Notes under the pieces: generated by a model
Seen by the model: only the letters and a program-made list of their open reading frames with translations
Told to the model about the DNA's origin: nothing
Database searches by the model: none
DNA from: Escherichia coli
Lineage (GTDB): Bacteria; Pseudomonadota; Gammaproteobacteria; Enterobacterales; Enterobacteriaceae
Length of the DNA stretch: 64,000 nucleotides
NCBI RefSeq assembly: GCF_048403405.1
Contig: NZ_CP183129.1
Direction: 5' to 3' (one strand)
Made by a program: the position numbers and the translations under genes
In this document: piece by piece, positions 1 to 64,000 of the stretch
Numbering within the stretch: the stretch's first letter is position 1
Layout of the letters: every line of letters starts with the position of its first letter

Positions 1-15313: not shown

Positions 15314-15339
15314 TTCGCTATGTAATCATGTATATAGCG
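15314..15339 (-). promoter_or_regulatory. ModE binding site of the moa promoter
   Basis: Minus-strand sequence CGCTATATACATGATTACATAGCGAA, matching the CGCTATATA...TACAT operator pattern. Confidence 0.5.
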
Positions 15340-15476
15340 TCATGATCGTGCTATTTCGCTACAGAATAAGGGAAAATGGCGGTTTTACTTTGATATACAT
15401 CATCAGGAAGGCATAGCGTACATCGTCCTTTAGAGGTAGAAGAAAATAGTTTGTATCCTCAATATTGGCAGGTTAA

Positions 15477-16445
<969 letters not shown>

Positions 16446-16450
16446 CACGA

Positions 16451-16477
16451 AGCCGGAAGAACATTCCGGCTTTTTCA
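16451..16477 (+). terminator. Rho-independent terminator after ybhK
   Basis: Hairpin AGCCGGAA-GAACATT-CCGGCT followed by TTTTTC. Confidence 0.6.
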
Positions 16478-16482
16478 TCTTG

Positions 16483-18504
16483 TCACGACGCAGCAATGAA
16501 CAATTCACGCAGCTGATGCAACTGGTCACGAATTTGCGCCGCTTCTTCGAACTCCAGATTCTGCGCGTGTTGCATCATCAACCCTTCCAGTTCATGGATC
16601 TTCTGCTGCAACGCTTTAGGCGACATATCCATCGGCACATTATCCGGCTCAACAATCGGTCGCGATTTTCCTCTGCCCTTCGCTTTGGTTTTAGCAATGT
16701 TCTGCCCCAGCGCCAGGATATCGACCACTTTCTTGTTCAAGCCCTGCGGCGTAATACCGTGTTCCTCGTTGTACTTCTGCTGTTTCTCGCGACGACGTTC
16801 GGTTTCGCCAATCGCTTTCGCCATTGACGGGGTGATCTTATCGCCGTAGAGAATCGCTTTACCGTTAACGTTACGCGCCGCACGACCAATAGTCTGGATC
16901 AACGAACGTTCGGAACGCAGGAAGCCTTCTTTGTCAGCGTCGAGGATCGCCACCAGCGACACTTCCGGCATATCCAGACCTTCGCGCAGTAAGTTGATCC
17001 CTACCAGCACGTCGAACTCACCCAGACGCAAGTCGCGGATAATCTCCATACGCTCGACGGTGTCGATATCGGAGTGAAGATAACGCACGCGCTCGCCGTG
17101 TTCTTCGAGATATTCCGTGAGATCTTCCGCCATTCGCTTGGTCAGAGTTGTAACCAGTACGCGTTCGTTAATTGCCGCTCGCTGACGAATCTCCGAAAGA
17201 AGATCATCGACCTGTGTCGCCACCGGCCGCACTTCAATTATCGGGTCAAGCAATCCGGTTGGACGCACCACCTGATCCACCACATCGCCGCCGGATTTTT
17301 CCAGCTCGTAATTACCCGGCGTCGCCGAAACATAGATGGTTTGCGGCGCTAATGCTTCGAACTCTTCAAATTTCAGCGGACGGTTATCCAGCGCTGATGG
17401 CAGGCGGAAGCCGTACTCCACCAGCGTCTCTTTACGCGCCCGGTCACCGCGATACATGCCGCCAATTTGCGGAATGGTGACGTGTGATTCATCGACCACC
17501 AGCAGCCCATCGGCAGGCAGGTAATCAAACAGCGTCGGCGGTGGCTCACCCGGTCCACGACCGGAGAGGAAGCGCGAGTAGTTCTCAATCCCGGAACAGT
17601 AGCCCAGCTCGTTCATCATCTCCAGATCAAACTGGGTACGCTGGGTCAGCCGCTGCTCTTCAAGCAACTTGTTGTTCTCCAACAGCACTTTGCGTCTGGC
17701 GGCCAGTTCTTCTTTGATCTCTTCCATCGCCTGTACGATGCGCTCGCGCGGCGTGACGTAGTGCGTTTTCGGGTAGATGGTAAAACGTGGAATAGTGGAA
17801 ACAATCTGCCCGGTGAGCGGGTCAAATAACGACAATCGTTCCACTTCCTCGTCAAACAGCTCCACGCGAAGTGCAATGTCATCCGATTCTGCTGGGAAGA
17901 TATCAATCACCTCACCACGAACGCGGAAAGTACCACGCTGGAATGCCTGATCATTACGAGCGTATTGCAGCTCCGCCAGTCGGCGCAGGATCGCGCGCTG
18001 ATCGATAATCATGCCGACCGTGAGATGGAGCATCATCTTGAGATATAAATCAGGATCGCCCAGACCATAAATCGCGGAAACAGACGCCACCACAACCACA
18101 TCACGCCGCTCCAGCATCGCTTTGGTGGCGGACAAACGCATCTGTTCAATATGTTCGTTAACCGAGGCATCTTTCTCAATGAAGGTGTCGGAACTCGGTA
18201 CATAGGCTTCCGGCTGATAGTAGTCGTAGTAGGAGACGAAATATTCCACCGCGTTTTCCGGGAAGAACTCTTTCATTTCGCCATACAACTGGGCCGCCAG
18301 CGTTTTGTTGGGCGCAAGTACCATGGTAGGGCGCTGAAGATCAGCAATGACATTGGCAATGGTGAAGGTTTTCCCGGAGCCAGTCACGCCAAGTAACGTC
18401 TGGTGCGCCAGGCCATCTTCCAGCCCCTCTTCGAGACGTCGAATCGCCTCTGGCTGATCGCCAGAAGGTTTAAAAGCGGAATTCAGTTTGAACGGTTTAC
18501 TCAT
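16483..18504 (-). CDS. uvrB: Excinuclease ABC subunit B
   Basis: 673-aa ORF with Walker A GVTGSGKT and helicase motifs. Confidence 0.97.
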
Positions 18505-18578
18505 GAGTCGCTACCTGAAGGAGTTGGGCGGGCAGGTATGTAATTTTACTCGTCGTACTTAATTATGCCAACAAATTA

Positions 18579-18598
18579 TACTGGATAAAAAAACAGTT
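18579..18598 (-). promoter_or_regulatory. LexA box (SOS operator) of uvrB
   Basis: Minus-strand AACTGTTTTTTTATCCAGTA fits CTG-N10-CAG, upstream of uvrB. Confidence 0.65.
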
Positions 18599-19019
18599 CC
18601 TCACCATAATATTTCTGTTACAGCGTAAACTCCGCTGTCAATCATGAGCAAAATTTACTCTGTGGCGAGATAAAACTCCGGCCTTACCGGGTTATCCCCA
18701 AAGCAACGGCTTTTTTAACATTTGTCAAGATGAGTGATGACAGTTTTATGGCAAGAGATGCCTCTTCAGTGACTGCCATTGCAATTATCTAACCAGTTAA
18801 AAAATAAAAGATATTTCTTTGAGCCGTCTTTAACGCCAATTCGCGTGCAAGCCGCGTATTCTCTCGCTTGCCTCGTGTTTTCTAACTCTAATACACATGG
18901 TTATCCACAGGAATAGTGGATAACTGTCTGCAGCCCCTATCCCCCGCCGCCTGGGCAATTCCCACATACATCGCATGATGCGGAAGTAAAATTTTTTTCG
19001 TGATTATTTTAGAATTTAA

Positions 19020-19071
19020 TTGGTTAAATTGCAGTCAATCGAAGACGCGATCTCGCTCGCAATTTAACCAA
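19020..19071 (-). terminator. Large inverted repeat downstream of bioD (terminator-like)
   Basis: 13-bp arms TTGGTTAAATTGC / GCAATTTAACCAA separated by 26 nt, immediately 3' of the bioD stop. Confidence 0.35.
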
Positions 19072-19082
19072 ATACAGGATGG

Positions 19083-19760
19083 CTACAACAAGGCAAGGTT
19101 TATGTACTTTCCGGTTGCCGCATTTTCTGGATTTTCTGCAAGCCAGGGGATCTCTCCCAGCAGCGGCGCGGGAATCATGCGGGTGAGCGTGGTCATATAT
19201 TCAGCGTGACGTTTTCCCGGAGGCGTGACATCATTCGCCACCCAACCCGCCAGAGTCAGCCCGGCGTGTTGTATTGCCTGTGCCGTCAACATCGCGTGAT
19301 TAATACAGCCGAGTTTCACACCAACTACCAGTATCACCGGCAGTTGTTCCTGTGTTACCCAATCTGCAAAAGTGAAAGTGTCAGAAAGCGGCGTAAACCA
19401 GCCGCCAGCACCTTCCACTAACACCCAGTCAGCCTGTTGTTCAAGCGCGCGTAATCCGGCGCTCATTACCAATGATTCTATCGGCCTGCCCTCTTGTGCG
19501 CTGATGATGTGCGGCGAAGTGGGTTCTGCGAAGGTGTAAGGATTTACCGTTGCGTAATCCAGCTGCAGGCTGCTGTTGCGCTGTAACGCCAGCGCGTCAC
19601 TATTACGTAAGCCTTCCGGGGTCTTTTCGCTGCCAGAGGCGACCGGTTTATAACCTGCCGTCCGATAACCTGCTGCCTTCGCGGCTTGTAAAAGTGCACA
19701 ACTGGCGACAGTTTTCCCCACTTCGGTATCCGTTCCGGTGACAAAATAACGTTTACTCAC
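19083..19760 (-). CDS. bioD: Dethiobiotin synthetase BioD
   Basis: P-loop GTDTEVGKT; probable GTG start at 19760 (MSKRYF...), 225 aa; overlaps bioC end. Confidence 0.92.
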
Positions 19761-20508
19761 GAGCAATCACTCCCAAAAAAAGATGATACGTCAGAGGATA
19801 TCGCCCCTGTTGTTGCGGCCATGCCAGTTGCAATCGCTGCAACTGCGAACGCGTTAATATTCGTGGGTCGCGCCCTTCATGAAGATGCGTGGCACCGATG
19901 CCTTTCAGCGAACGCATAGCACTGAGCGCATCATCAAACCACAGCGTGATGGGCTGAATATGATGTTGATAATGCACTCCGTTCAGCGACTGTTCGATTT
20001 CATCTGGCGGTAAAAAGCGATTAGCATGCGGGCGCTCGTCCACCGCCTGCCACGCCTGATGTAATTCAGGGAGCGATCCCTGCACCAGCGTGGTAAACGC
20101 GACCACGCCTCCGGGGCGCACCACCCGATACAGCTCGCGAAGTGCCGTGGATAAATTACCGCACCACTGCACCGCGAGATTGCTCCATGCAAGATCGAAC
20201 GTCGCAGTCGCTAACGGCAGGGATTCGATATCTCCCGCCAGATAATGGTCTGCGGCATCTTTATGGCGTGCCTGAACAAGCATTGGCGGCGAGAGATCTA
20301 ACGCCGTCACCTGCGCGTGACGCTCTCTCCAATGGCGGCTCATCCAGCCAGGTCCACAACCCGCGTCCAGTACGTGGGTGTATTTACGCTGTGGGAGCGT
20401 TGCCAGTAAGACGTCAGCACTCTGGCGCTGTAACTCTGCGTGTTGCTCATAGTGCGCGGCTGCCCGACCAAATGCCGCTGCAATGGCTTGTTTATTAACC
20501 GTTGCCAT
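19753..20508 (-). CDS. bioC: Malonyl-ACP O-methyltransferase BioC
   Basis: Start at [11 protein letters not shown] (20508), 251 aa; SAM-MTase motif LDAGCGPG. Confidence 0.92.
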
Positions 20509-21649
20509 GCAGCACCTCCAGCAGACGGTCGATATCCTGCATTTCATGCGCGGCGGTTAGTGTTAAGCGCAGTCGCGCAGTACCAGCGGGTACGGTTGGC
20601 GGGCGAATCGCCGTGACCCAGCAGCCTTGCTGGCGCAGTTTTTCTGCCAGTTGTAACGCACGGCTGTTATCACCAACAATCAATGGCTGGATGGCGCTGC
20701 ATGAATCAGCAAGCGTAAACGGCAAATCCTGTACTCCGGCACGAAAACGCCTAATGAGTGCCGCCAGTTTTTCGCGCCGTGCATCACCCTCATCACTGCG
20801 AATGACCGCCAGCGATGCACGTAATGCCTGCGCCTGAGCGGGCGGCATACTGGTGCTGTAGATAAGATGGCGGGCGAATTGCAGCAGATAATCCGCCACC
20901 GTACTGGAGCAAAGCACCGCTGCCCCGCTGACGCCAAATCCTTTGCCAAAAGTCACCACCAGCAATTCTGGTTTTACCTTTTGCAACCAGCAGGTGCCGC
21001 GCCCCTGCTCCCCGATAACGCCCGTGCCGTGGGCATCATCGACCATCAACCAGCCATTGTGCTGTTGCGTTACCTGCTGGATTTCCGCCAGTGGCGCACT
21101 ATCGCCGTCCATGCTGAACACGCCTTCTGTCACCACCAGTTGCTGCCCCGGACAGGGGGAAGCAAGCAGTCGCGCCAGATGAGTAACATCGTTATGAACA
21201 AAACGGCGAAGCTGCGCCGGGCTTAAACTGGCAGCTTCCAGCAATGAGGCGTGACTCAGCCGATCGGCAACAATACGGTCCTCTTTCGCCGTCATCGCGG
21301 TAATAACTGCCTGGTTAGCGGCAAAACCAGAGATAAACAGCAGTGCCCGCGAATAGCCCAGCCACTCGGCCAGTTCTTCTTCCAGCGCCTGATGCGCCAC
21401 GCTATAACCGCTGACGTGACCGGAACCGCCGCTACCGACGCCAAATTGCTCCGCACTCTGCTTCCAGGCACGGATAATTTGCGGATGATGGCTTAAACCT
21501 AAATAATCGTTACTGGAAAAGTTCAGATACTGGCGATCGTCCGCCACCAGCCAGCGTCCGGCCCCTTGCGCCACTGGATAACGGCGACGCAGGGCATCGG
21601 CAGCACGCCGCGCATCGAGCGCCGCGTTGATTTTATCCTGCCAGCTCAT
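20495..21649 (-). CDS. bioF: 8-amino-7-oxononanoate synthase BioF
   Basis: 384-aa PLP-dependent aminotransferase class-II ORF. Confidence 0.95.
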
Positions 21650-22686
21650 AGCGCTGCCGCGTTGTAATATTCGTCAGTGTCCGGGGTCATCAGTGCCTGC
21701 TCCAGACGCTGCTGTTGTTCGTTATCCCCTGCCAGCACGGCAGTTTGCTGCGGATTTAGCCCCAGTTTGCGGAACAGTTGCAGGTCTTTATCTTCTTCCG
21801 GATTCGGCGTGGTTAGCAGTTTGCAACCGTAGAAAATCGAGTTAGCCCCGGCCATAAAGCACATCGCCTGAGTCTGTTCATTCATCTGCTCGCGTCCGGC
21901 AGAAAGGCGCACGTATGAGGTCGGCATCATGATCCGCGCTACGGCAATGGTGCGAATAAAATCAAAGGCATCGACATCATCGTTATCCGCCAGCGGTGTG
22001 CCTTTCACCTTCACCAGCATGTTGATTGGCACGCTTTCCGGCGGCGTCGGCAGGTTTGCCAGTTGCAGTAATAATCCGGCGCGATCTTTCACCGTTTCGC
22101 CTAAGCCCACAATGCCACCTGAGCAGACTTTGATCCCGGCATCGCGCACTTTTTCCAGCGTATCAAGGCGTTCCTGATAAGTGCGTGTGGTGATGATATT
22201 GCCGTAAAACTCCGGCGAGGTGTCGAGGTTGTGGTTGTAGTAATCCAGCCCGGCGTTCGCAAGGCGCTGCGCCTGAGATTCACTCAACGTACCCAGCGTC
22301 ATACACGCCTCCAGCCCCATCGCTTTTACTCCCTGCACCATTTGTTCCAGGTAGGGCATATCGCGTTCGTGGGGATTCTTCCACGCCGCGCCCATGCAGA
22401 AGCGCGTCGATCCTGCCGCTTTCGCTTTGCGCGCCGACTCCAGCACCTGTTCAACTTCCATCAACCGCTCGGCTTCCAGCCCGGTTTTGTAGCGCGAGCT
22501 TTGCGGGCAGTATTTGCAATCTTCCGGACAAGCTCCGGTCTTAATTGACAGCAAAGTGCTGACCTGCACCTGACGTGGATCGAAATGCTGACGATGCACC
22601 TGCTGCGCTTCAAACAGCAGATCCAGCAACGGTTTTTCAAATAATTCTGTGACTTGCGACAATGTCCAGCGTGGGCGGTGAGCCAT
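21646..22686 (-). CDS. bioB: Biotin synthase BioB (radical SAM)
   Basis: 346 aa with CPEDCKYC radical-SAM motif. Confidence 0.96.
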
Positions 22687-22724
22687 GGGGCTTCTCCAAA
22701 ACGTGTTTTTTGTTGTTAATTCGG

Positions 22725-22770
22725 TGTAGACTCGTAAACCTAAATCTTTTCAATTTGGTTTACAAGTCGA
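22725..22770. promoter_or_regulatory. bio operator (BirA binding site) between divergent bioB and bioA promoters
   Basis: Imperfect palindrome with arms GTAAACC...GGTTTAC in the bioB/bioA intergenic region. Confidence 0.6.
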
Positions 22771-22772
22771 TT

Positions 22773-24062
22773 ATGACAACGGACGATCTTGCCTTTGACC
22801 AACGCCATATCTGGCACCCATACACATCCATGACCTCCCCGCTACCGGTTTATCCGGTGGCGAGCGCCGAAGGTTGCGAGCTAATTTTGTCTGACGGCAG
22901 ACGCCTGGTTGACGGTATGTCGTCCTGGTGGGCGGCGATCCACGGCTACAATCACCCGCAGCTTAATGCGGCGATGAAGTCGCAAATTGATGCCATGTCG
23001 CATGTGATGTTTGGTGGTATCACTCATGCGCCAGCCATTGAGCTGTGCCGCAAACTGGTGGCGATGACGCCGCAACCGCTGGAATGCGTTTTTCTCGCGG
23101 ACTCCGGTTCCGTAGCGGTGGAAGTGGCGATGAAAATGGCGTTGCAGTACTGGCAGGCCAAAGGCGAAGCGCGCCAGCGTTTTCTGACCTTCCGCAATGG
23201 TTATCATGGCGATACCTTTGGCGCGATGTCTGTGTGCGATCCGGACAACTCAATGCACAGCCTGTGGAAAGGCTATCTGCCAGAAAACTTGTTTGCTCCC
23301 GCCCCGCAAAGCCGCATGGATGGTGAATGGGATGAACGCGATATGGTGGGCTTTGCCCGCCTGATGGCGGCACATCGTCATGAAATCGCCGCCGTGATCA
23401 TTGAACCGATTGTCCAGGGCGCAGGCGGGATGCGCATCTACCATCCGGAATGGTTAAAACGAATCCGCAAAATGTGCGATCGCGAAGGTATCTTGCTGAT
23501 TGCTGACGAGATCGCCACCGGATTTGGTCGTACCGGCAAACTGTTTGCCTGTGAACATGCAGATATCGCGCCGGACATTTTGTGCCTCGGTAAAGCCTTA
23601 ACCGGCGGTACAATGACCCTTTCCGCCACACTCACCACGCGCGAGGTTGCGGAAACCATCAGCAACGGCGAAGCCGGTTGCTTTATGCATGGGCCAACTT
23701 TTATGGGCAATCCGCTGGCCTGCGCAGCAGCAAACGCCAGCCTGGCGATTCTCGAATCTGGCGACTGGCAGCATCAGGTGGCGGCTATTGAAGGGCAGCT
23801 ACGCGAGCAACTTGCCCCCGCCTGTGACGCCGAAATGGTTGCCGATGTGCGCGTACTGGGGGCAATCGGCGTGGTCGAAACCACTCGTCCGGTGAATATG
23901 GCGGCGCTGCAAAAATTCTTTGTCGAACAGGGGGTATGGATCCGGCCTTTTGGCAAACTGATTTACCTGATGCCGCCCTATATTATTCTCCCGCAACAGT
24001 TGCAGCGTCTGACCGCAGCGGTTAATCGTGCGGTGCAGGATGAAACATTTTTTTGCCAATAA
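22773..24062 (+). CDS. bioA: Adenosylmethionine-8-amino-7-oxononanoate aminotransferase BioA
   Basis: ORF 22662-24062; start at [17 protein letters not shown] (22773) giving 429 aa. Confidence 0.95.
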
Positions 24063-24120
24063 CGGGAAGTCAGCGTGAGGGTTTCTGGCTACACTTTCTG
24101 CAAACTAGAAAGGAGGGTTC

Positions 24121-24597
24121 ATGAAACTCATCAGTAATGATCTGCGCGATGGCGATAAGCTGCCGCATCGTCATGTCTTTAACGGCATGGGTTACGATGG
24201 CGATAATATTTCACCGCATCTGGCGTGGGATGATGTTCCTGTGGGAACGAAAAGTTTTGTTGTCACCTGCTACGACCCGGATGCGCCAACTGGCTCCGGC
24301 TGGTGGCACTGGGTAGTTGTTAATTTACCCGCGGATACCCGCGTATTACCGCAAGGGTTTGGCTCTGGTCTGGTAGCAATGCCAGACGGCGTTTTGCAGA
24401 CGCGTACCGACTTTGGTAAAACCGGGTACGATGGTGCAGCGCCGCCGAAAGGCGAAACCCATCGCTACATTTTTACCGTTCACGCGCTGGATGTAGAACG
24501 TATTGATGTCGATGAAGGTGCCAGCGGCGCGATGGTCGGGTTTAACGTCCATTTCCATTCTCTGGCAAGCGCCTCGATTACTGCGATGTTTAGTTAA
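24121..24597 (+). CDS. ybhB: PEBP-family protein YbhB
   Basis: 158-aa ORF immediately downstream of bioA. Confidence 0.9.
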   Translation: MKLISNDLRDGDKLPHRHVFNGMGYDGDNISPHLAWDDVPVGTKSFVVTCYDPDAPTGSGWWHWVVVNLPADTRVLPQGFGSGLVAMPDGVLQTRTDFGKTGYDGAAPPKGETHRYIFTVHALDVERIDVDEGASGAMVGFNVHFHSLASASITAMFS

Positions 24598-24748
24598 TCA
24601 CTCTGCCAGATGGCGCAATGCCATCTGGTATCACTTAAAGGTATTAAAAACAACTTTTTGTCTTTTTACCTTCCCGTTTCGCTCAAGTTAGTATAAAAAA
24701 GCAGGCTTCAACGGATTCATTTTTCTATTTCATAGCCCGGAGCAACCT

Positions 24749-26032
24749 GTGAACACATTTTCAGTTTCCCGTCTGGCGCTGGCATTGGCTTTTGGCGTGA
24801 CGCTGACCGCCTGTAGCTCAACACCGCCCGATCAACGTCCTTCTGATCAAACCGCGCCTGGTACCTCTTCTCGCCCGATTCTGTCGGCAAAAGAAGCGCA
24901 GAATTTCGATGCTCAACACTATTTTGCATCCCTGACACCAGGTGCGGCAGCGTGGAATCCTTCCCCGATTACCCTGCCTGCGCAACCTGACTTTGTTGTC
25001 GGCCCGGCGGGTACTCAAGGTGTAACGCATACCACGATTCAGGCGGCGGTAGATGCGGCAATTATCAAGCGCACCAACAAGCGCCAGTATATTGCCGTGA
25101 TGCCTGGTGAGTATCAGGGAACGGTGTATGTCCCTGCCGCTCCGGGTGGAATTACTCTGTACGGTACAGGTGAAAAACCGATTGATGTGAAGATTGGGCT
25201 TTCCCTTGATGGGGGCATGAGCCCTGCCGACTGGCGTCACGACGTCAACCCGCGCGGCAAATATATGCCAGGTAAACCAGCGTGGTATATGTACGATAGC
25301 TGCCAGAGCAAACGCAGCGACAGTATCGGCGTTCTCTGCTCTGCGGTCTTCTGGTCACAAAACAATGGCCTGCAACTGCAAAACCTGACCATCGAAAACA
25401 CGCTGGGCGATAGCGTAGATGCGGGTAACCATCCGGCGGTGGCACTGCGTACTGATGGCGACAAAGTGCAGATCAATAACGTCAACATTCTCGGTCGTCA
25501 GAATACCTTCTTTGTCACCAACAGTGGTGTGCAAAACCGTCTGGAAACCAACCGTCAGCCGCGTACTCTGGTGACCAACAGTTACATTGAAGGGGATGTG
25601 GATATCGTTTCTGGTCGCGGCGCAGTGGTGTTCGATAATACCGAATTCCGCGTGGTGAACTCACGTACTCAGCAAGAAGCGTATGTGTTTGCACCGGCTA
25701 CGCTGTCTAACATCTATTACGGTTTCCTCGCCGTAAACAGCCGTTTCAATGCTTCCGGTGATGGCGTGGCGCAACTGGGCCGTTCGCTGGATGTTGATGC
25801 TAATACCAACGGTCAGGTGGTGATCCGTGATAGTGCCATCAACGAAGGTTTTAACACGGCGAAACCGTGGGCCGATGCGGTGATTTCCAATCGTCCATTC
25901 GCAGGTAACACCGGCAGCGTTGACGATAGCGACGAAATACAACGCAATCTGAATGACACTAACTACAACCGCATGTGGGAATACAATAACCGCGGCGTGG
26001 GTAGTAAAGTGGTTGCAGAGGCGAAGAAGTAA
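24749..26032 (+). CDS. ybhC: Pectinesterase-like outer membrane lipoprotein YbhC
   Basis: 427 aa; lipoprotein signal peptide with lipobox LTAC. Confidence 0.9.
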   Translation: MNTFSVSRLALALAFGVTLTACSSTPPDQRPSDQTAPGTSSRPILSAKEAQNFDAQHYFASLTPGAAAWNPSPITLPAQPDFVVGPAGTQGVTHTTIQAAVDAAIIKRTNKRQYIAVMPGEYQGTVYVPAAPGGITLYGTGEKPIDVKIGLSLDGGMSPADWRHDVNPRGKYMPGKPAWYMYDSCQSKRSDSIGVLCSAVFWSQNNGLQLQNLTIENTLGDSVDAGNHPAVALRTDGDKVQINNVNILGRQNTFFVTNSGVQNRLETNRQPRTLVTNSYIEGDVDIVSGRGAVVFDNTEFRVVNSRTQQEAYVFAPATLSNIYYGFLAVNSRFNASGDGVAQLGRSLDVDANTNGQVVIRDSAINEGFNTAKPWADAVISNRPFAGNTGSVDDSDEIQRNLNDTNYNRMWEYNNRGVGSKVVAEAKK

Positions 26033-26065
26033 AAAAGAAAACCCGATAGTCTGAACCATCGGGTT
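26031..26065 (-). terminator. Terminator-like hairpin for ybhJ
   Basis: AACCCGAT...ATCGGGTT stem followed by a T-run on the minus strand. Confidence 0.5.
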
Positions 26066-26073
26066 AATGAAAC

Positions 26074-26103
26074 AGGGCGCTATATTTCATAGCGCCTTTT
26101 TTT
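26074..26103 (+). terminator. Rho-independent terminator after ybhC
   Basis: GGGCGCTAT-ATTTC-ATAGCGCC stem followed by TTTTTTT. Confidence 0.6.
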
Positions 26104-26107
26104 ACAT

Positions 26108-28387
26108 CTAACGGTTTTTATTGAAGTTAATCAAACTACCCGCCTTGATAATCTCGCGCTCTTCGGCCGTCAGGCTTTCCATGTAAAGCGTAATTTCCGT
26201 TACCGGCGCATCTTCATGGATCACATAACCCTTAAACGTCGTACCCGGATTATCCAGCGCCGCTTTAATGCCTGGGATGTAAATGTAATCACCTACGTCA
26301 AAGTTCGGTGCTTCCGCCATTTGCAGCGGTAACATCCCCCAGTTGATGACGTTAGAACGGTAGCGTTTAGTCGCGTACTCCTCGGCAATATTCGCCAGAC
26401 CGCCAATCACACGCTGACAACTCGCCGCCTGCTCACGCGCAGAACCATCGCCTGGTTTCACCGCATAGACCATGCTGCCAATTTCAGTTTGCAGCGGATC
26501 AATATGCTCCTGACCAGCAATCTGCTTAATGCGCGCAAACACCTCTGTCAGCTCGCTGACATTCCCCGCCAGACGCTGATTTTCCAGTTCAGCAGTCGCT
26601 TTACTTCTGCCAACATAACCTGGATCGCGACGTGACAGGGTAAACTCCGCCAGACCAATCGGATTTGAACGATAAGAAGAGGTTTCACCGGAAGGAATCA
26701 ATTCGTCGGTGGTGGTCACTTCGTCGAGGATCTTCGAGCACACTTTGAGGACGATATTGTCAGTCAGCGCACCCAATTCCGGCCAGTCTTTAATGTTCGG
26801 TCCGTAAATCAGCGGTTGCTGAGTTGCCCCTTTCACAAAGCCCTGATAAACACGGTTTTTATACGGCGTTACATCGAAGGCGTACTCCGGCACGTTGTCC
26901 CAGCAATCAAGTTCGCTGGCAGAGGTTAAATAGCCACCGTTTGCCGCAGTCGCAGCGATAGAACGAGCGTCCATCAACGCCACCGCTGACATCTGCCCAT
27001 TGGCTGGCTTAGAGCCTTCGCGGTTCGGGAAGTTACGCGTGGTGTGGCGAATACTCAAACCGTTGTTGATTGGCGTATCGCCCGCGCCAAAGCATGGGCC
27101 GCAGAACGCGGTTCTGATGATTGCGCCTGCGCCAATCAAATCTGCTACCACACCTTTTTTGGCGAGATCCATAAACACCGGCTGTGATGACGGGTAAACC
27201 GCTAACGAGAAGGTGTCATTGCCACAGGATTGACCGCGCAGTGCATTCGCCGCCGCGATGACGTTTTCGTAGTTACCGCCAGAACAGCCCGCGATAATCC
27301 CCTGCTGCACTTTCAGGCGACCATTTTCCACTTTATCCAGCAGCGAGAGTTTGGCTTTACCGTGCGCCACGCGTTCGGACTCAATTTCAATCTCACGCAG
27401 AATGTCGGTCAGGTTCTGGTTCAGCGTGTCGATTTCATACACGTTGCTCGGGTGAAACGGCAGCGCAATCATTGGTTTGATGGCGCTTAAATCAACGCTG
27501 ATGCAGCCATCGTAGTACGCCATCGGTTGAGGGTTAAGCTGGCAGTAATCCTGGCCGCGACCGTGCAGCGCCAGCCAGTTATGGACTTCTTCATCGGTTT
27601 GCCAGACAGAACTTAAACAGGTCGTTTCAGTGGTCATAACGTCAACGCTGTTACGGAAATCGGTAGAGAGCGCAGCAACACCGGGACCTACGAATTCCAT
27701 CACTTTGTTTTTGACGTAGCCGTTTTTGAACACGGCACCGATGATAGCCAGCGCCACATCCTGTGGCCCCACATACGGCGCTGGTTTTCCGGTCAGATGC
27801 ACCGCAACAACTCCCGGATAGTCGATATCCCAGGTGTCATTAAGCAATTGTTTTACCAACTCGCCGCCGCCCTCACCGACAGCCATTGTCCCTAATGCAC
27901 CGTAACGGGTGTGGCTGTCTGACCCGAGGATCATTTTGCCGCCGCCTGCCATCATCTCACGCATATATTGATGGATGACCGCAATATGCGGAGGCACAAA
28001 AATACCGCCATAACGCTGCGCTGCCGATAAACCAAAAACATGGTCATCACCGTTAATGGTGCCGCCGACGGCGCAAAGTGAGTTATGGCAGTTGGTCAGC
28101 ACATACGGCAGCGGGAAACGTTCCATACCGGACGCTTTAGCAGTCTGTACAATCCCAACAAAGGTAATATCGTGAGAGGCTAATGAATCAAACTTAATTT
28201 TAAGTTTATCCATATTTCCGGACGTATTATGAGAAGAGAGAATAGACCAGGCAATAGTGCCTTTTTTGGCTTCTTCTTTTTTAATTTCGCCGGTGAAATG
28301 TTCTTCGGCAATTATTTCGTTATTACTGGCGAGAAACACGCCTTTTTCAGATAACTTGATCATCAAATGCTCCAGATATCTGCGCAC
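26108..28387 (-). CDS. ybhJ: Aconitase-family putative hydratase YbhJ
   Basis: 759-aa ORF with aconitase-like domains; exact start uncertain (alternative Met at 28363). Confidence 0.85.
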
Positions 28388-28432
28388 CGAGAAGTGCGCA
28401 GAAAGATAATAAATGGATATACTCTAAATAAT

Positions 28433-28545
28433 TAGAGTTGCAGGAAGGCGACTAGCGAGTGAATCCCCAGGCGCTTACATAAGTAAGTGACTGGGGTGAG
28501 CGAACGCAGACGCAGCACATGCAACTTGAAGTATGACGAGTATAT
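28433..28545. repeat. ERIC (IRU) enterobacterial repetitive intergenic consensus element
   Basis: Contains the ERIC core GTGAATCCCCAGG.GCTTACATAAGTAAGTGACTGGGGTGAGCG between ybhJ and ybhI. Confidence 0.8.
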
Positions 28546-29979
28546 TTACAGCATGTTCCAGCCGATCAGCATATTCCACCACCACACGCCGAGGGTGATA
28601 TGTACCAGGAAGGTTAATATCGTCAGTACCGCACCGACCAACCACCAGGATTTAATATCGTTGTAACCCACGCCAAAGATGACCGGACCTGCCGCGCCGC
28701 CATAGTGAGTAACCATGCCGCCATAGGAGTTGGAGAACAACAGTGCCAGCGCGGTTAACATTAACGGTGCGCCGGAGACGTTCGCCAGCATGGCAAATAC
28801 CGGTAACATAGCAACGATATAGGCACTACCGGAAGCGAAGAAATAACGAACGATGATGCTGAGGAAAATAATAACGAAGAAAGCAACGTTACCGTGACCA
28901 TCAAATGCCAGGTTATTTTTAAAGACTTCAGCTAACCATTCGAAGAATTTAACTTTCGATAATAAGGAGCTTAAGCCGATAATACCGCCGTACCAGATTA
29001 AGGTATTCCAGCCGCCTTTATTTTTAACCACGTCTTCCCAGGTAACGATACCCAGCAGCAGCATGGTCGCCATAACAACGATTGCCACGGTGGATTCATC
29101 AACCCCCAGGGACTTACTGAAAATCCAGCCCAGCAGCGCCAGCACAAAGACACCGAGCAGCATTTTTTCGCGGATTTTCATCGGTCCCAGTTCGGCAAGG
29201 CCCGCTTTGGCGATGGTTTTGTTATCCACCTTCTTAATTTCTGGCGGATACATGGTGTAAATCACCAGCGGGGTGACCAGCAGCATAATGATACCCGGCA
29301 ATCCGGCGGCCAGCGCCCATCCACCCCAGCTAATTTGCAGGTGCAGAATGTCGTTGATCATTTTCAGCGCCAGAATGTTCCCCGCCATTGCGGTAAAGAA
29401 CATATAGCTGGTGGTTTTGGTGACCATGTAAATGGACATCATCAGGTAATGTCCGACACGACGCGGACTTTTTTCCGGTTCGGACCCCAAAGCCACCGCC
29501 ACGCTGTTGATGATCGGTAACACAATGCCGCCCGCACGCGCGGTGTTAGACGGTGTTGCCGGAGCCAGTACCAGATCGAGAAATACCGTAACGTAACCCA
29601 GACCCAGGGTAGTGCTACCAATTTTACCAATCAGCAAATAGGCAATACGTTTACCTAAGCCGGTGGTCACAAATGCGGCGCTTAAGGTAAACGCCGAGAA
29701 CACCAGCCAGGTGGTACCTGAAGAGTAACCGCTTAATACGGCGGTGGTTTTAAACGCACCGTCGGATAAGTTACCGACCACCACCATGGAGGCAGCAACG
29801 GCAATTAACAGTACGACAGGTTCCGGGAAAGGCTTGATAACCAGCCCCACAATGGCCGCCAGGTAAATACCAAAAAGCACCCACGCCAGTTCGCTTAATC
29901 CTGCCGGAGCTGGCATAAAGCCAATAATACATGGGATCGCTAATATCAGAATTAGCTTCCATAACGATTTTTTATTCAT
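28546..29979 (-). CDS. ybhI: DASS-family anion transporter YbhI
   Basis: 477-aa polytopic membrane ORF. Confidence 0.9.
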   Translation of the reverse strand: MNKKSLWKLILILAIPCIIGFMPAPAGLSELAWVLFGIYLAAIVGLVIKPFPEPVVLLIAVAASMVVVGNLSDGAFKTTAVLSGYSSGTTWLVFSAFTLSAAFVTTGLGKRIAYLLIGKIGSTTLGLGYVTVFLDLVLAPATPSNTARAGGIVLPIINSVAVALGSEPEKSPRRVGHYLMMSIYMVTKTTSYMFFTAMAGNILALKMINDILHLQISWGGWALAAGLPGIIMLLVTPLVIYTMYPPEIKKVDNKTIAKAGLAELGPMKIREKMLLGVFVLALLGWIFSKSLGVDESTVAIVVMATMLLLGIVTWEDVVKNKGGWNTLIWYGGIIGLSSLLSKVKFFEWLAEVFKNNLAFDGHGNVAFFVIIFLSIIVRYFFASGSAYIVAMLPVFAMLANVSGAPLMLTALALLFSNSYGGMVTHYGGAAGPVIFGVGYNDIKSWWLVGAVLTILTFLVHITLGVWWWNMLIGWNML

Positions 29980-30054
29980 TTAAAATCCTGTTCTTTCTGT
30001 ATGACTCATACAGAAGTCCTTTATTGATTGTCCTTATCCTGACAACGAATTTTT

Positions 30055-31107
30055 TCAGGGAAGAAAAACTTCACCGGAAAATATTTTTCTGGTTGTCCGA
30101 ATAACAGATGCGCGTAACGTCGTGGCATCCTGACCTTCATTACTTAAATGAACGTCGAGCGCACCACTGGGGTGTTCAATATTGATATTGCCGTATCCTA
30201 CAGAAGGGACGATTTGTCGGGTGACGGTGCCTTCCAATGCACAACTACTGGAAATGGCAATAGCACCGGTTATCGCCAGCGCGCGATGGCAAGAATGCGG
30301 CATAAAATAACGCACATTAATTGCTCCGCCTTTCTGCGCTGGAGAAATAAGCACAGGTTTAGGGATAACCATATTACTGACATCGCCTAAGCCCATTGCT
30401 TTACCCGCTTGTAGACGGATAGATTCAATGCGAGCTAATAATGCTTTGTCGGCATCCAGTTCCATCGGTAATTCATAGCCTGTTTTTCCCAGATATTCAG
30501 CAGGAATAATGACAACTGGCATCGCCATATCGATACAGGTCACCGGGACATCGTCAAAATAATCAATCTGATTATCAGTCGGGAAGACTTTTCCGGTTTT
30601 GGTTCCGGCGGCATTCAGGAAAGTGAGCGCAACCGGTGCGGCAGTACCCGGTACGCCGTCAATTCTGGCGCTACCCTCGTACTCGACAACACCATTTGGC
30701 GTTTGCACATCAGCTTCGATGAACGTACCCGTATTGACGTTGCGGATACGTACGCGGGTAACTGGCGAAGTCGCTGCAATCAAACCATTTTCAATAGCGA
30801 ATGCCCCAACGCCAGACAGCATATTGCCGCAGTTAGGCGTGGTATCGACACGTTGCTCATGGACGATAACTTGAGCAAACAGATAATCGACATCAGCACG
30901 CGGATCGCTGGAACGGCTAATAATGGCGACTTTACTGGTCAGCGGATTACCGCCGCCAATACCGTCAATTTCCAGATCGTTACCGGAACCCATAATTGCC
31001 ATCAATATTTTATCGCGCTGCGTTTGATCTTCGGGTAGATGTTCCGCTAACAGGAACGCGCCCCTCGAGGTTCCACCTCGCATCATCACGCAGGGTATTT
31101 TTTTCAT
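30055..31107 (-). CDS. ybhH: PrpF-family isomerase-like protein YbhH
   Basis: 350-aa ORF. Confidence 0.88.
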   Translation of the reverse strand: MKKIPCVMMRGGTSRGAFLLAEHLPEDQTQRDKILMAIMGSGNDLEIDGIGGGNPLTSKVAIISRSSDPRADVDYLFAQVIVHEQRVDTTPNCGNMLSGVGAFAIENGLIAATSPVTRVRIRNVNTGTFIEADVQTPNGVVEYEGSARIDGVPGTAAPVALTFLNAAGTKTGKVFPTDNQIDYFDDVPVTCIDMAMPVVIIPAEYLGKTGYELPMELDADKALLARIESIRLQAGKAMGLGDVSNMVIPKPVLISPAQKGGAINVRYFMPHSCHRALAITGAIAISSSCALEGTVTRQIVPSVGYGNINIEHPSGALDVHLSNEGQDATTLRASVIRTTRKIFSGEVFLP

Positions 31108-31290
31108 AATAATGCCCTCAATTTAAAAACATAACTTATTGCGATATGGTTACATTAAGGGCAAAGCATCTCTAATGACTTTAGCTCAACGATTAATAAC
31201 ATTTTTTCATTAATTTAAGTTAGCTAAATGCAGTTAAAATTTTTAACGGCCAGTCACCCAAAATCGACGCTTCCATTTTCCGGAGTAATA

Positions 31291-32244
31291 ATGAAGCATG
31301 AATTATCAAGTATGAAGGCATTTGTCATACTGGCAGAGTCCAGTTCATTTAACAATGCCGCTAAATTACTCAATATTACGCAACCTGCATTAACGCGAAG
31401 AATAAAAAAGATGGAGGAAGATTTACATATCCAACTATTTGAGCGTACAACTCGCAAGGTTACGTTAACAAAAGCAGGAAAAAGATTGCTCCCGGAGGCG
31501 CGGGAATTAATAAAGAAATTCGATGAAACGCTTTTTAATATTCGTGATATGAATGCTTATCATCGTGGTATGGTGACATTAGCGTGTATTCCGACCGCAG
31601 TATTTTATTTTTTACCGCTGGCAATCGGTAAATTTAATGAGCTTTATCCCAATATTAAAGTGCGGATTCTGGAACAAGGTACGAATAATTGCATGGAATC
31701 GGTGCTGTGTAACGAATCAGACTTTGGCATAAACATGAACAACGTCACAAATTCATCCATTGATTTTACCCCACTGGTCAACGAGCCGTTCGTGCTGGCC
31801 TGTCGGCGTGACCATCCATTGGCCAAAAAGCAGCTTGTAGAATGGCAGGAGTTAGTGGGTTACAAAATGATTGGCGTACGCTCCTCCAGCGGCAACCGAC
31901 TGTTGATAGAACAACAGCTGGCCGACAAGCCCTGGAAGCTGGACTGGTTTTACGAAGTGCGTCATCTTTCGACGTCATTAGGACTGGTGGAGGCGGGACT
32001 GGGGATTTCGGCGCTTCCTGGTCTGGCAATGCCCCATGCACCCTATTCTTCGATTATTGGTATCCCGCTGGTGGAACCGGTTATACGTCGGACATTGGGG
32101 ATTATTCGCCGCAAAGATGCCGTGCTTTCTCCGGCAGCTGAACGCTTTTTTGCCTTGCTGATTAATTTGTGGACTGACGATAAAGACAATTTGTGGACCA
32201 ATATCGTCGAACGCCAGAGACATGCGTTACAGGAGATAGGTTAA
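31291..32244 (+). CDS. ybhD: LysR-family transcriptional regulator YbhD
   Basis: ORF 31228-32244; start at MKHELSSMKAF (31291) giving 317 aa; N-terminal HTH; divergent from ybhH. Confidence 0.88.
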   Translation: MKHELSSMKAFVILAESSSFNNAAKLLNITQPALTRRIKKMEEDLHIQLFERTTRKVTLTKAGKRLLPEARELIKKFDETLFNIRDMNAYHRGMVTLACIPTAVFYFLPLAIGKFNELYPNIKVRILEQGTNNCMESVLCNESDFGINMNNVTNSSIDFTPLVNEPFVLACRRDHPLAKKQLVEWQELVGYKMIGVRSSSGNRLLIEQQLADKPWKLDWFYEVRHLSTSLGLVEAGLGISALPGLAMPHAPYSSIIGIPLVEPVIRRTLGIIRRKDAVLSPAAERFFALLINLWTDDKDNLWTNIVERQRHALQEIG

Positions 32245-32284
32245 TACACCGGCGCAGAAGAGACTGCGCCGGGTAAATCAGCGG

Positions 32285-33316
<1,032 letters not shown>

Positions 33317-33434
33317 CTAAAATTAGTCGCTTTTGGCGGTGAATGCTGAATTAAAACGCAGAATTTTGTCCGATAGTGGTATCGGTGTACCATTCGCGCA
33401 GAAGAAAATTCTTAACCTTAATCTGGAATACGCC

Positions 33435-34253
33435 ATGACCACACGCGTGATTGCTCTCGACTTAGACGGCACCTTATTGACCCCGAAAAAGACCTTGCTT
33501 CCATCATCGATAGAAGCCCTGGCCCGCGCTCGCGAAGCAGGCTATCAATTAATCATCGTCACAGGTCGCCATCACGTCGCTATTCATCCTTTTTATCAGG
33601 CGCTGGCGCTGGATACACCTGCTATTTGCTGTAATGGCACCTATTTGTATGATTATCATGCAAAAACCGTGCTGGAAGCGGACCCAATGCCCGTTAATAA
33701 AGCCCTGCAACTCATTGAGATGCTGAATGAACACCACATTCACGGTCTGATGTATGTCGATGATGCAATGGTCTATGAGCACCCGACCGGGCATGTCATT
33801 CGCACGTCTAACTGGGCGCAAACCCTGCCGCCGGAACAGCGTCCGACTTTCACACAAGTCGCTTCTCTGGCTGAAACGGCGCAACAAGTTAACGCCGTAT
33901 GGAAGTTCGCCCTGACGCACGATGACCTGCCTCAATTGCAGCATTTTGGTAAGCATGTCGAACATGAACTGGGACTGGAGTGCGAATGGTCCTGGCACGA
34001 TCAGGTTGATATTGCACGCGGCGGCAACAGCAAAGGTAAACGTTTGACGAAATGGGTTGAGGCACAAGGTTGGTCGATGGAAAACGTCGTGGCATTCGGC
34101 GATAACTTTAATGATATCAGTATGCTGGAAGCCGTTGGTACAGGCGTGGCGATGGGCAACGCCGATGACGCGGTAAAAGCGCGCGCCAACATTGTGATTG
34201 GTGATAACACCACCGACAGCATTGCCCAGTTCATTTATAGCCACCTGATTTAA
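33435..34253 (+). CDS. ybhA: HAD-family pyridoxal phosphate phosphatase YbhA
   Basis: ORF 33333-34253; start at MTTRVIALDLDGTLL (33435), 272 aa; HAD motif DLDGT. Confidence 0.9.
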   Translation: MTTRVIALDLDGTLLTPKKTLLPSSIEALARAREAGYQLIIVTGRHHVAIHPFYQALALDTPAICCNGTYLYDYHAKTVLEADPMPVNKALQLIEMLNEHHIHGLMYVDDAMVYEHPTGHVIRTSNWAQTLPPEQRPTFTQVASLAETAQQVNAVWKFALTHDDLPQLQHFGKHVEHELGLECEWSWHDQVDIARGGNSKGKRLTKWVEAQGWSMENVVAFGDNFNDISMLEAVGTGVAMGNADDAVKARANIVIGDNTTDSIAQFIYSHLI

Positions 34254-35312
34254 TCAGGCGGTTATCGACACACTTTTAATTTGCGCGTACAGCCACAAGC
34301 CTGGTTTGATCGCCAGTTCATCCCTGGCCCACGGGCTGATACGCGCCCACAGCGTTTTACCGCCGACTTCCAGCTCCACTTCCACCTGGCCGTTGTCGTC
34401 ATAACTATTAACAACTTTTGCCCGCAATACGTTACGAATGCTGGTTTGCTGCGGCGGTTGTAAAACCAGCGAGACATCGGTAGCCTGAATGCGGATGCGT
34501 AGCGCAGCTTGCAGCGGTTCGTCCAGCTTATTGACCCACAAATGCTGATCGCCCAGCGCCAGCGCGGTCATCGCGTAATGCGGATGATGCTCAAGCACCG
34601 TCACTTTCAGAATGCTACTTTGTTGCTCTTTCGGCAGCCACGGATTCATCACGCTACTGCCCCACACTTCCTCCAGCACGCCAAAGGCTTTCACCTGACC
34701 GTTTTCCAGTACCATCACTCTGTCTGCCAGATGGAGGATCTCATCCAGCGAATGGCTGACATACAACATCGGAATGTTGATTTCCCGTGTCAGCCGTTGC
34801 AGATAAGGCAACAGTTCGCGTTTACGCGGAATATCCAGTGACGCCAGCGGTTCATCCAGCAACAGCAATTCCGGTGCTGTCAGCAAAGCCCGACCAATCG
34901 CCACGCGCTGTTTTTCGCCTCCGGACAGGCTGCCTGGTAAACGGTCAAGCAACGGTTCAATGCCTAAAAGCGCCACCAGCTTATCGAACTGATCGACCAT
35001 ACTTTTCGACATGCCGTAGCGCAGATTGCCACGCACTTTGTAATGCGGGAACAGCCGCGCATCCTGAAAAACATAGCCAACGCGACGCTTTTCTGGCGTC
35101 AGGCAGATACCTTTTTCGGCATCATTTAGTACCCGCCCATTGAGGACAATCCGCCCTTTTTGCGGGCGCGTCAGTCCACTGATGGCGTTAATCAGCGAAG
35201 TTTTTCCGGCACCGGAGACGCCAAAGATAGCAGTGATGCCATTGGCGGGCAGCGTTTCATTAATGGTCAGGCAATGGTTGCCCAACGTCTGGGAAAAATT
35301 CAGTTCCAGCAT
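34254..35312 (-). CDS. modC: Molybdate ABC transporter ATP-binding protein ModC
   Basis: 352 aa; Walker [18 protein letters not shown] signature. Confidence 0.95.
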
Positions 35313-35314
35313 GA

Positions 35315-36004
35315 TTAGCGCCCCGCCCGTTCACGGCTGATTCTGGCCAGCCATTCTGAAATCAACAGGGAGATCATCGCCAGTGCAATAGAAATAATGC
35401 ACAGTCTCGCCGCGCCACTTTCCCCGCCGGGGGTCTGGATCAGGGTATACATGGCAGAAGGAATGGTTCGCGTTTCACCAGGAATGTTCGACACAAAGGT
35501 GATGGTTGCACCAAACTCACCGAGAGAACGAGCAAAAGCCAGTACCGTACCAACAATAATGCCCGGTAAGGTCAGCGGTAACGTGATAGTAAAGAAAACG
35601 CGCCAGCGCCCGGCACCCAGTGTTCTTGCGGCCTGTTCCAGTTTGATATCAACACCTTCCAGCGCCAGACGAATTGCCCGCACCATCAGCGGAAACGACA
35701 TGACGGCGGCAGCGAGAACCGCGCCGCGCCAGCTAAAGGCGAAGGTAATGCCAAACCAGTCATACAGACGTTCACCGATAAATCCGCGCCGTCCCATCGA
35801 AACTAATAATAAGTAACCGACGACCACGGGCGGTAACACCAGCGGTAGATGCAGTACGCTGTCGAGCAGAGCTTTGCCCGGAAACGTGCAACGCACCAGT
35901 AACCAGGCAAAAAAGATCCCAAACGGCAGGCTAAACAGCACAGCCAGGGAAGAAACTTTCAGGCTTAGTAAAACCGCCTGCCATTCTGGATCGGTCAGTA
36001 TCAT
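35315..36004 (-). CDS. modB: Molybdate ABC transporter permease ModB
   Basis: 229-aa membrane ORF. Confidence 0.95.
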
Positions 36005-36777
36005 TACTTGGTTGTAAATCCGTAACGTTTAAAGATTTCCGCAGCCTGCGGCCCCTTCAGATAATCATAAAATGCTTTCACTGTCGCATTGTTATGCCCT
36101 TCCACAACAGCAACCGGATATTCCACTTTTTTATGTGAATCTTCCGGGAAGGTGGCAACCACTTTTACCCCTTTGCTGGCAACTGCGTCAGAACCGTAAA
36201 CAATGCCCAACGGCGCTTCATTGCGTTCGACCAACGCCAGCGCGCCACGAACATCTTCCGCCGGAGCCAGTTTCGGGGAGAGCGTATCCCATGCGCCCAG
36301 TTTTTGCAGTGCTTCTTTTGCATAAATGCCAGCGGGAACATGTTCCGGATCGCCAACCGCCAGGCGACCGCCATTCAGCAGTGAAGTCCAATTGGTTTTG
36401 CTGTCGATGGTGAAATCTTTCTGCTCGCTGGCTTTCGGTGCTACAACGACCAGGCTATTGCCGAGCAGTGTCTGACGTGTAGCTGTATCGATCGCTTTTT
36501 TATCAACCGCATAATCCATCCATTTCTGATCGGCAGAAATAAACAGATCCGCAGGCGCACCCGCTTCAATCTGACGGGCCAAAGTAGATGACGAAGCGAA
36601 AGAAGAAACCACATCCACGCCTTTCTCTTTTTTATACTGCGTAGCAATGTCCTGCATTGCGTTAGTCAGTGATGCGGCGGCGAACACCGTGATTTTCCCT
36701 TCATCTGCCAGTGCATTGCCAGCAACAGCGAAAGAGAGTGCCGCCCCGGCAAACAAGTTCAACCATTTACGAGCCAT
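36004..36777 (-). CDS. modA: Molybdate-binding periplasmic protein ModA
   Basis: 257 aa with signal peptide. Confidence 0.95.
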   Translation of the reverse strand: MARKWLNLFAGAALSFAVAGNALADEGKITVFAAASLTNAMQDIATQYKKEKGVDVVSSFASSSTLARQIEAGAPADLFISADQKWMDYAVDKKAIDTATRQTLLGNSLVVVAPKASEQKDFTIDSKTNWTSLLNGGRLAVGDPEHVPAGIYAKEALQKLGAWDTLSPKLAPAEDVRGALALVERNEAPLGIVYGSDAVASKGVKVVATFPEDSHKKVEYPVAVVEGHNNATVKAFYDYLKGPQAAEIFKRYGFTTK

Positions 36778-36787
36778 TGGTAACCCC

Positions 36788-36822
36788 TTAATGTAACGTT
36801 ATGTAGGCGTCAATATAACGGC
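36788..36822 (-). promoter_or_regulatory. ModE operator of the modABC promoter
   Basis: Minus-strand CGTTATATTGACGCCTACATAACGTTACATTAAGG just upstream of the modA RBS. Confidence 0.65.
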
Positions 36823-36912
36823 TAACTCAGAATTTTCCCAGCAGTTATTGCTAACCTTTGTGAGGTAGATGAGAAAAAATATCGGCAGGAAAAGCAGGAA
36901 GTTGAGCAAAAG

Positions 36913-36935
36913 AAATGCCCGGCTAAGCGGGCATT
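36913..36935 (-). terminator. Rho-independent terminator after acrZ
   Basis: AATGCCCG-GCTA-AGCGGGCATT stem followed on the minus strand by a T-rich tract. Confidence 0.55.
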
Positions 36936-36942
36936 CAGGGAA

Positions 36943-37110
<168 letters not shown>

Positions 37111-37220
37111 TCATGAGACTATTCTAACCGCTAAGCACAGAAAAGCACTCCCCTTTTGTGCGGTCAGCTTTGCGTGGCGTTCGTTTTCCGTCACAATAAG
37201 ACTTTTGCCAGGACATTGTT

Positions 37221-38009
37221 ATGCAGGCCGAAATCCTTCTCACCCTTAAGCTCCAACAAAAATTATTCGCCGACCCGCGCCGCATTTCGCTACTAAAACA
37301 CATTGCGCTTTCCGGTTCCATTAGCCAGGGAGCGAAAGATGCCGGTATCAGCTATAAAAGCGCCTGGGATGCCATTAACGAGATGAATCAGTTAAGTGAG
37401 CATATTCTGGTCGAGCGCGCAACAGGCGGTAAAGGTGGCGGCGGCGCAGTACTGACCCGCTATGGTCAGCGACTGATTCAGCTCTATGACTTACTGGCGC
37501 AAATCCAGCAAAAAGCCTTTGATGTGTTAAGTGACGATGACGCCCTGCCGCTGAACAGCCTGCTGGCCGCGATCTCACGTTTTTCACTGCAAACCAGCGC
37601 CCGTAACCAGTGGTTCGGTACCATCACCGCCCGCGATCATGATGACGTTCAACAGCATGTTGATGTCTTACTGGCTGACGGAAAAACACGCCTGAAAGTC
37701 GCAATTACCGCACAAAGCGGCGCGCGTCTGGGGCTGGATGAAGGCAAAGAAGTGTTGATATTACTAAAAGCGCCGTGGGTAGGCATTACTCAGGACGAAG
37801 CGGTCGCACAAAACGCCGACAACCAATTACCGGGTATTATTAGTCATATTGAGCGCGGCGCAGAGCAGTGCGAAGTATTAATGGCGCTACCCGACGGGCA
37901 AACACTGTGCGCCACAGTGCCGGTAAATGAAGCGACTTCTCTTCAGCAAGGACAGAATGTCACGGCCTACTTTAATGCCGACAGCGTGATTATCGCCACG
38001 CTATGCTAA
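37221..38009 (+). CDS. modE: Molybdate-responsive transcriptional regulator ModE
   Basis: 262-aa ORF with N-terminal HTH and C-terminal Mop domains. Confidence 0.95.
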   Translation: MQAEILLTLKLQQKLFADPRRISLLKHIALSGSISQGAKDAGISYKSAWDAINEMNQLSEHILVERATGGKGGGGAVLTRYGQRLIQLYDLLAQIQQKAFDVLSDDDALPLNSLLAAISRFSLQTSARNQWFGTITARDHDDVQQHVDVLLADGKTRLKVAITAQSGARLGLDEGKEVLILLKAPWVGITQDEAVAQNADNQLPGIISHIERGAEQCEVLMALPDGQTLCATVPVNEATSLQQGQNVTAYFNADSVIIATLC

Positions 38010-38076
38010 GCGTGTTGACAATTTGTTATGAAACACGTATCCCTGTCAGTAATCGCTGCACAAAATGGGATATAAA

Positions 38077-39549
38077 ATGTCATCGTTGCAAATTTTGCAA
38101 GGCACGTTTCGTCTTAGCGACACAAAAACGCTGCAATTGCCTCAGCTAACGTTAAACGCGGGTGATAGTTGGGCGTTTGTCGGTTCGAATGGAAGCGGGA
38201 AATCGGCCCTGGCCCGCGCGCTGGCGGGGGAACTTCCGCTTTTGAAAGGTGAACGGCAAAGCCAGTTTTCCCACATCACTCGTCTCTCCTTCGAGCAATT
38301 GCAAAAGCTCGTCAGCGACGAATGGCAGCGGAATAACACCGATATGCTCGGCCCTGGCGAAGATGACACCGGGCGTACCACGGCTGAAATCATTCAGGAT
38401 GAAGTAAAGGATGCACCGCGTTGTATGCAACTGGCGCAGCAGTTCGGTATTACCGCCCTCCTCGACCGACGCTTTAAATACCTTTCCACTGGCGAGACGC
38501 GAAAAACCCTGCTGTGTCAGGCGCTGATGTCGGAGCCTGACTTGTTGATTCTTGATGAGCCGTTCGATGGCCTGGATGTTGCCTCACGTCAGCAGCTGGC
38601 TGAGCTACTCGCCTCGTTACATCAGTCCGGTATTACTCTGGTACTGGTGCTCAATCGCTTCGATGAGATCCCGGAATTTGTCCAGTTTGCTGGCGTGCTG
38701 GCGGATTGTACGTTAGCGGAAACGGGCGCTAAAGAGGAACTGCTCCAGCAAGCACTCGTCGCGCAACTGGCGCATAGCGAACAGCTTGAAGGTGTACAAC
38801 TGCCGGAGCCGGATGAACCTTCAGCACGTCACGCCTTACCCGCCAACGAACCGCGCATTGTGCTGAACAATGGCGTGGTTTCTTATAACGATCGTCCCAT
38901 TCTTAATAACCTTAGCTGGCAGGTGAATCCAGGCGAGCACTGGCAAATTGTCGGGCCAAATGGCGCGGGAAAATCAACATTATTAAGCCTGATTACTGGC
39001 GATCATCCGCAAGGTTACAGCAACGATTTAACGCTTTTCGGACGACGTCGCGGCAGCGGCGAAACCATCTGGGATATCAAAAAGCATATCGGTTACGTCA
39101 GCAGTAGTTTGCATCTGGATTACCGGGTCAGCACTACCGTGCGTAATGTGATCCTTTCTGGCTATTTTGATTCGATTGGCATTTATCAGGCCGTTTCGGA
39201 TCGCCAGCAAAAACTGGTGCAGCAGTGGCTGGATATTCTCGGCATTGATAAACGCACGGCTGACGCTCCTTTCCATAGTCTTTCCTGGGGACAGCAGCGT
39301 CTGGCGCTGATTGTCCGCGCACTGGTGAAACATCCGACGTTGCTTATTCTCGATGAACCACTACAGGGGCTTGATCCACTCAATCGCCAGCTTATCCGCC
39401 GTTTTGTTGATGTGCTGATTAGCGAAGGTGAAACGCAATTGTTGTTTGTTTCGCACCACGCTGAAGATGCGCCTGCCTGTATTACCCATCGTCTTGAGTT
39501 CGTGCCGGACGGTGACTTTTATCGCTATGCGCTGACAAAAATAAACTGA
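38077..39549 (+). CDS. modF: ABC-type ATPase ModF (two ABC domains)
   Basis: ORF 38065-39549; start at MSSLQILQG (38077), 490 aa; Walker A GSNGSGKS and GPNGAGKST. Confidence 0.92.
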   Translation: MSSLQILQGTFRLSDTKTLQLPQLTLNAGDSWAFVGSNGSGKSALARALAGELPLLKGERQSQFSHITRLSFEQLQKLVSDEWQRNNTDMLGPGEDDTGRTTAEIIQDEVKDAPRCMQLAQQFGITALLDRRFKYLSTGETRKTLLCQALMSEPDLLILDEPFDGLDVASRQQLAELLASLHQSGITLVLVLNRFDEIPEFVQFAGVLADCTLAETGAKEELLQQALVAQLAHSEQLEGVQLPEPDEPSARHALPANEPRIVLNNGVVSYNDRPILNNLSWQVNPGEHWQIVGPNGAGKSTLLSLITGDHPQGYSNDLTLFGRRRGSGETIWDIKKHIGYVSSSLHLDYRVSTTVRNVILSGYFDSIGIYQAVSDRQQKLVQQWLDILGIDKRTADAPFHSLSWGQQRLALIVRALVKHPTLLILDEPLQGLDPLNRQLIRRFVDVLISEGETQLLFVSHHAEDAPACITHRLEFVPDGDFYRYALTKIN

Positions 39550-39567
39550 GTCGGTAATGCTGACTGT

Positions 39568-39640
39568 ACCGGAGGCGGCCTAAGCGCCCTCTCCGGCCTA
39601 CTGTTCGACGCATCCAGGCATGAAACCGCGTCTTTTTTTC
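39568..39640 (+). repeat. REP-like palindromic unit plus T-run (terminator region after modF)
   Basis: ACCGGAGGCGGCCTAAGCGCCCTCTCCGGCCTAC palindrome followed by a weak hairpin and TTTTTTT. Confidence 0.45.
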
Positions 39641-39716
39641 AGATAAAAAGCGCAATCATTCATAAAGCCGCTGTTTTATAATCACTTAATCGCGCATAAA
39701 AAACGGCTAAATTCCT

Positions 39717-39732
39717 GTGTAAACGATTCCAC
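39717..39732 (+). promoter_or_regulatory. gal external operator OE (GalR/GalS site)
   Basis: GTGTAAACGATTCCAC upstream of the gal promoters. Confidence 0.7.
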
Positions 39733-39810
39733 TAATTTATTCCATGTCACACTTTTCGCATCTTTGTTATGCTATGGTTATTTCATACCATAAGCCTAAT
39801 GGAGCGAATT

Positions 39811-40827
39811 ATGAGAGTTCTGGTTACCGGTGGTAGCGGTTACATTGGAAGTCATACCTGTGTGCAATTACTGCAAAACGGTCATGATGTCATCATTCTT
39901 GATAACCTCTGTAACAGTAAGCGCAGCGTACTGCCCGTTATCGAGCGTTTAGGCGGCAAACATCCAACGTTTGTTGAAGGCGATATCCGTAACGAAGCGT
40001 TGATGACCGAGATCCTGCACGATCACGCTATCGACACTGTGATCCACTTCGCCGGGCTGAAAGCCGTTGGCGAATCGGTACAAAAACCGCTGGAATATTA
40101 CGACAACAATGTTAACGGCACTCTGCGCCTGATTAGCGCCATGCGCGCCGCGAACGTCAAAAACTTTATTTTTAGCTCCTCCGCCACCGTTTATGGCGAT
40201 CAGCCCAAAATTCCATACGTTGAAAGCTTCCCGACCGGCACACCGCAAAGCCCTTACGGCAAAAGCAAGCTGATGGTGGAACAGATCCTCACCGATCTGC
40301 AAAAAGCCCAGCCGGACTGGAGCATTGCCCTGCTGCGCTACTTCAACCCGGTTGGCGCGCATCCGTCGGGCGATATGGGCGAAGATCCGCAAGGCATTCC
40401 GAATAACCTGATGCCATACATCGCCCAGGTTGCTGTAGGCCGTCGCGACTCGCTGGCGATTTTTGGTAACGATTATCCGACCGAAGACGGTACTGGCGTA
40501 CGCGATTACATCCACGTAATGGATCTGGCCGACGGTCACGTCGTGGCGATGGAAAAACTGGCGAACAAGCCAGGCGTACACATCTACAACCTCGGCGCTG
40601 GCGTAGGCAGCAGCGTGCTGGACGTGGTTAATGCCTTCAGCAAAGCTTGCGGCAAACCGGTTAATTATCATTTTGCACCGCGTCGCGAGGGCGACCTTCC
40701 GGCCTACTGGGCGGACGCCAGCAAAGCCGACCGTGAACTGAACTGGCGCGTGACGCGCACACTCGATGAAATGGCGCAGGACACCTGGCACTGGCAGTCA
40801 CGCCATCCACAGGGATATCCCGATTAA
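39811..40827 (+). CDS. galE: UDP-glucose 4-epimerase
   Basis: ORF 39769-40827; start at MRVLVTGGSGYIGSH (39811), 338 aa; Rossmann GxxGxxG. Confidence 0.97.
   Translation: MRVLVTGGSGYIGSHTCVQLLQNGHDVIILDNLCNSKRSVLPVIERLGGKHPTFVEGDIRNEALMTEILHDHAIDTVIHFAGLKAVGESVQKPLEYYDNNVNGTLRLISAMRAANVKNFIFSSSATVYGDQPKIPYVESFPTGTPQSPYGKSKLMVEQILTDLQKAQPDWSIALLRYFNPVGAHPSGDMGEDPQGIPNNLMPYIAQVAVGRRDSLAIFGNDYPTEDGTGVRDYIHVMDLADGHVVAMEKLANKPGVHIYNLGAGVGSSVLDVVNAFSKACGKPVNYHFAPRREGDLPAYWADASKADRELNWRVTRTLDEMAQDTWHWQSRHPQGYPD
39830..39845 (+). promoter_or_regulatory. gal internal operator OI (inside galE)
   Basis: GTGGTAGCGGTTACAT within the first codons of galE. Confidence 0.65.
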
Positions 40828-40836
40828 GGAACGACC

Positions 40837-41883
40837 ATGACGCAATTTAATCCCGTTGATCATCCACATCGCCGCTACAACCCGCTCACCGGGCAATGGA
40901 TTCTGGTTTCACCGCACCGCGCTAAGCGCCCCTGGCAGGGGGCGCAGGAAACGCCAGCCAAACAGGTGTTACCTGCGCACGATCCAGATTGCTTCCTCTG
41001 CGCAGGTAATGTGCGGGTGACAGGCGATAAAAACCCCGATTACACCGGGACTTACGTTTTCACTAATGACTTTGCGGCCTTGATGTCTGACACGCCAGAT
41101 GCGCCAGAAAGCAACGATCCGCTGATGCGTTGCCAGAGCGCGCGCGGTACCAGCCGGGTGATCTGCTTTTCACCGGATCACAGTAAAACGTTGCCAGAAC
41201 TCAGCGTTGCGGCATTGACGGAAATCGTCAAAACCTGGCAGGAGCAAACCGCAGAACTGGGGAAAACATACCCATGGGTGCAGGTCTTTGAAAACAAAGG
41301 TGCGGCGATGGGCTGCTCTAACCCGCATCCGCACGGACAGATTTGGGCAAATAGCTTCCTGCCTAACGAAGCTGAGCGTGAAGACCGCCTGCAAAAAGAA
41401 TATTTTGCCGAACAGAAATCACCAATGCTGGTGGATTATGTTCAGCGCGAGCTGGCAGACGGTAGCCGTACCGTTGTCGAAACCGAACACTGGTTAGCCG
41501 TTGTGCCTTACTGGGCTGCCTGGCCGTTCGAAACGCTACTGCTGCCCAAAGCCCACGTTTTGCGGATCACCGATTTGACCGACGCCCAGCGCAGCGATTT
41601 GGCGCTGGCGTTGAAAAAGCTGACCAGTCGTTATGACAACCTCTTCCAGTGCTCCTTCCCCTACTCTATGGGCTGGCACGGCGCGCCATTTAATGGCGAA
41701 GAGAATCAACACTGGCAGCTGCACGCGCACTTTTATCCGCCTCTGTTGCGCTCCGCCACCGTACGTAAATTTATGGTTGGTTATGAGATGCTGGCAGAGA
41801 CCCAGCGAGACCTGACCGCAGAACAGGCAGCAGAGCGTTTGCGCGCAGTCAGCGATATCCATTTTCGCGAATCCGGAGTGTAA
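40837..41883 (+). CDS. galT: Galactose-1-phosphate uridylyltransferase
   Basis: 348 aa; active-site region HPHGQ. Confidence 0.97.
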
Positions 41884-41886
41884 GAA

Positions 41887-43035
41887 ATGAGTCTGAAAGA
41901 AAAAACACAATCTCTGTTTGCCAACGCATTTGGCTACCCTGCCACTCACACCATTCAGGCGCCTGGCCGCGTGAATTTGATTGGTGAACACACCGACTAC
42001 AACGACGGTTTCGTTCTGCCCTGCGCGATTGATTATCAAACCGTGATCAGTTGTGCACCACGCGATGACCGTAAAGTTCGCGTGATGGCAGCCGATTATG
42101 AAAATCAGCTCGACGAGTTTTCCCTCGATGCGCCCATTGTCGCGCATGAAAGCTATCAATGGGCTAACTACGTTCGTGGCGTGGTGAAACATCTGCAACT
42201 GCGTAACAACAGCTTCGGCGGCGTGGACATGGTGATCAGCGGCAATGTGCCGCAGGGTGCCGGGTTAAGTTCTTCCGCTTCACTGGAAGTCGCGGTCGGA
42301 ACCGTATTGCAGCAGCTTTATCATTTGCCGCTGGACGGCGCACAAATCGCGCTTAACGGTCAGGAAGCAGAAAACCAGTTTGTTGGCTGTAACTGCGGGA
42401 TCATGGATCAGCTAATTTCCGCACTCGGCAAGAAAGATCATGCCTTGCTGATTGACTGCCGCTCACTGGGGACTAAAGCAGTTTCCATGCCGAAAGGTGT
42501 GGCTGTCGTCATCATTAACAGTAACTTCAAACGTACCCTGGTTGGCAGCGAATACAACACCCGTCGTGAACAGTGCGAAACTGGTGCGCGTTTCTTCCAG
42601 CAGCCAGCGCTGCGCGATGTCACCATTGAAGAGTTCAACGCTGTTGCGCATGAACTGGACCCAATCGTGGCGAAACGCGTGCGTCATATCCTGACTGAAA
42701 ACGCCCGCACCGTTGAAGCTGCCAGCGCGCTGGAGCAAGGCGACCTGAAACGTATGGGCGAGTTGATGGCGGAGTCTCATGCCTCTATGCGCGATGATTT
42801 CGAAATCACCGTGCCGCAAATTGACACTCTGGTAGAAATCGTCAAAGCTGTGATTGGTGACAAAGGTGGCGTACGCATGACCGGCGGCGGATTTGGCGGC
42901 TGTATCGTCGCGCTGATCCCGGAAGAGCTGGTGCCTGCCGTACAGCAAGCTGTCGCTGAACAATATGAAGCAAAAACAGGTATTAAAGAGACTTTTTACG
43001 TTTGTAAACCATCACAAGGAGCAGGACAGTGCTGA
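41887..43035 (+). CDS. galK: Galactokinase
   Basis: 382 aa; GHMP kinase motifs. Confidence 0.97.
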
Positions 43036-44069
43036 ACGAAACTCCCGCACTGGCACCCGATGGTCAGCCGTACCGACTGTTAACTTTGCGTAACAACGCA
43101 GGGATGGTAGTCACGCTGATGGACTGGGGTGCGACTTTACTTTCAGCCCGTATTCCGCTTTCCGATGGCAGCGTCCGCGAGGCGCTGCTCGGCTGTGCCA
43201 GCCCGGAATGCTATCAGGATCAGGCCGCGTTTCTGGGGGCCTCTATTGGTCGTTATGCCAACCGTATCGCCAATAGCCGTTATACCTTTGACGGTGAAAC
43301 CGTGACGCTTTCGCCAAGTCAGGGCGTTAACCAGCTGCACGGCGGCCCGGAAGGGTTCGACAAACGTCGCTGGCAGATTGTGAACCAGAACGATCGTCAG
43401 GTACTGTTTGCCCTGAGTTCAGATGATGGCGATCAGGGCTTCCCGGGTAATCTCGGTGCGACGGTGCAATATCGTCTGACCGACGATAACCGTATCTCCA
43501 TTACTTATCGCGCCACAGTTGATAAACCTTGCCCGGTGAATATGACTAATCACGTCTATTTCAATCTTGACGGCGAGCAGTCTGACGTGCGCAATCACAA
43601 GTTGCAGATTCTGGCGGACGAATATCTGCCGGTTGATGAAGGCGGCATTCCGCTCGACGGCCTGAAATCTGTCGCCGGAACGTCTTTTGATTTCCGCAGC
43701 GCCAAAATCATCGCCAGTGAGTTTCTTGCCGACGACGATCAGCGCAAAGTGAAAGGTTACGATCACGCATTCTTGTTACAGGCCAAAGGCGATGGCAAGA
43801 AAGTGGCGGCGCATGTCTGGTCAGCAGATGAAAAATTGCAGCTGAAGGTCTACACCACCGCTCCGGCTCTGCAATTCTACTCCGGCAACTTCCTCGGCGG
43901 CACACCGTCGCGGGGAACCGAACCTTACGCCGACTGGCATGGACTGGCTCTGGAAAGCGAATTTCTGCCGGACAGCCCGAACCACCCTGAATGGCCGCAA
44001 CCAGACTGCTTCCTGCGTCCTGGCGAAGAGTATTCCAGCCTGACGGAATATCAGTTTATTGCTCAGTAA
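43029..44069 (+). CDS. galM: Aldose 1-epimerase (galactose mutarotase)
   Basis: 346 aa; overlaps galK end. Confidence 0.95.
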
Positions 44070-44074
44070 TGTTA

Positions 44075-44098
44075 AGCCCTCGTCATGAGGGCTTTATC
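44075..44098 (+). terminator. Terminator-like hairpin after galM
   Basis: AAGCCCTC-GTCAT-GAGGGCTT stem immediately after the galM stop. Confidence 0.5.
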
Positions 44099-44225
44099 CT
44101 CATATTGTTCAAATCACCAGCAAACACCGACATATTTGCAACTCAATATTCACAACAACCTTACACTGCGACACTATTTTCGCTATGGTTATGCGTAAGC
44201 ATTGCTGTTGCTTCGTCACGGCAAT

Positions 44226-44246
44226 ATAATGAGAATTATTATCATT
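44226..44246 (+). promoter_or_regulatory. Fur-box-like sequence upstream of gpmA
   Basis: ATAATGAGAATTATTATCATT resembles the Fur consensus GATAATGATAATCATTATC. Confidence 0.4.
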
Positions 44247-44271
44247 AAAAGATGATTTGAGGAGTAAGTAT

Positions 44272-45024
44272 ATGGCTGTAACTAAGCTGGTTCTGGTTCG
44301 TCATGGCGAAAGTCAGTGGAACAAAGAAAACCGTTTCACCGGTTGGTACGACGTGGATCTGTCTGAGAAAGGCGTAAGCGAAGCAAAAGCAGCAGGTAAG
44401 CTGCTGAAAGAGGAAGGTTACAGCTTTGACTTTGCTTACACCTCTGTGCTGAAACGCGCTATTCATACCCTGTGGAATGTGCTGGACGAACTGGATCAGG
44501 CATGGCTGCCCGTTGAGAAATCCTGGAAACTGAACGAACGTCACTACGGTGCGTTGCAGGGTCTGAACAAAGCGGAAACTGCTGAAAAGTATGGCGACGA
44601 GCAGGTGAAACAGTGGCGTCGTGGTTTTGCAGTGACTCCGCCGGAACTGACTAAAGATGATGAGCGTTATCCGGGTCACGATCCACGTTACGCGAAGCTG
44701 AGCGAGAAAGAACTGCCACTGACGGAAAGCCTGGCGCTGACCATTGACCGCGTGATCCCTTACTGGAATGAAACTATTCTACCGCGTATGAAGAGCGGTG
44801 AGCGCGTAATCATCGCTGCACACGGTAACTCGTTACGTGCGCTGGTGAAATATCTTGATAACATGAGCGAAGAAGAGATTCTTGAGCTGAATATCCCGAC
44901 CGGCGTGCCGCTGGTTTATGAGTTTGACGAGAACTTCAAACCGCTGAAACGCTATTATCTGGGTAATGCTGACGAGATCGCGGCGAAAGCAGCAGCCGTT
45001 GCGAACCAGGGTAAAGCGAAGTAA
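44272..45024 (+). CDS. gpmA: 2,3-bisphosphoglycerate-dependent phosphoglycerate mutase
   Basis: Start at [17 protein letters not shown] (44272), 250 aa; RHG catalytic motif. Confidence 0.96.
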
Positions 45025-45105
45025 ACGTCATTCGTTTAAAAATGAGAAAGTCGACTGCAAGTGAGTCGGCTTTTTTGTTTGTCGTTGCTAACAATGGAGC
45101 ACATT

Positions 45106-45180
45106 GCCTGATGCGACGCTGCGCGTCTTGTCAGGGCTACGGTGATTCATCGGATACGCCACTCTGACGGCGCATCCGAC
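45106..45180. repeat. REP elements (BIME-like pair) between gpmA and aroG
   Basis: GCCTGATGCGACGCTGCGCGTCTTGTCAGGGCTAC followed by a second palindromic unit. Confidence 0.6.
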
Positions 45181-45189
45181 AATTAAATC

Positions 45190-46242
45190 TTACCCGCGAC
45201 GCGCTTTTACTGCATTCGCCAGTTGACGTAATAGAGCATCGGTATCTTCCCAGCCGATGCAGGCATCAGTGATGCTCTTACCGTAGGCCAGCGGCTCCCC
45301 GCTCTCGAGGCTCTGATTGCCTTCCACCAAATGGCTTTCCACCATCACGCCAATAATGGCCTTTTCGCCACCGGCAATCTGCTGGCAAACGTCAGCACAA
45401 ACATCCATCTGCTTTTTGAATTGTTTTGACGAGTTAGCATGGCTGAAATCGATCATCACCTGTGCTGGCAGGCCTGATTTGTTCAGCCCTTCTTTCACTT
45501 CAGCAACGTGCTTCGCGCTGTAGTTAGGCTCTTTACCACCGCGCAGAATGATATGGCAATCGCCGTTACCGCTGGTATTCACAATCGCCGAATGCCCCCA
45601 TTTCGTTACGGACAGGAAGCAGTGCGGCGCACCGGCGGCATTAATGGCATCGATAGCCACTTTAATCGTACCGTCGGTGCCATTTTTGAAGCCGACCGGA
45701 CAAGAAAGACCAGACGCCAGTTCGCGGTGCACCTGCGATTCCGTAGTACGTGCGCCAATTGCGCCCCAGCTCATCAGGTCAGCGAGATATTGTGGGGTGA
45801 TCATATCGAGGAATTCACCCGCCGCTGGCAGACCGCTGTCGTTAATATCAAGCAGCAATTTACGGGCGATTCGCAAACCGTCGTTGATCTGGAAGCTGTT
45901 ATCCATATGTGGATCGTTAATCAGCCCTTTCCAGCCCACCGTGGTACGCGGCTTTTCAAAATAGACGCGCATCACGATTTCCAGCTCATCTTGCAGCTCT
46001 TCACGCAGCGCCAGCAAGCGAGTGGCATACTCTTTAGCCGCGACAGGATCATGAATTGAGCACGGGCCAATCACCACCAACAGGCGATCATCATTGCCTT
46101 TCAGGATCTTATGGATCGCTTTTCGGGCATGGGCAACCGTATTCGCGGCATTTTCAGTAGCGGGGAATTTTTCCAGCAATGCGACAGGAGGAAGTAACTC
46201 TTTGATTTCTTTGATGCGTAAATCGTCGTTCTGATAATTCAT
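45190..46242 (-). CDS. aroG: Phe-sensitive DAHP synthase
   Basis: 350-aa ORF. Confidence 0.96.
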   Translation of the reverse strand: MNYQNDDLRIKEIKELLPPVALLEKFPATENAANTVAHARKAIHKILKGNDDRLLVVIGPCSIHDPVAAKEYATRLLALREELQDELEIVMRVYFEKPRTTVGWKGLINDPHMDNSFQINDGLRIARKLLLDINDSGLPAAGEFLDMITPQYLADLMSWGAIGARTTESQVHRELASGLSCPVGFKNGTDGTIKVAIDAINAAGAPHCFLSVTKWGHSAIVNTSGNGDCHIILRGGKEPNYSAKHVAEVKEGLNKSGLPAQVMIDFSHANSSKQFKKQMDVCADVCQQIAGGEKAIIGVMVESHLVEGNQSLESGEPLAYGKSITDACIGWEDTDALLRQLANAVKARRG

Positions 46243-46557
46243 GTCTGTTCCAGTGTTGCCATACTTATCTTAGTGAATGCAATACTTCCAATCTATATCT
46301 TCCGTCAGAATGTGTAAACGGGGTTTTACACTATGAACGGATTAATCCTGGAATTAGCAAGAAAAACGCCAGATTGTCGCGAAAAACGAGATCTCTCCTA
46401 CAATTTCTAACTGTAACTCCTTTGTTTGTTAATTATTTCAAGATTCTCTGCTGCGTTTCATAACCTGGCTGAAATCTTAAACCAATGCCTTATATTCACC
46501 TGCAAATGCACTGTTGGAAGAGGTTATCCGACATAACGACCATAACAGGAGCATCCT

Positions 46558-46938
46558 ATGAAAATGACAAAACTGGCCACACTATTTCTGACTGCCACTC
46601 TAAGCCTTGCCAGCGGTTCCGCACTGGCTGCCGATAGCGGAGCGCAAACTAATAACGGCCAGGCAAACGCCGCAGCTGATGCGGGCCAGGTAGCCCCTGA
46701 CGCCCGTGAAAATGTCGCGCCAAATAACGTCGACAATAACGGGGTAAATACCGGTTCTGGCGGCACAATGCTGCATTCGGATGGTTCTTCAATGAACAAT
46801 GACGGCATGACCAAAGATGAAGAGCACAAGAACACCATGTGCAAAGATGGTCGCTGCCCGGATATCAATAAAAAAGTCCAAACCGGTGATGGCATCAACA
46901 ATGATGTCGATACCAAAACCGACGGTACCACGCAGTAA
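46558..46938 (+). CDS. ybgS: Secreted uncharacterised protein YbgS
   Basis: 126 aa with signal peptide [24 protein letters not shown]. Confidence 0.85.
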
Positions 46939-46959
46939 CCCTGCGAAATAGCCAATAAT

Positions 46960-46991
46960 GGGAGAGCGGAGTCTCTCCCTTTTAATTTTTC
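46960..46991 (+). terminator. Rho-independent terminator after ybgS
   Basis: GGGAGAG-CGGAGT-CTCTCCC followed by TTTTAATTTTT. Confidence 0.6.
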
Positions 46992-47051
46992 CCTTCTAAA
47001 AGCAGTATGATGTCATAAAGTTAAGTGAGAATAATTAAGGGATGACTCGTC

Positions 47052-47993
47052 ATGGCGCACTCACACTCACACACTTCCTCACACCTGCCAGAAGATAATA
47101 ATGCTCGTCGCTTGTTGTATGCTTTCGGCGTGACTGCCGGGTTTATGCTCGTAGAAGTCATTGGTGGTTTTCTTTCCGGTTCTCTGGCATTGCTGGCCGA
47201 TGCGGGTCATATGTTGACCGATACTGCCGCCCTGCTTTTCGCCCTACTCGCAGTGCAATTTTCCCGTCGTCCTCCCACCATTCGCCACACTTTCGGTTGG
47301 CTAAGATTGACCACGCTCGCGGCGTTTGTGAATGCCATCGCCCTGGTGGTGATTACTATTTTGATTGTCTGGGAGGCGATAGAACGCTTCCGCACTCCGC
47401 GTCCGGTCGAGGGCGGCATGATGATGGCAATTGCCGTGGCTGGGCTGCTGGCAAATATACTTTCTTTCTGGTTACTTCATCACGGCAGCGAAGAGAAAAA
47501 CCTCAACGTGCGAGCAGCGGCACTGCATGTGCTCGGGGACCTGCTGGGTTCGGTTGGGGCTATTATTGCCGCGTTGATTATTATCTGGACCGGCTGGACA
47601 CCTGCTGACCCCATTCTCTCAATACTGGTGTCGCTTCTGGTTCTGCGTAGCGCGTGGCGACTGTTGAAAGATAGCGTGAATGAATTACTTGAAGGTGCAC
47701 CGGTATCGCTGGATATCGCCGAACTGAAGCGTCGTATGTGCCGGGAAATCCCGGAAGTCCGCAATGTGCACCATGTACATGTATGGATGGTAGGCGAGAA
47801 GCCGGTGATGACGCTGCATGTGCAGGTGATCCCGCCACACGATCACGATGCCTTGTTAGATCAGATCCAACACTACCTGATGGATCACTATCAGATTGAA
47901 CACGCCACTATTCAGATGGAATATCAACCTTGTCATGGGCCAGACTGCCACCTGAATGAAGGGGTGTCTGGCCATTCACATCATCACCATTAA
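47052..47993 (+). CDS. zitB: Zinc transporter ZitB (cation diffusion facilitator)
   Basis: 313 aa; His-rich N- and C-termini. Confidence 0.94.
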
Positions 47994-48709
47994 TGGGACA
48001 GCGCGCGTGAACCTCTTTCGCGTGCGCTGTTGATCCACATCCGGCTGCCGTTGAGGGCAATAAAGGTCAGGATGATGTACTCCAGAGACATGGCGTAAAC
48101 GCCCTGAAGTGCAAAAATAACGACGCTAATCACGTTAATAATCACCCACAACAGCCAGTTTTCCACATACTTACGCGTCATCAGAATCATTGCCACGATA
48201 GATAACACCATCATGCAGGAATCCCAGAACGGGAAAGCGTCCGGCTGTAGTTCAGGCATCGCAACCTGTAATCCTAATGCTTGCATGATCATGACTGCCA
48301 CGCGGGTCAAAAATGCAAACACCGGATTGATAAATACCGTCATCAGACCAATCGAAACAACGCAAACCGCCAACCAGCTTAGCGCCTTCGGCAATGGCAA
48401 CCAGCGAATTTTCAACTCCGCCTCGTTCTGACTGGTTTGTCGCGACCACGCATACCAGCCGTAAATATTCGCGGCAAAGAAAAACACCTGTAATAGCAGG
48501 CTGGCATACAGCTGAATCTGAAAGAAAATAATGCCAAACAATGTGACGTTGATCAGGCCAAAGAAGTAGTTGCTGATCTTCTCCAGACTGGCAAGGCCAA
48601 TACACAGCAACCCGGCGATCGTGCCTACCGCTTCGATCCATGAGAGATCATAACCGCCTGCTCCTATTGGTATATGTACCAGGATATTCTGCACACTAAA
48701 AAAATCCAT
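47990..48709 (-). CDS. pnuC: Nicotinamide riboside transporter PnuC
   Basis: 239-aa membrane ORF downstream of nadA. Confidence 0.93.
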
Positions 48710-48746
48710 CTTTCCCCCAAAGCGTAACGTTACGCCTTATTATTCG

Positions 48747-49790
48747 TTATCCACGTAGTGTAGCCGCAAAATCCAGCATACGATTGAGCGGCACCAGCGC
48801 CCTCTCTCGCAGCCTTTCCTCAACATGAACCTCGTGATTGCTTCCTTCCTGTTCTAATGCCTCTGCGATGGCCTGAAGGCCATTCATGGCCATCCACGGA
48901 CAATGCGCGCAGCTGCGGCAGGTTGCACCCTCACCAGCGGTTGGTGCTTCCAGTAACTCTTTATCTGGCACCGCCTGCTGCATTTTGTAGAAAATACCCC
49001 GATCGGTTGCCACAATAAGCCTCTGATGTGGCAATGTTTTCGCAGCAGCGATCAGTTGACTGGTGGAACCGACCGCATCCGCCATCTCTACAATAGCTTG
49101 TGGTGATTCTGGATGCACCAGTATGGCAGCATCCGGGTATTCTTCTTGCAAGCGGGTTAACGCCTGAGTCTTAAATTCATCATGCACAATGCAGGCACCC
49201 TGCCAGCATAAAATGTCTGCGCCCGTCTGTTTTTGCACGTAACGCCCCAGATGTTTGTCGGGTGCCCAGATGATTTTTTCACCCAAACTATCCAGATGAT
49301 CAATAAGTTCGACGGCAATGCTTGAAGTTACCACCCAATCTGCCCGCGCTTTTACCGCAGCAGAAGTGTTGGCGTAGACGACGACAGTATGATCGGGATG
49401 GGCATCGCAAAATGCGTTAAATTCTTCAACAGGGCAGCCGAGATCCAGTGAACATTCAGCCTGAAGTGTCGGCATCAGAATTGTTTTTTCCGGACTGAGA
49501 ATTTTGGCGGTTTCTCCCATAAATCTCACCCCAGCGACTAACAACGTAGAAGCGGGATGCTTTGCACCGAAGCGCGCCATTTCCAGAGAATCAGAAATAC
49601 AGCCACCGGTTTCTTCTGCCAGTTGTTGAATTTCGGGATCGGTATAGTAATGGGCAACCATCACCGCATTACGTTCTTTTAGCAGACGTTTTATCTTCTC
49701 GCGGTAATACGCTTTTTCATCAATGCTTAACGGCGTCGGCTTCGGGGGGAAAGGATAAATCGCCGTGTCTGGATCAAACATCACGCTCAT
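48747..49790 (-). CDS. nadA: Quinolinate synthase A
   Basis: ORF 48747-49808; start at [14 protein letters not shown] (49790), 347 aa. Confidence 0.95.
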
Positions 49791-49862
49791 CTTACCATCT
49801 CGTTTCACAGGCTTAACGTTAAAACCGACTTAAGCGTGATATTCGCTATTATCGGCGTAATT

Positions 49863-49880
49863 TGTTTTATATGCTAAACA
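49863..49880 (-). promoter_or_regulatory. NadR box upstream of nadA
   Basis: TGTTTTATATGCTAAACA palindrome fits TGTTTA-N6-TAAACA. Confidence 0.6.
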
Positions 49881-50036
49881 AGATAGTCGAATGGTGGGGA
49901 AAAGTCACTCGAATTACGTATGAGATGACGAATGCCACACTTTGCGTCTTATTCCTCCGACGTAGAGTTGTTTACGCAGCAAGCGCGGAGTATGTCATCA
50001 GGGTTAAGCATTGAAATTGAGAGATGCCTGAATAGC

Positions 50037-50066
50037 AAAAAAGCGCCTTTAGGGCGCTTTTTTACA
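50037..50066 (-). terminator. Rho-independent terminator at the 3' end of the tRNA operon (bidirectional-looking)
   Basis: AAAAAAGCGCC-TTT-AGGGCGCTTTTTT. Confidence 0.7.
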
Positions 50067-50083
50067 TTGGTGGGTCGTGCAGG
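50067..50083 (-). pseudogene. 17-nt 3'-terminal fragment of tRNA-Lys (TCCTGCACGACCCACCA) abutting the terminator
   Basis: Exact match to the 3' end of the intact tRNA-Lys copies; 5' part replaced by unrelated sequence. Confidence 0.6.
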
Positions 50084-50165
50084 ATGACTCGCTTCGCTCG
50101 CCCTACGGGCCGTTGCTGGCGCAACGTTATCCTTCACGCTTAACATCTGAGTTTGATGTTAAAAT

Positions 50166-50241
50166 TGGTGGGTCGTGCAGGATTCGAACCTGCGACCAAT
50201 TGATTAAAAGTCAACTGCTCTACCAACTGAGCTAACGACCC
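50166..50241 (-). tRNA. tRNA-Lys (anticodon UUU)
   Basis: Minus-strand 76-nt sequence GGGTCGTTAGCTCAGTTGGTAGAGCAGTTGACTTTTAATCAATTGGTCGCAGGTTCGAATCCTGCACGACCCACCA; fifth gene in transcription order. Confidence 0.95.
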
Positions 50242-50244
50242 GAG

Positions 50245-50320
50245 TGGTGGGTGATGACGGGATCGAACCGCCGACCCCCTCCTTGTAAGGGAGGTGCTCT
50301 CCCAGCTGAGCTAATCACCC
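50245..50320 (-). tRNA. tRNA-Val (anticodon UAC)
   Basis: Minus-strand GGGTGATTAGCTCAGCTGGGAGAGCACCTCCCTTACAAGGAGGGGGTCGGCGGTTCGATCCCGTCATCACCCACCA. Confidence 0.95.
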
Positions 50321-50371
50321 GATACTGCGCTGGATACTACAAACTACTTCCACCGAACCCACCGTAATTAG

Positions 50372-50447
50372 TGGTGGGTCGTGCAGGATTCGAACCTGCG
50401 ACCAATTGATTAAAAGTCAACTGCTCTACCAACTGAGCTAACGACCC
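50372..50447 (-). tRNA. tRNA-Lys (anticodon UUU)
   Basis: Identical to the other tRNA-Lys copies. Confidence 0.95.
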
Positions 50448-50449
50448 GG

Positions 50450-50525
50450 TGGTGGGTGATGACGGGATCGAACCGCCGACCCCCTCCTTGTAAGGGAGGT
50501 GCTCTCCCAGCTGAGCTAATCACCC
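50450..50525 (-). tRNA. tRNA-Val (anticodon UAC)
   Basis: Identical to the other tRNA-Val copy. Confidence 0.95.
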
Positions 50526-50560
50526 GATACTACGCTGGATACTACAACTAACTAGGTTAG

Positions 50561-50636
50561 TGGTGGGTCGTGCAGGATTCGAACCTGCGACCAATTGATT
50601 AAAAGTCAACTGCTCTACCAACTGAGCTAACGACCC
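50561..50636 (-). tRNA. tRNA-Lys (anticodon UUU); first gene of the array
   Basis: Identical to the other tRNA-Lys copies; promoter expected at about 50640-50750. Confidence 0.95.
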
Positions 50637-50800
50637 ACTTTTTCGTTGCTTTCGGTTTGTTTGATATCCCGTGGCAACGGCGGCATATATTACTGATTTC
50701 AGACTTGAGTGCAACAAAAATTTCGATGTAGATCACTCAACTGCTTATGATTCGCACGACACGACCAGAAATAATGCGACTTCTGGTCGTGTGTTATGCA

Positions 50801-51592
50801 TTACATCGCGTTCAGACGTTTTTGTGCCTGTTTAGCGCCATCAGTACCAGGGTATTTACTGATAACCTGCTGGTATACGGCTTTCGCTTTTGCGGTGTCA
50901 CCTTTGTCCTGCATGATGACACCGACTTTAAACATCGCATCTGCAGCCTTTGGCGACTTCGGATAGTTTTTTACTACCGAAGCAAAATAGTACGCCGCAT
51001 CATCTTTTTTACCCTTGTTGTAGTTTAACTGACCCAGCCAATAATTGGCGTTTGGCAGGTAAGTTGAATCAGGGTAATTTTTGATGAAATTCTGAAATGC
51101 CACCATTGCGTCATCCTGGCGGGATTTATCCTGCACCAGCGCAATTGCTGCATTGTAATCCGTGTTTGCATCGCCGCTTTTCACCGGCGCGCCAGCATTC
51201 GCAGTACCAGCATCAGCTGTCGGCGTCGTTGATGCCGCCGCACCGCTTTGATCACCGCTGGTTGATTGCGCCGCTGCACCACCGCTGCTGAGGCTATCGA
51301 TCTGCAACAGGATCTGCTTTTGCCGCTCCACGACCTGATTCAGTTGATACTGATTTTCCTGAATCTGACCACGCAGGGAATCAATATCGGATTGATTATC
51401 AGAGAGTTGTTGCTGGAGTTGGGTTAAAAGCTGGCTGTGAGCATTTGAAATACGCTCAAGTTGAGTGACGCGGTCTTCGACCGAGCCTGAGCCGACACTA
51501 CTGATTGGTGCCTGAGCAAAAGCGGCCCAGGGGGCCGCTATACCAACCAGTAACGACAGACTCAATAGTTGATGTCTGAAGTTACTGCTCAT
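50801..51592 (-). CDS. cpoB: Cell division coordinator CpoB (YbgF), TPR protein
   Basis: 263 aa with signal peptide, coiled-coil and C-terminal TPR region. Confidence 0.94.
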   Translation of the reverse strand: MSSNFRHQLLSLSLLVGIAAPWAAFAQAPISSVGSGSVEDRVTQLERISNAHSQLLTQLQQQLSDNQSDIDSLRGQIQENQYQLNQVVERQKQILLQIDSLSSGGAAAQSTSGDQSGAAASTTPTADAGTANAGAPVKSGDANTDYNAAIALVQDKSRQDDAMVAFQNFIKNYPDSTYLPNANYWLGQLNYNKGKKDDAAYYFASVVKNYPKSPKAADAMFKVGVIMQDKGDTAKAKAVYQQVISKYPGTDGAKQAQKRLNAM

Positions 51593-51601
51593 GCAATTCT
51601 C

Positions 51602-52147
<546 letters not shown>

Positions 52148-52157
52148 TTAATTATTA

Positions 52158-53450
52158 TCACAGATACGGCGACCAGGCAGGGAATTTGACCTGTCCATCA
52201 GTTGCCGGAAGACGCGCTTTGAAACGCCCATCTGTAGAAACCAAATTCAGCACGGATCCCATCCCCTGAGAAGAGCTGTAGATTACCATAGTGCCGTTAG
52301 GTGCCAGACTTGGCGTTTCATCCAGGAACGTGGACGACAGAACTTGTACGCCTCCCGTTGCCAGATCTTGTTTGGCAATGTGCTGCTGCCCACCATTGGA
52401 GCTGACCATTACCATAAATTTACCGTCGCTGCTGACATCCGCATCCTGGTTCTGCGAACCTTCCCAGGTAATACGTTGTGGCGCACCGCCGTTGATATTC
52501 ACTTTATAAACCTGTGGACGACCGGCCTGGTCAGAAGTAAATGCCAGGTTCTGGCTGTCCGGGAACCAGGTCGGTTCGGTATTGTTACTGCGACCATCCG
52601 TCACCTGGCGGATCTGACCAGAAGCCAAATCCATTACGTACAGGTTCAGACTACCGGTTTTCGACAAGGCGAATGCCAGTTTGCTGCCGTCTGGCGAGAA
52701 TGCAGGTGCACCGTTGTGACGCGGGAATGAAGCCACCTGACGTACAGCGCCATTTGCCAGCGTTTGGATGACCAGCGCGGAACGACCGCTTTCGAAGGTC
52801 ACATAAGCCAGTTTAGAACCGTCTGGTGACCACGCCGGAGACATCAGCGGCTGCGGTGAACGGTGAACGACAAACTGGTTGTAACCGTCATAGTCAGATA
52901 CGCGCAGTTCATACGGGAACTGACCGCCGTTGGTCTGAACAACGTAGGCAATACGGGTACGGAACGCACCTTTAATGCCGGTCAGTTTTTCAAACACTTC
53001 ATCACTGGCGGTATGACCAGCATAACGCAGCCACTGCTTGTTCACTTTGTACGAGTTCTGAGCAAGTACAGTACCCGGTGCGCCGCCAGTGTCAACAAGT
53101 TGATAAGCAACATTGTAAGAACCATCCGGATTCGGAGTGACCTGACCGACAACTACAGCGTCAATGCCCAGTGCGGACCATGCAGCTGGTTGTACTTCCT
53201 GCGCACTACCCGGCTGCTGTGGCAGACGAGCGCGATCTAACGGATTAAATTTACCGCTGTTACGCAAGTCAGCAGCAACGATGCCGCCAATATCTTCAGG
53301 TGCCGCACCAGGACCCGCCCACTGGAAAGGAACAACACCAATAGGACGACCGGAATCTACACCGCTGTCGATCACAATGCGGACTTCAGCATGCAGAACT
53401 GATGCCCACAGTATGAGAAAACCAAATGCTACTCGTAATGCCTGCTTCAT
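52158..53450 (-). CDS. tolB: Tol-Pal system periplasmic protein TolB
   Basis: 430 aa; signal peptide and beta-propeller. Confidence 0.96.
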
Positions 53451-53582
53451 CATATCTCCCTTATCTGGACCGATGGCCCACGATAATTTAGCAGAATGTT
53501 AACAAACTAAAATACACAAAACTACCAGAACCCCGTGGCAACCGGTGCCTGATGTTGACCGTCGGAACAGTCAACATCGCGA

Positions 53583-54848
53583 TTACGGTTTGAAGTCCAA
53601 TGGCGCGTTTTTGAACACTTCATATACTGCCTGGCTTGGTGGTTTCGGGATCTTCGCAAGTTTAGCTGCTGCCAACGCAGCCTGACAAAGTGCGGGATCG
53701 CCACCTTCAGGTTTGATATCCAGTAACATACCATCGGGTGCCAGTTTTATGCGCAGCGTACAGGTTTTGCCTGCATAGGACGATGCGTCATAGAACTTAC
53801 TTTCGATAGCAGATTTAATCTGCCCGGCATAGTTATTGATATCGGCCCCTGATGCGCCATTGTTTTTAGTATTACCACTCCCGGCTGGCGAAGCATTGTT
53901 CCCTTTCGCCCCTCCCCCCGTTTTCGGTGCATTCTTACCAGAGCTTAGCTCACCGAAAATATCATCTGCCTCTGCGGCAGCTTTTGCTGCAGCGGCTTTT
54001 TCAGCTGCTGCTTTTGCAGCTGCCGCTTTTTTGTCTGCGGCGGCTTTTTCTGCCGCTGCTTTCTTATCAGCTGCTGCCTTTTCAGCAGCCGCTTTTTCTG
54101 CTGCTTTTTTGTCGGCTGCAGCTTTCTCTGCTGCCGCTTTCTTATCAGCTGCAGCCTTTTCAGCAGCCGCTTTCTTCTCAGCTTCTGCTTTGGCTTTTTC
54201 AGCAGCTTCAGTTGCCGCTTTCTTTCTTGCTTCAGCTGCAGCTGCTTCTGCCGCTTCCGCTTTCTTCTTCAGTGCCGCCGCGGCTGCCTCGACTTTTTTC
54301 TGCGCTTCGGCTGCGGCTTTGGCGGCTTCTGCTTCTGCTTTTTTCTTCGCGTCTGCAGCCGCTTTCTTCGCAGCTTCTTCCGCAGCTTTAGCATCCGCTT
54401 CGGCCTTCGCTTTAGCATCTGCCGCCGCTTTCGCTGCCGCTTCTTCCGCTTGCTTCTGCTTTAACTCGGCCTGTTTTGCGGCTTCTTCAGCCTGCTTTTT
54501 CTGTTCCTGAGCAGCTAACCGCTCTTTCTCAAGTTGCTTCAGGCGTTCCTGTTCAGCCGCTTGTTTCTCACGCAGTTCTTCAGCAGCCTGCTGTTCCTTC
54601 ATCTTGCGCTGCTCATCAGAACGCTTCGCGCTTGATTCCTGGCTTTGCATGCGTTTGTACTGCTCAACTACCGCACCTGAATCAACCATGACAGCGTCGA
54701 TGGATGAACCACCGCCGCCTCCGGCTGAAGCTTCTATATTCTCATCGAACGAACTCCAGATCAGCGCCGCAAATAAGATGACATGCAGCACTGCTGAAAT
54801 AATTATCGCCCGCTTGAGCTTGTCGTTTTGTTCGGTTGCCTTTGACAC
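53583..54848 (-). CDS. tolA: Tol-Pal system protein TolA
   Basis: 421 aa; N-terminal TM anchor, long Ala/Lys/Glu-rich repetitive helical domain II, C-terminal domain III. Confidence 0.95.
   Translation of the reverse strand: MSKATEQNDKLKRAIIISAVLHVILFAALIWSSFDENIEASAGGGGGSSIDAVMVDSGAVVEQYKRMQSQESSAKRSDEQRKMKEQQAAEELREKQAAEQERLKQLEKERLAAQEQKKQAEEAAKQAELKQKQAEEAAAKAAADAKAKAEADAKAAEEAAKKAAADAKKKAEAEAAKAAAEAQKKVEAAAAALKKKAEAAEAAAAEARKKAATEAAEKAKAEAEKKAAAEKAAADKKAAAEKAAADKKAAEKAAAEKAAADKKAAAEKAAADKKAAAAKAAAEKAAAAKAAAEADDIFGELSSGKNAPKTGGGAKGNNASPAGSGNTKNNGASGADINNYAGQIKSAIESKFYDASSYAGKTCTLRIKLAPDGMLLDIKPEGGDPALCQAALAAAKLAKIPKPPSQAVYEVFKNAPLDFKP
54055..54173 (-). repeat. Imperfect tandem DNA repeats (about 78-bp period) encoding the TolA Ala/Lys-rich domain
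   Basis: Near-identical copies of GCTTTCTTATCAGCTGC.GCCTTTTCAGCAGCCGCTTT at 54055-54094 and 54131-54173. Confidence 0.7.
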
Positions 54849-54912
54849 TCTCGGTTTCCAAAAACTGTTCGCCTGTTACCCGCTCTCTTTCAAGCAAGGG
54901 AAACGCAGATGT

Positions 54913-55341
54913 TTAGATAGGCTGCGTCATTAAACCAACCGATTTCACACCCGCACTATGTAACAAGTTCAGTGCTTTAATTATTTCATCGTAAGGCACA
55001 TCTTTTGCGCCACCGATCAGAAAGACCGTTTTCGGGTTGGCCTTGAAACGGCTGGACACTTCCGCCACCACCTGCTCTGGTGGCAAACGCTCCAGGCGAT
55101 CTTTCTCAACCACCACGGTGTACTGACCAATACCAGACACTTCAACAATCACTGGCGGATTATCGTTACTGCTAACCGCCTGTGATTCAGTAGCGTCTGG
55201 CAGATCGACCTCCACGCTCTGGGTGATGATGGGCGCTGTCGCCATAAAGATCAGCAACAGCACCAGCAGTACGTCCAGCAACGGTACAATGTTGATTTCG
55301 GACTTGAGATCGCGACGACCTCGTCCACGCGCTCTGGCCAT
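54913..55341 (-). CDS. tolR: Tol-Pal system protein TolR
   Basis: 142-aa ORF. Confidence 0.95.
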   Translation of the reverse strand: MARARGRGRRDLKSEINIVPLLDVLLVLLLIFMATAPIITQSVEVDLPDATESQAVSSNDNPPVIVEVSGIGQYTVVVEKDRLERLPPEQVVAEVSSRFKANPKTVFLIGGAKDVPYDEIIKALNLLHSAGVKSVGLMTQPI

Positions 55342-55344
55342 GGC

Positions 55345-56438
<1,094 letters not shown>

Positions 56439-56587
56439 TTTACATCCCGGTAATGCAACAAAAGTTAGAGCTTTTAAACGCTGCTACTATACGCGCGCGA
56501 TTGAGGTTTGGGAATGAGGGCAAGTTAAGGGAGCGTAAAAATTTATGGGCCTGGAGCGGCCCATAATTTTTTAAAGAGAATTCTGAT

Positions 56588-56881
56588 TTAAAAGAAGAAG
56601 AAAATCAGCCCGACAATGAGAACAATATCAGCAAGCAATGGGCAAAAAATCCCTTGCCAAAGAACCGTCTGCGGACGAAAGCCCACGCCGTGAATCACAC
56701 CAGCACAGACGGCCCACATCAGCAATAAACCATGCCAGATTTCCAGTTCACTGGTCTTCGCGGCGAAACGTGATGGGTCCCAAAACATACATCCGGCTAA
56801 CAGAAGCGCCATCACGAAGGAAAGCGCCCGCAGGGGGCGCTTGTCCATTACCGCATACAAGGTTGCGATAATCTTACTCAT
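56588..56881 (-). CDS. ybgE: Small inner membrane protein YbgE (cyd operon)
   Basis: 97-aa hydrophobic ORF downstream of cydX. Confidence 0.88.
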   Translation of the reverse strand: MSKIIATLYAVMDKRPLRALSFVMALLLAGCMFWDPSRFAAKTSELEIWHGLLLMWAVCAGVIHGVGFRPQTVLWQGIFCPLLADIVLIVGLIFFFF

Positions 56882-56994
56882 CAGATGTCTTCTTGACCGG
56901 CTTTGCCTGATTCGACGTGCTCAAGCGCCAGCGCGGTGATTACCCCAAACGAACAGGCAAGAAGCGTTCCCAGAATCCATGCGAAATACCACAT
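56881..56994 (-). CDS. cydX: Cytochrome bd-I accessory small subunit CydX (37 aa); below ORF-track cutoff
   Basis: Reverse translation gives MWYFAWILGTLLACSFGVITALALEHVESGKAGQEDI*. Confidence 0.85.
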   Translation of the reverse strand: MWYFAWILGTLLACSFGVITALALEHVESGKAGQEDI

Positions 56995-57008
56995 TTTTAG
57001 CTCCTTAC

Positions 57009-58148
57009 TTAGTACAGAGAGTGGGTGTTACGTTCAATATCTTCTTTGGTGATACGACCGAACATTTTCCAGTAACACCAGGCGGTGTAGAGCAGAATGA
57101 TCGGTACCAGAACCACCGCAACCCAGGTCATGACGTTAAGCGTCAGCTGGCTGGAAGTTGCATCCCACATTGTCAGACTTGCGTTCATCATGGTGCTGGA
57201 CGGCATCACAAACGGGAACATTGCGATACCGGCTGTCAGGATGATGCAGGCCAGCGTCAGGGAGGAGAACACAAACGCCCACGCGGCTTTATCCATACGT
57301 GCAGTCAGGATGGTCAGCAGCGGCAGAACCACACCCAGTGCCGGAATAGCCCACAGAATTGGCGTGTTGTTGAAGTTAACCAGCCATGCGCCAGCTTCAC
57401 GAACCACTTCTTTATTCAGTGGGTTAGAGGCTGCGTAATGGTCCATTGTCGATTTCACGACATAACCATCGATACCGTACATCACCCATACGCCAGCCAG
57501 TGCGAAACAGACCAGTGTCACCAGTGCCGCCACCTGAGCCGTTGCACGGGTACGCAGGTGCAGTTCGCCCACGGTACGCATTTGCAGATAGGTTGCGCCC
57601 TGAGTAATGATCATCCCTACGCTCACCACGCCTGCCAGCAGGCCGAACGGGTTAAGCAGCTGGAAGAAGTTACCGGTGTAGTACAGACGCAGATATTCAT
57701 CAACGTTGAACGGTACGCCCTGCAACAGGTTACCGAACGCTACACCAATCACCAGCGGCGGAACGAAGCTACCAATGAAGATGCCCCAGTCCCACATGTT
57801 ACGCCAGCGGGTTTCTTCAATCTTGGAGCGGTAGTCAAAACCGACCGGACGGAAGAACAAAGACGCCAGCACGAGGATCATCGCCACATAGAATCCGGAG
57901 AACGCAGCGGCATAGACCATCGGCCAGGCAGCAAACAGAGCGCCGCCCGCGGTGATAAGCCAAACCTGGTTACCGTCCCAGTGTGGTGCGATGGAGTTAA
58001 TCATAATTCGACGCTCGGTGTCGTTACGACCGAGGAAACGGGTGAGCATGCCCACCCCCATGTCGAAACCGTCAGTGACTGCAAAACCAATCAGCAGAAC
58101 GCCAACCAGCAGCCACCAGATAAAACGCAATACTTCATAATCGATCAT
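57009..58148 (-). CDS. cydB: Cytochrome bd-I ubiquinol oxidase subunit II
   Basis: 379-aa polytopic ORF. Confidence 0.96.
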   Translation of the reverse strand: MIDYEVLRFIWWLLVGVLLIGFAVTDGFDMGVGMLTRFLGRNDTERRIMINSIAPHWDGNQVWLITAGGALFAAWPMVYAAAFSGFYVAMILVLASLFFRPVGFDYRSKIEETRWRNMWDWGIFIGSFVPPLVIGVAFGNLLQGVPFNVDEYLRLYYTGNFFQLLNPFGLLAGVVSVGMIITQGATYLQMRTVGELHLRTRATAQVAALVTLVCFALAGVWVMYGIDGYVVKSTMDHYAASNPLNKEVVREAGAWLVNFNNTPILWAIPALGVVLPLLTILTARMDKAAWAFVFSSLTLACIILTAGIAMFPFVMPSSTMMNASLTMWDATSSQLTLNVMTWVAVVLVPIILLYTAWCYWKMFGRITKEDIERNTHSLY

Positions 58149-58163
58149 TTGACGACTCCTGTC

Positions 58164-59732
58164 TTAGCGTGCCGGCTGAGTAGTCGTGGAAGACTGCTCA
58201 AAGTGATAGCGACCGGTTTTCAGGCTGCTTGGGCCGAGGCGTGCAAACTTGAACATTAAGAACAATTCTGCCACCAGGAACAGGGTATACAGGCCGCAAA
58301 TCAGCACCATTGAGAAGATGAGATCGCCTGCGGTCAGTGACGAGTTCGCCACAGCTGTCGGCAGCACTTCACCGATAGCCCACGGTTGGCGGCCATATTC
58401 AGCCACGAACCAGCCCGCTTCTACAGCAATCCACGGCAGCGGAATACCATACAGCGCGGCGCGCAGCAGCCATTTTTTCTCGCCAATGCGGTTGCGGATG
58501 ACACTCCAGAAAGAGAGCGCGATGATTGCCAGCAGCAGGAAGCCACACGCCACCATGATACGGAACGCGAAGTACAGCGGCGCTACACGCGGAATGGAGT
58601 CTTTGGTTGCCTGTTGAATCTGCGCTTCAGTCGCATCAGCCACGTTTGGCGTATAGCGTTTCAGCAGCAGACCGTAACCGAGGTCTTTCTTCATGCTATT
58701 GAACTGGTCACGAACCGCCTGGTCGGTAGAACCAGAACGCAGTTGTTCGAGCAGAGAGTACGCCTTCATCCCGTTACGAATGCGTTCTTCATGCTGCACC
58801 ATCAGTTCTTTCAGGCCGATAACTGGAGTATCCACGGAACGCGTTGCAATGATGCCCAGCGCGTAAGGGATCTGGATCGCAAATTTGTTCGTCTCCTCTT
58901 CCTGATCAGGAATGCCGAACAGAGTAAAGGCAGCAGGCGCAGGTTGCGTTTCCCACTCGGCTTCAATAGCAGCCAGTTTGGTTTTCTGCACGTCGCCCAT
59001 TTCGTAACCAGATTCATCACCCAGAACAATAACAGACAGAACGGCAGCCATACCGAAGCTGGCAGCGATAGCAAAGGAGCGTTTAGCGAAGGCGAAGTCA
59101 CGACCTTTCAGCATATACCATGCGCTGATACCGAGGATGAACATCGCGCCAGTCACATAACCAGACGCTACAGTGTGAACGAATTTCACCTGAGCAACCG
59201 GGTTAAGCACCAGCTCGGAGAAGCTCACCATCTCCATACGCATAGTTTCAAAGTTGAAATCGGACGCGATTGGGTTTTGCATCCAGCCGTTCGCAACCAG
59301 AATCCACAGTGCGGACAGGTTTGAACCGAGCGCCACCAGCCAGGTGACACACATATGCTGAACTTTACCCAGACGATCCCAACCGAAGAAGAACAGACCT
59401 ACAAAGGTGGATTCGAGGAAGAAGGCCATCAGACCTTCGATTGCCAGCGGCGCACCGAAGATATCCCCTACATAGTGGGAATAGTAAGACCAGTTAGTCC
59501 CGAACTGGAACTCCATAGTCAGACCGGTAGCCACACCCAGAGCGAAGTTGATACCAAACAACTTGCCCCAGAACTTGGTCATATCTTTATAAATCTGTTT
59601 GCCGGAAAGGACGTAGACCGTTTCCATAATGGCCAGCAGGAACGCCATACCGAGCGTCAGTGGCACAAAAAGGAAGTGGTACATCGCGGTCAAGGCAAAC
59701 TGTAAGCGCGACAGTTCGACTATATCTAACAT
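58164..59732 (-). CDS. cydA: Cytochrome bd-I ubiquinol oxidase subunit I
   Basis: ORF 58164-59735; start at [12 protein letters not shown] (59732), 522 aa. Confidence 0.96.
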
Positions 59733-60017
59733 CATGACTCCTTGCTCATCGCATGAAGACTCCGAGAGTGAACCCCGTTAGAAAGGGTCACACGCATGCC
59801 CCAATACAAAATTATTTGCTCGCCTCTATCGTTGCCATTTCATCAAAAGAGGAAAAGACAATGATAAAAAAGTTACAAATATGTTAATGAATAAACCAAA
59901 TTGATCCCGTAATTATATTACGCCGCAAAATCCTTACAATAAACAGGTTTTTATTGAGCAAATTTGCATTTTTCGACAGTGATCAATTTATAGCGAAATT
60001 GTCACGATCTCACCAAT

Positions 60018-60031
60018 TTGATCTACGACAA
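60018..60031 (-). promoter_or_regulatory. FNR/CRP-family half-consensus box (TTGATCTACGACAA) in the cydAB control region
   Basis: Matches the TTGAT half of TTGAT-N4-ATCAA; about 285 bp upstream of cydA. Confidence 0.4.
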
Positions 60032-60069
60032 TTTATCGTGTTTTGCAGATTTTTTTCAAGAATTAAAAA

Positions 60070-60083
60070 TTGATTTATATCAA
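60070..60083 (-). promoter_or_regulatory. Perfect FNR consensus box TTGATTTATATCAA in the cydAB control region
   Basis: Exact TTGAT-N4-ATCAA; cydAB is known to be FNR/ArcA controlled with a long leader. Confidence 0.6.
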
Positions 60084-60537
60084 AACCAACCAAATATGTT
60101 AATTATGTATAAACCATAGATCATTGGTGATTTTATTGTTAATTTATTGTGAAATATTTATGCAACACAATTATTACAATGAAAAGGTATAGATAAAAAA
60201 CCAGTGTTTTATTTAACAGAACCGCCTTATCCACTTTTTATAATACCAATTGATTAGATTAGCCAATTTGTTGCTATTTTACATAACATATTTTTATCAA
60301 AGTTAATTGATTGTTGCGTTTATGAGCACCGGCCGTAAGCCCGTTATGTTATTGTTTCATTAGTAATAATCACTTAAATGTATCGATGAAACAGGTATGA
60401 CTTAGCGGGAGTGATTGTTTCTGAGTGAACAGAGACCACTTTCGCCTGATAAATGAAAAATGAGCGATTTTTGCAAGTTAGTTTTTCTATAGCCGAGTAC
60501 GCTCAGCGCCTCGCTTGATTACAATGAGGTTGCTGCT

Positions 60538-61482
60538 ATGAGTCCTGATAATATCAGTTCTGCTGTCAATCGCTTCTCAGGTTGGCCATCTAATGATCCT
60601 CTAAAAACAGATAAAGAATCAATGACATCACCCATGACTGTGCAGGTAATAAAGATGATTGCCGCCATCCTTGACCCACATCGGATAGTCGTTGGAATCG
60701 ATACACTTTATACAACGCAGCGCGAAACATTTACCTCAGAGAGTCAACAGCTCATTGAATCAGCATTGCAAACACTTCATGTGATGAATTTAAATAACCT
60801 GGAAACAAATCTCGATGAGGAAGGTCACTATCTGGCTTTTGGATATAACGTTGACACTCCTGACAGAATAACCGTTTCTGCTTATAATGAAAAAAAGCCT
60901 GGCTGCTATGGCCAATGTCTTTTAATACAGGATGACGAAACAGACTTATTTAACCTGATAAAAGTTAAAATTTTTGAAGCCAGGCATAATTATGTCGCTC
61001 AATTGATGAGCGATCCGGAATTTATGTTCAAATTTAGTTATAGCGCTCAACAAAATAGATTAGAACCTCATCTTCTGGTTCCCACTTATTTCCCTCTAAA
61101 AACAAACGAACCGGTTACGCAAGAGGATGTACTGTTACTTTATCGTTTCTTTAAAATGGATGGTGATTTTAATATATTAACATCAGATGAATACATGAGT
61201 ATCATGACACCTCTGATGAAGTGTGAGCGCAGCATCCACGACCACAACAGGTATGTGACGGGCAAAGATACCCTTCTTCTGGACTATCCTCCTTCTGGTA
61301 ACCAGATATATTTCCATATTTTTCCTGACGAATCAGCAACACTAGTCCTTTATTTTTCAAACAATGACATTGAATGTTTCGTCTTTGAAAGAGATATTCC
61401 GAGCCAGTATCGCTTTTTCAAAATGTTTACCAATCTGGCACTGGTTATTGATCAGTTAACCGATGCCAATCAAATACTTTAA
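60538..61482 (+). CDS. Hypothetical protein, 314 aa, no family recognised (AT-rich islet ORF-A)
   Basis: Intact ORF with GAGG 8 nt upstream of ATG; Ser/Thr/Pro-rich N-terminus without signal peptide; codon usage AT-skewed. Confidence 0.6.
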   Translation: MSPDNISSAVNRFSGWPSNDPLKTDKESMTSPMTVQVIKMIAAILDPHRIVVGIDTLYTTQRETFTSESQQLIESALQTLHVMNLNNLETNLDEEGHYLAFGYNVDTPDRITVSAYNEKKPGCYGQCLLIQDDETDLFNLIKVKIFEARHNYVAQLMSDPEFMFKFSYSAQQNRLEPHLLVPTYFPLKTNEPVTQEDVLLLYRFFKMDGDFNILTSDEYMSIMTPLMKCERSIHDHNRYVTGKDTLLLDYPPSGNQIYFHIFPDESATLVLYFSNNDIECFVFERDIPSQYRFFKMFTNLALVIDQLTDANQIL

Positions 61483-61562
61483 TTTTTATATATTCCCTGT
61501 GGCAAATATTGCTAAACAATGCCCGGGGATTAATTTTTATTACTCACGGAAAGATTTAAATA

Positions 61563-61985
61563 ATGATCCCATCTCAAATCTCTTTCAACACCCTTCCTGT
61601 CAATGCAACATACGCTTCAGAGACAACAGTTGACACACAAAAATTCTCTGACATCCTCTACTCAGCGGGGTGTTCCCTAAAGGATCTGGCTTATTTGAGC
61701 AGATGTCTGGCATCAATACATCCGACTATCGCCAAAAACATTTATGAAACAGAAAATCTCAGCGATCAAAAATTACTACATATTGATTGCCGTAGTACAA
61801 ATGAAATCAAGATAAATATCTTTTTTGGTCAACAACGAGAAGGATTAATTGAAATTAGTTCTGACACAGTCATTTTTTCGATACTGTCTTCATTGATTGA
61901 CTCCACCATTTCTAAATTTCAACACCAAAACCCCGTTAACGGTTCTGTAAATCCTGACCTATTGTATGAGGATTATACTGATTAA
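61563..61985 (+). CDS. Hypothetical small acidic protein, 140 aa, no family recognised (AT-rich islet ORF-B)
   Basis: Intact ORF 80 bp downstream of ORF-A, same strand; about 17 acidic versus 9 basic residues; Ser/Thr-rich N-terminus. Confidence 0.55.
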   Translation: MIPSQISFNTLPVNATYASETTVDTQKFSDILYSAGCSLKDLAYLSRCLASIHPTIAKNIYETENLSDQKLLHIDCRSTNEIKINIFFGQQREGLIEISSDTVIFSILSSLIDSTISKFQHQNPVNGSVNPDLLYEDYTD

Positions 61986-62532
61986 ATCCCTCCTGTCGCG
62001 AAAAATGGCCTGCGTTATTGCCAGACGTAATAAAACTTTTGATTAACGTTTCTCGTACTGGTAGCACCTTCATGTACTTTTCTTTTTTACGAAAAATCAA
62101 AAGAGCTAACAAAGGTCATAATTCGCATGAATCATTAATTATTTGTTATTTTCAACATTATTTTTACATTAAGCAGAGATGAATTGCAGTGAAATTCGAC
62201 TTAACTTTTATGAAATGCATTTACTCATGGCTAAAGCCACGTCACAAAAATGCAAATTAGAAGTAGATCACAAATATCTCAATACATCAAATCAAGTTAA
62301 TTTTAAAAATTTAATATTCATGACATTAGTTGACATAACACACTGAATTATAATGAGAATTTGAAAACACACTTTAAACAATCATTTCCCGAAAGACATT
62401 TTGAAAATAGATCAATTGCAACATTACGGTCAGATAAAGACACTCCTGTGATATTAAACCTGTGCCGTTATGAACGGCCATAAATACGACGTGTGTAACT
62501 TATTTTACTCTCTGTCTTACAAAGGATTACCC

Positions 62533-62982
62533 ATGAAGAAAGCAACACTTGTGATTGGCGTTATTGGCGCGGACTGCCATGCAGTAGGCAATAAAGTTCT
62601 GGACCGCGTTTTTAGCAACCATGGCTTCAGAGTCATTAATCTGGGCGTAATGGTCAGCCAGGACGAATATATTGATGCTGCCATTGAAACTGGTGCTGAC
62701 GCGATTGTCGTCTCCTCTATCTATGGGCATGGCGATATCGATTGTCTGGGCATGCGCGAACGCTGCATTGAGCGTGGGCTGGGTAACATCCTGCTCTATG
62801 TGGGCGGTAACCTGGTGGTCGGAAAACATGACTTCGCTGACGTGGAAACCAAGTTCAAAGAGATGGGATTTGATCGCGTCTTTGCCCCAAGTCATGACTT
62901 AGAAGATGTTTGTCAGCTGATGGCCCACGATATCAACCAACGTCATGACGTTGATACTCGCATTCTTGAAGAGGCAATCTGA
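62533..62982 (+). CDS. glmS: Glutamate mutase sigma (S) subunit / methylaspartate mutase S chain, B12-binding
   Basis: ORF 62470-62982; start at [21 protein letters not shown] (62533) with AAGGA upstream; DxHxxG cobalamin-binding motif (DCHAVG); strongly resembles clostridial MutS/GlmS. Symbol refers to glutamate mutase, not glucosamine-6-phosphate synthase. Confidence 0.85.

Positions 62983-64000: not shown

Follow-up and report, generated by a model that had tools for sequence, protein, structure and literature searches.

The ybhD-ybhHIJ cluster of Escherichia coli as a proposed trans-aconitate assimilation module

Described systems related to ybhHIJ

The closest analogue of the ybhD-ybhHIJ cluster of Escherichia coli is TarR-TarA-TarB of Bacillus velezensis, which acts on trans-aconitic acid (PMC11495376). 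In each, a LysR gene diverges from an operon that opens with a PrpF-family isomerase gene and continues directly with an importer gene, and their logic would be alike: import, followed by a single isomerization into the TCA cycle. However, the importer is an MFS protein in TarRAB and a DASS protein (YbhI) in E. coli, and the E. coli operon adds an aconitase-family hydratase and an ERIC insertion. Homologues in Shigella, presumably YbhH, are ~40% identical to TarA (Table S6), and YbhH belongs to a different subclade. Also, TarR is an activator while YbhD is a reported repressor, which counts against a role in trans-aconitate use. In favor of such a role, there are isolates of Enterobacter, Citrobacter, Providencia, Pantoea, and Serratia that assimilate trans-aconitate (PMC13188880; PMC11495376).

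Four other systems are related to parts of the cluster. First, the Pseudomonas loci for the proteins AI-7-1, AI-16-1, AI-32-1, and AI-41-1 (our loci L132 and L133) have a divergent LysR gene, an orthologue of ybhD (54% protein identity), followed by an isomerase that is 63% identical to YbhH and shares six signature residues with it, and then transporters. Unlike the E. coli locus, these loci lack YbhJ, and their transporters are of the SDF and CitMHS families, accompanied by a porin of the OprD family; the isomerases have 358-360 amino acids, with a C-terminal extension (ending in QRLAG) that is absent from YbhH.

Second, the (4E)-oxalomesaconate delta-isomerases LigU and GalD, from protocatechuate 4,5-cleavage and gallate degradation, share the PrpF fold, the Lys/Cys pair, and 45-50% identity with YbhH. 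They catalyze a 1,3-allylic proton shift on a tricarboxylate, which is chemically the same type of reaction as the one we propose. However, they form a sister clade with other residues at the six positions, and their neighbors ligK, ligJ, and ligAB are absent from ybhHIJ.

Third, in the 2-methylcitrate cycle of Shewanella, the AcnD-PrpF pair joins an Fe-S dehydratase of the aconitase family to an isomerase of the PrpF family, and both act on aconitate-type tricarboxylates (PMC5690661). In contrast, YbhJ and YbhH score below the cutoffs of the AcnD and PrpF models, ybhHIJ does not have prpBC as neighbors, and its isomerase probably acts first, opposite to the order in that cycle.

Fourth, YbhJ resembles mitochondrial and bacterial aconitases (AcnA, AcnB, and the PRK07229 type) in its domain order, three cysteine ligands, catalytic serine, and four substrate arginines, and its orthologues seem to share operons with genes for citrate synthase and an isocitrate-dehydrogenase-like protein. 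Nevertheless, YbhJ belongs to a separate family (NF008503), with about 13 residues inserted ahead of the GDGSARE loop and five active-site substitutions.

The locus and its conservation

We analyzed a window of 64,000 nucleotides from an E. coli chromosome. Positions 26108-32244 (6137 bp) match several E. coli chromosomes at 100% identity; the genes there are annotated as ybhJ, ybhI, ybhH, and ybhD. Among 5426 complete genomes, 5315 contain at least 80% of these positions. The cluster is core E. coli DNA and was already known, as the initial annotation had stated.

The maximal open reading frames are at 26108-28387, 28546-29979, and 30055-31107 on the minus strand and at 31228-32244 on the plus strand, as given previously, and the RefSeq starts lie slightly inside them. 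The start of ybhJ is the ATG at 28363, not the GTG at 28387: GGAG lies 6 nt upstream, and the resulting MIKL is the N-terminus of all YbhJ homologues. The start of ybhD is the ATG at 31291, not 31228. On the minus strand, ybhH (30055-31107) encodes a PrpF-family isomerase of 350 amino acids (full-length Pfam PrpF, 556 bits); ybhI (28546-29979) encodes a DASS-family anion transporter of 477 amino acids (Pfam Na_sulph_symp, 648 bits); and ybhJ (26108-28363) encodes an aconitase-family [4Fe-4S] hydro-lyase of 751 amino acids (Pfam Aconitase, 296 bits, and Aconitase_C). Divergent from them, on the plus strand, ybhD (31291-32244) encodes a LysR-type regulator of 317 amino acids (Pfam HTH_1 and LysR_substrate).

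Strong purifying selection acts on all four genes: dN/dS is 0.02-0.04 relative to E. albertii and 0.03-0.11 relative to Citrobacter and Edwardsiella. The set stays together in Escherichia, Citrobacter, Edwardsiella, Klebsiella, and Enterobacter, where the genes around it differ.

The initial annotation described these genes as a coherent but functionally unassigned module of tricarboxylate type, and each part of this description held up. The arrangement matches the reading frames and Pfam families; coherence is supported by the shared travel of the genes and by the de-repression of ybhH in a ybhD deletion (PMC9068703); and full-text searches on the four gene names and PDB entry 6OTV found no substrate assignment. 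We can sharpen it in three ways: the closest analogue is a trans-aconitate assimilation system instead of the PrpF/AcnD pair, the YbhD regulator is already partly characterized, and the database name of YbhH is probably wrong (see below).

A proposed route from trans-aconitate to central metabolism

Our best reading, to which we give a probability of roughly 55%, is that ybhD-ybhHIJ is a YbhD-repressed module for the import of trans-aconitate by YbhI, its isomerization to cis-aconitate by YbhH, and hydration by YbhJ. It would be a variant of TarRAB with its own aconitase. Its substrate, which would also induce it, would be an unsaturated tricarboxylate of the aconitate type, and the plant acid trans-aconitate is the most probable candidate. 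YbhD, acting on the divergent control region, would hold ybhHI (and perhaps ybhJ) off, as published for ybhH, and the substrate would release this repression. YbhI would then import the acid, probably in exchange for a dicarboxylate, as suggested by its family. YbhH, a cofactor-free enzyme of the PrpF type, would use its Lys59/Cys93 pair for the allylic proton shift from trans- to cis-aconitate; we infer this step because YbhH is in the same clade as assayed aconitate isomerases. Finally, the [4Fe-4S] enzyme YbhJ would add water to cis-aconitate to give isocitrate or citrate, which enter central metabolism, as suggested by its conserved active-site residues and the context of its orthologues. 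More speculatively, the cell may require a dedicated aconitase since ordinary ones are inhibited by trans-aconitate.

YbhH and the aconitate isomerases

YbhH conserves the catalytic residues K59 and C93, and the structure of the K-12 protein has been solved (6OTV). Its score against the NCBI equivalog model NF033377 ("OMA_tautomer," 4-oxalomesaconate tautomerase) is 514 bits, which passes the cutoff of 440, while its score against the PrpF model is just 186 (cutoff 440). The closest solved homologues, after YbhH itself, are LigU structures (6P3H/J/K, E = 1e-93), and Mii (3g7k) is also a structural relative (E = 5e-67). In a neighbor-joining tree, however, YbhH lies in a clade that is separate from the true LigU/GalD proteins. 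Six residues separate the clades (G42, L45, A195, P251, M269, and A278 in the YbhH clade versus P, R, G, M, I, and G in the LigU clade). All 7 LigU-clade loci adjoin ligK, ligJ, and/or ligB, which were never found beside the YbhH-clade loci that we examined. The tree, the neighbors, and the six residues place YbhH outside the LigU/GalD clade, and the database name of 4-oxalomesaconate tautomerase is probably wrong for it.

Instead, we propose from sequence comparisons that YbhH is an aconitate isomerase. All six YbhH-clade residues are found in the Pseudomonas proteins P0346, P0354, and P0362, which are 63% identical to E. coli YbhH. These proteins begin with MQRIPCV (P0346 and P0354) or MRIPCV (P0362) and end with QRLAG, and these termini agree with the cloning primers of the four AI proteins; the 32-1-F primer has one mismatch to the gene start in L132. 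The four AI proteins have 88-101% of the forward aconitate-isomerase activity of TarA (ISME J 2024, Table S4).

Besides the NF033377 score, two observations argue against this assignment. The assayed aconitate isomerases are in a subclade of 358-363 amino acids, whereas YbhH is in a sister subclade of 350-351 amino acids. Also, AI-79 from Providencia rettgeri was inactive, with 0.67% and 0.35% of the activity of TarA (ISME J 2024, Table S4). AI-79, a possible member of the YbhH clade, ends with GDVYVP, like the YbhH type. Its cloning began at an internal MRGGTSK start, so that the first beta-strand is missing.

YbhJ as a putative aconitase

YbhJ matches NCBIfam NF008503 ("hydratase") with 1538 bits. 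It keeps the Fe-S cysteines of aconitase (C360, C421, and C424), the catalytic serine (S641), and D149-S150-H151, H131, H93, E246, R443, R448, D553, R565 (the equivalent of Arg580), and R643, so that all four substrate arginines are present; these residues are invariant in the family alignment. Orthologues with 65-73% identity occur in gut Firmicutes, Negativicutes, and Coriobacteriia. Outside Collinsella, 18 of 40 loci have citrate synthase, an isocitrate-dehydrogenase-like gene, or citrate lyase within 4 kb of the orthologue, and some orthologues adjoin citDEF. We therefore propose, tentatively, that YbhJ is a dedicated aconitase.

Against this, five active-site positions of YbhJ depart from aconitase (Q72H, D100C, N258V, N446T, and S643A), and YbhJ fails every curated aconitase model; it scores 64 bits against the AcnD model, whose cutoff is 1420. 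E. coli already has AcnA and AcnB, which leaves the need for YbhJ unexplained. Blank et al. 2002 reportedly found that inactivation of ybhJ left the residual aconitase activity of acnAB mutants unchanged.

Regulation and transport

Deletion of ybhD de-represses ybhH, so YbhD is a repressor of ybhH; ybhI is a predicted target, and control of ybhJ was not reported (PMC9068703). The sole reported phenotype of the deletion concerns L-malate and not aconitate, which argues against the trans-aconitate reading (PMC9068703). A candidate operator at 31172-31214 combines ATTAAT-N11-ATTAAT (31192-31214) with a conserved GTCATTAG box (31172-31179). Its columns are invariant in E. coli, E. albertii, Citrobacter, Edwardsiella, and a Providencia plasmid, and YbhD may bind there.

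YbhI scores 553 bits against the DASS model TIGR00785 (cutoff 199) and is 35.7% identical to the 2-oxoglutarate/malate translocator of spinach (PMC9068703 supplement). We propose that it imports or exchanges a tricarboxylate. YbhH-clade loci always include a YbhD-like regulator, next to a transporter that varies by taxon: DASS in enteric bacteria; an NMT1-type ABC transporter in Rhizobium and Agrobacterium; SDF, CitMHS, and an OprD porin in Pseudomonas; and MFS in Pantoea, followed by citrate lyase (citCDEFXG). The LysR proteins adjoining YbhH-clade isomerases in Klebsiella, Pantoea, Pseudomonas, Providencia, and Rhizobium are 47-65% identical to YbhD, versus just 22-33% for the LigR-type regulator. 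A more distant YbhH homologue lies within a TctA tricarboxylate-transporter operon, beside tcuAB. These links of the YbhH clade to tricarboxylate transporters, along with the four arginines of YbhJ and the neighbors of its orthologues, support the tricarboxylate type in the initial annotation.

Alternative explanations

We considered whether the same chemistry (import, allylic isomerization, and Fe-S hydration or dehydration) might act on another unsaturated or hydroxylated acid, which we consider rather unlikely. Candidates are itaconate or citraconate (with Mii- and DmdAB-like enzymes), methyl- or homo-aconitate, and hydroxycitrate; in the last case, YbhJ might dehydrate the acid and YbhH might move the double bond, yielding oxalosuccinate and then 2-oxoglutarate. 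Nicotinate fermentation does pair the PrpF-family Mii, a structural relative of YbhH, with the aconitase-family DmdAB. Other points in favor are the five active-site differences of YbhJ, a metagenomic locus (L009) with a LysR gene, an Iso_dh-family dehydrogenase, a PrpF protein, and a YbhJ-like hydratase, the phenotype of the ybhD deletion on a dicarboxylate, L-malate (PMC9068703), and a bacterial activity from hydroxycitrate to 2-oxoglutarate that is recorded but unassigned (PMC4945632). However, YbhJ keeps the four arginines, including the one that binds the third carboxylate in aconitase, and the Pseudomonas proteins that match assayed aconitate isomerases share their six signature residues with YbhH. 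The Rhizobium and Pseudomonas loci contain only the isomerase and transporters, so the product of the isomerase must already be a central metabolite, and in Pantoea the isomerase is coupled to citrate lyase.

Less likely still, there is no dedicated pathway: YbhJ would be a third, horizontally acquired aconitase of the housekeeping type, and YbhH and YbhI would be a separate or largely cryptic pair, mostly silent. YbhJ orthologues in anaerobes do lack PrpF or DASS neighbors, the ERIC insertion parts ybhJ from ybhHI in Escherichia, the reported control by YbhD does not extend to ybhJ, and KEGG-based studies already place ybhJ at the aconitase step. But the order isomerase-DASS-hydratase is kept, with short spacers, in Citrobacter, Edwardsiella, Klebsiella, and Enterobacter despite different neighborhoods, dN/dS is 0.02-0.1 in all four genes, and there is no terminator-like site between ybhI and ybhJ.

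It is very improbable that the database name is right and that YbhH isomerizes 4-oxalomesaconate from gallate or protocatechuate ring cleavage, with YbhJ replacing the LigJ/GalB hydratase: the NF033377 score and the LigU structures favor this, but no ligK/galC aldolase, ligJ/galB hydratase, or ring-cleavage dioxygenase is near ybhH, YbhH differs from the LigU clade at 6 of 6 discriminating residues, including a lost conserved Arg, and YbhD resembles the regulators of the aconitate-isomerase clade and not the LigR type.

The ERIC element and other hairpins

The ERIC element that had been noticed between ybhJ and ybhI is genuine. It lies at 28417-28545, directly after the stop codon of ybhI, and matches the ERIC2 primer sequence exactly (28481-28502) and ERIC1R with one mismatch (28459-28480), where 0 such matches are expected by chance. 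It folds into a long hairpin (-45 kcal/mol, z = -6.0), and by Megablast the ybhI-ybhJ intergenic region has matches at about 5 places in the median E. coli genome. The element is present between ybhI and ybhJ in E. coli and E. albertii and absent in Citrobacter, Edwardsiella, and Klebsiella; this Escherichia-only hairpin probably uncouples or modulates the expression of ybhJ relative to ybhHI.

Just 3' of the ybhJ stop codon, a hairpin resembling an intrinsic terminator (26040-26065, minus strand) has an 11-bp stem followed by TTCTTTTTTA, and it is paired with a plus-strand hairpin for ybhC at 26074-26098. We also read a perfect 8-bp stem with a 6-nt loop from the sequence at 28380-28401 (minus strand; CTGCGCAC-TTCTCG-GTGCGCAG), directly 5' of the Shine-Dalgarno sequence of ybhJ (GGAG, 28370-28373).

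A proposed function for ybhDHIJ

We propose that the ybhDHIJ cluster of E. coli (window 26108-32244) is a module for the use of trans-aconitate, repressed by YbhD, and we give this reading a probability of roughly 0.55. YbhD would repress the operon until it is released by the substrate (repression of ybhH itself is published; PMC9068703). YbhI would import the acid, YbhH would isomerize trans-aconitate to cis-aconitate, and YbhJ would hydrate the cis-aconitate. That the module imports, isomerizes, and hydrates some aconitate-type tricarboxylate, whichever it is, seems quite likely. Because trans-aconitate inhibits ordinary aconitases, the added aconitase may help.

The TarR-TarA-TarB system for trans-aconitate in Bacillus velezensis (PMC11495376) resembles ybhDHIJ: both have a divergent LysR gene, with a PrpF-type isomerase and an adjoining importer in one operon. 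The importers differ, as TarB belongs to the MFS, whereas YbhI belongs to the DASS family (TIGR00785, 553 bits). So ybhDHIJ has the same logic as TarRAB with another importer and an added aconitase.

The initial annotation had also drawn an analogy to the AcnD/PrpF pair of 2-methylcitrate metabolism. As a claim of membership, this fails: YbhJ scores just 64 bits against the cutoff of 1420 for TIGR02333, and YbhH scores 186 against 440 for TIGR02334. Furthermore, the AcnD/PrpF pair has prpBC as neighbors, whereas ybhDHIJ is flanked by bioA-ybhB-ybhC and by pgl-ybhA-modCBA, with no prp genes. We rejected this assignment.

A full-text search on the four gene names gave no substrate for ybhD-ybhHIJ, in agreement with the initial annotation, and the study of YbhD (PMC9068703) does not name one either. 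Isolates of Enterobacter, Citrobacter, Providencia, Pantoea, and Serratia that assimilate trans-aconitate are known, with the genes unassigned (PMC13188880, PMC11495376). If our proposal is correct, ybhDHIJ and its relatives are the obvious candidate genes for these isolates, and four conserved y-genes of E. coli, one of them with an orphan structure (6OTV), would be given a specific function. Grasses, cereals, and sugar cane are rich in trans-aconitate. Given this abundance in plants and the inhibition of aconitase, a gut bacterium that can import and neutralize trans-aconitate would obtain both carbon and protection. The advance would be a functional assignment and not a new kind of system, since the locus is long-known core DNA, and the trans-aconitate reading would not surprise a specialist. 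What is new here is a specific, well-supported, unpublished functional hypothesis, together with two corrections to annotations.

The locus

The description of window 26108-32244 in the initial annotation held up in full, including the four long ORFs, their families, and the ERIC element. Pfam and NCBIfam agree on the families of all four genes: ybhJ encodes an aconitase-family hydratase (PF00330, 296.5 bits, residues 41-470; PF00694, 28.4 bits versus a cutoff of 22.8), ybhI a DASS-family transporter, ybhH a PrpF-family isomerase (PF04303 over its full length, 556 bits, residues 1-350), and ybhD a LysR-type regulator. In RefSeq, the products are named "hydratase," "anion permease," "4-oxalomesaconate tautomerase," and "LysR family transcriptional regulator," respectively. 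The RefSeq starts of ybhJ (28363) and ybhD (31291) fit the Shine-Dalgarno sequences and the N termini of homologs better than the starts of the longest ORFs do.

The modest framing of this DNA as core and not novel was also accurate: the genes are long known, at least 80% of window 26108-32244 is present in 5,315 of 5,426 complete genomes, and several E. coli chromosomes are 100% identical across it. Purifying selection on each of the four genes is strong (dN/dS of 0.02 to 0.04 versus E. albertii). The GC content across the cluster (0.42 to 0.54) is unremarkable and thus gives no hint that the cluster was transferred into E. coli recently.

YbhJ resembles an aconitase of a distinct family

Alignment to pig mitochondrial aconitase suggests that YbhJ is a genuine aconitase. 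Its cysteines C360, C421, and C424 align to the cluster ligands Cys358, Cys421, and Cys424. Also kept are H93 (His101), H131 (His147), D149-S150-H151 (Asp165-Ser166-His167), E246 (Glu262), R443 (Arg447), R448 (Arg452), the catalytic serine S641 (Ser642), and R643 (Arg644). HMMER left the region around Arg580 unaligned; D553 and R565 were matched to Asp568 and Arg580 by the TTD...R motif, with a spacing of 12 residues in both proteins. The kept residues are invariant in eight members of the family, at identities down to 40%. The family appears to be distinct: YbhJ scores below the curated cutoff of every aconitase model (343 versus 612 for PRK07229 and 122 versus 825 for TIGR01340) and far below the cutoffs of the AcnA, AcnB, and AcnD models; only NF008503 ("hydratase") passed. 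We did not find in the literature an assay of YbhJ for the interconversion of citrate, cis-aconitate, and isocitrate. Incidental reports state that ybhJ is upregulated 18-fold in E. coli feeding on Chlamydomonas and that it is expressed in colonic fluid.

YbhJ also differs from pig aconitase at five positions of the active site (Q72H, D100C, N258V, N446T, and S643A). These substitutions would fit the same chemistry on another substrate, such as itaconate or citraconate, methylaconitates, or hydroxycitrate, as would the growth phenotype of a ybhD deletion on glycerol plus L-malate (PMC9068703) and the isocitrate dehydrogenase-family (Iso_dh) gene in a metagenomic locus (L009). We consider another substrate unlikely, but it is the alternative to trans-aconitate that survives best. 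A long shot is that YbhJ does what ordinary aconitases cannot, either by working amid or on trans-aconitate or by dehydrating a hydroxylated tricarboxylate from plants, for example hydroxycitrate, and that the cluster is a route for dietary plant acids without known bacterial genes. With hydroxycitrate, dehydration by YbhJ would be followed by a double-bond shift by YbhH, yielding oxalosuccinate and then 2-oxoglutarate. The YbhJ family, at 65 to 73% identity from Enterobacterales to gut Firmicutes and Coriobacteriia, would then form a fourth class of aconitase-like enzymes with a function of its own.

Relatives of YbhJ in gut anaerobes

A scan of species-representative genomes gave more than 598 relatives of YbhJ. 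Just 3 of the best 80 of these (L012 to L091) are from Enterobacterales, and because Klebsiella, a known carrier, is missing from the best 80, they are no measure of the distribution across species or of absence (from Salmonella, for example). The remainder of the best 80 are from gut anaerobes and are 65 to 73% identical to E. coli YbhJ; they include Enterocloster, Hungatella, Blautia, Butyrivibrio, Megasphaera, Acidaminococcus, Erysipelotrichaceae, Epulopiscium, Ellagibacter, and about 40 Collinsella. The orthologs from Collinsella and Enterocloster are 74% identical to each other. Identities of 65 to 73% across Enterobacterales, Firmicutes, Negativicutes, and Coriobacteriia are far above the expectation for vertical descent, which suggests that YbhJ has spread horizontally among gut bacteria.

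Among the best 80, 18 of the 40 loci outside Collinsella have citrate synthase, an isocitrate dehydrogenase-like gene, or citrate lyase within 4 kb. Citrate synthase is within this distance of the ybhJ ortholog in 12 of these 40 (NF010635, 587 bits versus a cutoff of 426), an isocitrate dehydrogenase-like gene in 12 (441 bits versus 510), and citrate lyase (citDEF) in 4. The neighborhoods are often apparent operons; in L019, for instance, the ybhJ ortholog (10001-12301) is followed by citrate synthase (12328-13671) and the isocitrate dehydrogenase-like gene (13675-14676). These neighbors are strong contextual evidence that the YbhJ family acts on citrate, cis-aconitate, and isocitrate. Many abundant gut anaerobes (Lachnospiraceae, Megasphaera, and Collinsella) probably use the "hydratase" of NF008503 as their working aconitase, which would bear on reconstructions of microbiome metabolism.

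Among the best 80, no anaerobe locus has a PrpF-family or DASS neighbor. It could be that E. coli has no dedicated pathway, with YbhJ as a spare aconitase and YbhH and YbhI as a separate or cryptic pair; we think that this is improbable, and somewhat more so than a different substrate.

Two more distant YbhJ-like proteins from metagenomic genomes (P0148 and P0154, 37 to 39% identity; L010 8001-10966 and L011 1175-4287) have kept neither the three Fe-S cysteines nor the DSHT motif. In both genomes, a Macro-domain protein and then an FGGY kinase follow directly. These proteins have the appearance of pseudo-enzymes or of an aconitase fold turned to another use, and since they lack the cluster ligands, we left them out of the family alignment. 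Also, on one metagenomic contig (L009 199-10202), genes for two YbhJ-family hydratases and a PRK07229-type aconitase occur together with those for a LysR regulator, an unassigned Iso_dh-family dehydrogenase, and a PrpF-family isomerase, the last of which scores equally on the PrpF and oxalomesaconate models. This looks like an uncharacterized tricarboxylate pathway.

YbhH and the aconitate isomerases

K59 and C93 of YbhH align to the catalytic pair of the oxalomesaconate isomerase LigU (K66 and C100; K73 and C107 in PrpF). The chains in 6P3H and 6P3K differ from wild-type LigU exactly at this pair (K to M and C to S). Apart from the YbhH structure itself (6OTV), for which our literature search found no paper, the closest solved structures are those of LigU; Mii and PrpF come next.

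We compared YbhH to LigU using alignment columns that discriminate between the clades, in place of the residues that contact the substrate in LigU. Six columns are fixed differently: the YbhH clade has G42, L45, A195, P251, M269, and A278, where the LigU clade has P, R, G, M, I, and G. YbhH itself has none of the LigU-clade residues at these positions. A neighbor-joining tree (without bootstrap) separates the two groups cleanly, and in this tree YbhH nests with three Pseudomonas proteins (P0346, P0354, and P0362) that are 63% identical to it and share the six signature residues. P0346 and P0354 begin with MQRIPCV, P0362 begins with MRIPCV, and all three end with QRLAG. These match the ends encoded by the cloning primers of AI-7-1, AI-16-1, AI-32-1, and AI-41-1, and primer 32-1-F has one mismatch to the gene start in one Pseudomonas locus (L132). 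These four proteins had 88 to 101% of TarA's forward aconitate isomerase activity, versus 2 to 4% for PrpF-type paralogs from the same strains (ISME J 2024, Table S4 for the four proteins). By the tree, the identity, the six residues, and the primer matches, YbhH falls within a clade that contains assayed aconitate isomerases and not in the LigU clade. The assayed enzymes belong to a subclade of 358 to 363 amino acids, and YbhH, which keeps Lys59, Cys93, and the same regulator partner, is in a sister subclade of 350 to 351 amino acids. Our literature search did not find an assay of YbhH itself.

Another protein from that study, AI-79 from Providencia rettgeri, was inactive as an aconitate isomerase (ISME J 2024). 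Its C terminus (GDVYVP) is YbhH-like, and it is only possibly related to YbhH. It was cloned from an internal start (MRGGTSK), so it lacks the first beta-strand. The AI-79 primers did not match the genes on Providencia plasmids. In a metagenome scan, the 5' sequence of AI-79 gave 27 PrpF-family loci, none of which has the AI-79 3' end. A protein search gave P0276 from P. rettgeri, with a different C terminus.

Gene context also separates the clades. We examined seven loci whose isomerase is 44 to 50% identical to YbhH (from Sphingobium, Nitratireductor, Azospirillum, Agrobacterium tumefaciens, Photobacterium, Cupriavidus, and Ralstonia syzygii), and each of them has ligK (CHA aldolase), ligJ (hydratase), and/or ligAB (dioxygenase) adjoining. 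These are genuine LigU/GalD loci. None of ligK/galC, ligJ/galB, or a ring-cleavage dioxygenase is within 6 kb of ybhH, and ligK, ligJ, and ligAB were absent from every locus we examined with a homolog 55 to 68% identical to YbhH. Instead, each of the latter has a divergent LysR gene that is 47 to 65% identical to YbhD, versus 22 to 33% for YbhD and LigR-type regulators. The adjoining transporters vary: DASS in enterics, with or without a second DASS/CitMHS transporter, along with YbhJ; an NMT1-type ABC system in Rhizobium and A. larrymoorei; SDF and CitMHS transporters and an OprD-family porin in Pseudomonas; an MFS transporter followed by citrate lyase (citCDEFXG) in Pantoea; and none on Providencia plasmids. 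A more distant homolog (47% identity) lies in a TctA tricarboxylate transporter operon with tcuAB adjoining.

YbhH does exceed the cutoff of the oxalomesaconate tautomerase model (NF033377, 514.2 bits versus 440), but this reading of YbhH and the cluster is contradicted by the gene context and the six signature residues, so we reject the RefSeq name and view an oxalomesaconate pathway as highly improbable. More broadly, NCBI's "4-oxalomesaconate tautomerase" label appears to cover a whole clade, whose members are more likely to be aconitate isomerases.

On Pseudosulfitobacter plasmids (L097 2779-13050), a TctC-TctBA operon has a PrpF-family "oxalomesaconate tautomerase" as its third gene. The operon is under the control of a two-component system and adjoins the tricarballylate genes tcuAB. 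This "tautomerase" is a probable further case of a misannotated aconitate-type isomerase. Two Providencia plasmids (124 kb, L092 6918-9089, and 30 kb, L104 4919-7089) each have a YbhH-clade isomerase along with a LysR gene like ybhD but no transporter, which shows that the regulator-isomerase pair is mobile.

Regulation by YbhD

A ChIP-exo site has been reported for YbhD, and deletion of ybhD strongly upregulated ybhH, so YbhD acts as a repressor, as observed in M9 medium supplemented with threonine (PMC9068703). The same study mentions possible control by Nac. Our literature search gave no report of induction of the cluster by trans-aconitate or of growth on this acid through it. We identified a candidate YbhD operator, ATTAAT-N11-ATTAAT (31192-31214) with a GTCATTAG box (31172-31179), which is conserved from E. 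coli through to a Providencia plasmid. A promoter scan found no more sigma-70-like sites than in shuffled sequence (7 versus 9.0 ± 3.0), so we do not claim a promoter.

Variation at the locus

Just 10 of 5,445 E. coli records are at least 99% identical to the 6.1-kb window region 26108-32244, and nearly all of the others are 95 to 99% identical. Therefore, the allele or lineage in the window is comparatively uncommon at ybhDHIJ.

In Klebsiella aerogenes (L002 4865-12286) and Enterobacter cloacae (L135 7001-13287), the cluster has an extra DASS/CitMHS transporter of 420 amino acids between ybhI and ybhJ. The cluster lies at a different chromosomal site than in E. coli: ispH flanks it on one side, along with rihC in Klebsiella, and a two-component sensor-regulator pair flanks it on the other. 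In Klebsiella, the pair is CitAB-type, and citrate fermentation genes (oadGAB-citS) lie beyond it.

The 158-bp spacer between ybhI and ybhJ contains the ERIC element that the initial annotation had noted; it is 129 bp long (28417-28545). ERIC elements are imperfect palindromes of about 127 bp with an ERIC1R and ERIC2 core that are dispersed in enterobacterial genomes. This one matches the ERIC2 primer sequence exactly and ERIC1R with one mismatch, and its fold is a long hairpin (-45 kcal/mol, z = -6.0). By megablast, the spacer matches a median of about 5 places per E. coli genome. Both E. coli and E. albertii have the element, and the corresponding spacers of Citrobacter, Edwardsiella, and Klebsiella are short and lack it (sites: window 28417-28545 and 9862-9883 in the homologous locus L012). 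It is therefore an Escherichia-specific insertion in an otherwise compact operon.

Between the ERIC element and the Shine-Dalgarno sequence of ybhJ, we noticed a perfect 8-bp stem with a 6-nt loop, CTGCGCAC TTCTCG GTGCGCAG (28380-28401, minus strand). It includes the alternative GTG start of the longest ybhJ ORF, and it might influence the translation of ybhJ or the processing of the transcript.

Follow-up and report, generated by a model that had tools for sequence, protein, structure and literature searches.

The locus described here raised the question of whether a repeat element lodged between two genes of a conserved cluster has an effect on their expression or is simply carried along. 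Whether the ERIC elements of Escherichia coli do anything is an old question and, to our knowledge, one that is still poorly tested. The window (the whole stretch of DNA that was analyzed, 64,000 nucleotides of E. coli contig NZ_CP183129.1) contains such an element between ybhI and ybhJ, and a first-pass annotation had proposed that it may form a stable RNA hairpin affecting mRNA stability or polarity within a ybhJ-ybhI-ybhH unit.

The ybhH-ybhI-ybhJ locus

The element is flanked by the following genes.

30055 to 31107, minus strand: ybhH, PrpF-family isomerase, first gene of the cluster (open reading frame, RefSeq annotation, Pfam, conserved cluster)
28546 to 29979, minus strand: ybhI, DASS-family anion/carboxylate transporter (open reading frame, RefSeq annotation, Pfam Na_sulph_symp with an E value of 1e-194)
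26108 to 28363, minus strand: ybhJ, aconitase-family hydratase (open reading frame, RefSeq annotation, Pfam Aconitase with an E value of 5e-88)

As all of these genes lie on the minus strand, the order of transcription is ybhH, ybhI, ERIC and ybhJ, with ybhH located 75 nt upstream of ybhI. The unit proposed in the first-pass annotation was therefore upheld as a conserved co-directional cluster, but with its order reversed to ybhH-ybhI-ybhJ. The ybhI stop codon is a TAA at 28548 to 28546, with one base (28545) between it and ERIC. In RefSeq, ybhJ starts with an ATG at 28363, and a Shine-Dalgarno sequence, GGAG, is present at 28373 to 28370. This start gives a gap of 182 bp between the two genes; the 158 bp given previously came from the longest open reading frame, which begins with a GTG at 28387, and has to be replaced. 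Over the 701 nt around ERIC, identity was 100% to strain TUM14771 and 98.7% to K-12 derivatives.

Two changes in the neighboring coding sequences were detected. The window ybhJ is two codons shorter than that of K-12 due to a CGT TAG at 26108 to 26110, where CGT CAG is found in other strains, and its product has 751 rather than 753 amino acids. E. coli O157:H7 RV06 (labeled a "culture mutant"; locus L173) has lost 18 bp in frame close to the 3' end of ybhI, at a place equivalent to window positions 28557 to 28574. An O157 match with 96% identity (H39) was considered as a potential internal deletion of ERIC and rejected, as the 18-bp deletion lies in the coding end of ybhI and outside the element.

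Identity and extent of the ERIC element

Analysis of the spacer indicated the presence of a complete element with a typical core.

28418 to 28544, minus strand: complete ERIC (IRU/RU-1), 127 bp (core, terminal inverted repeats, boundaries from filled and empty sites, identity to a printed consensus and a full-length, sub-threshold match to RF02818)
28459 to 28502, plus strand: central core inverted repeat of ERIC, identical to the consensus core at 43 of 44 positions

The 44-nt core GTGAATCCCCAGGAGCTTACATAAGTAAGTGACTGGGGTGAGCG was detected at 28459 to 28502 on the plus strand with one mismatch, and matches to it were absent from all of 100 dinucleotide-preserving shuffles; an ERIC core in the gap between the two genes, as first claimed, was thereby confirmed. 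The arms of the core inverted repeat occupy 28465 to 28478 and 28483 to 28496, while terminal inverted repeats with arms that are 77% complementary lie at approximately 28417 to 28442 and 28520 to 28545, and the element from 28418 to 28544 has a TA at either end. A span of 28433 to 28545 had been assigned to the element, which identified it correctly but started 15 nt too late, within the left terminal repeat, and ran 1 nt too far at the other end.

Comparison with a printed Salmonella copy detected identity at 116 of 127 positions, and alignment with the printed E. coli consensus contained 113 identities in 130 columns (both from PMC2759123). The same copy is also present in K-12, and the window allele differs from the common E. 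coli allele by three private substitutions. E. coli genomes had a median of 10 BLAST places for ERIC (range, 2 to 17), and 19 to 21 copies have been described for K-12 (PMC2267715). The identity of the element as an ERIC is certain, and its family and its presence in K-12 make it a repeat of an already known kind. The ERIC, IRU or RU-1 elements of the Enterobacteriaceae were reportedly the subject of work by Sharples and Lloyd in 1990, Hulton et al. in 1991, and Wilson and Sharp in 2006. The window copy resembles these elements in its 127-bp length, core, terminal inverted repeats, TA termini with a duplicated TA target, intergenic position inside a gene cluster, multicopy nature and long hairpin, and there was no essential difference. 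A ybhHIJ mRNA, which is of the minus strand, would read the element as 5'-UAUACUCGUCAUAC...UUAUUUAGAGUAUA-3', the reverse complement of the orientation in which the ERIC consensus is usually written.

Insertion site and occupancy among genomes

Comparison of loci with and without the element enabled the insertion to be defined to the base. The sequence is CTGTAAA-TA-TCC at empty sites and CTGTAAA-TA[125 nt]TA-TCC at filled ones, a clean duplication of a TA target; an empty spacer of 57 nt and a filled one of 182 nt differ by exactly these 125 nt. Such a duplication is known to be characteristic of ERIC and of elements like it (PMC2229807 and PMC3184786).

28418 to 28419: TA target-site duplication, copy 1, proximal to ybhJ (filled versus empty sites)
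28543 to 28544: TA target-site duplication, copy 2, proximal to ybhI (filled versus empty sites)

A scan with YbhI in one genome per species returned 50 loci, in which the following states of the spacer were observed.

Filled, same position and orientation, spacer of 182 nt: E. coli, strain E69 (L002), E. whittamii (L018) and E. albertii (L005)
Empty, spacers of 57 and 67 nt: Escherichia lineages L003 and L004
Empty, spacers of 26 to 91 nt: Citrobacter and Edwardsiella
Empty, spacer of 197 nt: Intestinirhabdus

Occupancy within E. coli was then examined in 5,426 complete genomes, 5,374 of which matched the flanks. A query of 700 nt of joined flanks returned filled sites in two pieces for all of its top matches, and the two states were separated with a 56-nt query spanning the empty junction. 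With a strict E value, this junction was matched by exactly 1 of the 5,426 genomes, that of strain GF4-3 from guinea fowl (L052; NZ_CP053258.1, 1428794 to 1428852), which has an ERIC-free ybhI-ybhJ spacer of 57 nt. A comparison with strains lacking the element had been put forward in the first-pass annotation, and the single TA at the empty sites of L003, L004 and GF4-3 bore out the insertion. These results indicated that this ERIC copy is ancient and essentially fixed in E. coli. The element is also dispensable, as one natural E. coli strain and two Escherichia lineages are without it.

The ybhI and ybhJ genes of GF4-3 are those of an ordinary E. coli strain, differing by 1.3 to 2.6% from K-12 and the window, but its spacer is identical to that of L003 at 56 of 57 positions, and the L003 variant is also present at one site close by in ybhI. 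This combination of E. coli-like flanks with an L003-like spacer and ybhI site suggests that a short empty patch was imported by recombination, or else that an old allele was kept. Since ERIC is present in E. albertii, the most divergent of the species compared, the distribution could have arisen either from one old gain with a later precise loss or from movement of alleles between lineages. The L004 spacer (Escherichia sp. MOD1-EC7003, 4435 to 4501) contains 10 extra nt, TTATTTAAAA, directly after the ybhI stop codon, and these are similar to the beginning of the Edwardsiella spacer, TAATTATTT.... Due to this similarity, L004 may have kept the ancestral form, with a 10-bp deletion having preceded the insertion of ERIC in the other lineages. 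Being filled in virtually all E. coli strains, precisely empty in GF4-3 and of either state in sister species, the locus is a clean natural experiment on the function of ERIC in E. coli.

Transcription and predicted folding of the spacer

The element is intergenic between co-directional genes of a conserved cluster. A consensus scan of 28000 to 31400 found no promoter-like or terminator-like site within 28364 to 28545 on either strand. The conserved co-directional order, the short ancestral spacers and this lack of promoter- or terminator-like sites in the gap indicate that ERIC is most probably transcribed within a ybhH-ybhI-ybhJ mRNA, and conservation of the cluster across genera agreed with the earlier description of the flanking genes as co-transcribed in appearance. 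A 2022 study dealt with a ybhHI cluster and handled ybhJ separately (PMC9068703); as ybhHI is spoken of there as the regulated unit, ybhJ may lie outside the ybhHI transcript. According to the same study, ybhH is strongly increased when ybhD is deleted. None of the papers searched linked ERIC to ybhI or ybhJ.

The proposal of a stable RNA hairpin was supported by folding in silico, in which the mRNA-sense strand of ERIC formed a self-contained hairpin of -45.6 kcal/mol (z = -6.6). This is the weaker of the two folds, with values of -54.7 kcal/mol and -8.0 for the opposite strand. The hairpin was preserved across 35 distinct copies from several genera, with 27 consensus pairs, 6 of which had compensatory changes. 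In a context of 282 nt, ERIC behaved as a separate folding module and the flanks paired as they do in the ERIC-free spacer of GF4-3. The mean unpaired probability of the ybhJ Shine-Dalgarno region was 0.33 to 0.36 with ERIC and 0.43 without it, and hence the element is predicted to make the ribosome-binding site of ybhJ only slightly less accessible.

A second structure was detected in the same untranslated spacer, outside ERIC.

28379 to 28402, minus strand: perfect 9-bp stem-loop, UCUGCGCAC-UUCUCG-GUGCGCAGA (inverted-repeat search)

This stem-loop has a folding energy of -17 kcal/mol and lies between ERIC and the ybhJ Shine-Dalgarno sequence, 5 nt upstream of the latter. It was found in all Escherichia loci, with or without ERIC, and only its loop varied. 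A hairpin of different sequence occupied the same place in most loci of Citrobacter, Edwardsiella and Intestinirhabdus. Retention of the stem-loop in Escherichia and its replacement elsewhere by a hairpin of another sequence suggest that a structurally conserved RNA element may precede this aconitase-family gene.

Taken together, we favor the reading that this is an old, fixed ERIC that is probably co-transcribed as a hairpin and has at most a modest post-transcriptional effect, and we give this reading a probability of about 0.55. The element inserted at a TA located a single base past the stop codon of ybhI and expanded an ancestral spacer of 57 nt to 182 nt. In the ybhHIJ mRNA it is predicted to fold into a long, self-contained hairpin that would bring its two flanks back together. 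Its activity would be modest, with an intercistronic hairpin shifting the stability of the ybhHI part of the transcript relative to the ybhJ part, by impeding 3'-to-5' exonucleases or by giving an RNase a point of entry after the outer stem has been melted by a terminating ribosome. The element would not serve as a promoter, a terminator or a block to translation. Any regulatory role of ERIC in this scheme is one that we infer, with the ERICs of Yersinia as its precedent.

Conservation of the element and its causes

The main rival to this reading is that ERIC is a neutral passenger, a fixed relic of transposition that has no effect on ybhHIJ, is tolerated as a self-folding palindrome and is kept uniform by gene conversion. 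We consider this explanation a substantial possibility, though a somewhat doubtful one. The absence of the element from GF4-3, L003 and L004 without obvious consequence is consistent with a passenger, as is the small effect predicted for the ybhJ ribosome-binding site. Retention in approximately 5,373 of the 5,374 flank-matching E. coli genomes, and in species with up to 36% silent divergence, is long for a neutral insert of 127 bp. Furthermore, the compensatory changes seen across the family argue that pairing itself is maintained. The degree of conservation of the element was therefore examined as evidence bearing on both explanations.

Orthologous ERIC copies differed at only 0 to 4 of 127 positions, with no differences between E69 and E. 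albertii and 1 between K-12 and E. albertii. The fourfold-degenerate sites of ybhI and ybhJ differed by 18 to 36% between species, and the 600 nt of adjoining coding sequence had 59 to 63 differences from E. albertii (Fisher p values of 5e-17 and 3e-20). This gap of about 30-fold between ERIC and the neighboring silent sites measures how constant ERICs are held, whatever the process responsible. Transfer of the spacer between species was tried as a cause of this conservation and rejected: the coding sequence diverges normally up to both edges of the spacer, with normal levels returning within a few bases, so that recent transfer is not the cause.

Other ERIC loci were obtained from metagenome contigs by a scan with the ERIC2 primer sequence, and the copies at at least eight other E. 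coli-type loci were found to differ from the ybhI-ybhJ copy by 0 to 4 nt. These paralogous copies contained no locus-specific markers and were too similar for selection to be separated from gene conversion. As other E. coli copies are as close as this, gene conversion among copies would explain the conservation of ERIC as well as selection would, and both the similarity of the paralogs and the lack of a locus-specific signature fit the passenger explanation. The unique 54 nt of the spacer, however, also differed at only 0 to 4 positions across species. This sequence is beyond the reach of homogenization by conversion and is equally conserved, which speaks for some genuine constraint on the spacer and runs counter to a mere passenger. 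On the strength of this pattern, it could be supposed that the ERIC hairpin and the stem-loop before the ybhJ ribosome-binding site are selected together as a single intercistronic RNA module setting the ratio of YbhI to YbhJ, with conservation arising from selection and not from conversion and with an RNase or an RNA-binding protein possibly being involved. The aconitases AcnA and AcnB bind mRNA, and YbhJ would hence be a candidate for such a protein. We regard a module of this kind as quite unlikely.

Changes within the core provided a further indication of processes acting on the hairpin. In E. whittamii (L018, 4435 to 4563), three adjacent changes in the core, GCTCC to GTGAC, make the core arms perfectly complementary, and a T-to-G change in the window (28470 to 28474) is one step in the same direction. 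From their sequence, these changes look like quasi-palindrome correction by template switching. Such correction points to processes at the level of DNA and would be compatible with a passenger.

Some copies in the metagenome contigs had unusual structures. In four contigs (L075, L101, L146 and L077), a left flank belonging to one ERIC locus was joined to a right flank belonging to a different one; the ybhI flank, for instance, forms the end of L075, and L101 starts in the ybhJ flank. Chimeric assembly across the repeat is the most likely origin of these contigs, with recombination between ERIC copies as a possible alternative. Six copies (L058, L066, L073, L074, L098 and L166) contained extra sequence inside the element just past the core, e.g., GACAAATCTGCCGGGAGCAGATTTGAACGCTG.... 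Longer ERIC variants with internal insertions are known, and these copies recall them.

Orientation of the element and comparison with Yersinia

The proximity of the element to the ybhI stop codon suggested a comparison with the ERICs of Yersinia enterocolitica. Work by De Gregorio et al. (2005), as described in reviews (PMC2229807, PMC3184786 and PMC10969869), indicated that the ERICs of Yersinia are transcribed together with their neighboring genes and that, depending on their orientation, they change how stable the upstream transcripts are, and a mechanism in which ribosomes unmask part of the element has been proposed for those copies that lie beside stop codons (reviewed in PMC2229807 and PMC10969869). 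The window copy belongs to the same family, is probably co-transcribed between two genes and, with one base between the TAA and ERIC, lies directly beside an upstream stop codon. It differs in being present in an orientation that was rare near stop codons in the survey described below. The effect in Yersinia is reportedly tied, in the study of De Gregorio et al. from 2005, to the orientation preferred beside stop codons.

Orientation was surveyed in 33 distinct full-length ERIC loci from metagenome contigs, a small sample in which open reading frames were called crudely. Among the elements situated no more than 20 nt after a stop codon, 12 of 15 were read in the opposite sense and 3, including this locus, were read as in the window. 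A similar distribution was observed for elements between co-directional genes, with 12 of 14 in the opposite orientation and 2 like the window copy. The window copy is thus in the minority orientation and not in the one typical of stop-proximal elements. The common reading of ERIC contains stop codons in two frames within the first 14 nt, and the reading found at the window locus is open throughout one frame (PMC2759123). An orientation bias makes sense in light of this difference between an early-terminated reading and one with an open frame.

A Yersinia-type RNase E switch would operate by a terminating ribosome melting the 5' terminal repeat and exposing the AU-rich 3' repeat CUCUAAUUAUUUAGAGUAUA, with the result that ybhHI mRNA decays faster than ybhJ mRNA. 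The proximity of ERIC to the ybhI stop codon, at a distance of 1 nt, and the mechanism proposed for Yersinia in reviews (PMC2229807 and PMC10969869) are in accord with such a switch. In order to mimic a terminating ribosome in silico, 30 nt around the ybhI stop codon were blocked, and this opened the outer stem. In the K-12 allele, the unpaired probability of the AAUUAUUUAGAG segment in the AU-rich 3' terminal repeat increased from 0.35 to 0.58, as the switch would predict. The window allele, by contrast, exhibited hardly any change in the 3' terminal repeat (0.45 to 0.42), since a private G-to-U substitution enables this repeat to form a small hairpin of its own. With most stop-proximal ERICs also having the opposite orientation (12 of 15), a switch of this type is unlikely at this locus. 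We have kept the window ERIC out of the class of elements with RNase E unmasking and leave any effect unassigned as to direction, which could be destabilizing or stabilizing.

A transcriptional boundary, in which the ERIC hairpin and the U-rich tract UCCAUUUAUUAUCUUUCU form a partial terminator that splits ybhHI from ybhJ or in which ERIC supplies a ybhJ promoter, would fit the treatment of ybhHI as a regulated unit (PMC9068703) and the U-rich stretch after a long hairpin, but it is very unlikely given that a scan of both strands of the spacer detected no site resembling a terminator or a sigma-70 promoter, that the base of the ERIC stem is AU rich and the U tract downstream is interrupted, and that the tract is already present in ERIC-free spacers and so is no part of a terminator built by ERIC.

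Relation to other repeats and RNA families

An old, fixed hairpin with a modest post-transcriptional effect, as favored above, has parallels in other bacterial repeats. REP elements and BIMEs are likewise repeated palindromes that are transcribed inside E. coli operons in intercistronic positions. Their RNA hairpins can shield upstream mRNA from 3' exonucleases and thereby produce differential expression. A study by Higgins et al. (1982) is cited in PMC3184786. They differ from ERIC in belonging to another sequence family, in having far shorter units (about 35 to 40 nt) and in being without a bounding TA duplication. The Correia or NEMIS elements of Neisseria resemble ERIC in their length of 100 to 160 bp, their TA ends, their co-transcription and their processing as RNA hairpins (PMC10969869 and PMC2229807). 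They are unrelated in sequence and, unlike the window ERIC, which has no promoter-like site, some carry promoters or IHF sites; they are processed by RNase III, which acts at their terminal repeats.

ERIC is not represented by a family of its own in Rfam, and no match at the gathering level was detected in or near the ERIC region. A sub-threshold match was obtained for RF02818 (V_AS5, Vibrio RNA AS5), positions 1 to 129 of which aligned with 28417 to 28540 on the plus strand at 34.9 bits (E values of 2e-5 to 3e-6). The gathering score of this family is 96 bits, far above the value observed, and the window ERIC is not a member. The two share a core and a hairpin, and differ in that the strand matched by RF02818 is not the one carried in the ybhHIJ mRNA. 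Vibrio cholerae carries ERIC copies (PMC2267715); given this and the end-to-end alignment with an E. coli ERIC, the V_AS5 family appears to have been built on an ERIC-derived transcript. Elsewhere in the window, matches above the gathering level were detected at 51563 to 51701, 15128 to 15272 and 50068 to 50636, all on the minus strand. These corresponded to the cpoB/ybgF thermometer, the Moco riboswitch, and five tRNAs and RtT RNA, which are expected features of this region of the E. coli chromosome.

Follow-up and report, generated by a model that had tools for sequence, protein, structure and literature searches.

Close to the terminator of a small tRNA array in this Escherichia coli sequence lies a 17-nt exact copy of the tRNA-Lys 3' end that belongs to none of the intact genes, and the array itself counts five tRNA genes where K-12 carries seven. 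Whether such a copy is the scar of a lost gene, the trace of a former integration or a regular part of the operon, and whether the low gene number is a property of the organism itself, are the questions raised by this locus. The first-pass annotation of the window (the whole 64-kb stretch of DNA that was analysed) had joined the two observations, proposing that recombination between the repeated genes changed their number and left the 3' fragment behind, and had mentioned an old integration site as another origin of such duplications.

The tRNA array in its operon

The tRNA genes called by ARAGORN across the 64-kb window are five, all on the minus strand between 50166 and 50636, and the matches of the Rfam tRNA model agree with them (Table 1). 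The three Lys genes are identical to one another and so are the two Val genes (exact 76-nt string matches), which bears out the alternation of identical genes initially described. The flanking genes are cpoB and nadA, and the locus is therefore the lysT tRNA operon of E. coli, with core genes to either side of it (cpoB, pal and tolB; nadA, pnuC and zitB). The window and its clone-mates, i.e., the near-identical genomes described below, have the genes from galM to tolB in the same order; the window sequence contains no N and is otherwise contiguous over its 64 kb. Five of the six tRNA-Lys genes of K-12 belong to this operon, which taken as a whole is essential (PMC11480407).

Table 1. Positions of the lysT operon features and flanking genes within the window.
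Feature	Position	Strand	Evidence
tRNA-Lys(UUU), lysT position	50561-50636	-	ARAGORN; Rfam tRNA 79.2 bits
tRNA-Val(UAC), valT position	50450-50525	-	ARAGORN; Rfam tRNA 65.9 bits
tRNA-Lys(UUU), lysW position	50372-50447	-	ARAGORN; Rfam tRNA
tRNA-Val(UAC), valZ position	50245-50320	-	ARAGORN; Rfam tRNA
tRNA-Lys(UUU), lysY position, last intact gene of the array	50166-50241	-	ARAGORN; Rfam tRNA
RtT-family spacer unit, 98 nt	50068-50165	-	Rfam RF00391; folding; K-12 comparison
17-nt copy of the tRNA-Lys 3' end, TCCTGCACGACCCACCA	50068-50084	-	exact match
48-bp repeat ACGGCCCGTAGGGCGAGCGAAGCGAGTCATCCTGCACGACCCACCAAT, sole remaining copy, deletion/collapse junction	50066-50113	-	alignment; string comparison
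Rho-independent terminator hairpin of the operon	50037-50063	-	fold
Putative lysT promoter	50687-50714	-	TTGCAC, 16-nt spacer, TAATAT, GC-rich discriminator GCCGCC
cpoB (ybgF), upstream flank	50801-51592	-	ORF list; annotation of identical clone-mates
nadA, downstream flank	48747-49790	-	ORF list; clone-mate annotation; exact-protein look-up

The operon runs from its putative promoter through Lys-Val-Lys-Val-Lys to one spacer unit of the RtT family and the terminator. The promoter is a candidate based on its hexamers and on a position kept in K-12 and O157; its putative -35 hexamer, at 50709-50714 (-), reads TTGCAC in the clone to which the window belongs and TTGCGC in K-12 and O157:H7. A consensus promoter and terminator scan of the window reported neither the lysT promoter nor the operon terminator, the latter escaping a simple scan because an A/T extension of its stem absorbs the T-run. 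In the fold, the extra 17-mer is followed on its 3' side by AUGU and then by the hairpin AAAAAAGCGCC-CUAAA-GGCGCUUUUUU. The terminators of the lysT and valU operons are reported to have identical sequences, and that of the valU operon to be cut off by RNase P 3 nt after CCA (PMC4176162); the lysT terminator is presumably removed in the same way. In the window allele the context CCA-AUG-UAAAAAAGCGCC comes after the tail of the RtT unit and not after a tRNA, and this tail standing in place of a tRNA ahead of the RNase P context of the terminator is a small curiosity.

A spacer unit of the RtT family

The sequence TCCTGCACGACCCACCA occurs four times in the window, once per Lys gene and once as the extra copy, against 0.01 occurrences expected by shuffling (none of 100 shuffles reached four), and the reported copy of the gene end is thus real. 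Its position had been given as following the last gene and adjoining the terminator; it is indeed near the terminator, four bases from the hairpin, but it does not directly follow the gene, from which an 81-nt structured spacer separates it. Spacer and copy form a 98-nt unit, in which a hairpin of variable sequence on the 5' side precedes a conserved core of three hairpins and the 17-nt tRNA-Lys end; it is identical to the K-12 unit after lysY except for the first base. Rfam family RF00391 (RtT) matches at 50068-50234 (-) with 54.4 bits against a gathering score of 45, over the full model (1-130), the 5' half of the model aligning onto the preceding real tRNA-Lys, and the match ends exactly with the 17-mer. 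The orthologous units of K-12 and of the clone-mates score 46.7-60 bits, all above the gathering score.

The unit is located within a tRNA operon, between the last tRNA-Lys gene and the terminator, its end repeats the 3' terminus of the neighbouring tRNA, CCA included, and it has a conserved secondary structure. The assignment was tested by looking for the unit in seven-gene arrays, where it is present, and by its score, which exceeds the family threshold; in every testable respect the unit is a member of the RtT family. The 17-mer is the normal 3' end of a known and conserved RtT-family spacer element, a feature already described and ordinary, and the fragment should be annotated as part of such an element and not as a scar or an attachment site.

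Folded as a single sequence the unit reaches -32.7 kcal/mol (z = -3.55), and the RNAalifold consensus of 30 distinct cores contains 21 pairs, four of them with compensatory changes. A closing helix, formed by CGUG-AGGAU with AUCCU-CACG (columns 1-10 vs. 60-69), engages the first 9 nt of the 17-mer and the preceding A with the conserved CGUGAAGGAU at the start of the core; it encloses three hairpins, and the compensatory changes fall in these inner helices. At every pair of the closing helix the 5' strand keeps its base in 28-30 of the 30 sequences, while the 3' strand was unable to vary, being fixed by the search pattern. In the consensus structure ACCCACCA is a free tRNA-like 3' tail. The unit would be transcribed together with the tRNAs and presumably freed during their processing, as described for the RtT of tyrT. 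RtT is described as an RNA released from the transcripts of tyrT and other tRNA operons, for which an effect on the stringent response has been proposed (Bosl and Kersten, 1991, cited in PMC4986893, bioRxiv 10.1101/2024.07.17.603846); the unit of the lysT operon may likewise be released as a stable RNA, and may have a part in the stringent response.

The element is widespread beyond E. coli. The motif AGTCA followed by the 17-mer was retrieved from at least 120 genomic stretches in a scan of one genome per species, the matches listed including Photorhabdus, Citrobacter, Enterobacter, Klebsiella, Pluralibacter, Pectobacterium, Dickeya, Erwinia, Edwardsiella and Salmonella arizonae, among others, and it is found behind tRNA-Lys genes across the Enterobacterales. 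There are 65 distinct short units (95-105 nt) with the common core CGUGAAGGAUAACGUUGC...GCAACGGCCCGNAGGGCGAG..GAAG..CGAGUCA followed by the 17-mer. Slot-specific 5' hairpins, i.e., types of unit, are common to several genera, and the units therefore predate E. coli. In Pasteurellaceae, RtT homologues lie beside Lys and Asn tRNA genes (PMC4986893).

A peculiar arrangement was observed in Photorhabdus caribbeanensis and P. asymbiotica, in which a tandem series of 8-9 copies of ~174 nt each comes after two intact tRNA-Lys genes (L018 5238-7344 (+); L068 8485-10255 (+)). Each copy is a tRNA-Lys gene with a conserved, structured insertion of ~64 nt in the T-loop (GGTTCGA, insert, TCCTGCACGACCCACCA), and these interrupted genes receive no ARAGORN call. 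The 5' tRNA part decays from copy to copy; the insert and the 17-nt end stay conserved. The Photorhabdus copies suggest that the RtT family may have originated from tRNA genes interrupted in the T-loop.

With the RtT of the tyrT operon (RF00391; rttR) the window unit has in common the setting in a tRNA operon and the ending in the 3' end of the upstream tRNA with CCA, in addition to the core ..ACGGCCCGNAGGGCGAG..CGAGUCAUCC; in K-12 and in the clone-mates PGAP labels the terminal unit of the lysT operon "RtT sRNA", the name that the last unit of K-12 bears in RefSeq. Unlike rttR, the window unit is of a short internal subtype (~98 nt) with a variable 5' hairpin in place of a degenerate tRNA 5' half, it carries a tRNA-Lys and not a tRNA-Tyr end and, in the window allele, it abuts the terminator. 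The tandem repeats downstream of tyrT, whose description is attributed to Egan and Landy and to Rossi et al., reportedly contain each the last ~19 bp of the tRNA-Tyr gene. Both systems consist of a spacer repeat with an exact tRNA 3' end and a repeat number that varies by recombination; they differ in the tRNA concerned and in the length of the unit, ~178 bp in the tyrT repeats and shorter in the window, where units are interspersed with functional genes.

The 389-bp gap and its explanations

Six complete genomes (TUM14771, MS 69-1, TUM1226, isolate 68, GN02461 and 4621) are clone-mates of the sequenced strain, with 0-3 differences, by bit score, over ~44 kb (window 1-25000, 44000-50000 and 50700-64000). 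All six carry seven tRNA genes at the locus. Writing K for a Lys gene, V for a Val gene, r for a spacer-closing 17-mer and T for a terminator, five of the six read K V K V K r K K T r T and the window K V K V K r T; in strain 4621, the sixth, an independent deletion has in addition taken away the unit after the third Lys gene while leaving seven genes. The alignment of the cpoB-nadA interval of the window with that of MS 69-1 shows no mismatch and a single gap of 389 bp, which in MS 69-1 is bounded by maximal perfect 48-bp direct repeats, ACGGCCCGTAGGGCGAGCGAAGCGAGTCATCCTGCACGACCCACCAAT, 389 bp apart. These repeats are the 3' halves of the internal and of the terminal RtT unit. One copy is kept in the window; the other is missing along with the intervening 341 bp, and the absent segment carries two Lys genes and the first terminator and extends into the terminal RtT unit, of which it includes the 5' part.

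The interval between cpoB and nadA measures 1010 bp in the window and 1399 bp with the 389 bp present, as compared to 1399-1499 bp at the places with readable cpoB and nadA calls found by the NadA exact-protein look-up, and is longer still than 1499 bp, by string count, at a fourth place (L143, CP050222.1); no array region among the deduplicated places of this look-up had a length equal to that of the window. Among the genomes examined no second one had exactly the array of the window, and the top-ranked matches to the junction, which were those judged, are all in two pieces; the search joins pieces up to ~580 bp apart, so that seven-gene arrays also reach 100% coverage and the absence of a twin allele is not proven.

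A single gap, direct repeats at its bounds and one retained copy are what a repeat-mediated deletion leaves, and the loss of one copy with 341 bp between perfect 48-bp repeats is of the same kind as known deletions of this type, either by RecA-independent slippage or RecA-dependent. In the explanation that we prefer, a lysT operon with its RtT unit would have undergone a very recent deletion: the parental array of the clone would have been K V K V K r K K T r T, with seven genes, two RtT units and two terminators, and replication slippage or homologous recombination between the 48-bp repeats would have taken out the two Lys genes, the first terminator and the beginning of the terminal unit, fusing the internal RtT unit to the second terminator. 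Taken as a whole, this explanation is held with moderate confidence, and a real deletion in the DNA of the organism is probable though far from certain. It would differ from the ordinary copy-number variation of tandem tRNA genes in that the repeats are supplied by RtT units and not by tRNA genes. Of the change in copy number first proposed, the reduction itself (five genes vs. seven) stands, with recombination between repeats as its most likely cause, but the breakpoints lie in the 48-bp RtT repeat and not in the tRNA genes.

A deletion between the repeats and an assembly shortcut across the 48-mer both yield exactly the sequence of the window, hence the ambiguity between the two. The strain may have seven genes, the assembler having skipped across the 48-mer or failed to tell apart the five identical 76-nt Lys genes with a loss of 389 bp, and such a collapse would agree with the seven genes of all six clone-mates in spite of almost no differences in the flanks, with gap bounds that coincide exactly with a perfect repeat and with a junction not seen in a second genome among the top-ranked matches. 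Any assembly from long or Sanger reads, or with a large k, resolves a repeat of 48 bp, however; the contig passes cleanly through five tRNA genes, and similar deletions occur in complete genomes, one clone-mate included; we consider a collapse possible, if on the unlikely side. Unequal recombination between tRNA-Lys genes, leaving a truncated 3' fragment as a scar, would account for a copy number below that of K-12 and of the clone-mates and for a fragment that copies the gene end exactly, but it is very improbable: seven-gene arrays that lack the deletion have the fragment and its 81-nt spacer at this very position, and both recur in numerous enterobacterial genera (Enterobacterales), and therefore the 17-mer was not left by a copy-number event; recombination between whole genes would moreover give intact genes and no 17-nt stub, and the breakpoints map to the RtT repeat. 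As to whether remnant and five-gene count recur in all strains, the former proved widespread and the latter did not. A truncated tRNA pseudogene from a recent deletion was likewise rejected, the same unit and 17-mer being present in the seven-gene clone-mates and in K-12. Based on these comparisons, the 17-mer is a standing component of the operon, a substrate of recombination rather than its product.

An integrative element, a phage or island once inserted in tRNA-Lys and since lost, would have left the duplication as an attL/attR remnant. The duplication does begin in the T-loop, a classic crossover position of integrases, as it does in the attB/attL/attR duplications of tyrosine integrases, and the Photorhabdus family consists of whole tRNA-Lys genes with an insertion in that loop. 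Nonetheless, this origin, which the first-pass annotation had itself qualified by the lack of an integrase nearby, is hardly credible. The ORFs of the window and the annotation of the clone-mates indeed include no integrase, neither foreign gene nor cargo is present, and gene order is kept; the 81 nt between the repeats are a structured RNA present in most strains and conserved across an order, with compensatory changes, and the same core is found behind several tRNA species (tyrT is the basis of the Rfam family; Asn and Lys in PMC4986893). No integrase-bearing element flanked by 17-mers was found in those related E. coli loci whose annotation was read. An att-site duplication was rejected also as only 81 nt lie between the copies and the neighbours are core genes.

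Variation of the array and its surroundings

Written in this way, the K-12 array is K r V K r V K r K r K T r T; it therefore comprises seven genes, in agreement with the number initially given, and five spacer units of ~100 nt, each ending with the same 17-mer; O157:H7 reads K V K V K r K T. In strains without a unit, the tRNA joins directly to what elsewhere follows the 17-mer, so that exactly the stretch from the gene's 3' end to its copy has been lost. Losses of single units or genes in other strains are equally precise, at repeats of 17-19 nt or 76 nt, and it is nothing out of the ordinary for tandem tRNA genes to vary in copy number by way of direct repeats. Array size in complete E. coli genomes ranges from five to at least eight genes: GW-AmxH19 (K V K V K T) and 72322051416_S37 (K V K K K) have five, O157:H7 and AH20K059 have six and 2012C-4221 has eight. 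Extra genes were observed in L143 (K r V .. V K V .. V K r K K T), and the eight-gene array of another locus, L141, has three consecutive terminal Lys genes.

The E. coli collection searched includes 5426 genomes, of which 5424-5425 matched per search. Repeats inside the locus, and the divergence of a segment upstream of nadA, obscured the result of a whole-locus megablast, and a flank-only query was used instead; the distance between the identical flank anchors was 652-1435 bp in 59 genomes sampled evenly along the ranking, and it is 750 bp in the window. The region upstream of nadA (window 49810-50036) occurs as two very divergent haplotypes, the window being only 86% identical to K-12 over 260 nt, in comparison with 98.6-99.2% for the genes on either side, and megablast matches therefore end right after the 17-mer.

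The window and its clone-mates present three alleles of the array (seven genes, seven genes without the internal RtT unit, and five genes) with almost no SNPs in ~44 kb, which points to a very high rate of structural mutation or to a high rate of assembly error. A real deletion would have cost the locus two of its five tRNA-Lys(UUU) genes, lowered the Lys gene dosage from six to four and fused an RtT unit to the terminator, and the locus would then illustrate conveniently, in nature, how repeats drive changes in tRNA gene dosage. The five-gene count is unsuitable as a strain marker before verification on the reads, and beyond correct annotation the significance of the locus is small. A broader joint reading, by which RtT units derive from tRNA copies with a T-loop insertion (~64 nt, intact in Photorhabdus), their tRNA-identical ends render tRNA-Lys arrays structurally hypermutable, and the RNase P cut that removes the terminator must here use the RtT end, appears doubtful to us.

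Two minor features were observed next to the array. An ORF of 65 aa at 49949-50146 (-), starting inside the RtT unit (AUGUUAAGCGUGAAGG...) and running through the terminator, resembles the small tpr ORF of the tyrT repeats and is probably spurious. On the other side, the CpoB/ybgF RNA thermometer (Rfam RF02782) scored 142-154 bits in the pal-cpoB intergenic region of every related locus scanned (e.g., L002 3200-3338); the scan covered these related loci, and the corresponding region of the window is ~51560-51700.

Follow-up and report, generated by a model that had tools for sequence, protein, structure and literature searches.

The closest described system is the tolA repeat tract of Escherichia coli itself. 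Zhou, Michiels and Aertsen (2012 PLoS One; PMC3477136) described this tract as 13 imperfect repeats of 15 or 18 bp and built chromosomal synthetic alleles of 2, 6, 8, 13, 26 and 39 units. An earlier survey by PCR sizing and sequencing (Zhou, Vanoirbeek, Aertsen and Michiels 2012 Res Microbiol 163:316), to the extent that it is cited in PMC3477136, found 8–16 copies in 234 isolates, 66% of which carried 13 units. The tract, its variation between strains, its contraction and its phenotypes are already known from this work (PMC3477136).

In the protein literature, the repeat motif of domain II goes back to Levengood, Beyer and Webster (1991 PNAS), as far as that study is reviewed in PMC7391070 and PMC10666116. 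There it is given as K1–2 A3–4 (E/D), the same motif as in the present gene, occurring thirteen times in an extended helical domain. These papers treat the repeat as protein structure, whereas here it is viewed as an unstable DNA tract. Domain II forms an elongated helical stalk by which the C-terminal domain reaches TolB near the outer membrane, and its deletion abolishes function, while replacement by a disordered linker abolishes outer-membrane stabilisation (PMC10666116, PMC12583513, PMC7391070). The helicity is attributed to circular dichroism and X-ray scattering in the passages of the same three papers that cite such data, and full outer-membrane stabilisation needs a structured domain II (PMC10666116).

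More distant relatives are the contingency loci and in-frame variable-number tandem repeats, such as the surface-protein repeats used in MLVA, which share with tolA the head-to-tail in-frame units, the polymorphism between strains, the elevated rearrangement and the graded phenotype. Classical contingency loci are switched on and off by frameshifts in repeats of 1–8 bp, whereas the 15/18-bp units of tolA stay in frame, the gene remains functional and the effect is graded. In another species, Salmonella, the tolA difference studied by Lahiri et al. in 2011 reportedly concerns the number of domain II repeats. According to the summary in PMC8787014, that work (Microbiology 157:1402) compared Salmonella Typhi with Typhimurium, close relatives whose tolA genes differ, and the difference was linked to detergent and bile resistance.

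The locus studied here lies in a stretch of 64,000 nucleotides (the window) and carries the 13-unit allele; its unit layout is identical to that of MG1655, and nothing essential separates it from the published tract. What is added here is a survey of 5,425 genomes, an explicit 78-bp higher-order repeat with a 20-bp exact repeat, and two minor indel sites of 24 bp and 6 bp, neither of which is mentioned in PMC3477136. The best overall explanation, which we regard as almost certain, is an intragenic variable-number tandem repeat in tolA that gains and loses units in frame, with antisense open reading frames (ORFs) as non-coding by-products. The tract illustrates, in textbook style, how a bacterium can alter a stalk that spans its periplasm: the length changes through an in-frame repeat.

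Gene identity and anatomy of the repeat

The gene and its neighbours are placed as follows.

53583–54848, minus strand: tolA coding sequence, 421 aa with a GTG start, from the ORF call and Pfam
52158–53453, minus strand: tolB, with TolB_N and PD40 Pfam matches
54913–55341: tolR, with an ExbD Pfam match
55345–56037: tolQ, with a MotA_ExbB Pfam match

On the grounds of its Pfam domain, its SHLS motif, its neighbours and its identity to a RefSeq entry, the gene at 53583–54848 is tolA, as an earlier note on this DNA had proposed; TolA is the force transducer of the Tol-Pal system. The encoded protein consists of an N-terminal membrane helix with the SHLS motif, the helical domain II and a C-terminal TolA domain, the last of which matches PF06519 over aa 325–419 (E = 2e-38; 130.9 bits against a cut-off of 25). 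The SHLS motif of the TolA/TonB helix, described in PMC10666116, can be read from the sequence as S18, H22, L29 and S33 within RAIIISAVLHVILFAALIWSS of the N-terminal helix. At the DNA level, the gene shows no difference from the RefSeq-annotated tolA of strain YDC107 (100% identity), and its identity to the K-12 gene is 98.8%. The gene order tolQ–tolR–tolA–tolB is present, and the RefSeq annotation of identical DNA is concordant.

Two minor observations concern the tolB side. In the mechanical ORF, tolB begins with MMKQ... and has 431 aa, one codon more at the start than the RefSeq gene of 1293 bp and 430 aa, a matter of start-codon choice only. A sigma-70-like promoter match on the minus strand (53688–53659; TTGTCA, 18 nt, TAAACT) falls inside tolA at its 3' end, some 200 bp before tolB begins; an internal tolB promoter has reportedly been described around this place.

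The repeats are located within the Ala/Lys/Glu-rich domain II, again in line with what had been noticed at first, and consist of the following elements.

53970–54176, minus strand: core tandem tract of 13 in-frame 15/18-bp units of the form K1–2 A2–4 (E/D/A), aa 225–293, the '13TR' allele of the literature
54177–54224, minus strand: three degenerate upstream units, KKAATEAAE KA KAEAE, aa 209–224, also involved in natural deletions
54020–54178, minus strand: 78-bp higher-order repeat (five units, 26 aa), Tandem Repeats Finder (TRF) score 255, 2.0 copies, 88% matches
54154–54173, minus strand: 20-bp exact direct repeat, copy 1, AAAGCGGCTGCTGAAAAGGC on the sense strand, at the unit 1/2 junction
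54076–54095, minus strand: 20-bp exact direct repeat, copy 2, at the unit 6/7 junction, 78 bp from copy 1

From aa 225 to aa 293 the units read KKAAAE KAAAD KKAAAE KAAAD KKAAE KAAAE KAAAD KKAAAE KAAAD KKAAAA KAAAE KAAAA KAAAE, the second and third of which correspond to TR2 and TR3 of PMC3477136, as placed by means of the published stop-codon primer. The degenerate units upstream belong to the unstable region as well: the allele of O157:H7 strain F7508 is without 54144–54224, a deletion with a 12-bp direct repeat (lag 81) at its boundaries, and the involvement of these units in contractions has likewise been reported (PMC3477136).

The periodicity was judged against a null in which the codons were shuffled within the segment (1000 shuffles), so that the amino-acid and codon composition was kept. 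Over 53960–54199, the self-identity at lag 78 is 0.686 (z = 5.0), while the maximum reached by the shuffles over all lags is only 0.647 (n = 1000); therefore, the repeat exceeds mere low-complexity composition. Lags of 15, 33, 78 and 111 all stand at z = 4.7–5.0 in this segment. The peaks at 33, 78 and 111 arise because units 3–7 sum to 78 bp (18+15+15+15+15) and units 1–2 to 33 bp. TRF reports periods of 15, 30, 33, 45 and 78 in overlapping rows across 53971–54191, with the top score for period 78. No exact direct repeat in the tract is longer than 20 bp; the one of this length recurs after exactly 78 bp, and in K-12 and most of the other alleles compared it is kept with equal spacing. Thus, the tract is a head-to-tail repeat beyond chance, with a base unit of 15/18 bp and a higher-order period of five units. 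The period of about 78 bp that the earlier note had given to the repeat is real, with 88% matches in TRF and an identity beyond that of 1000 shuffles, but it describes the five-unit order and not the base unit.

Further upstream in the gene, from 54200 to 54478, lag 78 is not significant against the codon-shuffle null (z = 1.6), and a weak 24-bp repeat alone stands out (z = 3.3; TRF 54373–54435). The periodic tract is confined to about 53970–54224. The interval first marked out for it, 53990–54480, does contain all indels of the 13 alleles compared below, but the tract fills only about a third of it: at its high end the interval runs about 250 bp too far, and at its low end it leaves out 20 bp of the tract.

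Length variation among E. coli genomes

In a megablast search with the whole of tolA against 5,426 complete E. coli genomes, the gene was present in 5,425, and a match was absent in one. As a side observation, of the 5,430 tolA matches in this collection, two come from records that are classified as plasmids. Lengths were taken from 60 rows at even steps down the ranking, a systematic sample in which 59 matches were full-length. A narrower query was less suitable: it is covered to at least 80% in only 4226 of the 5424 records, because indels interrupt the alignments, as expected, and allele lengths are unreadable where this happens.

Forty of the 59 full-length sampled matches (68%) measure 1266 bp, the remainder being 1185, 1215, 1218, 1227, 1251, 1263, 1290, 1296, 1299 or 1311 bp long, and all lengths differ by multiples of 3. 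This amounts to at least 11 length classes between 1185 and 1311 bp in the systematic sample. Both the share at the 13-unit length (68% versus 66%) and the size range, equivalent to 8–16 units, agree with the published survey. The 1311-bp allele, found in six of the 59 sampled rows, completes a second full 26-residue block; five of these rows are identical to one another. Alleles are largely linked to lineages, as exemplified by O157:H7 at 1185/1215 bp. The length of tolA is a usable typing marker, though a lineage-linked one.

For a closer comparison, one example per length class was taken from RefSeq, and the proteins and DNA of 13 alleles were aligned. All gaps fall at aa 143–283, and the remaining protein is almost invariant. 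The DNA indels measure 15, 24, 30, 33, 45, 48 and 81 bp, sizes that are sums of 15/18-bp units or correspond to a 24-bp unit. In pairwise alignments they are flanked by direct repeats of 0–39 bp, mostly of at least 5 bp, some of 0–5 bp. The last two units (KAAAA KAAAE) are unaltered in all 14 alleles, which matches the remark in PMC3477136 that TR12–13 are never part of contractions, possibly since they lie within the YbgF/CpoB-binding segment. Outside of length, 50 of 57 single-nucleotide polymorphisms (SNPs) are synonymous in the tolA frame, which is under purifying selection. The tract is therefore an intragenic variable-number tandem repeat whose copy number differs between strains in frame; the variation between strains that had been predicted for this DNA exists, and the comparison of domain II length clearly yields a repeat number that is not identical in all strains.

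Some of the changes are recent. The tolA genes of O157:H7 strains F7508 and Z1768 show 0 SNPs and identical 300-bp flanks, and are separated by a single 30-bp indel of two units; those of AF23 and E302 show 0 SNPs and a single 48-bp indel. Such pairs demonstrate that copy number changes on short time scales within lineages. In the tract, AF23 is distinguished from O157 F7508 by one indel only; it measures 78 bp, has a perfect direct repeat of 68 bp at its flanks and amounts to an extra five-unit block. Given this block and the second 26-residue block of the 1311-bp allele, the 78-bp unit appears to be itself a unit of natural rearrangement besides the 15/18-bp unit.

Two further sites vary in length to a minor degree. 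The first is the 24-bp repeat already mentioned.

54373–54435, minus strand: 24-bp repeat site encoding ADAKAKAE, TRF period 24, two copies here, with much rarer variation

ADAKAKAE occurs once in strain A37 and three times in GPEC1185. Over 54290–54540, identity is below 95% in about 77 of the 5424 records, which is consistent with an indel at this site. The second is a 6-bp GCAGCT (Ala-Ala) indel at about 54240–54251 (aa ~200–203), the sole tolA difference between two assemblies labelled ATCC 8739 (L013 and L014; 423 versus 421 aa). This pair was considered as a case of within-strain change and set aside: the 421-aa gene is the K-12 allele, the two genomes differ by 62 kb, and the difference may reflect a mislabelled strain rather than a change in the laboratory.

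Stalk length, selection and the route of rearrangement

The tract encodes the C-terminal part of the stalk that links the inner-membrane anchor to the TolB-binding domain across the periplasm. Combined with the 78-bp order, the 15/18-bp units provide many short in-frame direct repeats, between which unequal recombination and, to a smaller degree, slipped misalignment add or remove whole units. Stalk length shifts by 5–27 residues in this way with the frame unbroken, and might tune the reach or the transmission of force across the periplasm. Published links of stalk length extend to bile-salt tolerance, acid and osmotic tolerance and the entry of filamentous phage, a picture that is unchanged here.

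Whether nature makes use of this variation is a separate matter. The polymorphism could be effectively neutral, with lengths drifting around a stalk size that the cell tolerates, instead of an adaptive contingency locus, a reading that we consider possible though somewhat doubtful. It would account for the concentration of about two thirds of genomes at one length and for the way in which alleles follow lineages, from O157:H7 to the identical 1311-bp block, and it fits the observation that SDS and salt tolerance are fully restored by synthetic alleles of 6 to 39 units (PMC3477136). Deoxycholate tolerance, however, rises with the number of units over four orders of magnitude, and at high salt and pH 5 the best tolerance is found at 6–13 units, very long and very short alleles being worse (PMC3477136). 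Constraint is also evident in the alleles themselves, all of which are in frame with the last two units spared, and the dominance of the 13-unit length suggests stabilising selection. Phage fd plates best on 13 units (PMC3477136). Most of these phenotypes were seen with synthetic alleles (2, 6, 8, 26 and 39 units), the majority of which lie outside the natural range. A phenotype of copy number is known from synthetic alleles of 2–39 units (PMC3477136), and the tract may play the role of an adaptive contingency locus in nature.

As to the route by which units come and go, it is unlikely that the length variation stems mainly from RecA-independent replication slippage and not from recombination. 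Many natural indels are bounded by just 5–13 bp of direct repeat, a homology shorter than what RecA is usually considered to use efficiently, and this would favour slippage. The experimental evidence is weighted differently. A null allele with stop codons in TR3 reverts by contraction at 6.9e-5, which falls to 1.0e-5 in a recA mutant, rises 3.3-fold in the absence of the anti-recombinase uvrD and stays the same in mutS (PMC3477136). The recA mutant still retains 15% of wild-type contraction, and novel alleles were recovered there (PMC3477136). The earlier description of the repeats as prone to slippage may hold for this RecA-independent remainder of about 15%, but contraction is mainly RecA-dependent, enhanced in uvrD and unaffected in mutS. 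The remainder, along with the fact that homology is very short at some natural junctions, suggests that slipped misalignment operates as well. The 0–5 bp of homology at several natural indels is too short for RecA exchange, and probably some of these events are slippage, or the alignment misses their true history.

The preferred reading, in which recombination between direct repeats predominates, also bears on the products. In the portion of PMC3477136 that deals with the revertants, almost all of them carry a 5-TR deletion. Exchange between the two copies of the 20-bp repeat would remove five units including TR3 and could in this way explain the predominance of that class, as far as it is described there. 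A deletion exactly between the 20-bp repeats is absent among the sampled natural alleles. Expansions were not recovered experimentally, and the rate of about 7e-5 refers to contraction only (PMC3477136).

It is very improbable that the length classes are sequencing or assembly artefacts of a low-complexity region: the two assemblies labelled ATCC 8739 do differ only by 6 bp in an Ala run, where error or mislabelling is possible, but all length differences are multiples of 3 built from whole units, identical alleles recur in many independent assemblies (e.g., the five 1311-bp rows), a single sequencing read can span the tract of about 250 bp, and the PCR sizing and sequencing of 234 isolates, in the form relayed by PMC3477136, gave an equal range of 8–16.

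Reading frames antisense to tolA

On the strand opposite to tolA, two long ORFs run across the repeat.

53836–54510, plus strand: antisense ORF of 224 aa, TTG start, Ala/Phe/Ser low-complexity translation, judged spurious
53927–54391, plus strand: antisense ORF of 154 aa, GTG start, Leu/Pro/Gln/Ser-rich, judged spurious

The third plus-strand frame is stop-free over 53949–54464 (171 codons), so that all three plus frames are open for 171–225 codons. Over 53960–54560, the plus strand contains only 7% A, and TAA, TAG and TGA are rare there because GCN, AAR and GAR (Ala, Lys, Glu) make up most of the sense codons. When the codons of domain II were shuffled and the repeats thereby destroyed, the longest antisense open stretch had a mean of 178 codons (5–95% range 115–298), compared with 225 observed. 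Shuffled codons without repeats give equally long ORFs; therefore, composition and not repetition makes the antisense ORFs. The earlier note had ascribed them to the repeats: the ORFs of 224 and 154 aa do exist, but codon shuffling reproduces their lengths and composition is the cause.

The antisense ORFs are non-coding by-products of this composition, and the prospect that either of them (53836–54510 or 53927–54391) is a real overlapping gene is close to nil. Apart from the openness of all three plus frames, which shuffled domain II displays equally, such a gene could appeal to the 37 of 45 SNPs that are synonymous in the 224-aa frame. This number mirrors that of tolA (38 of 45) because the two frames share wobble positions, so that it holds no independent information, and the SNP coding test was retained only for the other two antisense frames, where synonymous changes amount to merely 5 of 45 (154-aa frame) and 2 of 45 (third frame). 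Neither ORF has a Pfam match, a promoter-like site was not found on the plus strand upstream of them, and a reading of the sequence upstream of the 224-aa ORF revealed no Shine-Dalgarno-like element. The starts are TTG and GTG only, many terminator-like hairpins lie on the plus strand, and the ORFs are annotated in none of the 14 RefSeq records inspected. It is far-fetched that translation of the 224-aa ORF yields a hydrophobic protein rich in Ala, Phe and Ser, which would co-vary in length with the tolA repeat number.

Long stop-free antisense frames are to be expected over Ala/Lys/Glu-rich coding regions and should not be taken as genes. Conversely, counts of synonymous SNPs cannot serve to dismiss an antisense ORF in a frame that shares the sense wobble positions.

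Two observations on possible RNA features of the region may be added. A search of 53000–55500 on both strands for Rfam families (E <= 1) returned SCARNA4 (20.8 bits against a gathering threshold of 60) and mir-6132 (19.6 against 112), which were rejected as chance-level matches to eukaryotic families. Between 53966 and 54333, there are ten terminator-like sites composed of a hairpin and a T run, nine of them antisense to tolA on the plus strand, whereas shuffles predict 2.7. Palindromic GCAGC/GCTGC Ala codons, followed by the complement of Lys AAA codons, seem to give rise to these sites as a by-product.

What the first reader, a model, noticed from the sequence alone, without database searches (positions are those of the whole stretch)
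59736..62532. AT-rich horizontally acquired islet inserted between the cydAB promoter and the glutamate mutase operon
Seen in sequence: about 2.8 kb of markedly AT-rich DNA, with individual non-coding lines near 20-35% G+C by hand count, sits between core cydA and accessory genes of normal G+C. It contains the conserved cydAB regulatory region with FNR-type boxes at its left end and long AT-rich non-coding stretches on both sides of ORF-A/ORF-B. Inference: such tracts in enterobacteria are typical H-NS/StpA silencing targets, so the islet genes are probably repressed in standard culture. From memory, K-12 has mngB directly upstream of cydA, so this is a strain-variable junction.
Basis: partly seen in the sequence, partly recalled or inferred. 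Interest (0 to 1): 0.6.

Follow-up and report, generated by a model that had tools for sequence, protein, structure and literature searches.

The report
AT-rich orphan-gene pair beside cydAB
The AT-rich stretch is real, but it is a composite: the normal control region of the cytochrome bd oxidase genes, then two Escherichia-only genes of unknown function that were inserted long ago between that control region and an old glutamate-fermentation operon, then that operon's own conserved promoter region. This is an ordinary kind of genomic islet.

Summary
Observation confirmed. Window 59733-62532 is the lowest-GC part of the 64-kb window (26-43% in 300-bp windows against a 51% window average).

The tract has three parts. 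(1) 59733 to about 60320 is the core cydAB control region, with FNR and ArcA-type boxes at the same distances from cydA as in K-12, Salmonella, Citrobacter and Pseudescherichia. (2) About 60150/60220 to 62375 is an Escherichia-specific segment carrying ORF-A (314 aa) and ORF-B (140 aa). (3) 62376-62532 is the conserved glm promoter region, which includes a 21-bp element invariant in four genera.

ORF-A and ORF-B look like real genes: dN/dS is 0.4 and 0.2, and the frames stay open in AT-rich DNA. They have no homologs outside Escherichia/Shigella and no family, defence, phage or structural match.

It is old, however: it is present next to cydA in E. albertii, which has no glm operon. It carries no mobility signature, and in E. 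coli it is found only with the glm allele (about 1135 of 5426 genomes).

H-NS silencing is plausible but untested. Function is unknown. Interest is modest.

The parts
58164..59732 (-). cydA (cytochrome bd-I subunit I), the core gene that bounds the tract on the left
   Evidence: RefSeq annotation of the identical strain TUM14771. dN/dS is about 0.01 and nucleotide identity to K-12 is 99.0%.
59733..60320 (-). cydAB control region: core regulatory DNA that is AT-rich in every allele and genus examined
   Evidence: Aligns with K-12 to 60108, with Salmonella to 60150, with C. koseri to 60111 plus 60178-60217, and with the B2 strain DE17 to 60373. Seven ArcA-PWM hits of at least 11 bits, against 0.71 +/- 0.93 in shuffles. 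They sit at the same distances from the ATG as the K-12 ArcA ChIP-seq sites.
60070..60083 (.). Perfect FNR-type box, TTGATTTATATCAA, centred 344.5 bp upstream of the cydA ATG
   Evidence: An equivalent box lies at 341.5-344.5 bp in K-12, DE17, E. albertii, Salmonella, C. koseri and P. vulneris.
60018..60031 (.). Second FNR-type box, TTGATCTACGACAA (2 mismatches), centred 292.5 bp upstream of the ATG
   Evidence: Positionally conserved in K-12 (TTGATCGAGAACAA), DE17 and E. albertii.
59870..59887 (+). Proximal ArcA-type direct-repeat box (20.2 bits), 138-155 bp upstream of the ATG
   Evidence: Corresponds to K-12 ChIP-seq site cydA3, 122-152 bp upstream. Present in Salmonella, C. koseri and P. 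vulneris.
60096..60179 (.). Middle cluster of ArcA-type boxes (16.2, 14.7, 20.6 and 14.1 bits), 364-447 bp upstream of the ATG
   Evidence: Corresponds to K-12 ChIP-seq site cydA2, 367-418 bp upstream.
60283..60317 (.). Distal ArcA-type boxes (17.3 bits on the - strand, 14.0 bits on the + strand), 551-585 bp upstream of the ATG
   Evidence: Same distance as the strongest K-12 ChIP-seq site, cydA1, at 567-597 bp, although this DNA no longer aligns with K-12 by BLAST.
60151..62375 (+). Escherichia-specific segment (about 2.2 kb): the actual insert relative to Salmonella and Pseudescherichia. Its left edge is uncertain (60151-60374) because it overlaps fast-evolving distal cyd control DNA.
   Evidence: No alignment to the Salmonella, C. 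koseri or P. vulneris cydA-glmS intervals between about 60150/60217 and 62376. Shared at 85% identity with E. albertii through 61588.
60374..60537 (+). ORF-A upstream region (presumed promoter and leader). A GAGG ribosome-binding site lies 8 nt before the ATG.
   Evidence: Conserved only in ORF-A carriers: 99-100% in O157 and E2348/69, 75% in E. albertii, about 36% (unrelated) in DE17 and K-12. Sequence read. No consensus sigma-70 promoter was found here.
60538..61482 (+). ORF-A: 314-aa acidic soluble orphan protein (pI 4.7, no TM segment)
   Evidence: Annotated as a hypothetical protein in RefSeq. The frame stays open across dS = 0.51 to E. albertii with dN/dS of about 0.43. The longest stop-free run in shuffled DNA is at most 173 codons, against 314 observed. 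No hit in Pfam, NCBIfam, PADLOC, PHROGs, PDB or phage records. Only self-fragments were found in 1.84 billion representatives.
61563..61985 (+). ORF-B: 140-aa acidic soluble orphan protein (pI 4.65)
   Evidence: Annotated as a hypothetical protein. dN/dS is 0.12-0.31 among E. coli alleles. Homologs occur only in E. coli and Shigella. It is decayed in E. albertii. No family or PDB match.
61986..62375 (+). AT-rich (70% AT) non-coding stretch after ORF-B, part of the Escherichia-specific segment. It holds one ArcA-like box at 62152-62169 (- strand, 18.7 bits).
   Evidence: No terminator-like site was found after ORF-B.
62376..62532 (+). Conserved glm operon promoter-proximal region. It belongs to the glm operon, not to the insert.
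   Evidence: Homology to Salmonella, C. koseri and P. vulneris resumes at 62376-62391. Alignment A3.
62399..62419 (+). Invariant 21-bp element TTTTGAAAATAGATCAATTGC, 114-134 bp upstream of glmS. It is a candidate operator of the glm operon; which factor binds it is unknown.
   Evidence: Identical in the window, O157, Salmonella, C. koseri and P. vulneris, inside otherwise diverged AT-rich DNA.
62533..62982 (+). glmS (methylaspartate/glutamate mutase subunit S), first gene of the glm operon, which continues beyond the window
   Evidence: RefSeq annotation. Pfam PF02310 in homologs. dN/dS is about 0.05.

Best explanation
The 2.8-kb AT-rich tract is a composite of three units with different histories.

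(1) The left ~590 bp (59733 to about 60320) is the ordinary cydAB control region. It carries FNR and ArcA-type sites at conserved distances from cydA. It is AT-rich in all enterobacteria examined and is a documented H-NS target in K-12.

(2) The middle ~2.2 kb (about 60150/60220 to 62375) is an Escherichia-lineage-specific insertion carrying two orphan protein-coding genes, ORF-A and ORF-B. They are transcribed away from cydA and towards glmS. The segment entered between the cyd control region and the glm operon before E. coli and E. albertii diverged. Since then it has been inherited as part of one allele of the multi-allelic sucD-cydA interval. The other E. coli alleles (mngRAB as in K-12, a TPR gene as in B2 strains) lack it.

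(3) The right ~155 bp is the glm operon's own conserved promoter/operator region.

Shown here: the composition, the boundaries, the synteny, the distribution, the coding constraint and the absence of homologs. Inferred: the insert came by horizontal transfer from an unsampled AT-rich source; like the adjoining cyd promoter it is coated by H-NS/StpA and poorly expressed in standard culture; and the two proteins are soluble cytoplasmic proteins of unknown, non-essential function.
For: Composition and codon usage.

Allelic structure of the interval in E. coli.

Homology breakpoints: K-12 to 60108, IS1 variant to 60207, B2 to 60373, E. albertii to 61588. Salmonella to 60150, and again from 62376. 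C. koseri to 60111 and from 62391. P. vulneris to 60110 and from 62391.

Outgroup synteny, with cydA directly next to glmS and no ORF-A/B.

E. albertii carries ORF-A next to cydA without glm.

Co-distribution of ORF-A/B (1134-1138 genomes) and glm (1135 genomes).

Coding evidence: dN/dS of 0.37-0.47 for ORF-A in the informative comparisons and 0.12-0.31 for ORF-B; stop-free frames far beyond shuffled expectation.

Orphan status.

No mobility signatures. No Rfam family.

cyd control elements.

H-NS and ArcA at the K-12 cydAB promoter: PMC3708157 and PMC3798270, both citing Govantes et al. 2000.

H-NS consensus-motif density is 3.6 per kb in the tract against 1.05 per kb elsewhere.
Against: No donor or homolog was found, so horizontal origin is inferred only from composition and restricted distribution. 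Loss in other genera cannot be formally excluded.

The left edge of the insert cannot be fixed, because the distal cyd control DNA evolves quickly (70-85% identity even to E. albertii and B2 strains).

No consensus sigma-70 promoter was detected upstream of ORF-A, and no terminator after ORF-B, so the transcription units are unknown.

No expression or H-NS occupancy data for this allele were found in the literature searched.

dN/dS of about 0.4 for ORF-A is only moderate constraint, and ORF-A is frameshifted in the E. albertii type strain, so the gene is dispensable in at least one lineage.
Confidence: 0.7

Rival explanations
1. ORF-A/ORF-B are ancestral residents of the cydA-glmS intergenic region in Enterobacteriaceae that were lost in Salmonella, Citrobacter and Pseudescherichia and kept only in Escherichia. 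On this reading there was no horizontal insertion.
For: The locus is prone to loss and replacement: glm is lost in K-12-type, B2-type and E. albertii alleles, and ORF-B is decayed in E. albertii. Outgroup intergenic regions are long (848-1216 bp) and AT-rich, so they could hold decayed remnants.
Against: No trace of either protein appears in any other genus among 5.8 billion or 1.84 billion proteins. The window shows no alignment to the central part of the outgroup intergenic regions. GC3 of 34-36% is far below that of neighbouring genes of the same age at the same locus. At least three independent losses would be required.
Confidence: 0.12
2. The two ORFs are not functional genes. They are chance or decaying open frames in fast-evolving AT-rich spacer DNA whose real role is regulatory: an extended H-NS nucleation platform that insulates the cydAB and glm promoters from each other.
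For: No homologs, no domains and low AF2 confidence (pLDDT 35-38). ORF-A dN/dS is only about 0.4, and 1.85 in one very close pair that rests on 8 differences. ORF-A is frameshifted and ORF-B decayed in E. albertii. No recognisable promoter.
Against: A 314-codon frame is kept open in 62% AT DNA across dS = 0.5, and in more than 1100 E. coli genomes with up to 10% amino-acid divergence. Shuffled DNA gives at most 173 stop-free codons. dN/dS is consistently below 0.5 for ORF-A and 0.12-0.31 for ORF-B. A good Shine-Dalgarno sequence precedes ORF-A. Salmonella and Pseudescherichia manage with 0.85-1.2 kb of spacer and no ORFs.
Confidence: 0.1
3. ORF-A/ORF-B encode a functional two-gene module of a known mobile kind, such as a toxin-antitoxin pair, an anti-phage defence system, or a type III secreted effector with its chaperone, brought in by a phage or plasmid.
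For: Two adjacent co-oriented small genes, both acidic. The N-termini are rich in Ser/Thr/Asn/Pro/Gln (14-15 of the first 30 residues), as in many T3SS substrates. O157, E2348/69 and E. albertii, which carry the module, are T3SS-positive lineages (general knowledge, not tested here).
Against: No PADLOC, PHROGs, Pfam, NCBIfam or PDB match. No phage or true plasmid copy: the three 'plasmid' hits are 0.7-4.9 Mb chromosome-sized records. ORF-A survives without ORF-B in E. albertii, so they are not an obligate pair. The genes are 80 bp apart, not overlapping. The module is present in many genomes of non-pathogenic origin.
Confidence: 0.06

Closest known systems
Xenogeneically silenced AT-rich islets of enterobacteria (H-NS/StpA targets), small 'genomic islets' that lack mobility genes
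   Same: Low GC (37-38% against 51%), atypical codon usage, lineage-restricted orphan genes, long AT-rich flanks, enrichment of the H-NS consensus motif, and a location next to a promoter already known to be H-NS repressed in K-12 (PMC3708157).
   Different: H-NS occupancy and de-repression have not been shown for this allele. The islet is old (shared with E. albertii) rather than strain-specific, and it is genetically locked to one allele of a larger variable interval.
The K-12 cydAB control region (FNR, ArcA and H-NS interplay; Cotter 1997 and Govantes 2000, as cited in PMC3798270)
   Same: Two FNR boxes and three groups of ArcA-type boxes lie at the same distances from the cydA start codon. 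The region is AT-rich in both (33.2% GC over the 805-bp intergenic region here, 36.6% over the 846-bp one in K-12).
   Different: The sequence is only 75% identical to K-12 over the first 420 bp upstream, although cydA itself is 99% identical. Beyond 60108 it no longer aligns. The divergent neighbour is ORF-A instead of the convergent mngB.
Glutamate-fermentation (methylaspartate/mesaconate pathway) gene cluster of E. coli O157:H7 and other enterobacteria (Kronen and Berg 2015, PMC4682846)
   Same: This is the same cluster: glmS-glmL-glmE-MAL-AtuA-DUF4387-symporter-FumD-cobO-LysR lies immediately to the right.
   Different: That paper does not mention the two upstream orphan genes or the chromosomal setting. 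ORF-A/B are not part of the cluster in Salmonella, Citrobacter or Pseudescherichia.

Membership tests
Horizontally acquired AT-rich islet (xenogeneic DNA) | Base composition and codon usage clearly different from the host core genome | tested here: met
   ORF-A is 38.2% GC (GC3 35.6%) and ORF-B is 36.9% GC (GC3 34.0%), against 48-54% for core genes. They have the lowest CAI-like values of 28 genes.
Horizontally acquired AT-rich islet (xenogeneic DNA) | Absent from the same locus in related taxa; restricted phylogenetic distribution | tested here: met
   cydA and glmS are adjacent without ORF-A/B in Salmonella and Pseudescherichia; C. koseri has mngBAR there instead. Homologs occur only in E. 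coli, Shigella and E. albertii.
Horizontally acquired AT-rich islet (xenogeneic DNA) | Identifiable donor, or mobility signatures (integrase, IS, tRNA target, flanking direct repeats) | tested here: not met
   No meaningful flanking repeats. No transposase or integrase ORF. No phage or true plasmid homolog. This feature is typical of classical genomic islands but is not required for small islets.
H-NS/StpA-silenced locus | H-NS occupancy in vivo and de-repression in hns/stpA mutants | not testable with these tools
   Only indirect indicators are available: 62-70% AT over 2.8 kb and H-NS motif density 3.4 times that of the rest of the window. No ChIP or RNA-seq data for this allele were found.
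cydAB control region (FNR/ArcA-regulated) | FNR boxes (TTGAT-N4-ATCAA) upstream of cydA at the K-12 positions | tested here: met
   Boxes centred 292.5 and 344.5 bp upstream, against 289.5 and 341.5 bp in K-12. The distal box is conserved in three other genera.
cydAB control region (FNR/ArcA-regulated) | ArcA direct-repeat boxes at the positions bound in K-12 ChIP-seq | tested here: met
   PWM built from 112 published boxes, with the cydA boxes left out. Hits at 138-155, 364-447 and 551-585 bp upstream, against K-12 sites at 122-152, 367-418 and 567-597 bp. Seven hits against 0.71 +/- 0.93 in shuffles. Actual binding was not tested.
Anti-phage defence system or toxin-antitoxin module | Match to a known defence or TA protein family | tested here: not met
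   PADLOC returned no families at E <= 1. Pfam and NCBIfam gave nothing significant.
Type III secretion effector/chaperone pair | Homology to known effectors or chaperones, or linkage to T3SS or exchangeable effector loci | tested here: not met
   No Pfam, PDB or PHROG match. The locus is between cydA and glmS, not in a prophage or the LEE. N-terminal composition is suggestive only.
Type III secretion effector/chaperone pair | T3SS-dependent secretion or translocation | not testable with these tools
   Needs a secretion assay.
Glutamate-fermentation (methylaspartate pathway) cluster | Gene is conserved within the cluster across species that carry it | tested here: not met
   ORF-A/B are absent upstream of glmS in Salmonella, C. 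koseri and P. vulneris. ORF-A persists in E. albertii without the cluster.

The most novel reading that the evidence does not exclude
ORF-A and ORF-B could be a genuinely new, Escherichia-specific protein pair whose expression is wired into the oxygen-responsive ArcA/FNR/H-NS hub that they share divergently with cydAB. One possibility is modulators of the switch between microaerobic respiration and anaerobic glutamate fermentation. Another is previously unrecognised type III secretion substrates, as hinted by their Ser/Thr/Asn/Pro-rich N-termini. Nothing in the evidence excludes a specific function: both frames are under purifying selection and are kept in more than 1100 sequenced E. coli genomes.
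Probability: 0.07. Interest if true: 0.6.

Novelty: new member of a known kind. Interest (0 to 1): 0.3.

Why it matters
The finding itself has limited importance. It is a small, old, AT-rich orphan-gene islet of the kind common in enterobacterial genomes, already annotated as two hypothetical proteins in over a thousand genomes.

The value lies in the context it reveals:

- The sucD-cydA interval is a multi-allelic replacement hotspot.
- The glutamate-fermentation operon is an old resident of that interval across genera, not a pathogen-specific island.
- About 40% of E. coli genomes carry a cydAB control region that differs by about 25% from the textbook K-12 one while keeping the FNR and ArcA site geometry.

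That gives a natural experiment on how much sequence of a classic H-NS/ArcA/FNR-controlled promoter can change without moving its sites. It also cautions against extrapolating K-12 cydAB regulation to O157, EPEC and ExPEC strains.

Tried and rejected
- Rfam scan of 59000-63000 at E <= 1: nothing.
- Pfam, NCBIfam, PADLOC and PHROGs for both ORFs: nothing significant. The best result was phrog_24553 at E = 0.056 for ORF-B.
- Word-indexed search of 5.8 billion proteins and full HMMER search of 1.84 billion representatives: only Escherichia/Shigella copies and fragments. Two apparently distant ORF-B hits (P0046, P0047) turned out to be frameshifted copies.
- AlphaFold2 on ORF-A (single sequence) and ORF-B (7-sequence alignment): pLDDT 35.6 and 38.3. 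These are too poor for a fold search, so none was run.
- PDB profile searches: nothing.
- hhalign of ORF-A against ORF-B: no relationship, probability 0.9%.
- tblastn against phage and plasmid collections: none. The three 'plasmid' hits are chromosome-sized records.
- Search for flanking repeats or mobility scars: only chance-level matches.
- Promoter and terminator consensus scans: counts no higher than in shuffles.
- Literature searches by guessed O157 (ECs07xx, Z089x) and E2348/69 locus tags, and in the supplements of an EHEC H-NS ChIP paper: no hits. No expression or H-NS data could be brought in.
- My interim idea that ORF-A/B was the older resident and glm the newcomer, based on E. albertii alone, was rejected once the Salmonella, Citrobacter and Pseudescherichia contexts showed that glm next to cydA is the widespread state.
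Full report
**1.
In 300-bp windows, GC drops from 0.49-0.59 over cydA to 0.26-0.43 between 59800 and 62500, then rises again to 0.48-0.55 in glmS. This is the lowest-GC part of the whole 64-kb window (window average 51.2%). The only other 1-kb windows below 42% GC lie at 30.7-32 kb, over the ybhD-type LysR gene.

The tract contains two co-oriented ORFs, ORF-A (60538-61482, 314 aa) and ORF-B (61563-61985, 140 aa). They are separated by 80 bp and flanked by intergenic stretches of 805 bp and 547 bp with 30-33% GC. ORF-A and ORF-B have 38.2% and 36.9% GC, GC3 of 35.6% and 34.0%, and the lowest codon-adaptation values of the 28 genes scored around the locus.

**2. The locus.**
The window is identical over this region to E. 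coli TUM14771. In that genome the order is tol-pal, ybgC, ybgE-cydX-cydB-cydA on the minus strand. The plus strand then carries ORF-A, ORF-B, glmS, glmL, glmE, methylaspartate ammonia-lyase, AtuA-family, DUF4387, a dicarboxylate/amino-acid symporter, a class I fumarase and cobO. A LysR-type regulator and sucD follow on the minus strand.

The sucD-cydA interval is multi-allelic in E. coli:
- B2-type DE17 has a single TPR gene.
- One variant has an IS1.
- 1135 of 5426 complete genomes (21%) have the arrangement seen here.

All alleles converge again about 100 bp before sucD. The variable interval is therefore about 14 kb, of which only the left 3.9 kb lies in the window.

Within E. coli, ORF-A/B (1134-1138 genomes) and the glm genes (1135 genomes) are essentially perfectly co-distributed.

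**3. The left part is the cydAB control region, not foreign DNA.**
Alignments with the other alleles end at 60108 (K-12), 60207 (IS1 variant) and 60373 (B2). Alignments with other genera end at 60150 (Salmonella), 60111 plus a 60178-60217 patch (C. koseri) and 60110 (P. vulneris).

A perfect FNR box (TTGATTTATATCAA, 60070-60083) and a second FNR-type box (60018-60031) lie 344.5 and 292.5 bp upstream of the cydA start. The K-12 values are 341.5 and 289.5 bp.

I built an ArcA position-weight matrix from 112 of the published ArcA boxes (Park et al. 2013, PMC3798270, Table S3), leaving the three cydA boxes out. It gives seven hits of at least 11 bits in the 805-bp intergenic region, against 0.71 +/- 0.93 in shuffles. 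The hits group at 138-155, 364-447 and 551-585 bp upstream of the ATG. The three K-12 ArcA ChIP-seq regions lie 122-152, 367-418 and 567-597 bp upstream. The same geometry is seen in E. albertii, DE17, Salmonella, C. koseri and P. vulneris (the printed P. vulneris distances need 33 subtracted).

So roughly 59733-60320 is core regulatory DNA. It is AT-rich everywhere: 36.6% GC in K-12's own cydA-mngB spacer and 35-37% in the outgroups. In K-12 this promoter is known to be repressed by H-NS, with ArcA acting as an anti-repressor (Govantes et al. 2000, as cited in PMC3708157 and PMC3798270).

**4. The right ~155 bp belong to the glm operon.**
Homology with Salmonella, C. koseri and P. vulneris resumes at 62376-62391 and continues into glmS. 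Inside otherwise diverged AT-rich DNA, a 21-bp element (TTTTGAAAATAGATCAATTGC, 62399-62419) is invariant in all four genera. It is most simply read as an operator of the glm operon. Which factor binds it is unknown.

**5. The middle ~2.2 kb is an Escherichia-specific insertion.**
In Salmonella enterica (L018) and Pseudescherichia vulneris (L019), cydA and glmS are direct divergent neighbours separated by 1216 and 848 bp, with no ORF-A/B. In Citrobacter koseri (L017), mngB-mngA-mngR sits between them. The glm operon is therefore an old resident of this locus across genera, and ORF-A/B are extra DNA between the cyd control region and the glm promoter.

The insertion is not recent, however. Escherichia albertii carries a 65%-identical ORF-A at exactly the same place next to cydA. 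There the glm operon is absent and ORF-B is reduced to fragments. ORF-A is intact in one strain (L006) and frameshifted in the type strain (L013). The tract has no IS, integrase, tRNA or meaningful flanking repeats. No phage or true plasmid copy exists.

**6. Are the ORFs genes?**
ORF-A remains open across dS = 0.51 between E. coli and E. albertii, with dN/dS of about 0.43. Among the more diverged E. coli pairs, dN/dS is 0.37-0.60. ORF-B has dN/dS of 0.12-0.31. For comparison, glmS is about 0.05 and cydA about 0.01.

Shuffled DNA of the same composition gives stop-free runs of at most 173 codons against the 314 of ORF-A, and at most 126 against the 140 of ORF-B. ORF-A has a GAGG ribosome-binding site 8 nt before its ATG. 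I conclude that both are real, fast-evolving, weakly to moderately constrained protein-coding genes.

**7. What do they encode?**
This is unknown. Neither has a significant Pfam, NCBIfam, PADLOC or PHROGs match or any PDB relative. A search of 5.8 billion clustered proteins and a full HMMER pass over 1.84 billion representatives returned only Escherichia/Shigella copies and fragments. AlphaFold2 models were of low confidence (pLDDT 35.6 and 38.3), so fold searches would be meaningless. The two proteins are not detectably related to each other.

Both are acidic (pI about 4.7) and soluble, without TM segments, and have Ser/Thr/Asn/Pro/Gln-rich N-termini. That last feature is compatible with type III secretion substrates, but it is not evidence for them.

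**8. Mechanism, with shown and inferred steps marked.**
- Shown: the composite structure, the boundaries, the synteny, the age, the distribution, the coding constraint, the orphan status, and the conserved FNR/ArcA geometry.
- Inferred: acquisition from an unsampled AT-rich donor in the Escherichia ancestor.
- Inferred: continuous H-NS/StpA coating from the cyd promoter across the insert to the glm promoter. The tract is 62-70% AT. The H-NS consensus motif occurs at 3.6 per kb against 1.05 per kb elsewhere, and at 9.6 per kb in the cyd control part.
- Inferred as a consequence: low expression in standard culture.

No ChIP or transcriptome data for this allele could be found.

**9. Comparison with the known.**
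The cluster to the right is the glutamate-fermentation cluster described for O157:H7 by Kronen and Berg (PMC4682846). That paper does not mention the two upstream ORFs or the chromosomal setting. The tract as a whole fits the known category of small AT-rich orphan-gene islets. It fails the tests for a classical mobile genomic island, a defence or TA module, a T3SS effector locus, and membership of the glm cluster itself (see the membership table).

**10. Verdict.**
H-NS silencing remains untested. The novelty is low (a new, uncharacterised member of a familiar kind), and the interest is modest.

The more noteworthy by-product concerns the cydAB control region. The K-12-type allele is as different from this strain's (75% identity over 420 bp) as Salmonella's is (76%), even though cydA itself is 99% identical, and there is a sharp breakpoint 75 bp upstream of the start codon.

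Noticed in passing
window 59807-60108, compared with K-12 locus L002 8308-8606: The K-12 (mng-linked) allele of the cydAB control region is only 75% identical to this strain's over the first 420 bp upstream of cydA. Segment values are 49%, 88% and 69%, and there is a sharp breakpoint at 59807, 75 bp from the ATG. cydA coding DNA is 99.0% identical. The window's allele is 92.6% identical to E. albertii's and 96% to the B2 strain's, while K-12's is about equally far (75-77%) from E. coli, E. albertii, Citrobacter and Salmonella. About 3180 of 5426 genomes fall in the K-12-type identity band. This suggests an old imported or replaced promoter segment linked to mngRAB, with FNR/ArcA site positions nevertheless preserved.
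   Followed up: partly
L014 (E. coli O127:H6 E2348/69 derivative), 3201-9387: Mosaic interval: cydA - ORF-A - ORF-B - glmS - ISEc13 - truncated mngA - mngR - sucD. Pieces of the glm allele and the mng allele coexist, joined at an IS4-family element. This implies either an ancestor carrying both operons in tandem or IS-associated recombination between alleles.
   Followed up: no
L017 (Citrobacter koseri), 1-7450: C. koseri has both operons in the interval, in the order cydA - mngB - mngA - mngR - glmS... The K-12 arrangement looks like this one minus the glm cluster.
   Followed up: no
window 62399-62419: A 21-bp element, TTTTGAAAATAGATCAATTGC, 114-134 bp upstream of glmS, is invariant in E. 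coli, Salmonella, C. koseri and P. vulneris within otherwise diverged AT-rich DNA. It contains TTGAA-N5-ATCAA, an FNR/CRP-like inverted repeat with non-canonical spacing. It is a candidate operator of the glutamate-fermentation operon.
   Followed up: partly
window 62152-62169 (- strand): A strong ArcA-PWM match (18.7 bits, ATGTAAAAATAATGTTGA) lies in the ORF-B/glmS spacer, inside the Escherichia-specific segment. It could be chance in AT-rich DNA, or a link between ArcA and the glm or ORF-A/B genes.
   Followed up: no
L003 (B2 strain DE17), 9080-9181: A weak remnant of glmS (residues 69-102, 51% identity, E = 2e-4) lies in the 1.3-kb cydA-TPR spacer of the B2-type allele. This hints that the allele derives from a glm-bearing ancestor by deletion.
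   Followed up: partly
L006 9907-10683 (E. albertii): E. albertii has a 258-aa gene with a signal-peptide-like N-terminus and no Pfam hit on record between the decayed ORF-B and sucD. It is absent from the type-strain locus L013, which is about 475 bp shorter there. This is yet another allele of the interval.
   Followed up: no
L011 and L012 (genome-contig hits): Contigs with 99-100% identical ORF-A are filed under MAGs named Collinsella sp. and Citrobacter sp. These are almost certainly E. coli contigs mis-binned into those MAGs.
   Followed up: no
L001 22947-23264 (outside the window, within the glm operon): The DUF4387 gene inside the otherwise 49-55% GC glm operon has only 39.0% GC (GC3 34.0%), as low as ORF-A/B.
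   Followed up: no
window 30700-32250: This is the only other stretch of the window with 1-kb GC below 42%. It covers the divergent promoter region and the 5' part of a LysR-type regulator gene (31228-32244, ybhD-like) next to a PrpF-family gene.
   Followed up: no

Follow-up and report, generated by a model that had tools for sequence, protein, structure and literature searches.

The stretch of E. coli DNA analyzed here (64,000 nucleotides, hereafter the window) carries on its minus strand the gene order tolA–tolR–tolQ–ybgC–ybgE–cydX–cydB–cydA, followed by an 805-bp intergenic region. The last gene of this series, cydA (58164-59732, minus strand, annotated ATG at 59732), encodes subunit I of cytochrome bd-I. 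Past the intergenic region, the plus strand carries ORF-A (60538-61482), ORF-B (61563-61985, 140 aa) and a methylaspartate-pathway cluster, glmS–glmL–glmE–mal and onward. ORF-A is divergent from cydA and encodes a 314-aa orphan, hypothetical protein WP_001305591.1 in the annotation. Over 59700-61600, the window matches the O158:H23 strain CFIAFB20140388 at 100% identity; in that strain, the methylaspartate-pathway cluster fills the gap to sucD, replacing the mngRAB genes of K-12. At least three upstream gene contents were observed next to cydA, namely mngRAB, a TPR protein and the ORF-A islet. The intergenic region between cydA and ORF-A is markedly AT-rich, with a GC content of 24-30% over 59800-60300.

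Two FNR-type boxes lie within this region, both assigned to the minus strand. Fnr-2 (60070-60083) reads TTGATTTATATCAA, or TTGATATAAATCAA in the reading direction of cydA, and Fnr-1 (60018-60031) reads TTGATCTACGACAA, or TTGTCGTAGATCAA in the reading direction of cydA. An earlier note on this DNA had reported both strings at these positions, and both were verified in the window; it had placed them 50 bp apart, while the measured distance is 52 bp, start to start and center to center, leaving a gap of 38 bp. The string TTGATTTATATCAA is the sole exact TTGAT-N4-ATCAA in the 64 kb, where 0.09 occurrences would be expected, and 7 of 100 shuffles of the window contained at least one such match. The string TTGATCTACGACAA, a full 14-mer with one perfect half, carries two mismatches to the FNR consensus. 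Sites with at most two mismatches are as frequent in the window as chance predicts (42 against 34 expected), so the motif match of Fnr-1 alone is meaningless.

To score the boxes, an FNR weight matrix was built from 61 ChIP-bound K-12 sites (Myers 2013 Table S6, PMC3688515), with the two cydA sites excluded. Fnr-2 (19.9 bits) and Fnr-1 (14.3 bits) were the best and third-best matches of the 64 kb, both within the range of the 61 training sites (11.9-21.1 bits). The second-ranked match, at 15390-15403, is the ortholog of the known ybhK/moaA FNR site, and its recovery therefore indicates that the matrix detects real sites. Two further strings were considered and rejected as FNR sites: an FNR-like string near ORF-A (60515-60528), which lacks conservation, has a score of 4.2 bits, and the invariant TTGATCACTGTCGA at 59973-59986 reaches merely 5.1 bits.

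Alignment with K-12 gave both boxes a precise identity. Fnr-2 aligns base for base with K-12 TTGATATTTATCAA at U00096.2 position 770333, and Fnr-1 aligns base for base with K-12 TTGTTCTCGATCAA at U00096.2 position 770385. For K-12, Myers 2013 (PMC3688515) predicts FNR sites at 770333 and 770385, where FNR gives a ChIP-seq peak, and classes cydAB as directly FNR-repressed, with a site listed at -53.5. A comparison with the K-12 cydA elements had been proposed in the earlier note as a check; with both boxes falling on these two positions, its assignment of FNR boxes to the cydAB control region was borne out.

The published value of -53.5 sets the K-12 P1 start at 770393, whose counterpart in the window, carried over through the alignment, lies at about 60023 on the minus strand. 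Fnr-2 would accordingly be centered at -53.5 of cydAB P1 and Fnr-1 at about -1.5, the latter figure being arithmetic from the 52-bp spacing and the -53.5 of Myers 2013, with an inferred, K-12-based P1 start. A promoter consensus scan independently places the -35 and -10 elements of P1 between the boxes, with an expected start at about 60023; this predicted core (60030-60059, minus strand) comprises the -35 hexamer TTGAAA (60059-60054), an 18-bp spacer and the -10 hexamer TAAATT (60035-60030). From P1, the cydA 5' leader (59733-60022, minus strand) would span about 291 nt; in K-12, the leader holds further promoters, P2-P5, making five promoters in all (PMC3037301). An Rfam scan of 59500-62700 at an E-value of 1 or lower gave no match, leaving both the cydA leader and the DNA preceding ORF-A free of known RNA elements. 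The earlier note had also named a distant cydAB promoter under FNR and ArcA, which agrees with P1 lying about 291 nt from the cydA ATG and with the predicted ArcA boxes nearby.

The layout closely follows that of K-12 P1, with the same locus, the same order and the same 52-bp center-to-center spacing. The box centers lie 292.5 (Fnr-1) and 344.5 nt (Fnr-2) upstream of the cydA ATG in the window, compared with 289.5 and 341.5 nt in K-12. The half-sites of Fnr-2 are identical in the two, the spacer being ATAA in the window and ATTT in K-12, and Fnr-1 likewise combines an imperfect left half with a perfect right half (TTGTCGTAG in the window, TTGTTCTCG in K-12). The -10 hexamer TAAATT between the sites is shared, whereas the -35 hexamer is TTGAAA in the window and TTGGAA in K-12; by matrix score, both FNR sites are slightly stronger in the window. 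Class I and class II FNR-activated promoters use the same DNA motif, centered from about -61.5 outward in the former and at -41.5 in the latter; unlike these, the cydA-side boxes would sit at repressor positions (-1.5 and -53.5).

On this evidence, we consider the boxes, with a probability of roughly 93%, to represent the Fnr-2 and Fnr-1 operators of the minus-strand cydAB promoter P1, with cydA as the gene served. The FNR sites of the cydAB control region, at 60018-60083, are thus already known. Those at P1 in K-12 were reportedly described by Cotter et al. in 1997 and Govantes et al. in 2000, and the names Fnr-1 and Fnr-2 are said to appear in the title of the latter.

The variability of the boxes was then assessed across seven Escherichia alleles. 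The half-sites of Fnr-2 are invariant, with the spacer varying among ATAA, ATTA, GTAA and ATTT; all seven alleles keep ATCAA as the right half of Fnr-1, with either TTGTC or TTGTT on the left. Half-sites thus stay fixed while spacers and flanks drift. To extend the comparison, the pattern TTGAT-N4-ATCAA-N38-TTG-N6-ATCAA was scanned in 100,044 species genomes, yielding at least 120 loci. The tandem with the same 52-bp spacing, followed by a CydA N-terminus about 290 nt downstream, was found in at least 50 species of at least about 20 genera; as the pattern demands the tandem, these counts give its spread and not the frequency of its absence. The genera include, among others, Citrobacter, Enterobacter, Klebsiella, Raoultella, Kosakonia, Kluyvera, Phytobacter, Lelliottia and Shimwellia, and the tandem also lies upstream of cydA in Salmonella enterica subsp. 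arizonae. Matches outside Enterobacteriaceae, such as doubly palindromic pairs in Pseudomonas, were set aside as unrelated loci.

Among the enterobacterial matches listed, the left half TTGTC, as found in the window, is the commonest form of Fnr-1, which therefore represents a typical operator form and not a decayed half-site. The box at 60018-60031 had been labeled a half-site in the earlier note; this label does not suit a full 14-mer of the typical family form, scoring 14.3 bits against 13.5 for its ChIP-verified K-12 ortholog. Motif quality, K-12 orthology, position relative to the predicted P1 and conservation of the layout across Enterobacteriaceae are all direct observations on these sequences.

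For ArcA, a box matrix was taken from Park et al. 2013 Table S3 (PMC3798270), leaving out the three cydA boxes. At a threshold of 12 bits it gave 10 matches in the 64 kb, 7 of them inside 59870-60317. The first predicted box, AAGTTACAAATATGTTAA at 59870-59887 (plus strand, 20.2 bits), lies downstream of P1, aligns with K-12 AGGTTGCAAACATGTTAA as the ortholog of K-12 cydA3, and is kept in 47 species. A cluster at 60096-60179, just upstream of Fnr-2, contains boxes at 60096-60113, 60125-60142, 60136-60153 (20.6 bits) and 60162-60179; it is the positional equivalent of K-12 cydA2 (770260-770311, 22-73 bp upstream of Fnr-2). The distal boxes at 60283-60317 (60283-60300, minus strand, 17.3 bits; 60300-60317, plus strand, 14.0 bits) provide a positional analog of K-12 cydA1, the DNA there being no longer alignable with K-12. 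Measured from P1, the distal box spans -260 to -277, with the cydA orientation kept, and K-12 cydA1 spans -285 to -302. The window, L004, L005 and LF82 share the distal box unchanged. A further predicted ArcA box, of 18.7 bits, lies upstream of glmS at 62152-62169.

The ArcA matrix is inflated in AT-rich DNA, and an AT-rich background lowers the distal boxes to 10.6-11.4 bits. In 47 enterobacterial species, the three regions average 13.3 (cydA3-like), 15.3 (cydA2-like) and 15.8 bits (distal), against 6.1, 6.3 and 3.9 bits in composition-matched shuffles. Three ArcA ChIP-seq regions, cydA1, cydA2 and cydA3, are listed at K-12 cydA (Park 2013 Table S2, PMC3798270). Like the window, K-12 has three direct-repeat clusters at equivalent P1 positions (about +140, just upstream of Fnr-2 and about -270). 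Just cydA3 and part of cydA2 remain alignable, and the distal site of the window lies about 25 bp nearer to P1. The cydA2 and cydA3 boxes score 20.6 and 20.2 bits in the window versus 13.0 and 15.3 in K-12, whereas the distal box is weaker (17.3 bits versus 20.2 for K-12 cydA1). ArcA-P footprints at K-12 cydA were reportedly obtained by Lynch and Lin in 1996. The predicted clusters at 59870-60317 match the K-12 ArcA-P regions of cydAB by position, and the whole region is, as judged from its predicted elements, the ordinary oxygen-control region of cydAB.

Extrapolating from K-12, a mechanism can be proposed. Under anoxia, [4Fe-4S]-FNR dimers would occupy Fnr-1 and Fnr-2, and both dimers would lie on the same face of the DNA, because the sites are 52 bp, or five helical turns, apart. 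Fnr-1 would cover the start of transcription together with the edge of the -10 element, and Fnr-2, at -53.5, would sit just upstream of the -35 element; joint occupancy would repress P1. ArcA-P on the flanking clusters (59870-59887, 60096-60179 and 60283-60317) would counter H-NS silencing of the tract of 24-30% GC, in line with the activation of cydAB by ArcA mainly through disruption of H-NS (Park et al. 2013, PMC3798270). The combination of FNR repression with relief of H-NS silencing by ArcA-P would set the maximum of cytochrome bd at low (microaerobic) oxygen. Binding of FNR and ArcA, the transcription start and repression are attributed to the window strain from K-12 experiments, all of them on the K-12 allele, which is 79.5% identical to the control region of the window; quantitative behavior may differ.

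The genes cydA and cydB match K-12 at 99.0% and 99.2% identity, respectively; across the 376 nt preceding cydA, the figure is 79.5%. By stretch, identity amounts to 96% over 59733-59815, 55% in 59816-59875 and 74% in 59991-60108; near 60108, about 25 bp upstream of Fnr-2, homology with K-12 ends. Sister Escherichia species carry alleles 95-99% identical to that of the window, and in 46 of 49 comparisons with other genera the window allele is nearer than the K-12 allele; the K-12-type allele is therefore the outlier, and that of the window looks like the ancestral form in Escherichia. About 3181 of 5425 complete E. coli genomes fall in a band of 80-90% identity, which includes the K-12-type allele (82.5%). 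Relative to K-12, the control region of the window has a stronger Fnr-2, two of three ArcA regions stronger, a better -35 element and a replaced distal half.

Switching of intergenic regions, a form of horizontal regulatory transfer in E. coli, is attributed to Oren et al. 2014 in a passage of Thorpe et al. 2018 (PMC5890482). It involves a near-identical core operon with divergent upstream alternatives tied to differing gene content, as likewise seen at cydAB, and the divergence upstream of near-identical cydAB genes fits such switching by its sequence pattern. The resemblance is partial: Fnr-1, Fnr-2, P1 and the leader are still alignable at cydAB, the layout being retained and not replaced. 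A search of the literature for cydA named as a case of intergenic switching found none.

ORF-A itself exhibited a narrow distribution, being found in 1134 of 5426 E. coli genomes, with a GC content of 33-45%. No Pfam family was detected above noise for ORF-A or ORF-B. A search of 5.8 billion proteins returned only five clusters, near-identical or representing a 65% homolog, and an exhaustive search of 1.84 billion representatives with ORF-A returned merely fragments of ORF-A itself; in both large searches, its relatives were confined to Escherichia. The AlphaFold2 model of ORF-A has a mean pLDDT of 47.7 and was unusable for a fold search. Looking up ORF-A and ORF-B in the literature by their O157 locus tags yielded nothing relevant.

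In a sister Escherichia species, the 65%-identical homolog, of the same length, likewise points away from cydA, across an intergenic region of 804 bp. There, cydA is 94% identical, the next gene is a different one of no assigned function, and sucD follows. This species has no glm cluster, and ORF-A is therefore an older neighbor of cydA and not a part of the glutamate-mutase islet. Comparison with the homolog (dN/dS 0.43) indicates a real but fast-evolving gene. In Escherichia sp. MOD1-EC7003, ORF-A is broken across three reading frames.

Directly upstream of ORF-A lies a block of 140 bp (60398-60537, plus strand) with a Shine-Dalgarno sequence GAGG at 60526-60529. Every sequence carrying ORF-A (window, L004 and L005) also has this block in conserved form. 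In LF82 and R3, window-type DNA extends to about 60397 and is followed by unrelated DNA without ORF-A; hence, 60398-60537 is a block travelling with ORF-A. From this distribution, it is likely ORF-A's own upstream region, the place of its promoter and 5' UTR. Promoter scans of 60398-60537 identified none. One weak lead at most is a sigma-28-like GCAAGTTA-n11-GCCGAGTA at 60473-60499, rejected with the first two bases of its -35 element wrong. The sigma-28 consensus is TAAAGTTT-n11-GCCGATAA, and a T-to-C change at position 1 of the -35 element abolished activity of the aer promoter (PMC2859248). The core of the sigma-28-like string, AAGTT-N12-GCCGA, occurs twice in the window, and one natural variant carries GCCGG.

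Several other explanations of the boxes were weighed against their role as P1 operators. That they are chance motifs in AT-rich DNA, devoid of a regulatory role, would accord with the chance-level frequency of two-mismatch sites across the window and with a base composition that favors TTGAT/ATCAA-like strings. Both boxes are, however, exactly orthologous to two ChIP-verified K-12 sites, their half-sites are invariant though the surroundings diverge to 74% identity, and their spacing and distance to cydA are kept in at least 50 species. The comparative data effectively refute chance, to which we assign a vanishingly small probability; it is orthology and position, rather than motif statistics, that exclude it. 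A different proposal takes the boxes as functional and shared, so that FNR at Fnr-2 or Fnr-1 would act directly on a plus-strand promoter into ORF-A and ORF-B. ORF-A is indeed divergent, the 805-bp intergenic arrangement is kept in one sister Escherichia species, and, judged by eye, a -10-like TATAAA at 60108-60113 would imply a plus-strand start, itself hypothetical, relative to which Fnr-2 falls near -41.5 to -43.5. This hexamer was nevertheless rejected as the -10 element of a class II FNR promoter: it is not conserved, reading TATAGA in L004, from a sister species, and TGTGAA in LF82, and its stretch is taken up by the predicted ArcA box cluster serving cydAB. The center of Fnr-2 lies 461.5 bp from the ORF-A ATG, ORF-A starting 455 bp beyond the box. 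In 60084-60537, all plus-strand promoters of the consensus scan stay below 9/12 matches, and every plus-strand candidate of a looser matrix scan scores at most 7 bits, at unsuitable distances. The same stretch thus contains no plus-strand promoter for ORF-A at an FNR-compatible distance (41.5 bp, or at least 61.5 bp in helical steps). A perfect TATAAT at 60239-60244 is conserved and was rejected as the ORF-A promoter, as it comes without a -35 element and lies 165 bp from Fnr-2. The tandem boxes, moreover, occur in at least 50 species, nearly all of them without ORF-A (boxes without ORF-A are found in K-12, LF82, R3 and at least about 48 other species), and ORF-A has its own conserved 140-bp upstream block; ORF-A is always accompanied by the boxes because it always adjoins cydA. 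Direct FNR control of ORF-A from the boxes is, by the comparisons made here, unsupported, and we judge such shared control very improbable. The extension of the FNR boxes to ORF-A in the earlier note accordingly finds no support, given the distance, the outcome of the promoter scans, the species with boxes only and the separate upstream block.

An indirect coupling is less remote, in which ORF-A would follow oxygen through an H-NS filament covering about 59800-60400 that ArcA-P would disrupt from the distal boxes. These boxes (60283-60317) are separated from the ORF-A ATG by 221-255 bp, so that the disruption could reach as far as the ORF-A promoter, strong predicted ArcA boxes extend to 60317 within the very AT-rich tract, and ArcA activates cydAB mainly by disrupting H-NS (Park 2013, PMC3798270). 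ORF-A is itself AT-rich and taxonomically restricted, as is typical of H-NS-silenced genes, and the 18.7-bit box upstream of glmS points in the same direction. Against this stand the purely inferential nature of the coupling and the AT-inflation of the ArcA scores, with the distal boxes at 10.6-11.4 bits under an AT-rich background; we consider it unlikely. The suggestion in the earlier note that oxygen-responsive regulators could affect the islet genes therefore found no support as regards direct FNR action, while an indirect effect of ArcA-P and H-NS may be retained as a doubtful candidate.

Together, our results indicate that the boxes rediscover a region that is already the most closely studied example of oxygen control in the respiratory chain of E. 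coli, which carries little weight in itself. They also provide a clean negative, giving no ground for FNR control of ORF-A or of the glutamate-fermentation islet; the places of interest for control of ORF-A are its own 140-bp upstream block, ArcA and H-NS. Cytochrome bd is important in gut colonization and in nitric oxide tolerance. We tentatively raise, as an idea with the odds against it, that the roughly 40% of complete E. coli genomes that may carry the ancestral-type allele (including O157:H7 and the O158:H23 of the window) might have a differing oxygen curve of cytochrome bd and/or low-oxygen-responsive ORF-A/ORF-B and glutamate-mutase operon, the operon through the ArcA box at 62152-62169 and ORF-A/ORF-B through the ArcA/H-NS tract. 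From the allele comparison, the cydAB control region of K-12 appears to be a divergent allele of a minority-lineage type. Because it diverges (79.5% identity) from the sister-species-type allele, quantitative models of cytochrome bd based on K-12 may not carry over directly to EHEC and other strains.

Alignment of the cydAB control region (59733-60108) with the corresponding K-12 sequence gave an identity of only 79.5%, against 99% for cydA and cydB, with a patch at 59816-59875 falling to 55%; homology to K-12 stops near 60108. Sister Escherichia species share the window-type control allele at 95-99% identity, and because of this it is the K-12 allele that looks like the replaced one. Judged from these comparisons, a core respiratory operon has here apparently undergone intergenic-region switching.

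Within this region, the string TTGATCACTGTCGA (59973-59986, cydA reading direction), centered at about +43.5 from the inferred cydAB promoter P1, carries a perfect TTGAT half and is nearly invariant among Escherichia alleles, one base being changed in K-12 and in the sister species. It scored just 5.1 bits as an FNR site with our FNR matrix and may belong to a downstream promoter. The second-best match to this matrix in the window, TTGATATACATCAT at 15390-15403 (16.0 bits), gives, when reverse-complemented, the K-12 ybhK/moaA FNR site ATGATGTATATCAA, which is ChIP-verified, and its distance from cydA matches that of the K-12 site. Paired perfect TTGAT-N4-ATCAA boxes with the same 52-bp spacing as the cydA pair were also observed in several Pseudomonas genomes (L025, L026, L071, L079 and L081). 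These pairs, presumably Anr sites, bear no relation to cydA; the one in P. borbori has an Hsp20-like gene on one side and a molybdopterin oxidoreductase on the other.

Protein searches identified ORF-A and ORF-B, located on the other side of the control region, as paired orphan genes confined to Escherichia (60538-61985 in the window; 6001-8683 in L004, from a sister species; 11731-13121 in L124). The position of ORF-A, divergent from cydA, is retained in a sister species lacking the glutamate-mutase cluster. The gene is fast-evolving, with 65% amino-acid identity to its sister-species homologue versus 94% nucleotide identity for cydA, and in Escherichia sp. MOD1-EC7003 it has become a pseudogene. 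The conserved ORF-A-specific upstream block contains a sigma-28 (FliA)-like motif, GCAAGTTA-n11-GCCGAGTA (60473-60499, plus strand), which would put a start approximately 30 nt ahead of the ORF-A ATG. The first and second bases of its -35 element are off consensus, and its GCCGA core is disrupted in one natural variant.

Past the window end, in L002, from the strain identical to the window, fumD of the glutamate-fermentation cluster is interrupted by the IS3-family element ISEc31 (22613-25526 in L002). FumD is a mesaconase (PMC4682846); since the insertion splits its gene, the strain probably has a broken glutamate-fermentation pathway. ORF-B and glmS are separated by a 550-bp gap, in which the ArcA matrix predicted a strong ArcA-type box, ATGTAAAAATAATGTTGA (62152-62169, minus strand, 18.7 bits), which ranks third within the window even with correction for an AT-rich background. 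The glutamate-mutase operon starts at 62533, approximately 365-380 bp downstream of the box. This predicted box may tie the glutamate-fermentation genes to anaerobiosis.

Follow-up and report, generated by a model that had tools for sequence, protein, structure and literature searches.

Two uncharacterised, co-oriented open reading frames lie between the cydAB control region and the glutamate mutase operon of this Escherichia coli chromosome, and the question they raise is whether they form a dedicated two-gene system. A preliminary description of the window (the whole stretch of 64,000 nt analyzed here) had read their layout as that of a secretion effector with its chaperone or a toxin with its immunity protein. 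ORF-A (60538-61482, plus strand, 314 aa) and ORF-B (61563-61985, plus strand, 140 aa) both start with ATG and are intact, and their position is as first described, with cydA (58164-59732, minus strand) as the left flank and glmS (62533-62982) as the right. Their G+C contents of 38.2 and 36.9%, respectively, versus 52.7% in cydA and 49.1% in glmS, also agree with the contrast noticed at the outset (roughly 35-40% against about 50% in the flanks). On balance, we lean toward the explanation that ORF-A and ORF-B are orphan genes confined to Escherichia, which would encode conditional accessory factors and would not be halves of a toxin/antidote or effector/chaperone pair.

The 5′ region of ORF-A (60374-60537, plus strand), with which an Escherichia-specific AT-rich segment begins, includes a good Shine-Dalgarno sequence (GAGG, 60526-60529, 8 nt 5′ of the ATG), and a promoter scan found no consensus sigma-70 promoter in it. 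ORF-B is preceded by a weak Shine-Dalgarno sequence (GGAAAG, 61548-61553) within the 80-bp spacer between the two frames (61483-61562, plus strand), so that of the ribosome-binding sites first called plausible for both, that of ORF-A is good and that of ORF-B weak. Since this spacer holds no terminator-like hairpin, co-transcription of the two ORFs is possible. Downstream, an AT-rich non-coding tail of the segment (61986-62375, plus strand) leads to the conserved glm upstream region, which begins at about 62376, and no Rfam family matched within 59500-62700 at E ≤ 1. Given a GC3 of 0.34-0.36, rare codon frequencies of 7-8% (versus 0.6% in cydA) and the lack of a consensus promoter, low expression of both ORFs is plausible.

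Several lines of evidence indicate that both ORFs are genuine protein genes, fast-evolving under purifying selection, namely dN/dS ratios below 1, maintenance of the frame as far as E. albertii, the failure of shuffled sequence to yield an ORF of 314 codons, and the presence of intact copies in 1134 of the 5426 complete E. coli genomes. The pair is annotated as two CDS in every genome of a spread sample of complete E. coli carriers, both as hypothetical proteins (e.g., ORF-A as WP_001310136.1 in O157). A comparison of dN/dS across homologues, proposed earlier as a check, gave 0.29-0.70 for ORF-A over all pairs and 0.34-0.45 where a pair had ≥60 substitutions (p ~1e-4 to 1e-6), and 0.07-0.40 for ORF-B (p ~1e-5 to 1e-2), with most pairwise comparisons significantly below 1 for both. 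The E. albertii and E. coli copies of ORF-A both have 314 codons and share 65% identity, the 213 substitutions between them including neither a stop nor an indel (dN/dS 0.43 on this branch, dS ~0.5, p ~1e-6), and frame and length are kept across all intact copies examined. Among 2000 shuffles of the AT-rich block, none produced an ORF reaching 314 codons and 17 produced one reaching 140. The constraint on both ORFs is weak, and they exceed the adjoining non-coding DNA of the block only slightly in conservation (86-95.5% versus 87-90% identity per 200 nt).

It seems unlikely that the ORFs have no function and are relics in slow decay or proto-genes, with frames held open mainly by phylogenetic inertia, although part of the evidence points that way: divergence is high and near that of neighboring non-coding DNA, codon usage is poor, relatives elsewhere are lacking, and inactivation has occurred repeatedly. 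Frameshifted or absent ORFs in close relatives had been named beforehand as an argument against a functional module, and the record is divided in this respect, the pair being intact in the E. coli carriers and broken in some Escherichia lineages, with a frameshift in the E. albertii type strain (inactivation is counted in E. albertii NBRC 107761), ERIC insertions disrupting both genes in Escherichia sp. MOD1-EC7003, and truncated copies in Shigella dysenteriae. Against simple decay, the significantly low dN/dS values include the E. coli-E. albertii branch, on which 314 codons of 38% G+C DNA have passed without a stop or indel, and the core of ORF-B (residues 38-114) is nearly invariant, whereas its N-terminal 24 residues and its tail (residues 115-134) are variable.

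Both proteins appear to be orphans restricted to the genus Escherichia (including Shigella) and unlike any known protein, in keeping with the first impression that neither belongs to a recognizable family. No significant match emerged from Pfam (queried with single sequences and with all members of the alignments), NCBIfam, PADLOC, PHROGs or PDB profiles (best Pfam E 0.14-0.46; PHROG E 0.056), and a Pfam scan of ORF-B found no domain at E ≤ 1, its sole match (E = 9.2) being unrelated. A word-indexed search of 5.8 billion proteins with both ORFs returned matches only in Escherichia/Shigella. When 1.84 billion proteins were searched exhaustively with an ORF-A profile, only 14 matches were obtained, which are 36-131 aa long and together tile the query; we take these to be fragments of the ORF-A protein itself. 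Homologues of ORF-B were sought by word-indexed search, tblastn and pattern scans, a weaker test than that applied to ORF-A, and two short candidate distant homologues (P0046 and P0047) were rejected as frameshift artefacts of noisy assemblies. A scan of GTDB genomes found only E. albertii, Escherichia sp. MOD1-EC7003 and two mis-binned MAG contigs. Similarly, tblastn found no relatives in 50,697 phages (both proteins) or in 72,556 plasmids (ORF-A), beyond three PLSDB records of 0.73-4.9 Mb that are larger than ordinary plasmids and are taken to be mislabelled chromosomes, and pattern scans of IMG/VR found none. Counting from fumD (ECs0757), ORF-A and ORF-B are probably ECs0766 and ECs0765 of O157:H7 Sakai. 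Literature searches with the locus tags and WP accessions of the pair returned nothing relevant (the O157 omics supplements were without the tags, possibly because of tag formatting), and no expression, localisation or interaction data for the pair were found there.

The two proteins are predicted to be soluble, acidic and cytoplasmic in type, with no recognizable domain. Neither has a transmembrane segment, a hydrophobic N-terminus (maximum KD19 of 1.25 in ORF-A and 1.52 in ORF-B) or a Sec signal, and by a crude measure, the fraction of S/T/P/N/Q in residues 2-25, their N-termini rank as the two highest among 53 proteins scored (0.50 for ORF-A and 0.54 for ORF-B versus 0.26 ± 0.10 for 52 long ORFs of the window). 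The portrayal of ORF-A as having a Ser/Thr/Pro-rich N-terminus and no signal peptide is therefore borne out. That of ORF-B as small and acidic with a Ser/Thr-rich N-terminus is accurate too, but its acidity is not distinctive, as the two proteins are equally acidic (pI 4.65 for ORF-B and 4.69 for ORF-A). A Foldseek search of AFDB50 matched only Escherichia/Shigella proteins, so that the profile and fold searches recommended at the start converged on no characterised family; the AF2 models are of low confidence (pLDDT 43 for ORF-A and 40 for ORF-B), and a known fold could thus have gone undetected. In the ORF-B model, helices span residues 25-34, 39-52, 54-61 and 101-122, and strands 70-78, 81-88 and 91-98. 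The predicted secondary structure of ORF-A holds a similar helix-helix-strand3-helix order, and the notion that ORF-A consists of two ORF-B-like modules in tandem was rejected (hhalign probabilities ≤2.4%; Smith-Waterman z of -0.75 to 1.4 versus shuffles).

These features recall the taxonomically restricted (ORFan) genes of enterobacteria, such as EHEC orphan genes (PMC4765031) and species-specific orphans of gut bacteria (PMC11293555). The likeness includes the lack of homologues outside one genus, AT-rich composition, unfavorable codon usage, rapid evolution under a constraint that is relaxed yet real, the lack of a recognizable domain and location in a variable spot; the differences are that ORF-A is long and has been kept since before the E. 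coli/E. albertii split, and that ORF-A and ORF-B stand side by side at a fixed site.

The Escherichia-specific AT-rich segment that carries the pair is ~2 kb long, from about 60374 to 62375, between the cydAB control region and the glm upstream region. Similarity to E. coli without the pair stops at ~60373 (A26 type) or ~60108 (K-12 type) and similarity to Salmonella at ~60150, while on the other side the alignment of the glmS upstream region with Salmonella, Pseudescherichia and C. koseri starts at 62376-62391. In Salmonella enterica and Pseudescherichia vulneris, cydA is followed directly by glmS, with spacers of 1216 and 847 bp, respectively, that have no similarity to ORF-A or ORF-B; C. 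koseri has mngRAB instead at this place by cydA, and the pair is absent beside its glmS. The sucD-cydA gap is hypervariable, with at least four alternative gene contents. An inverted repeat around the segment (60397-60420 and 62376-62399, 18 of 24 positions complementary) was dismissed as an element end, being expected by chance in AT-rich DNA according to a hand estimate and having a right arm that is also conserved in Salmonella.

The compositional contrast had initially been read as a sign of horizontal acquisition, and this reading survives only in part. The segment is indeed AT-rich, lineage-specific and absent from other genera, but at 37-38% G+C the pair is on a level with the local intergenic DNA of its relatives (35-37% in Salmonella and Pseudescherichia), and searches for a donor or for copies in phages and plasmids found none; a mobile-element origin was rejected, there being no relatives in phages, plasmids or IMG/VR. 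The suggested survey of presence and synteny across Escherichia placed the pair at a single chromosomal site, one place per genome and the same across Escherichia species, in roughly a fifth of the complete E. coli genomes and partly in E. albertii. Since its G+C equals that of homologous intergenic DNA and no donor was found (among 1.84 billion proteins, phages and plasmids), the family might have been born or radically remodelled in an Escherichia ancestor, within the AT-rich spacer upstream of cydA, with a specific function, for example as T3SS/ETT2 substrates (the N-termini resemble secretion signals) or in modulating anaerobic glutamate/respiratory metabolism in D/E/F-type E. coli carriers; we consider this scenario rather improbable.

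In the explanation that we favor, that of orphan genes with accessory roles, the ~2-kb AT-rich segment would have entered or arisen between the cydAB control region and the promoter/operator of the methylaspartate island, gained in an Escherichia ancestor and inherited since at that single site. Each protein would have a non-enzymatic role, as an accessory factor or by binding other proteins, and would be made only under certain conditions, which is the usual pattern for AT-rich, lineage-specific genes under H-NS-type silencing. The carriers include O157:H7 and many human clinical isolates, and if either protein acts in secretion, in cydAB/glutamate-fermentation regulation or in defence, it would constitute a genus-specific trait of medically important lineages; a defined role, if true, would also make the locus one of the few cases in which the origin of orphan genes at a fixed place in the chromosome can be dated. 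On present evidence, the pair consists of ordinary uncharacterised accessory genes, and the main practical result is negative, in that the effector/chaperone or toxin/immunity reading needs experimental backing before it is taken any further.

The methylaspartate (glutamate mutase) island of enterobacteria (glmS-glmL-glmE-mal-...-gltP-fumD-cobO-LysR; PMC4682846) adjoins the pair in the same orientation, and the cluster description in that study does not list ORF-A or ORF-B. In E. coli, neither ORF occurs without the other or without the island (1134/1134), as 1134 genomes hold a 2.9-kb query that stretches from cydA through ORF-A and ORF-B to the start of glmS and 1134 hold the pair alone. A functional link of either ORF to its partner or to the island may exist, and a further explanation, to which we assign a low probability, is that the proteins are lineage-specific modulators of a neighboring operon, either the island downstream or cydAB, which is divergent and ~800 bp away. 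Besides the perfect co-occurrence, this is favored by the pair of Escherichia sp. MOD1-EC7003, which, though disrupted, also adjoins glm, by the lack of a strong terminator between ORF-B and glmS, and by the insertion of the segment between two regulatory regions. However, tight physical linkage explains the co-occurrence equally well, no DNA-binding or sensor domain was detected in the proteins, and the island has its own LysR-type regulator. Moreover, the island, with about 50% G+C, differs in composition from the pair and is a conserved unit without it in Salmonella, Pseudescherichia and Citrobacter, and because it exists there alone, both ORFs are dispensable for it.

Conversely, E. albertii keeps ORF-A although the glm operon is absent. 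In an E. albertii-like sequence (L002, 89% nucleotide identity to the window), ORF-A is intact and ORF-B is a 31-aa remnant, and two E. albertii copies of ORF-A differ by seven synonymous and six non-synonymous changes. Because ORF-A persists under constraint where ORF-B has decayed, the two genes are not mutually dependent and do not form an obligatory pair, as judged from these genomes.

It is quite improbable that either protein, or both, is exported by type III secretion (as a LEE or ETT2 effector), with ORF-B perhaps serving as chaperone of ORF-A. As in T3SS effector and class I chaperone pairs such as Tir/CesT of the LEE, a larger ORF lies beside a small acidic one whose size and pI fit a class I chaperone (about 130-160 aa), Ser, Thr, Pro and Asn are unusually frequent at both N-termini, which have no Sec signal, and the carriers include O157:H7 and E. 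albertii, presumably LEE-positive lineages. These N-termini are weak evidence for secretion, however, as N-terminal composition by itself is a weak predictor, and many of the carriers are human, avian or environmental E. coli without an annotation as A/E pathogens. Unlike known effector/chaperone pairs, neither protein matches a CesT-type or other chaperone or effector family in Pfam; ORF-B has no NCBIfam or PDB-profile match as a class I chaperone either, and the word-indexed search, the ORF-A profile search and AFDB50 Foldseek detected no homology to a known effector family. The order in the low-confidence ORF-B model (three helices, three strands, one helix) would depart from the class I alpha-beta3-alpha-beta2-alpha order, with no beta4-beta5-alpha3. 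Furthermore, no T3SS or other secretion genes lie within ~12 kb (in a 27-kb O157 locus), the larger protein is as acidic as the smaller, and E. albertii has lost the small gene and kept the large one.

A toxin-antitoxin, toxin-immunity or anti-phage defence cassette is very improbable, since, although two co-oriented AT-rich genes in the hypervariable sucD-cydA gap resemble type II toxin-antitoxin and polymorphic toxin-immunity cassettes, the pair has no toxin, antitoxin, immunity or defence domain in PADLOC (0 matches), Pfam or NCBIfam and no recognised secretion-associated or nuclease/NTPase-type motif, is not mobile, multi-copy or spread across taxa (single copy and locus in one genus, with no phage, plasmid or IMG/VR copies), and includes a presumed toxin, ORF-A, that survives under constraint in E. 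albertii without ORF-B, which excludes ORF-A as toxin and ORF-B as antidote because a toxin would not outlive its antidote, and leaves the opposite polarity untouched. The pairing proposed in the preliminary description is accordingly not supported in either form. As a separate observation, the order of a large gene and then a small one across an 80-bp gap is not diagnostic of effector/chaperone pairs.

From their sequences, ORF-A (60538-61482, plus strand, 314 aa) and ORF-B (61563-61985, plus strand, 140 aa) are best read as two genuine, fast-evolving, genus-restricted orphan genes for soluble acidic proteins, whose products would act as conditionally expressed accessory or protein-binding factors. 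Both ORFs are intact, co-oriented and separated by 80 bp, exactly as the preliminary description placed them; the plausible ribosome-binding sites it listed hold for ORF-A, with a good Shine-Dalgarno sequence (GAGG, 8 nt upstream), but that of ORF-B is weak. The low G+C relative to the flanks was borne out (38.2% in ORF-A and 36.9% in ORF-B versus 52.7% in cydA and 49.1% in glmS). Shuffling the AT-rich block 2000 times never gave an ORF of 314 codons (0/2000), and gave one of 140 codons in 0.85% of cases. Hydropathy profiles contain neither a hydrophobic N-terminus nor a transmembrane-grade segment in either protein, in keeping with the lack of a signal peptide in ORF-A. ORF-B is small and acidic as described (pI 4.65), but ORF-A is acidic as well (pI 4.69), and acidity therefore does not mark a small partner. 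The Ser/Thr-rich N-termini were confirmed, the Ser/Thr/Pro/Asn/Gln fraction being 0.50 (ORF-A) and 0.54 (ORF-B) compared to 0.26 +/- 0.10 in 52 long ORFs of the window; this composition is the sole basis on which the proteins may be regarded as T3SS substrates, and no secretion-system genes were found near the pair at the O157 locus. ORF-A contains the predicted order of helices, three strands and a long helix in two copies and ORF-B in one; sequence comparison does not support the paralogy of modules that this recurrence might suggest.

The pairing of an effector with a chaperone, or of a toxin with an immunity protein, had been proposed from the gene layout, and the main evidence against it is an E. 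albertii-type locus (L002) that is 89% identical to the window at the nucleotide level from tolB through ORF-A. Here ORF-A is intact (65% identity), ORF-B is down to a 31-aa remnant, and the glm (glutamate mutase) operon is absent, with a 258-aa ORF resembling an outer-membrane protein in its place. Two E. albertii copies of ORF-A are 7 synonymous and 6 non-synonymous substitutions apart, pointing to continued constraint. Since a toxin would not be kept once its antidote is gone, and effectors rarely persist without their dedicated chaperones, the retention of ORF-A argues that it would function, if at all, independently of ORF-B. The two genes are not mutually dependent, and would not be halves of a toxin/antidote or effector/chaperone system. 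Moreover, toxin, immunity, defence, chaperone and effector models in Pfam, NCBIfam and PADLOC matched neither protein, in line with the earlier failure to recognize a family.

The glm island does not require ORF-A/ORF-B: it lies directly beside cydA, in the same place as in the window, in Salmonella enterica and Pseudescherichia vulneris, with spacers of 1216 and 847 bp (35-37% G+C), while mngRAB intervenes in C. koseri. On grounds of linkage, the pair may nonetheless modulate the adjacent glm or cydAB operons. The relatives' spacers align with the window only in the cydA-proximal ~400 bp and in the glmS-proximal part, about 80-30 bp, from 62376 onward, and hold nothing like ORF-A/ORF-B at the DNA or protein level; the pair thus lies in an Escherichia-specific segment of ~2 kb (about 60374-62375) between two conserved regulatory regions. 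Because the composition of this segment is that of local intergenic DNA in the relatives, and our searches detected no donor, the horizontal acquisition argued earlier is possible but undemonstrated.

By their substitution patterns, ORF-A and ORF-B are real genes under weak constraint. For ORF-A, dN/dS is 0.34-0.45 in every comparison with sufficient substitutions, and the E. albertii-type copy differs by 141 non-synonymous and 72 synonymous changes (p about 6e-6 against neutrality) with zero indels over 314 codons. ORF-B gives dN/dS values of 0.07-0.40 (p about 1e-5 to 1e-2), with substitutions concentrated in residues 1-24 and 115-134 and residues 38-114 almost invariant. Reference values are about 0-0.01 for cydA and mostly 0.03-0.16 for glmS, reaching 0.43 in pairs of merely 4-5 substitutions. 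That the two ORFs may be decaying relics is contradicted by these ratios. Damaged copies do occur: the E. albertii type strain has an inactivating 1-nt insertion, Shigella dysenteriae has truncated copies, and Escherichia sp. MOD1-EC7003 (L010) carries ERIC-element insertions, two inverted copies of ~130 nt (8345-8474 and 9084-9213 of that locus) that break up ORF-A and stand in place of the initial two thirds of ORF-B, with 0-3 mismatches to the ERIC1R and ERIC2 primer sequences. Between the window and two divergent alleles (L019/L020), the AT-rich block (60000-62400) is 86-95.5% identical across coding and non-coding parts, versus 95.5-100% in the flanking cydAB/glm genes, conservation in the ORFs being only slightly above that of the adjoining non-coding DNA. 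Between allele classes, dS is 0.16-0.26 in ORF-A/B, above cydA (0.07-0.09) and glmS (0.02); old allelic lineages, recombination import or a locally higher mutation rate are possible causes of the raised divergence.

The pair is carried by 1134 of 5426 complete E. coli genomes (likewise 1134 with a longer query reaching the glmS start), and is annotated as two CDS in 39/39 full-length matches from an evenly spaced sample of pair-carrying records. Beyond E. coli/Shigella, the only relatives found were in E. albertii and MOD1-EC7003, apart from contigs of two GTDB representative MAGs labelled Collinsella sp. (L007) and Citrobacter sp. (L008); the ORF-A on these contigs matches E. coli at 99-100% identity, and the contigs almost certainly come from E. 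coli by mis-binning. When both ORFs were run in word-indexed searches against 5.8 billion proteins, Escherichia/Shigella sequences alone were returned, and an exhaustive profile search with the ORF-A alignment (1.84 billion representative proteins) returned only matches of 36-131 aa tiling the query, taken to be pieces of the same protein. Phage, IMG/VR and plasmid searches (the last with ORF-A) found no relative; the PLSDB records with ORF-A (NZ_CP141089.1, NZ_CP134663.1 and CP088669.1; 4.9, 4.9 and 0.73 Mb) look like whole or partial chromosomes wrongly labelled plasmids. Two apparent divergent ORF-B homologues were rejected: P0047 is a product of the indel-riddled E. coli assembly GCA_002230845.1, which is 97.8% identical to the window with every gene split into short ORFs, and P0046, on a separate contig, aligns like a similar frameshift artefact. 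Thousands of genomes already list these sequences as hypothetical proteins, and our literature search found no paper mentioning them. ORF-A/ORF-B are thus a new uncharacterized family of a familiar sort, lineage-restricted ORFans, and no evidence points to the undescribed system first envisaged.

The window is E. coli chromosome, and a 2.9-kb stretch of it with the pair matches strain TUM14771 at 100% identity and O157 at 97%. In O157, tol-pal and ybgC precede ybgE-cydX-cydB-cydA (minus strand); next come ORF-A and ORF-B (both annotated "hypothetical protein"), glmS-glmL-glmE-mal-atuA-DUF4387-gltP-fumD-cobO, a LysR-type gene and sucD. The genes downstream of ORF-B make up the methylaspartate-pathway island known from O157:H7 (PMC4682846). 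E. coli genomes lacking the pair have other genes between cydA and sucD. At least four different contents occur in this hypervariable gap (window ~60110-62400 versus L002, L011, L012, L014 and L016): the glm island with ORF-A/B, a TPR-repeat protein (E. coli A26), mngRAB ahead of the glm island (C. koseri), and ORF-A with the 258-aa outer-membrane-like ORF (E. albertii type). In K-12, mngRAB is also known at this place.

Near both ends of the Escherichia-specific segment lies a 24-nt inverted repeat (60397-60420 / 62376-62399, 18/24 complementary), strikingly placed in that its right arm begins exactly where Salmonella similarity resumes; it is probably due to chance in AT-rich DNA. Additionally, a 21-nt block, TTTTGAAAATAGATCAATTGC (62399-62419, ~115-135 bp upstream of the glmS ATG), does not vary between E. 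coli, MOD1-EC7003, Salmonella, P. vulneris and C. koseri, amid poorly conserved DNA. It probably serves the glm operon as an operator or activator site, perhaps one bound by a CRP/FNR-family protein or by the LysR-type regulator of the island, and contains the dyad TTGA-N7-TCAA (T-N11-A type), whose spacing is one base longer than that of the canonical FNR site.

Follow-up and report, generated by a model that had tools for sequence, protein, structure and literature searches.

A gene cluster for the B12-dependent breakdown of glutamate by way of mesaconate and citramalate is carried by about one fifth of Escherichia coli genomes, by most O157:H7 strains and by many opportunistic Enterobacterales. 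Kronen and Berg described it as the methylaspartate (mesaconate) pathway island of O157:H7; despite trying many conditions, they found none in which the cluster was expressed (PMC4682846). Beyond this 2015 study, we found nothing in the literature on the cluster's transcription start, expression, regulation or binding. What controls the pathway, and where does that control act? The first gene of the operon, glmS, is preceded by an intergenic gap of unusual length. An earlier note on this DNA treated the gap as a leader and suggested that it might hold either a regulator binding site or a structured RNA element for the control of B12-dependent metabolism. We examined it within a stretch of 64,000 nucleotides of E. 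coli DNA (the window), in which the relevant features are these:

57009-59735, minus strand: cydB and cydA
60538-61482, plus strand: orphan open reading frame of 314 amino acids with no annotated function
61563-61985, plus strand: orphan open reading frame of 140 amino acids with no annotated function, its TAA stop directly before the gap
61986-62532: intergenic gap of 547 bp between the stop of the 140-amino-acid frame and glmS
62522-62535, plus strand: Shine-Dalgarno sequence AAGGA (62522-62526) and ATG start codon (62533) of glmS
62533-62982, plus strand: glmS

Downstream of glmS come glmL, glmE, the methylaspartate ammonia-lyase gene mal, AtuA/DUF1446, DUF4387, a GltP-like transporter, FumD (the mesaconase of the cluster) and CobO. 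The earlier note was thus correct in placing the gap upstream of a glutamate mutase operon. All of the operon genes are intact in the window. At the far end of the cluster lies a convergent gene for a LysR-type regulator, adjoining sucD. The spacer is found in 1135 of 5426 complete E. coli genomes (about 21%) and is without annotation in every one. The two orphan frames have no family match in Pfam, NCBIfam, PADLOC or PHROGs, and the longer has none in the PDB either. Small frames within the spacer (54-55 amino acids, 62018-62346) and an in-frame ATG at 62470 are not conserved in orthologous loci.

The reading that we favor, with a probability of about 0.6, is that a weak sigma70 promoter (62416-62444) would drive transcription of glmS and would depend on a LysR-type regulator acting through 62376-62418, with probable input from CRP and probable silencing by H-NS. 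It predicts a transcript starting at about 62451 (62450-62452) and a 5' untranslated region of about 82 nucleotides.

Why is the gap so long? We mapped the genes around 80 loci encoding relatives of GlmS. In E. whittamii, Escherichia sp. E1V33, Klebsiella, Citrobacter and S. enterica subsp. arizonae, the cluster occupies the same chromosomal place and lacks the two orphan frames: cydA is followed by a spacer of 1.2-1.4 kb free of open reading frames and then by glmS. By this comparison, the segment from about 60378 to 62241, which takes in both orphan frames and the first ~256 bp of the gap, is an insertion specific to E. coli. Transposon-like ends were sought at its flanks, and only weak inverted matches (73-75%) were found. 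Homology to the ancestral region upstream of glmS starts again at 62242, so that the ancestral part of the gap is 62242-62532. The remainder is the following:

61986-62241, unstranded: lineage-specific AT-rich DNA outside the ancestral glmS control region, with 24% variable columns in E. coli

Among six sequences of the E. coli clade, 22-24% of columns are variable upstream of 62377 and about 4% in 62377-62532. When the spacer was compared with all loci by BLAST, conservation beyond Escherichia was limited to positions ~349-472 of the intergenic region. The description of the gap as an AT-rich leader of 547 bp holds for its composition (28-34% GC, against about 50-55% for the flanking genes) and fails for the word 'leader', given a predicted untranslated region of about 82 nucleotides and the ~256 bp that derive from the insertion. 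As part of the favored model, we read the gap as a control region at the DNA level joined to the debris of an insertion, rather than as an RNA leader.

The sequences in the gap to which the earlier note drew attention are these:

62321-62354, plus strand: direct repeat TGACAT-N3-TTGACAT and hexamer pair TTGACA-13 bp-TATAAT, both specific to a lineage or strain

Both were located accurately: TTGACA is at 62330-62335 and TATAAT at 62349-62354, separated by 13 bp, and the repeat spans 62321-62336. Could these be the operon's promoter or operator, giving a 5' leader of about 175 nucleotides? Each hexamer matches the consensus perfectly, and the pair occurs once in the whole window, against 0 expected from 100 shuffles; the repeat likewise occurs once, against 0.02 expected. 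Such rarity in shuffled sequence does not, however, imply function. A weight-matrix scan of the window strain ranks a related configuration, TTGACA-19 bp-GAGAAT, at the top of the spacer with a score of 8.7; a perfect -10 in AT-rich DNA may fire weakly unaided; and a CRP-like match (15 of 22 positions, 62307-62328) overlaps the first TGACAT. On the other side, a spacer of 13 bp falls outside the range that serves sigma70 (17 ± 1 bp, and at most 15-19), and a scan of the spacer with the consensus promoter found no canonical site on the plus strand. TATAAT is also the less common allele; at this position O157:H7, O145, XH990 and Escherichia sp. MOD1 read TTAACA. The repeat is degraded in MFDS and MOD1 and missing from E. 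whittamii and Escherichia sp. E1V33, and in alignments of orthologous loci neither the pair nor the repeat appears in any genus other than Escherichia. The segment in which they sit evolves fast and is among the most polymorphic of the spacer (22% variable columns among E. coli). The flagged motifs are probably not the operon promoter or operator, a role for them to which we give very little credence; on the comparative evidence they are incidental, chance features of particular strains.

If not there, where would transcription begin? We compared promoters at 44 Enterobacterales loci, using a weight-matrix scan of both strands anchored on a conserved motif described below. The scan picked out the first two of the following elements, to which we add a conserved box and a hairpin near the predicted 5' end of the mRNA:

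62416-62421, plus strand: predicted -35 hexamer TTGCAA; TTG[C/T]NN in 43 of 44 loci and TTGAAA in one
62439-62444, plus strand: GACACT, predicted as a weak -10 hexamer and separated from the -35 by exactly 17 bp
62452-62457, plus strand: TATTAA box, +2 to +7 of the predicted transcript, in Enterobacteriaceae only and preceded by TG in E. coli
62464-62478, plus strand: hairpin GCCGTT-ATG-AACGGC

The arrangement TTGnnn-17-NANANT persists at all 44 loci although the spacer sequences differ, and neither strand has another promoter-like configuration that is conserved throughout. Scores for the arrangement have a median of 4.7 and a minimum of 3.0, whereas the next best position scores below 0. The -10 takes the form [G/C]A[C/A/T]A[C/T]T, in which the A at -11 and the T at -7 are invariant; the hexamers seen are GACACT, GAAACT, CACATT, CACACT, CATATT and CATCGT. 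That GACACT agrees with TATAAT at only three of six positions counts against the favored reading. It also suggests that such a promoter would need the help of an activator. Sigma54 was considered and rejected: a TTGCW can be seen, but the GG expected 10 nucleotides upstream of it is missing; comparison by eye with the consensus sequences for sigma32, sigma28 and sigma24 gave no fit.

The conserved motif on which the scan was anchored lies just upstream, with two further blocks:

62402-62418, unstranded: invariant 17-mer TGAAAATAGATCAATTG, the proposed site of a LysR-type regulator, abutting or overlapping the TTG of the -35
62376-62399, unstranded: upstream operator half AAACAATCATTTCCCGAAAGACAT, with the pattern TTTy-N3-4-AAGA, Enterobacterales-wide, at about -75 to -52
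62337-62346, unstranded: weakly conserved AAC-N4-TGA(T) element at about -105, seen in the conservation line of the alignment

The 17-mer is found exactly upstream of glmS in 36 of 36 Enterobacteriaceae loci (L002-L035, L037, L040 and L072). These represent at least 10 genera: Escherichia, Klebsiella, Citrobacter, Salmonella, Enterobacter, Lelliottia, Pluralibacter, Buttiauxella, Pseudescherichia and Raoultella. Between genera, the sequence around it cannot be aligned. Budvicia, Yersinia and two further loci (L036 and L039) have one or two mismatches, and Morganella, Hafnia and Enterobacter sp. ENT03/Yokenella retain only the core ATCAATTG. Within the 17-mer, at 62402-62414, is a dyad TGA-N7-TCA (TGA-AAATAGA-TCA) that spans 13 bp in the form T-N11-A and is centered at about -43 from the predicted start. 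This is how sites for LysR-type regulators are defined: 13 bp, T-N11-A, with imperfect dyad symmetry (PMC11495319). Outside the invariant Enterobacteriaceae set the dyad takes the variant forms TGAcAATAaATCA, TtACTTTATATCA and TcAGATTTTATCA. The block at -75 to -52 is conserved less strictly than the 17-mer and contains no clear T-N11-A. No further copies of the motif occur within three mismatches in the window or in the E. coli cluster. In its general form, the operator motif can be written TGAnAATAnATCAATTG.

The earlier note's idea of a regulator binding site thus survives with a change of place: conserved putative sites lie at 62376-62444 and, as described below, at 62254-62275, and the motifs it singled out at 62321-62354 are lineage-specific. 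Among other regulators, an FNR site was rejected because the invariant block reads TTGA-N7-TCAA, one base too long. Comparison with the consensus sequences for Fur, Cra, ArgR, IHF, PdhR and Lrp gave no convincing fit. The weak element near -105 resembles an FNR site in the C. freundii group only, where it reads TTGAT-N4-ATGAA.

The TATTAA box offers a second way to read this promoter. The box may serve as an alternative -10, or as an element of the initially transcribed sequence or of an activation site. If TATTAA, as part of an extended -10 (TGaTATTAA) in E. coli, were the true -10, transcription would start at about 62464; the LysR-type regulator would then act on TGA-N7-TCA, now centered at about -56, and on an activation site GACACTCC. 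In LysR-type systems the regulatory site classically lies near -65 and the activation sites overlap the -35. The dyad would thus fall closer to its classical position than it does in the favored model, where -43 is nearer to a class II or activation-site position and so counts against that model. The box is held at a set distance from the core in Enterobacteriaceae: of 29 unique sequences, 26 have 33 bp between ATCAATTG and TATTAA or CATTAA, and the other three have 32 bp to a 7-nucleotide variant of the box. A TG precedes it in Escherichia, and the mRNA would begin exactly with the hairpin. But TATTAA lacks the critical T at -7, and no hexamer resembling a -35 lies 16-18 bp upstream of it. 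Yersinia, Morganella, Hafnia, Budvicia and ENT03 all lack the box, yet keep TTGnnn-17-NANANT. A start near 62464 is unlikely, though the likeliest of the departures from our model.

Which protein would bind the operator? The cluster's own regulator, WP_001214258.1, has HTH_1 and LysR_substrate domains and comes closest to the GcvA and DsdC subfamilies, below the cut-offs for either. Its gene is a neighbor of the cluster not only in E. coli, Yersinia and ENT03/Yokenella but also in Enterobacter, whose cluster stands at a different chromosomal site. Orthologues of the regulator (at least about 54% identity; 57% in Yokenella) are confined to taxa that bear the cluster, and beyond these identity is 47% or less. 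In both E. coli (where 10 kb separates it from the promoter) and Enterobacter, the gene closes the distal end of the cluster in convergent orientation. ENT03/Yokenella have it divergent from an operon of btuCD, a TonB receptor and a btuF-like gene. In ENT03, the divergent spacer between the regulator gene and btuC contains the motif again, as CAAGTTATCTTCATTTTTTTTCAATTGCC, followed by a TATATA resembling a -10 located 17 bp after the TTG, and this second copy mirrors the -35/-10 geometry of the one upstream of glmS in the same genome. A divergent spacer of this kind is the classical arrangement for a LysR-type regulator, and this second copy is the best comparative evidence that ties the motif to the regulator. 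WP_001214258.1 is most likely the protein that binds the TGAAAATAGATCAATTG operator, as judged from linkage and motif, although the invariant motif could belong to another, unlinked regulator. Against the assignment stand the convergent position of the E. coli gene, 10 kb away, and the lack of a shared motif upstream of it: we found no autoregulatory copy there, and the sequence at this place in E. coli is unrelated to that in Enterobacter.

How does this promoter compare with well-studied ones? It resembles the catabolic promoters governed by LysR-type regulators (BenM at benA, CbnR at cbnA, GcvA at gcvT) in having a 13-bp T-N11-A site with short dyad arms, TGA-N7-TCA here as against ATAC-N7-GTAT for BenM. 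Like them, it has a conserved region that spans about 45-70 bp and reaches the -35, and a weak core promoter; its pathway-specific regulator gene travels with the target cluster; and ENT03 and Yokenella have the divergent arrangement with a second motif copy. It differs in that E. coli and Enterobacter have a convergent rather than a divergent regulator gene, placed at the opposite end of a 10-kb operon from the promoter; in that its strongest dyad abuts the -35 instead of lying near -65; and in the missing autoregulatory copy. The clostridial clusters for the mesaconate pathway (Kronen and Berg 2015, Fig. 4) share GlmS, GlmE, GlmL, Mal, a mesaconase and a dedicated regulator. Theirs is of the GntR type, whereas the enterobacterial cluster has a LysR-type regulator and a single-polypeptide FumD, together with accessory genes that differ from the clostridial set (AtuA/DUF1446, DUF4387, the GltP-like transporter and CobO).

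Farther upstream, the ancestral part of the gap contains a second putative site:

62254-62275, unstranded: CRP-like site AAATTAGAAGTAGATCACAAAT with half-sites TTAGA (62257-62261) and TCACA (62268-62272), centered at 62264.5, about -186.5

It matches the 22-bp CRP consensus at 16 positions, the best in the 64-kb window, although its left half-site is poor. The distance from the site down to ATCAATTG is 142-149 bp (mostly 144-146) in most Enterobacteriaceae; Klebsiella lacks the site. The group of Yersinia, Morganella, Budvicia and Hafnia has a GATCACA element 156-177 bp upstream of ATCAATTG, mostly at 175-177. The difference between the clades is about 31 bp, close to three helical turns. A search of both strands found no conserved promoter near the CRP-like site. 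CRP-dependent promoters have their site centered at -41.5 (class II) or at -61.5 to -93.5 (class I), and -186.5 is beyond either. The single poor half-site, this remote position and the absence from Klebsiella all weigh against a role for CRP in our model. Promoters that cAMP-CRP co-activates together with a second, specific activator (araBAD, malK and acs) resemble glm in the TCACA half-site with its consensus flank AGATCACAAAT, in the fixed, helically phased distance between the CRP-like site and the specific operator, and in serving a catabolic operon for an alternative source of carbon and nitrogen. They differ from it by lacking so poor a left half-site (TTAGA or TAAGA in glm) and so distant a center, and in glm no conserved promoter adjoins the site, which Klebsiella does without altogether. 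As for H-NS, the region is AT-rich relative to the flanking genes and accessory in its distribution, as H-NS targets are.

Might the conserved blocks instead be RNA? The earlier note had raised a structured element controlling B12-dependent metabolism, and the idea is a natural one. The enzyme depends on B12, the blocks lie upstream of the coding region, and a hairpin that varies between lineages often follows the TATTAA box; the blocks would then belong to a long leader, transcribed from near the CRP-like site, that holds a variant cobalamin riboswitch or a new class. The covariance-model scan that the note had proposed gave no such element. At gathering thresholds, Rfam models searched against the window and six orthologous loci gave no hit before any glmS, whether to a cobalamin riboswitch or to another. 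In the same scan a Moco riboswitch was detected at 15128-15272 of the window and a cobalamin riboswitch at 1268-1442 of a Buttiauxella locus (L031), 4.6 kb away; the CpoB thermometer and tRNAs were also recovered. Since riboswitches were detected elsewhere, the method works. A permissive search (E-values up to 10, 59500-64000) returned only noise from eukaryotic snoRNAs and miRNAs with E above 1.

Folding told the same story. Compared with shuffled sequences, neither the 547-nucleotide spacer (z = -0.28) nor the predicted untranslated region (z = -0.11) showed excess stability, and RNAalifold on 17 orthologous untranslated regions yielded three trivial pairs, no compensatory changes and no covarying helix. 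At the position of the hairpin, other lineages often have one of different sequence (mean z of -1.1; z below -1.5 in 12 of 29), and C. amalonaticus, Enterobacter and Lelliottia have none. Transcription from the far side of the gap would also call for a promoter, and none is conserved downstream of the CRP-like site. Finally, the spacing of the blocks is rigid (17 bp, 33 bp and mostly 144-146 bp) and its shifts are close to whole helical turns, which argues for a protein-DNA architecture rather than RNA helices, which would covary and vary in length. The likeness to the cobalamin riboswitch (RF00174) of btuB, cob and eut is thus one of context only, a B12-dependent enzyme operon behind a long spacer; the glm gap matches no covariance model, shows no thermodynamic signal and lacks covariation, and its predicted untranslated region is about 82 nucleotides. 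What orthologous loci share is not structure but motifs, and these lie outside the ones first flagged. We consider an RNA switch here extremely improbable. The operon of a B12 enzyme with a long upstream gap need not carry a riboswitch, natural as that assumption is.

Returning to the promoter-operator model, we can outline how it would work. The glm operon (glmS-glmL-glmE-mal-...-cobO) would be transcribed from TTGCAA-17 bp-GACACT, starting at about 62451, with an unstructured 5' untranslated region of about 82 nucleotides. The GcvA/DsdC-like regulator would occupy an operator of about 45 bp (62376-62418) that abuts the -35 and, in the presence of an inducer, would recruit RNA polymerase. The CRP-like site at 62254-62275 would probably add catabolite control, and the AT-rich surroundings would probably attract H-NS; together, these two inputs would keep the pathway silent in ordinary culture. 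The absence of detectable expression in O157:H7 (PMC4682846) fits a promoter that is activator-dependent and silenced. On our best reading this is a previously undescribed promoter-operator, yet one of the ordinary, activator-dependent catabolic kind. A weak promoter with a regulator site is a probable explanation of why the pathway is silent in the laboratory, and with the predicted promoter, its operator and the likely regulator now located, the silence and the inducer of this cryptic, pathogen-associated pathway are open to direct experiment.

Silence could also mean decay. The gap might be a non-functional, AT-rich, horizontally acquired spacer silenced by H-NS, in front of an operon that is cryptic or decaying in E. 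coli and whose conserved blocks are merely inherited. The low GC content (28-34%), the presence of the cluster in only about 21% of E. coli genomes and the failure ever to detect expression in O157:H7 are all in keeping with this. We think it improbable, however: the 17-mer is invariant in at least 10 genera whose flanking sequences have diverged past alignment, polymorphism within E. coli is five-fold lower in 62377-62532, and the operon genes are all intact. Together these observations point to ongoing purifying selection.

Two smaller features of the putative sites bear mention. Both the 17-mer (at 62410-62413) and the CRP-like site (from 62266) contain GATC, mostly 144-146 bp apart, and these two conserved GATCs might make the promoter sensitive to Dam methylation, as at agn43 with OxyR or pap with Lrp. 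In a broader and quite speculative reading, one that we hold at long odds, the GcvA-like regulator would govern an Enterobacterales-wide regulon, marked by the invariant operator and the weak promoter, that ties B12-dependent glutamate catabolism, and B12 uptake in some genera, to a small-molecule signal. If its switch were Dam-sensitive, expression would be bistable and confined to a subpopulation, which could explain why bulk assays have never detected the pathway. The other feature concerns the CRP-like sites: a further one, with the perfect core TGTGA-N6-TCACA, is found in Enterobacter sp. ENT03 and in Yokenella.

In Enterobacter sp. ENT03 and Yokenella, two of the loci compared with the window, the gene for the GcvA-like LysR-type regulator points away from a set of btu-like (vitamin B12 uptake) genes.

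Regulator and btu-like operon
8-5702 in the ENT03 locus (L052): regulator gene and btu-like operon
Yokenella locus (L053): the same

In Enterobacter sp. ENT03 and Yokenella, the cluster's LysR regulator gene and a btuC/btuD/TonB-receptor/btuF-like operon are transcribed divergently, and this operon lies immediately upstream of glmS (the regulator and operon occupy 8-5702 in the ENT03 locus, L052, and are also found in the Yokenella locus, L053). The operator motif occurs a second time in the promoter of this btu-like operon, where the Rfam gathering scan detected no cobalamin riboswitch. Because of these two observations, B12 uptake in ENT03 and Yokenella may be controlled by the same protein regulator as the glm cluster.

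Buttiauxella agrestis (L031) does have a genuine cobalamin riboswitch, which scores 99.8 bits (1268-1442, minus strand). It is on the strand opposite glmS, 4.6 kb upstream of that gene, and presumably serves a neighbouring B12 gene, not the glm operon. Elsewhere in the window, the matches at the Rfam gathering threshold were these:

15128-15272, minus strand: Moco riboswitch
51563-51701 and 50068-50636, minus strand: CpoB/ybgF thermometer, tRNA array and RtT RNA

The tRNA array is annotated by RefSeq as Lys/Val. All of these matches are expected at this location on the E. coli chromosome.

The layout of the cluster differs in Yersinia spp. (L041-L047), where the order of the regulator, fumD and cobO is inverted and all three lie upstream of glmS (2400-5500). 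Between the regulator and glmS are a uroporphyrinogen-III methyltransferase-like gene and a GHMP-kinase gene; these two may serve the cluster as corrin-related accessory genes.

Where does the glmS message begin to be translated? Starting at the in-frame ATG at 62470, which falls within the loop of the hairpin at the 5' end, would lengthen GlmS by 21 amino acids (ORF 62470-62982). This codon lacks both a Shine-Dalgarno sequence and conservation in other genera; we therefore rejected it, and the annotated start at 62533 stands. In Citrobacter amalonaticus S646 (L014, about 5780-5990), there is roughly 110 bp extra between the conserved promoter and glmS, and ATCAATTG is at -232 as opposed to about -120, which suggests a small insertion within the 5'UTR.

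There are exactly two GATC (Dam) sites in the 547-bp spacer upstream of glmS: the first falls within the conserved CRP-like site (62266-62269) and the second within the invariant operator (62410-62413). Across Enterobacteriaceae the operator GATC never varies; this does not hold for Yersinia, Morganella or Hafnia. A methylation-sensitive switch is conceivable. The second-best match to the CRP consensus in the window (15/22) lies at 62307-62328 (AAATTTAATATTCATGACATTA); its distance to the conserved CRP-like site is 53 bp, or five helical turns. This match shares bases with the first TGACAT of the direct repeat singled out in the earlier note, and its conservation does not extend beyond E. coli.

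An insertion specific to E. coli separates the cydA control region from the glm promoter:

60378-62241: insertion with two orphan ORFs
60538-61482, plus strand: AT-rich orphan ORF, 314 amino acids
61563-61985, plus strand: AT-rich orphan ORF, 140 amino acids

Neither ORF has a match in Pfam, NCBIfam, PADLOC or PHROGs, nor does the longer one match the PDB. A diverged version of the 314-residue ORF (50-62% identity) is present in Escherichia sp. MOD1; in an O145 strain the 140-residue ORF carries a frameshift. Twenty-four nucleotides at the insertion's left edge (60397-60420) form an inverted match (75%) to 62376-62399, the operator's upstream half (AAACAATCA..CCCG..A.G.CAT). This match may be due to chance, or it may be a relic of the insertion's origin.
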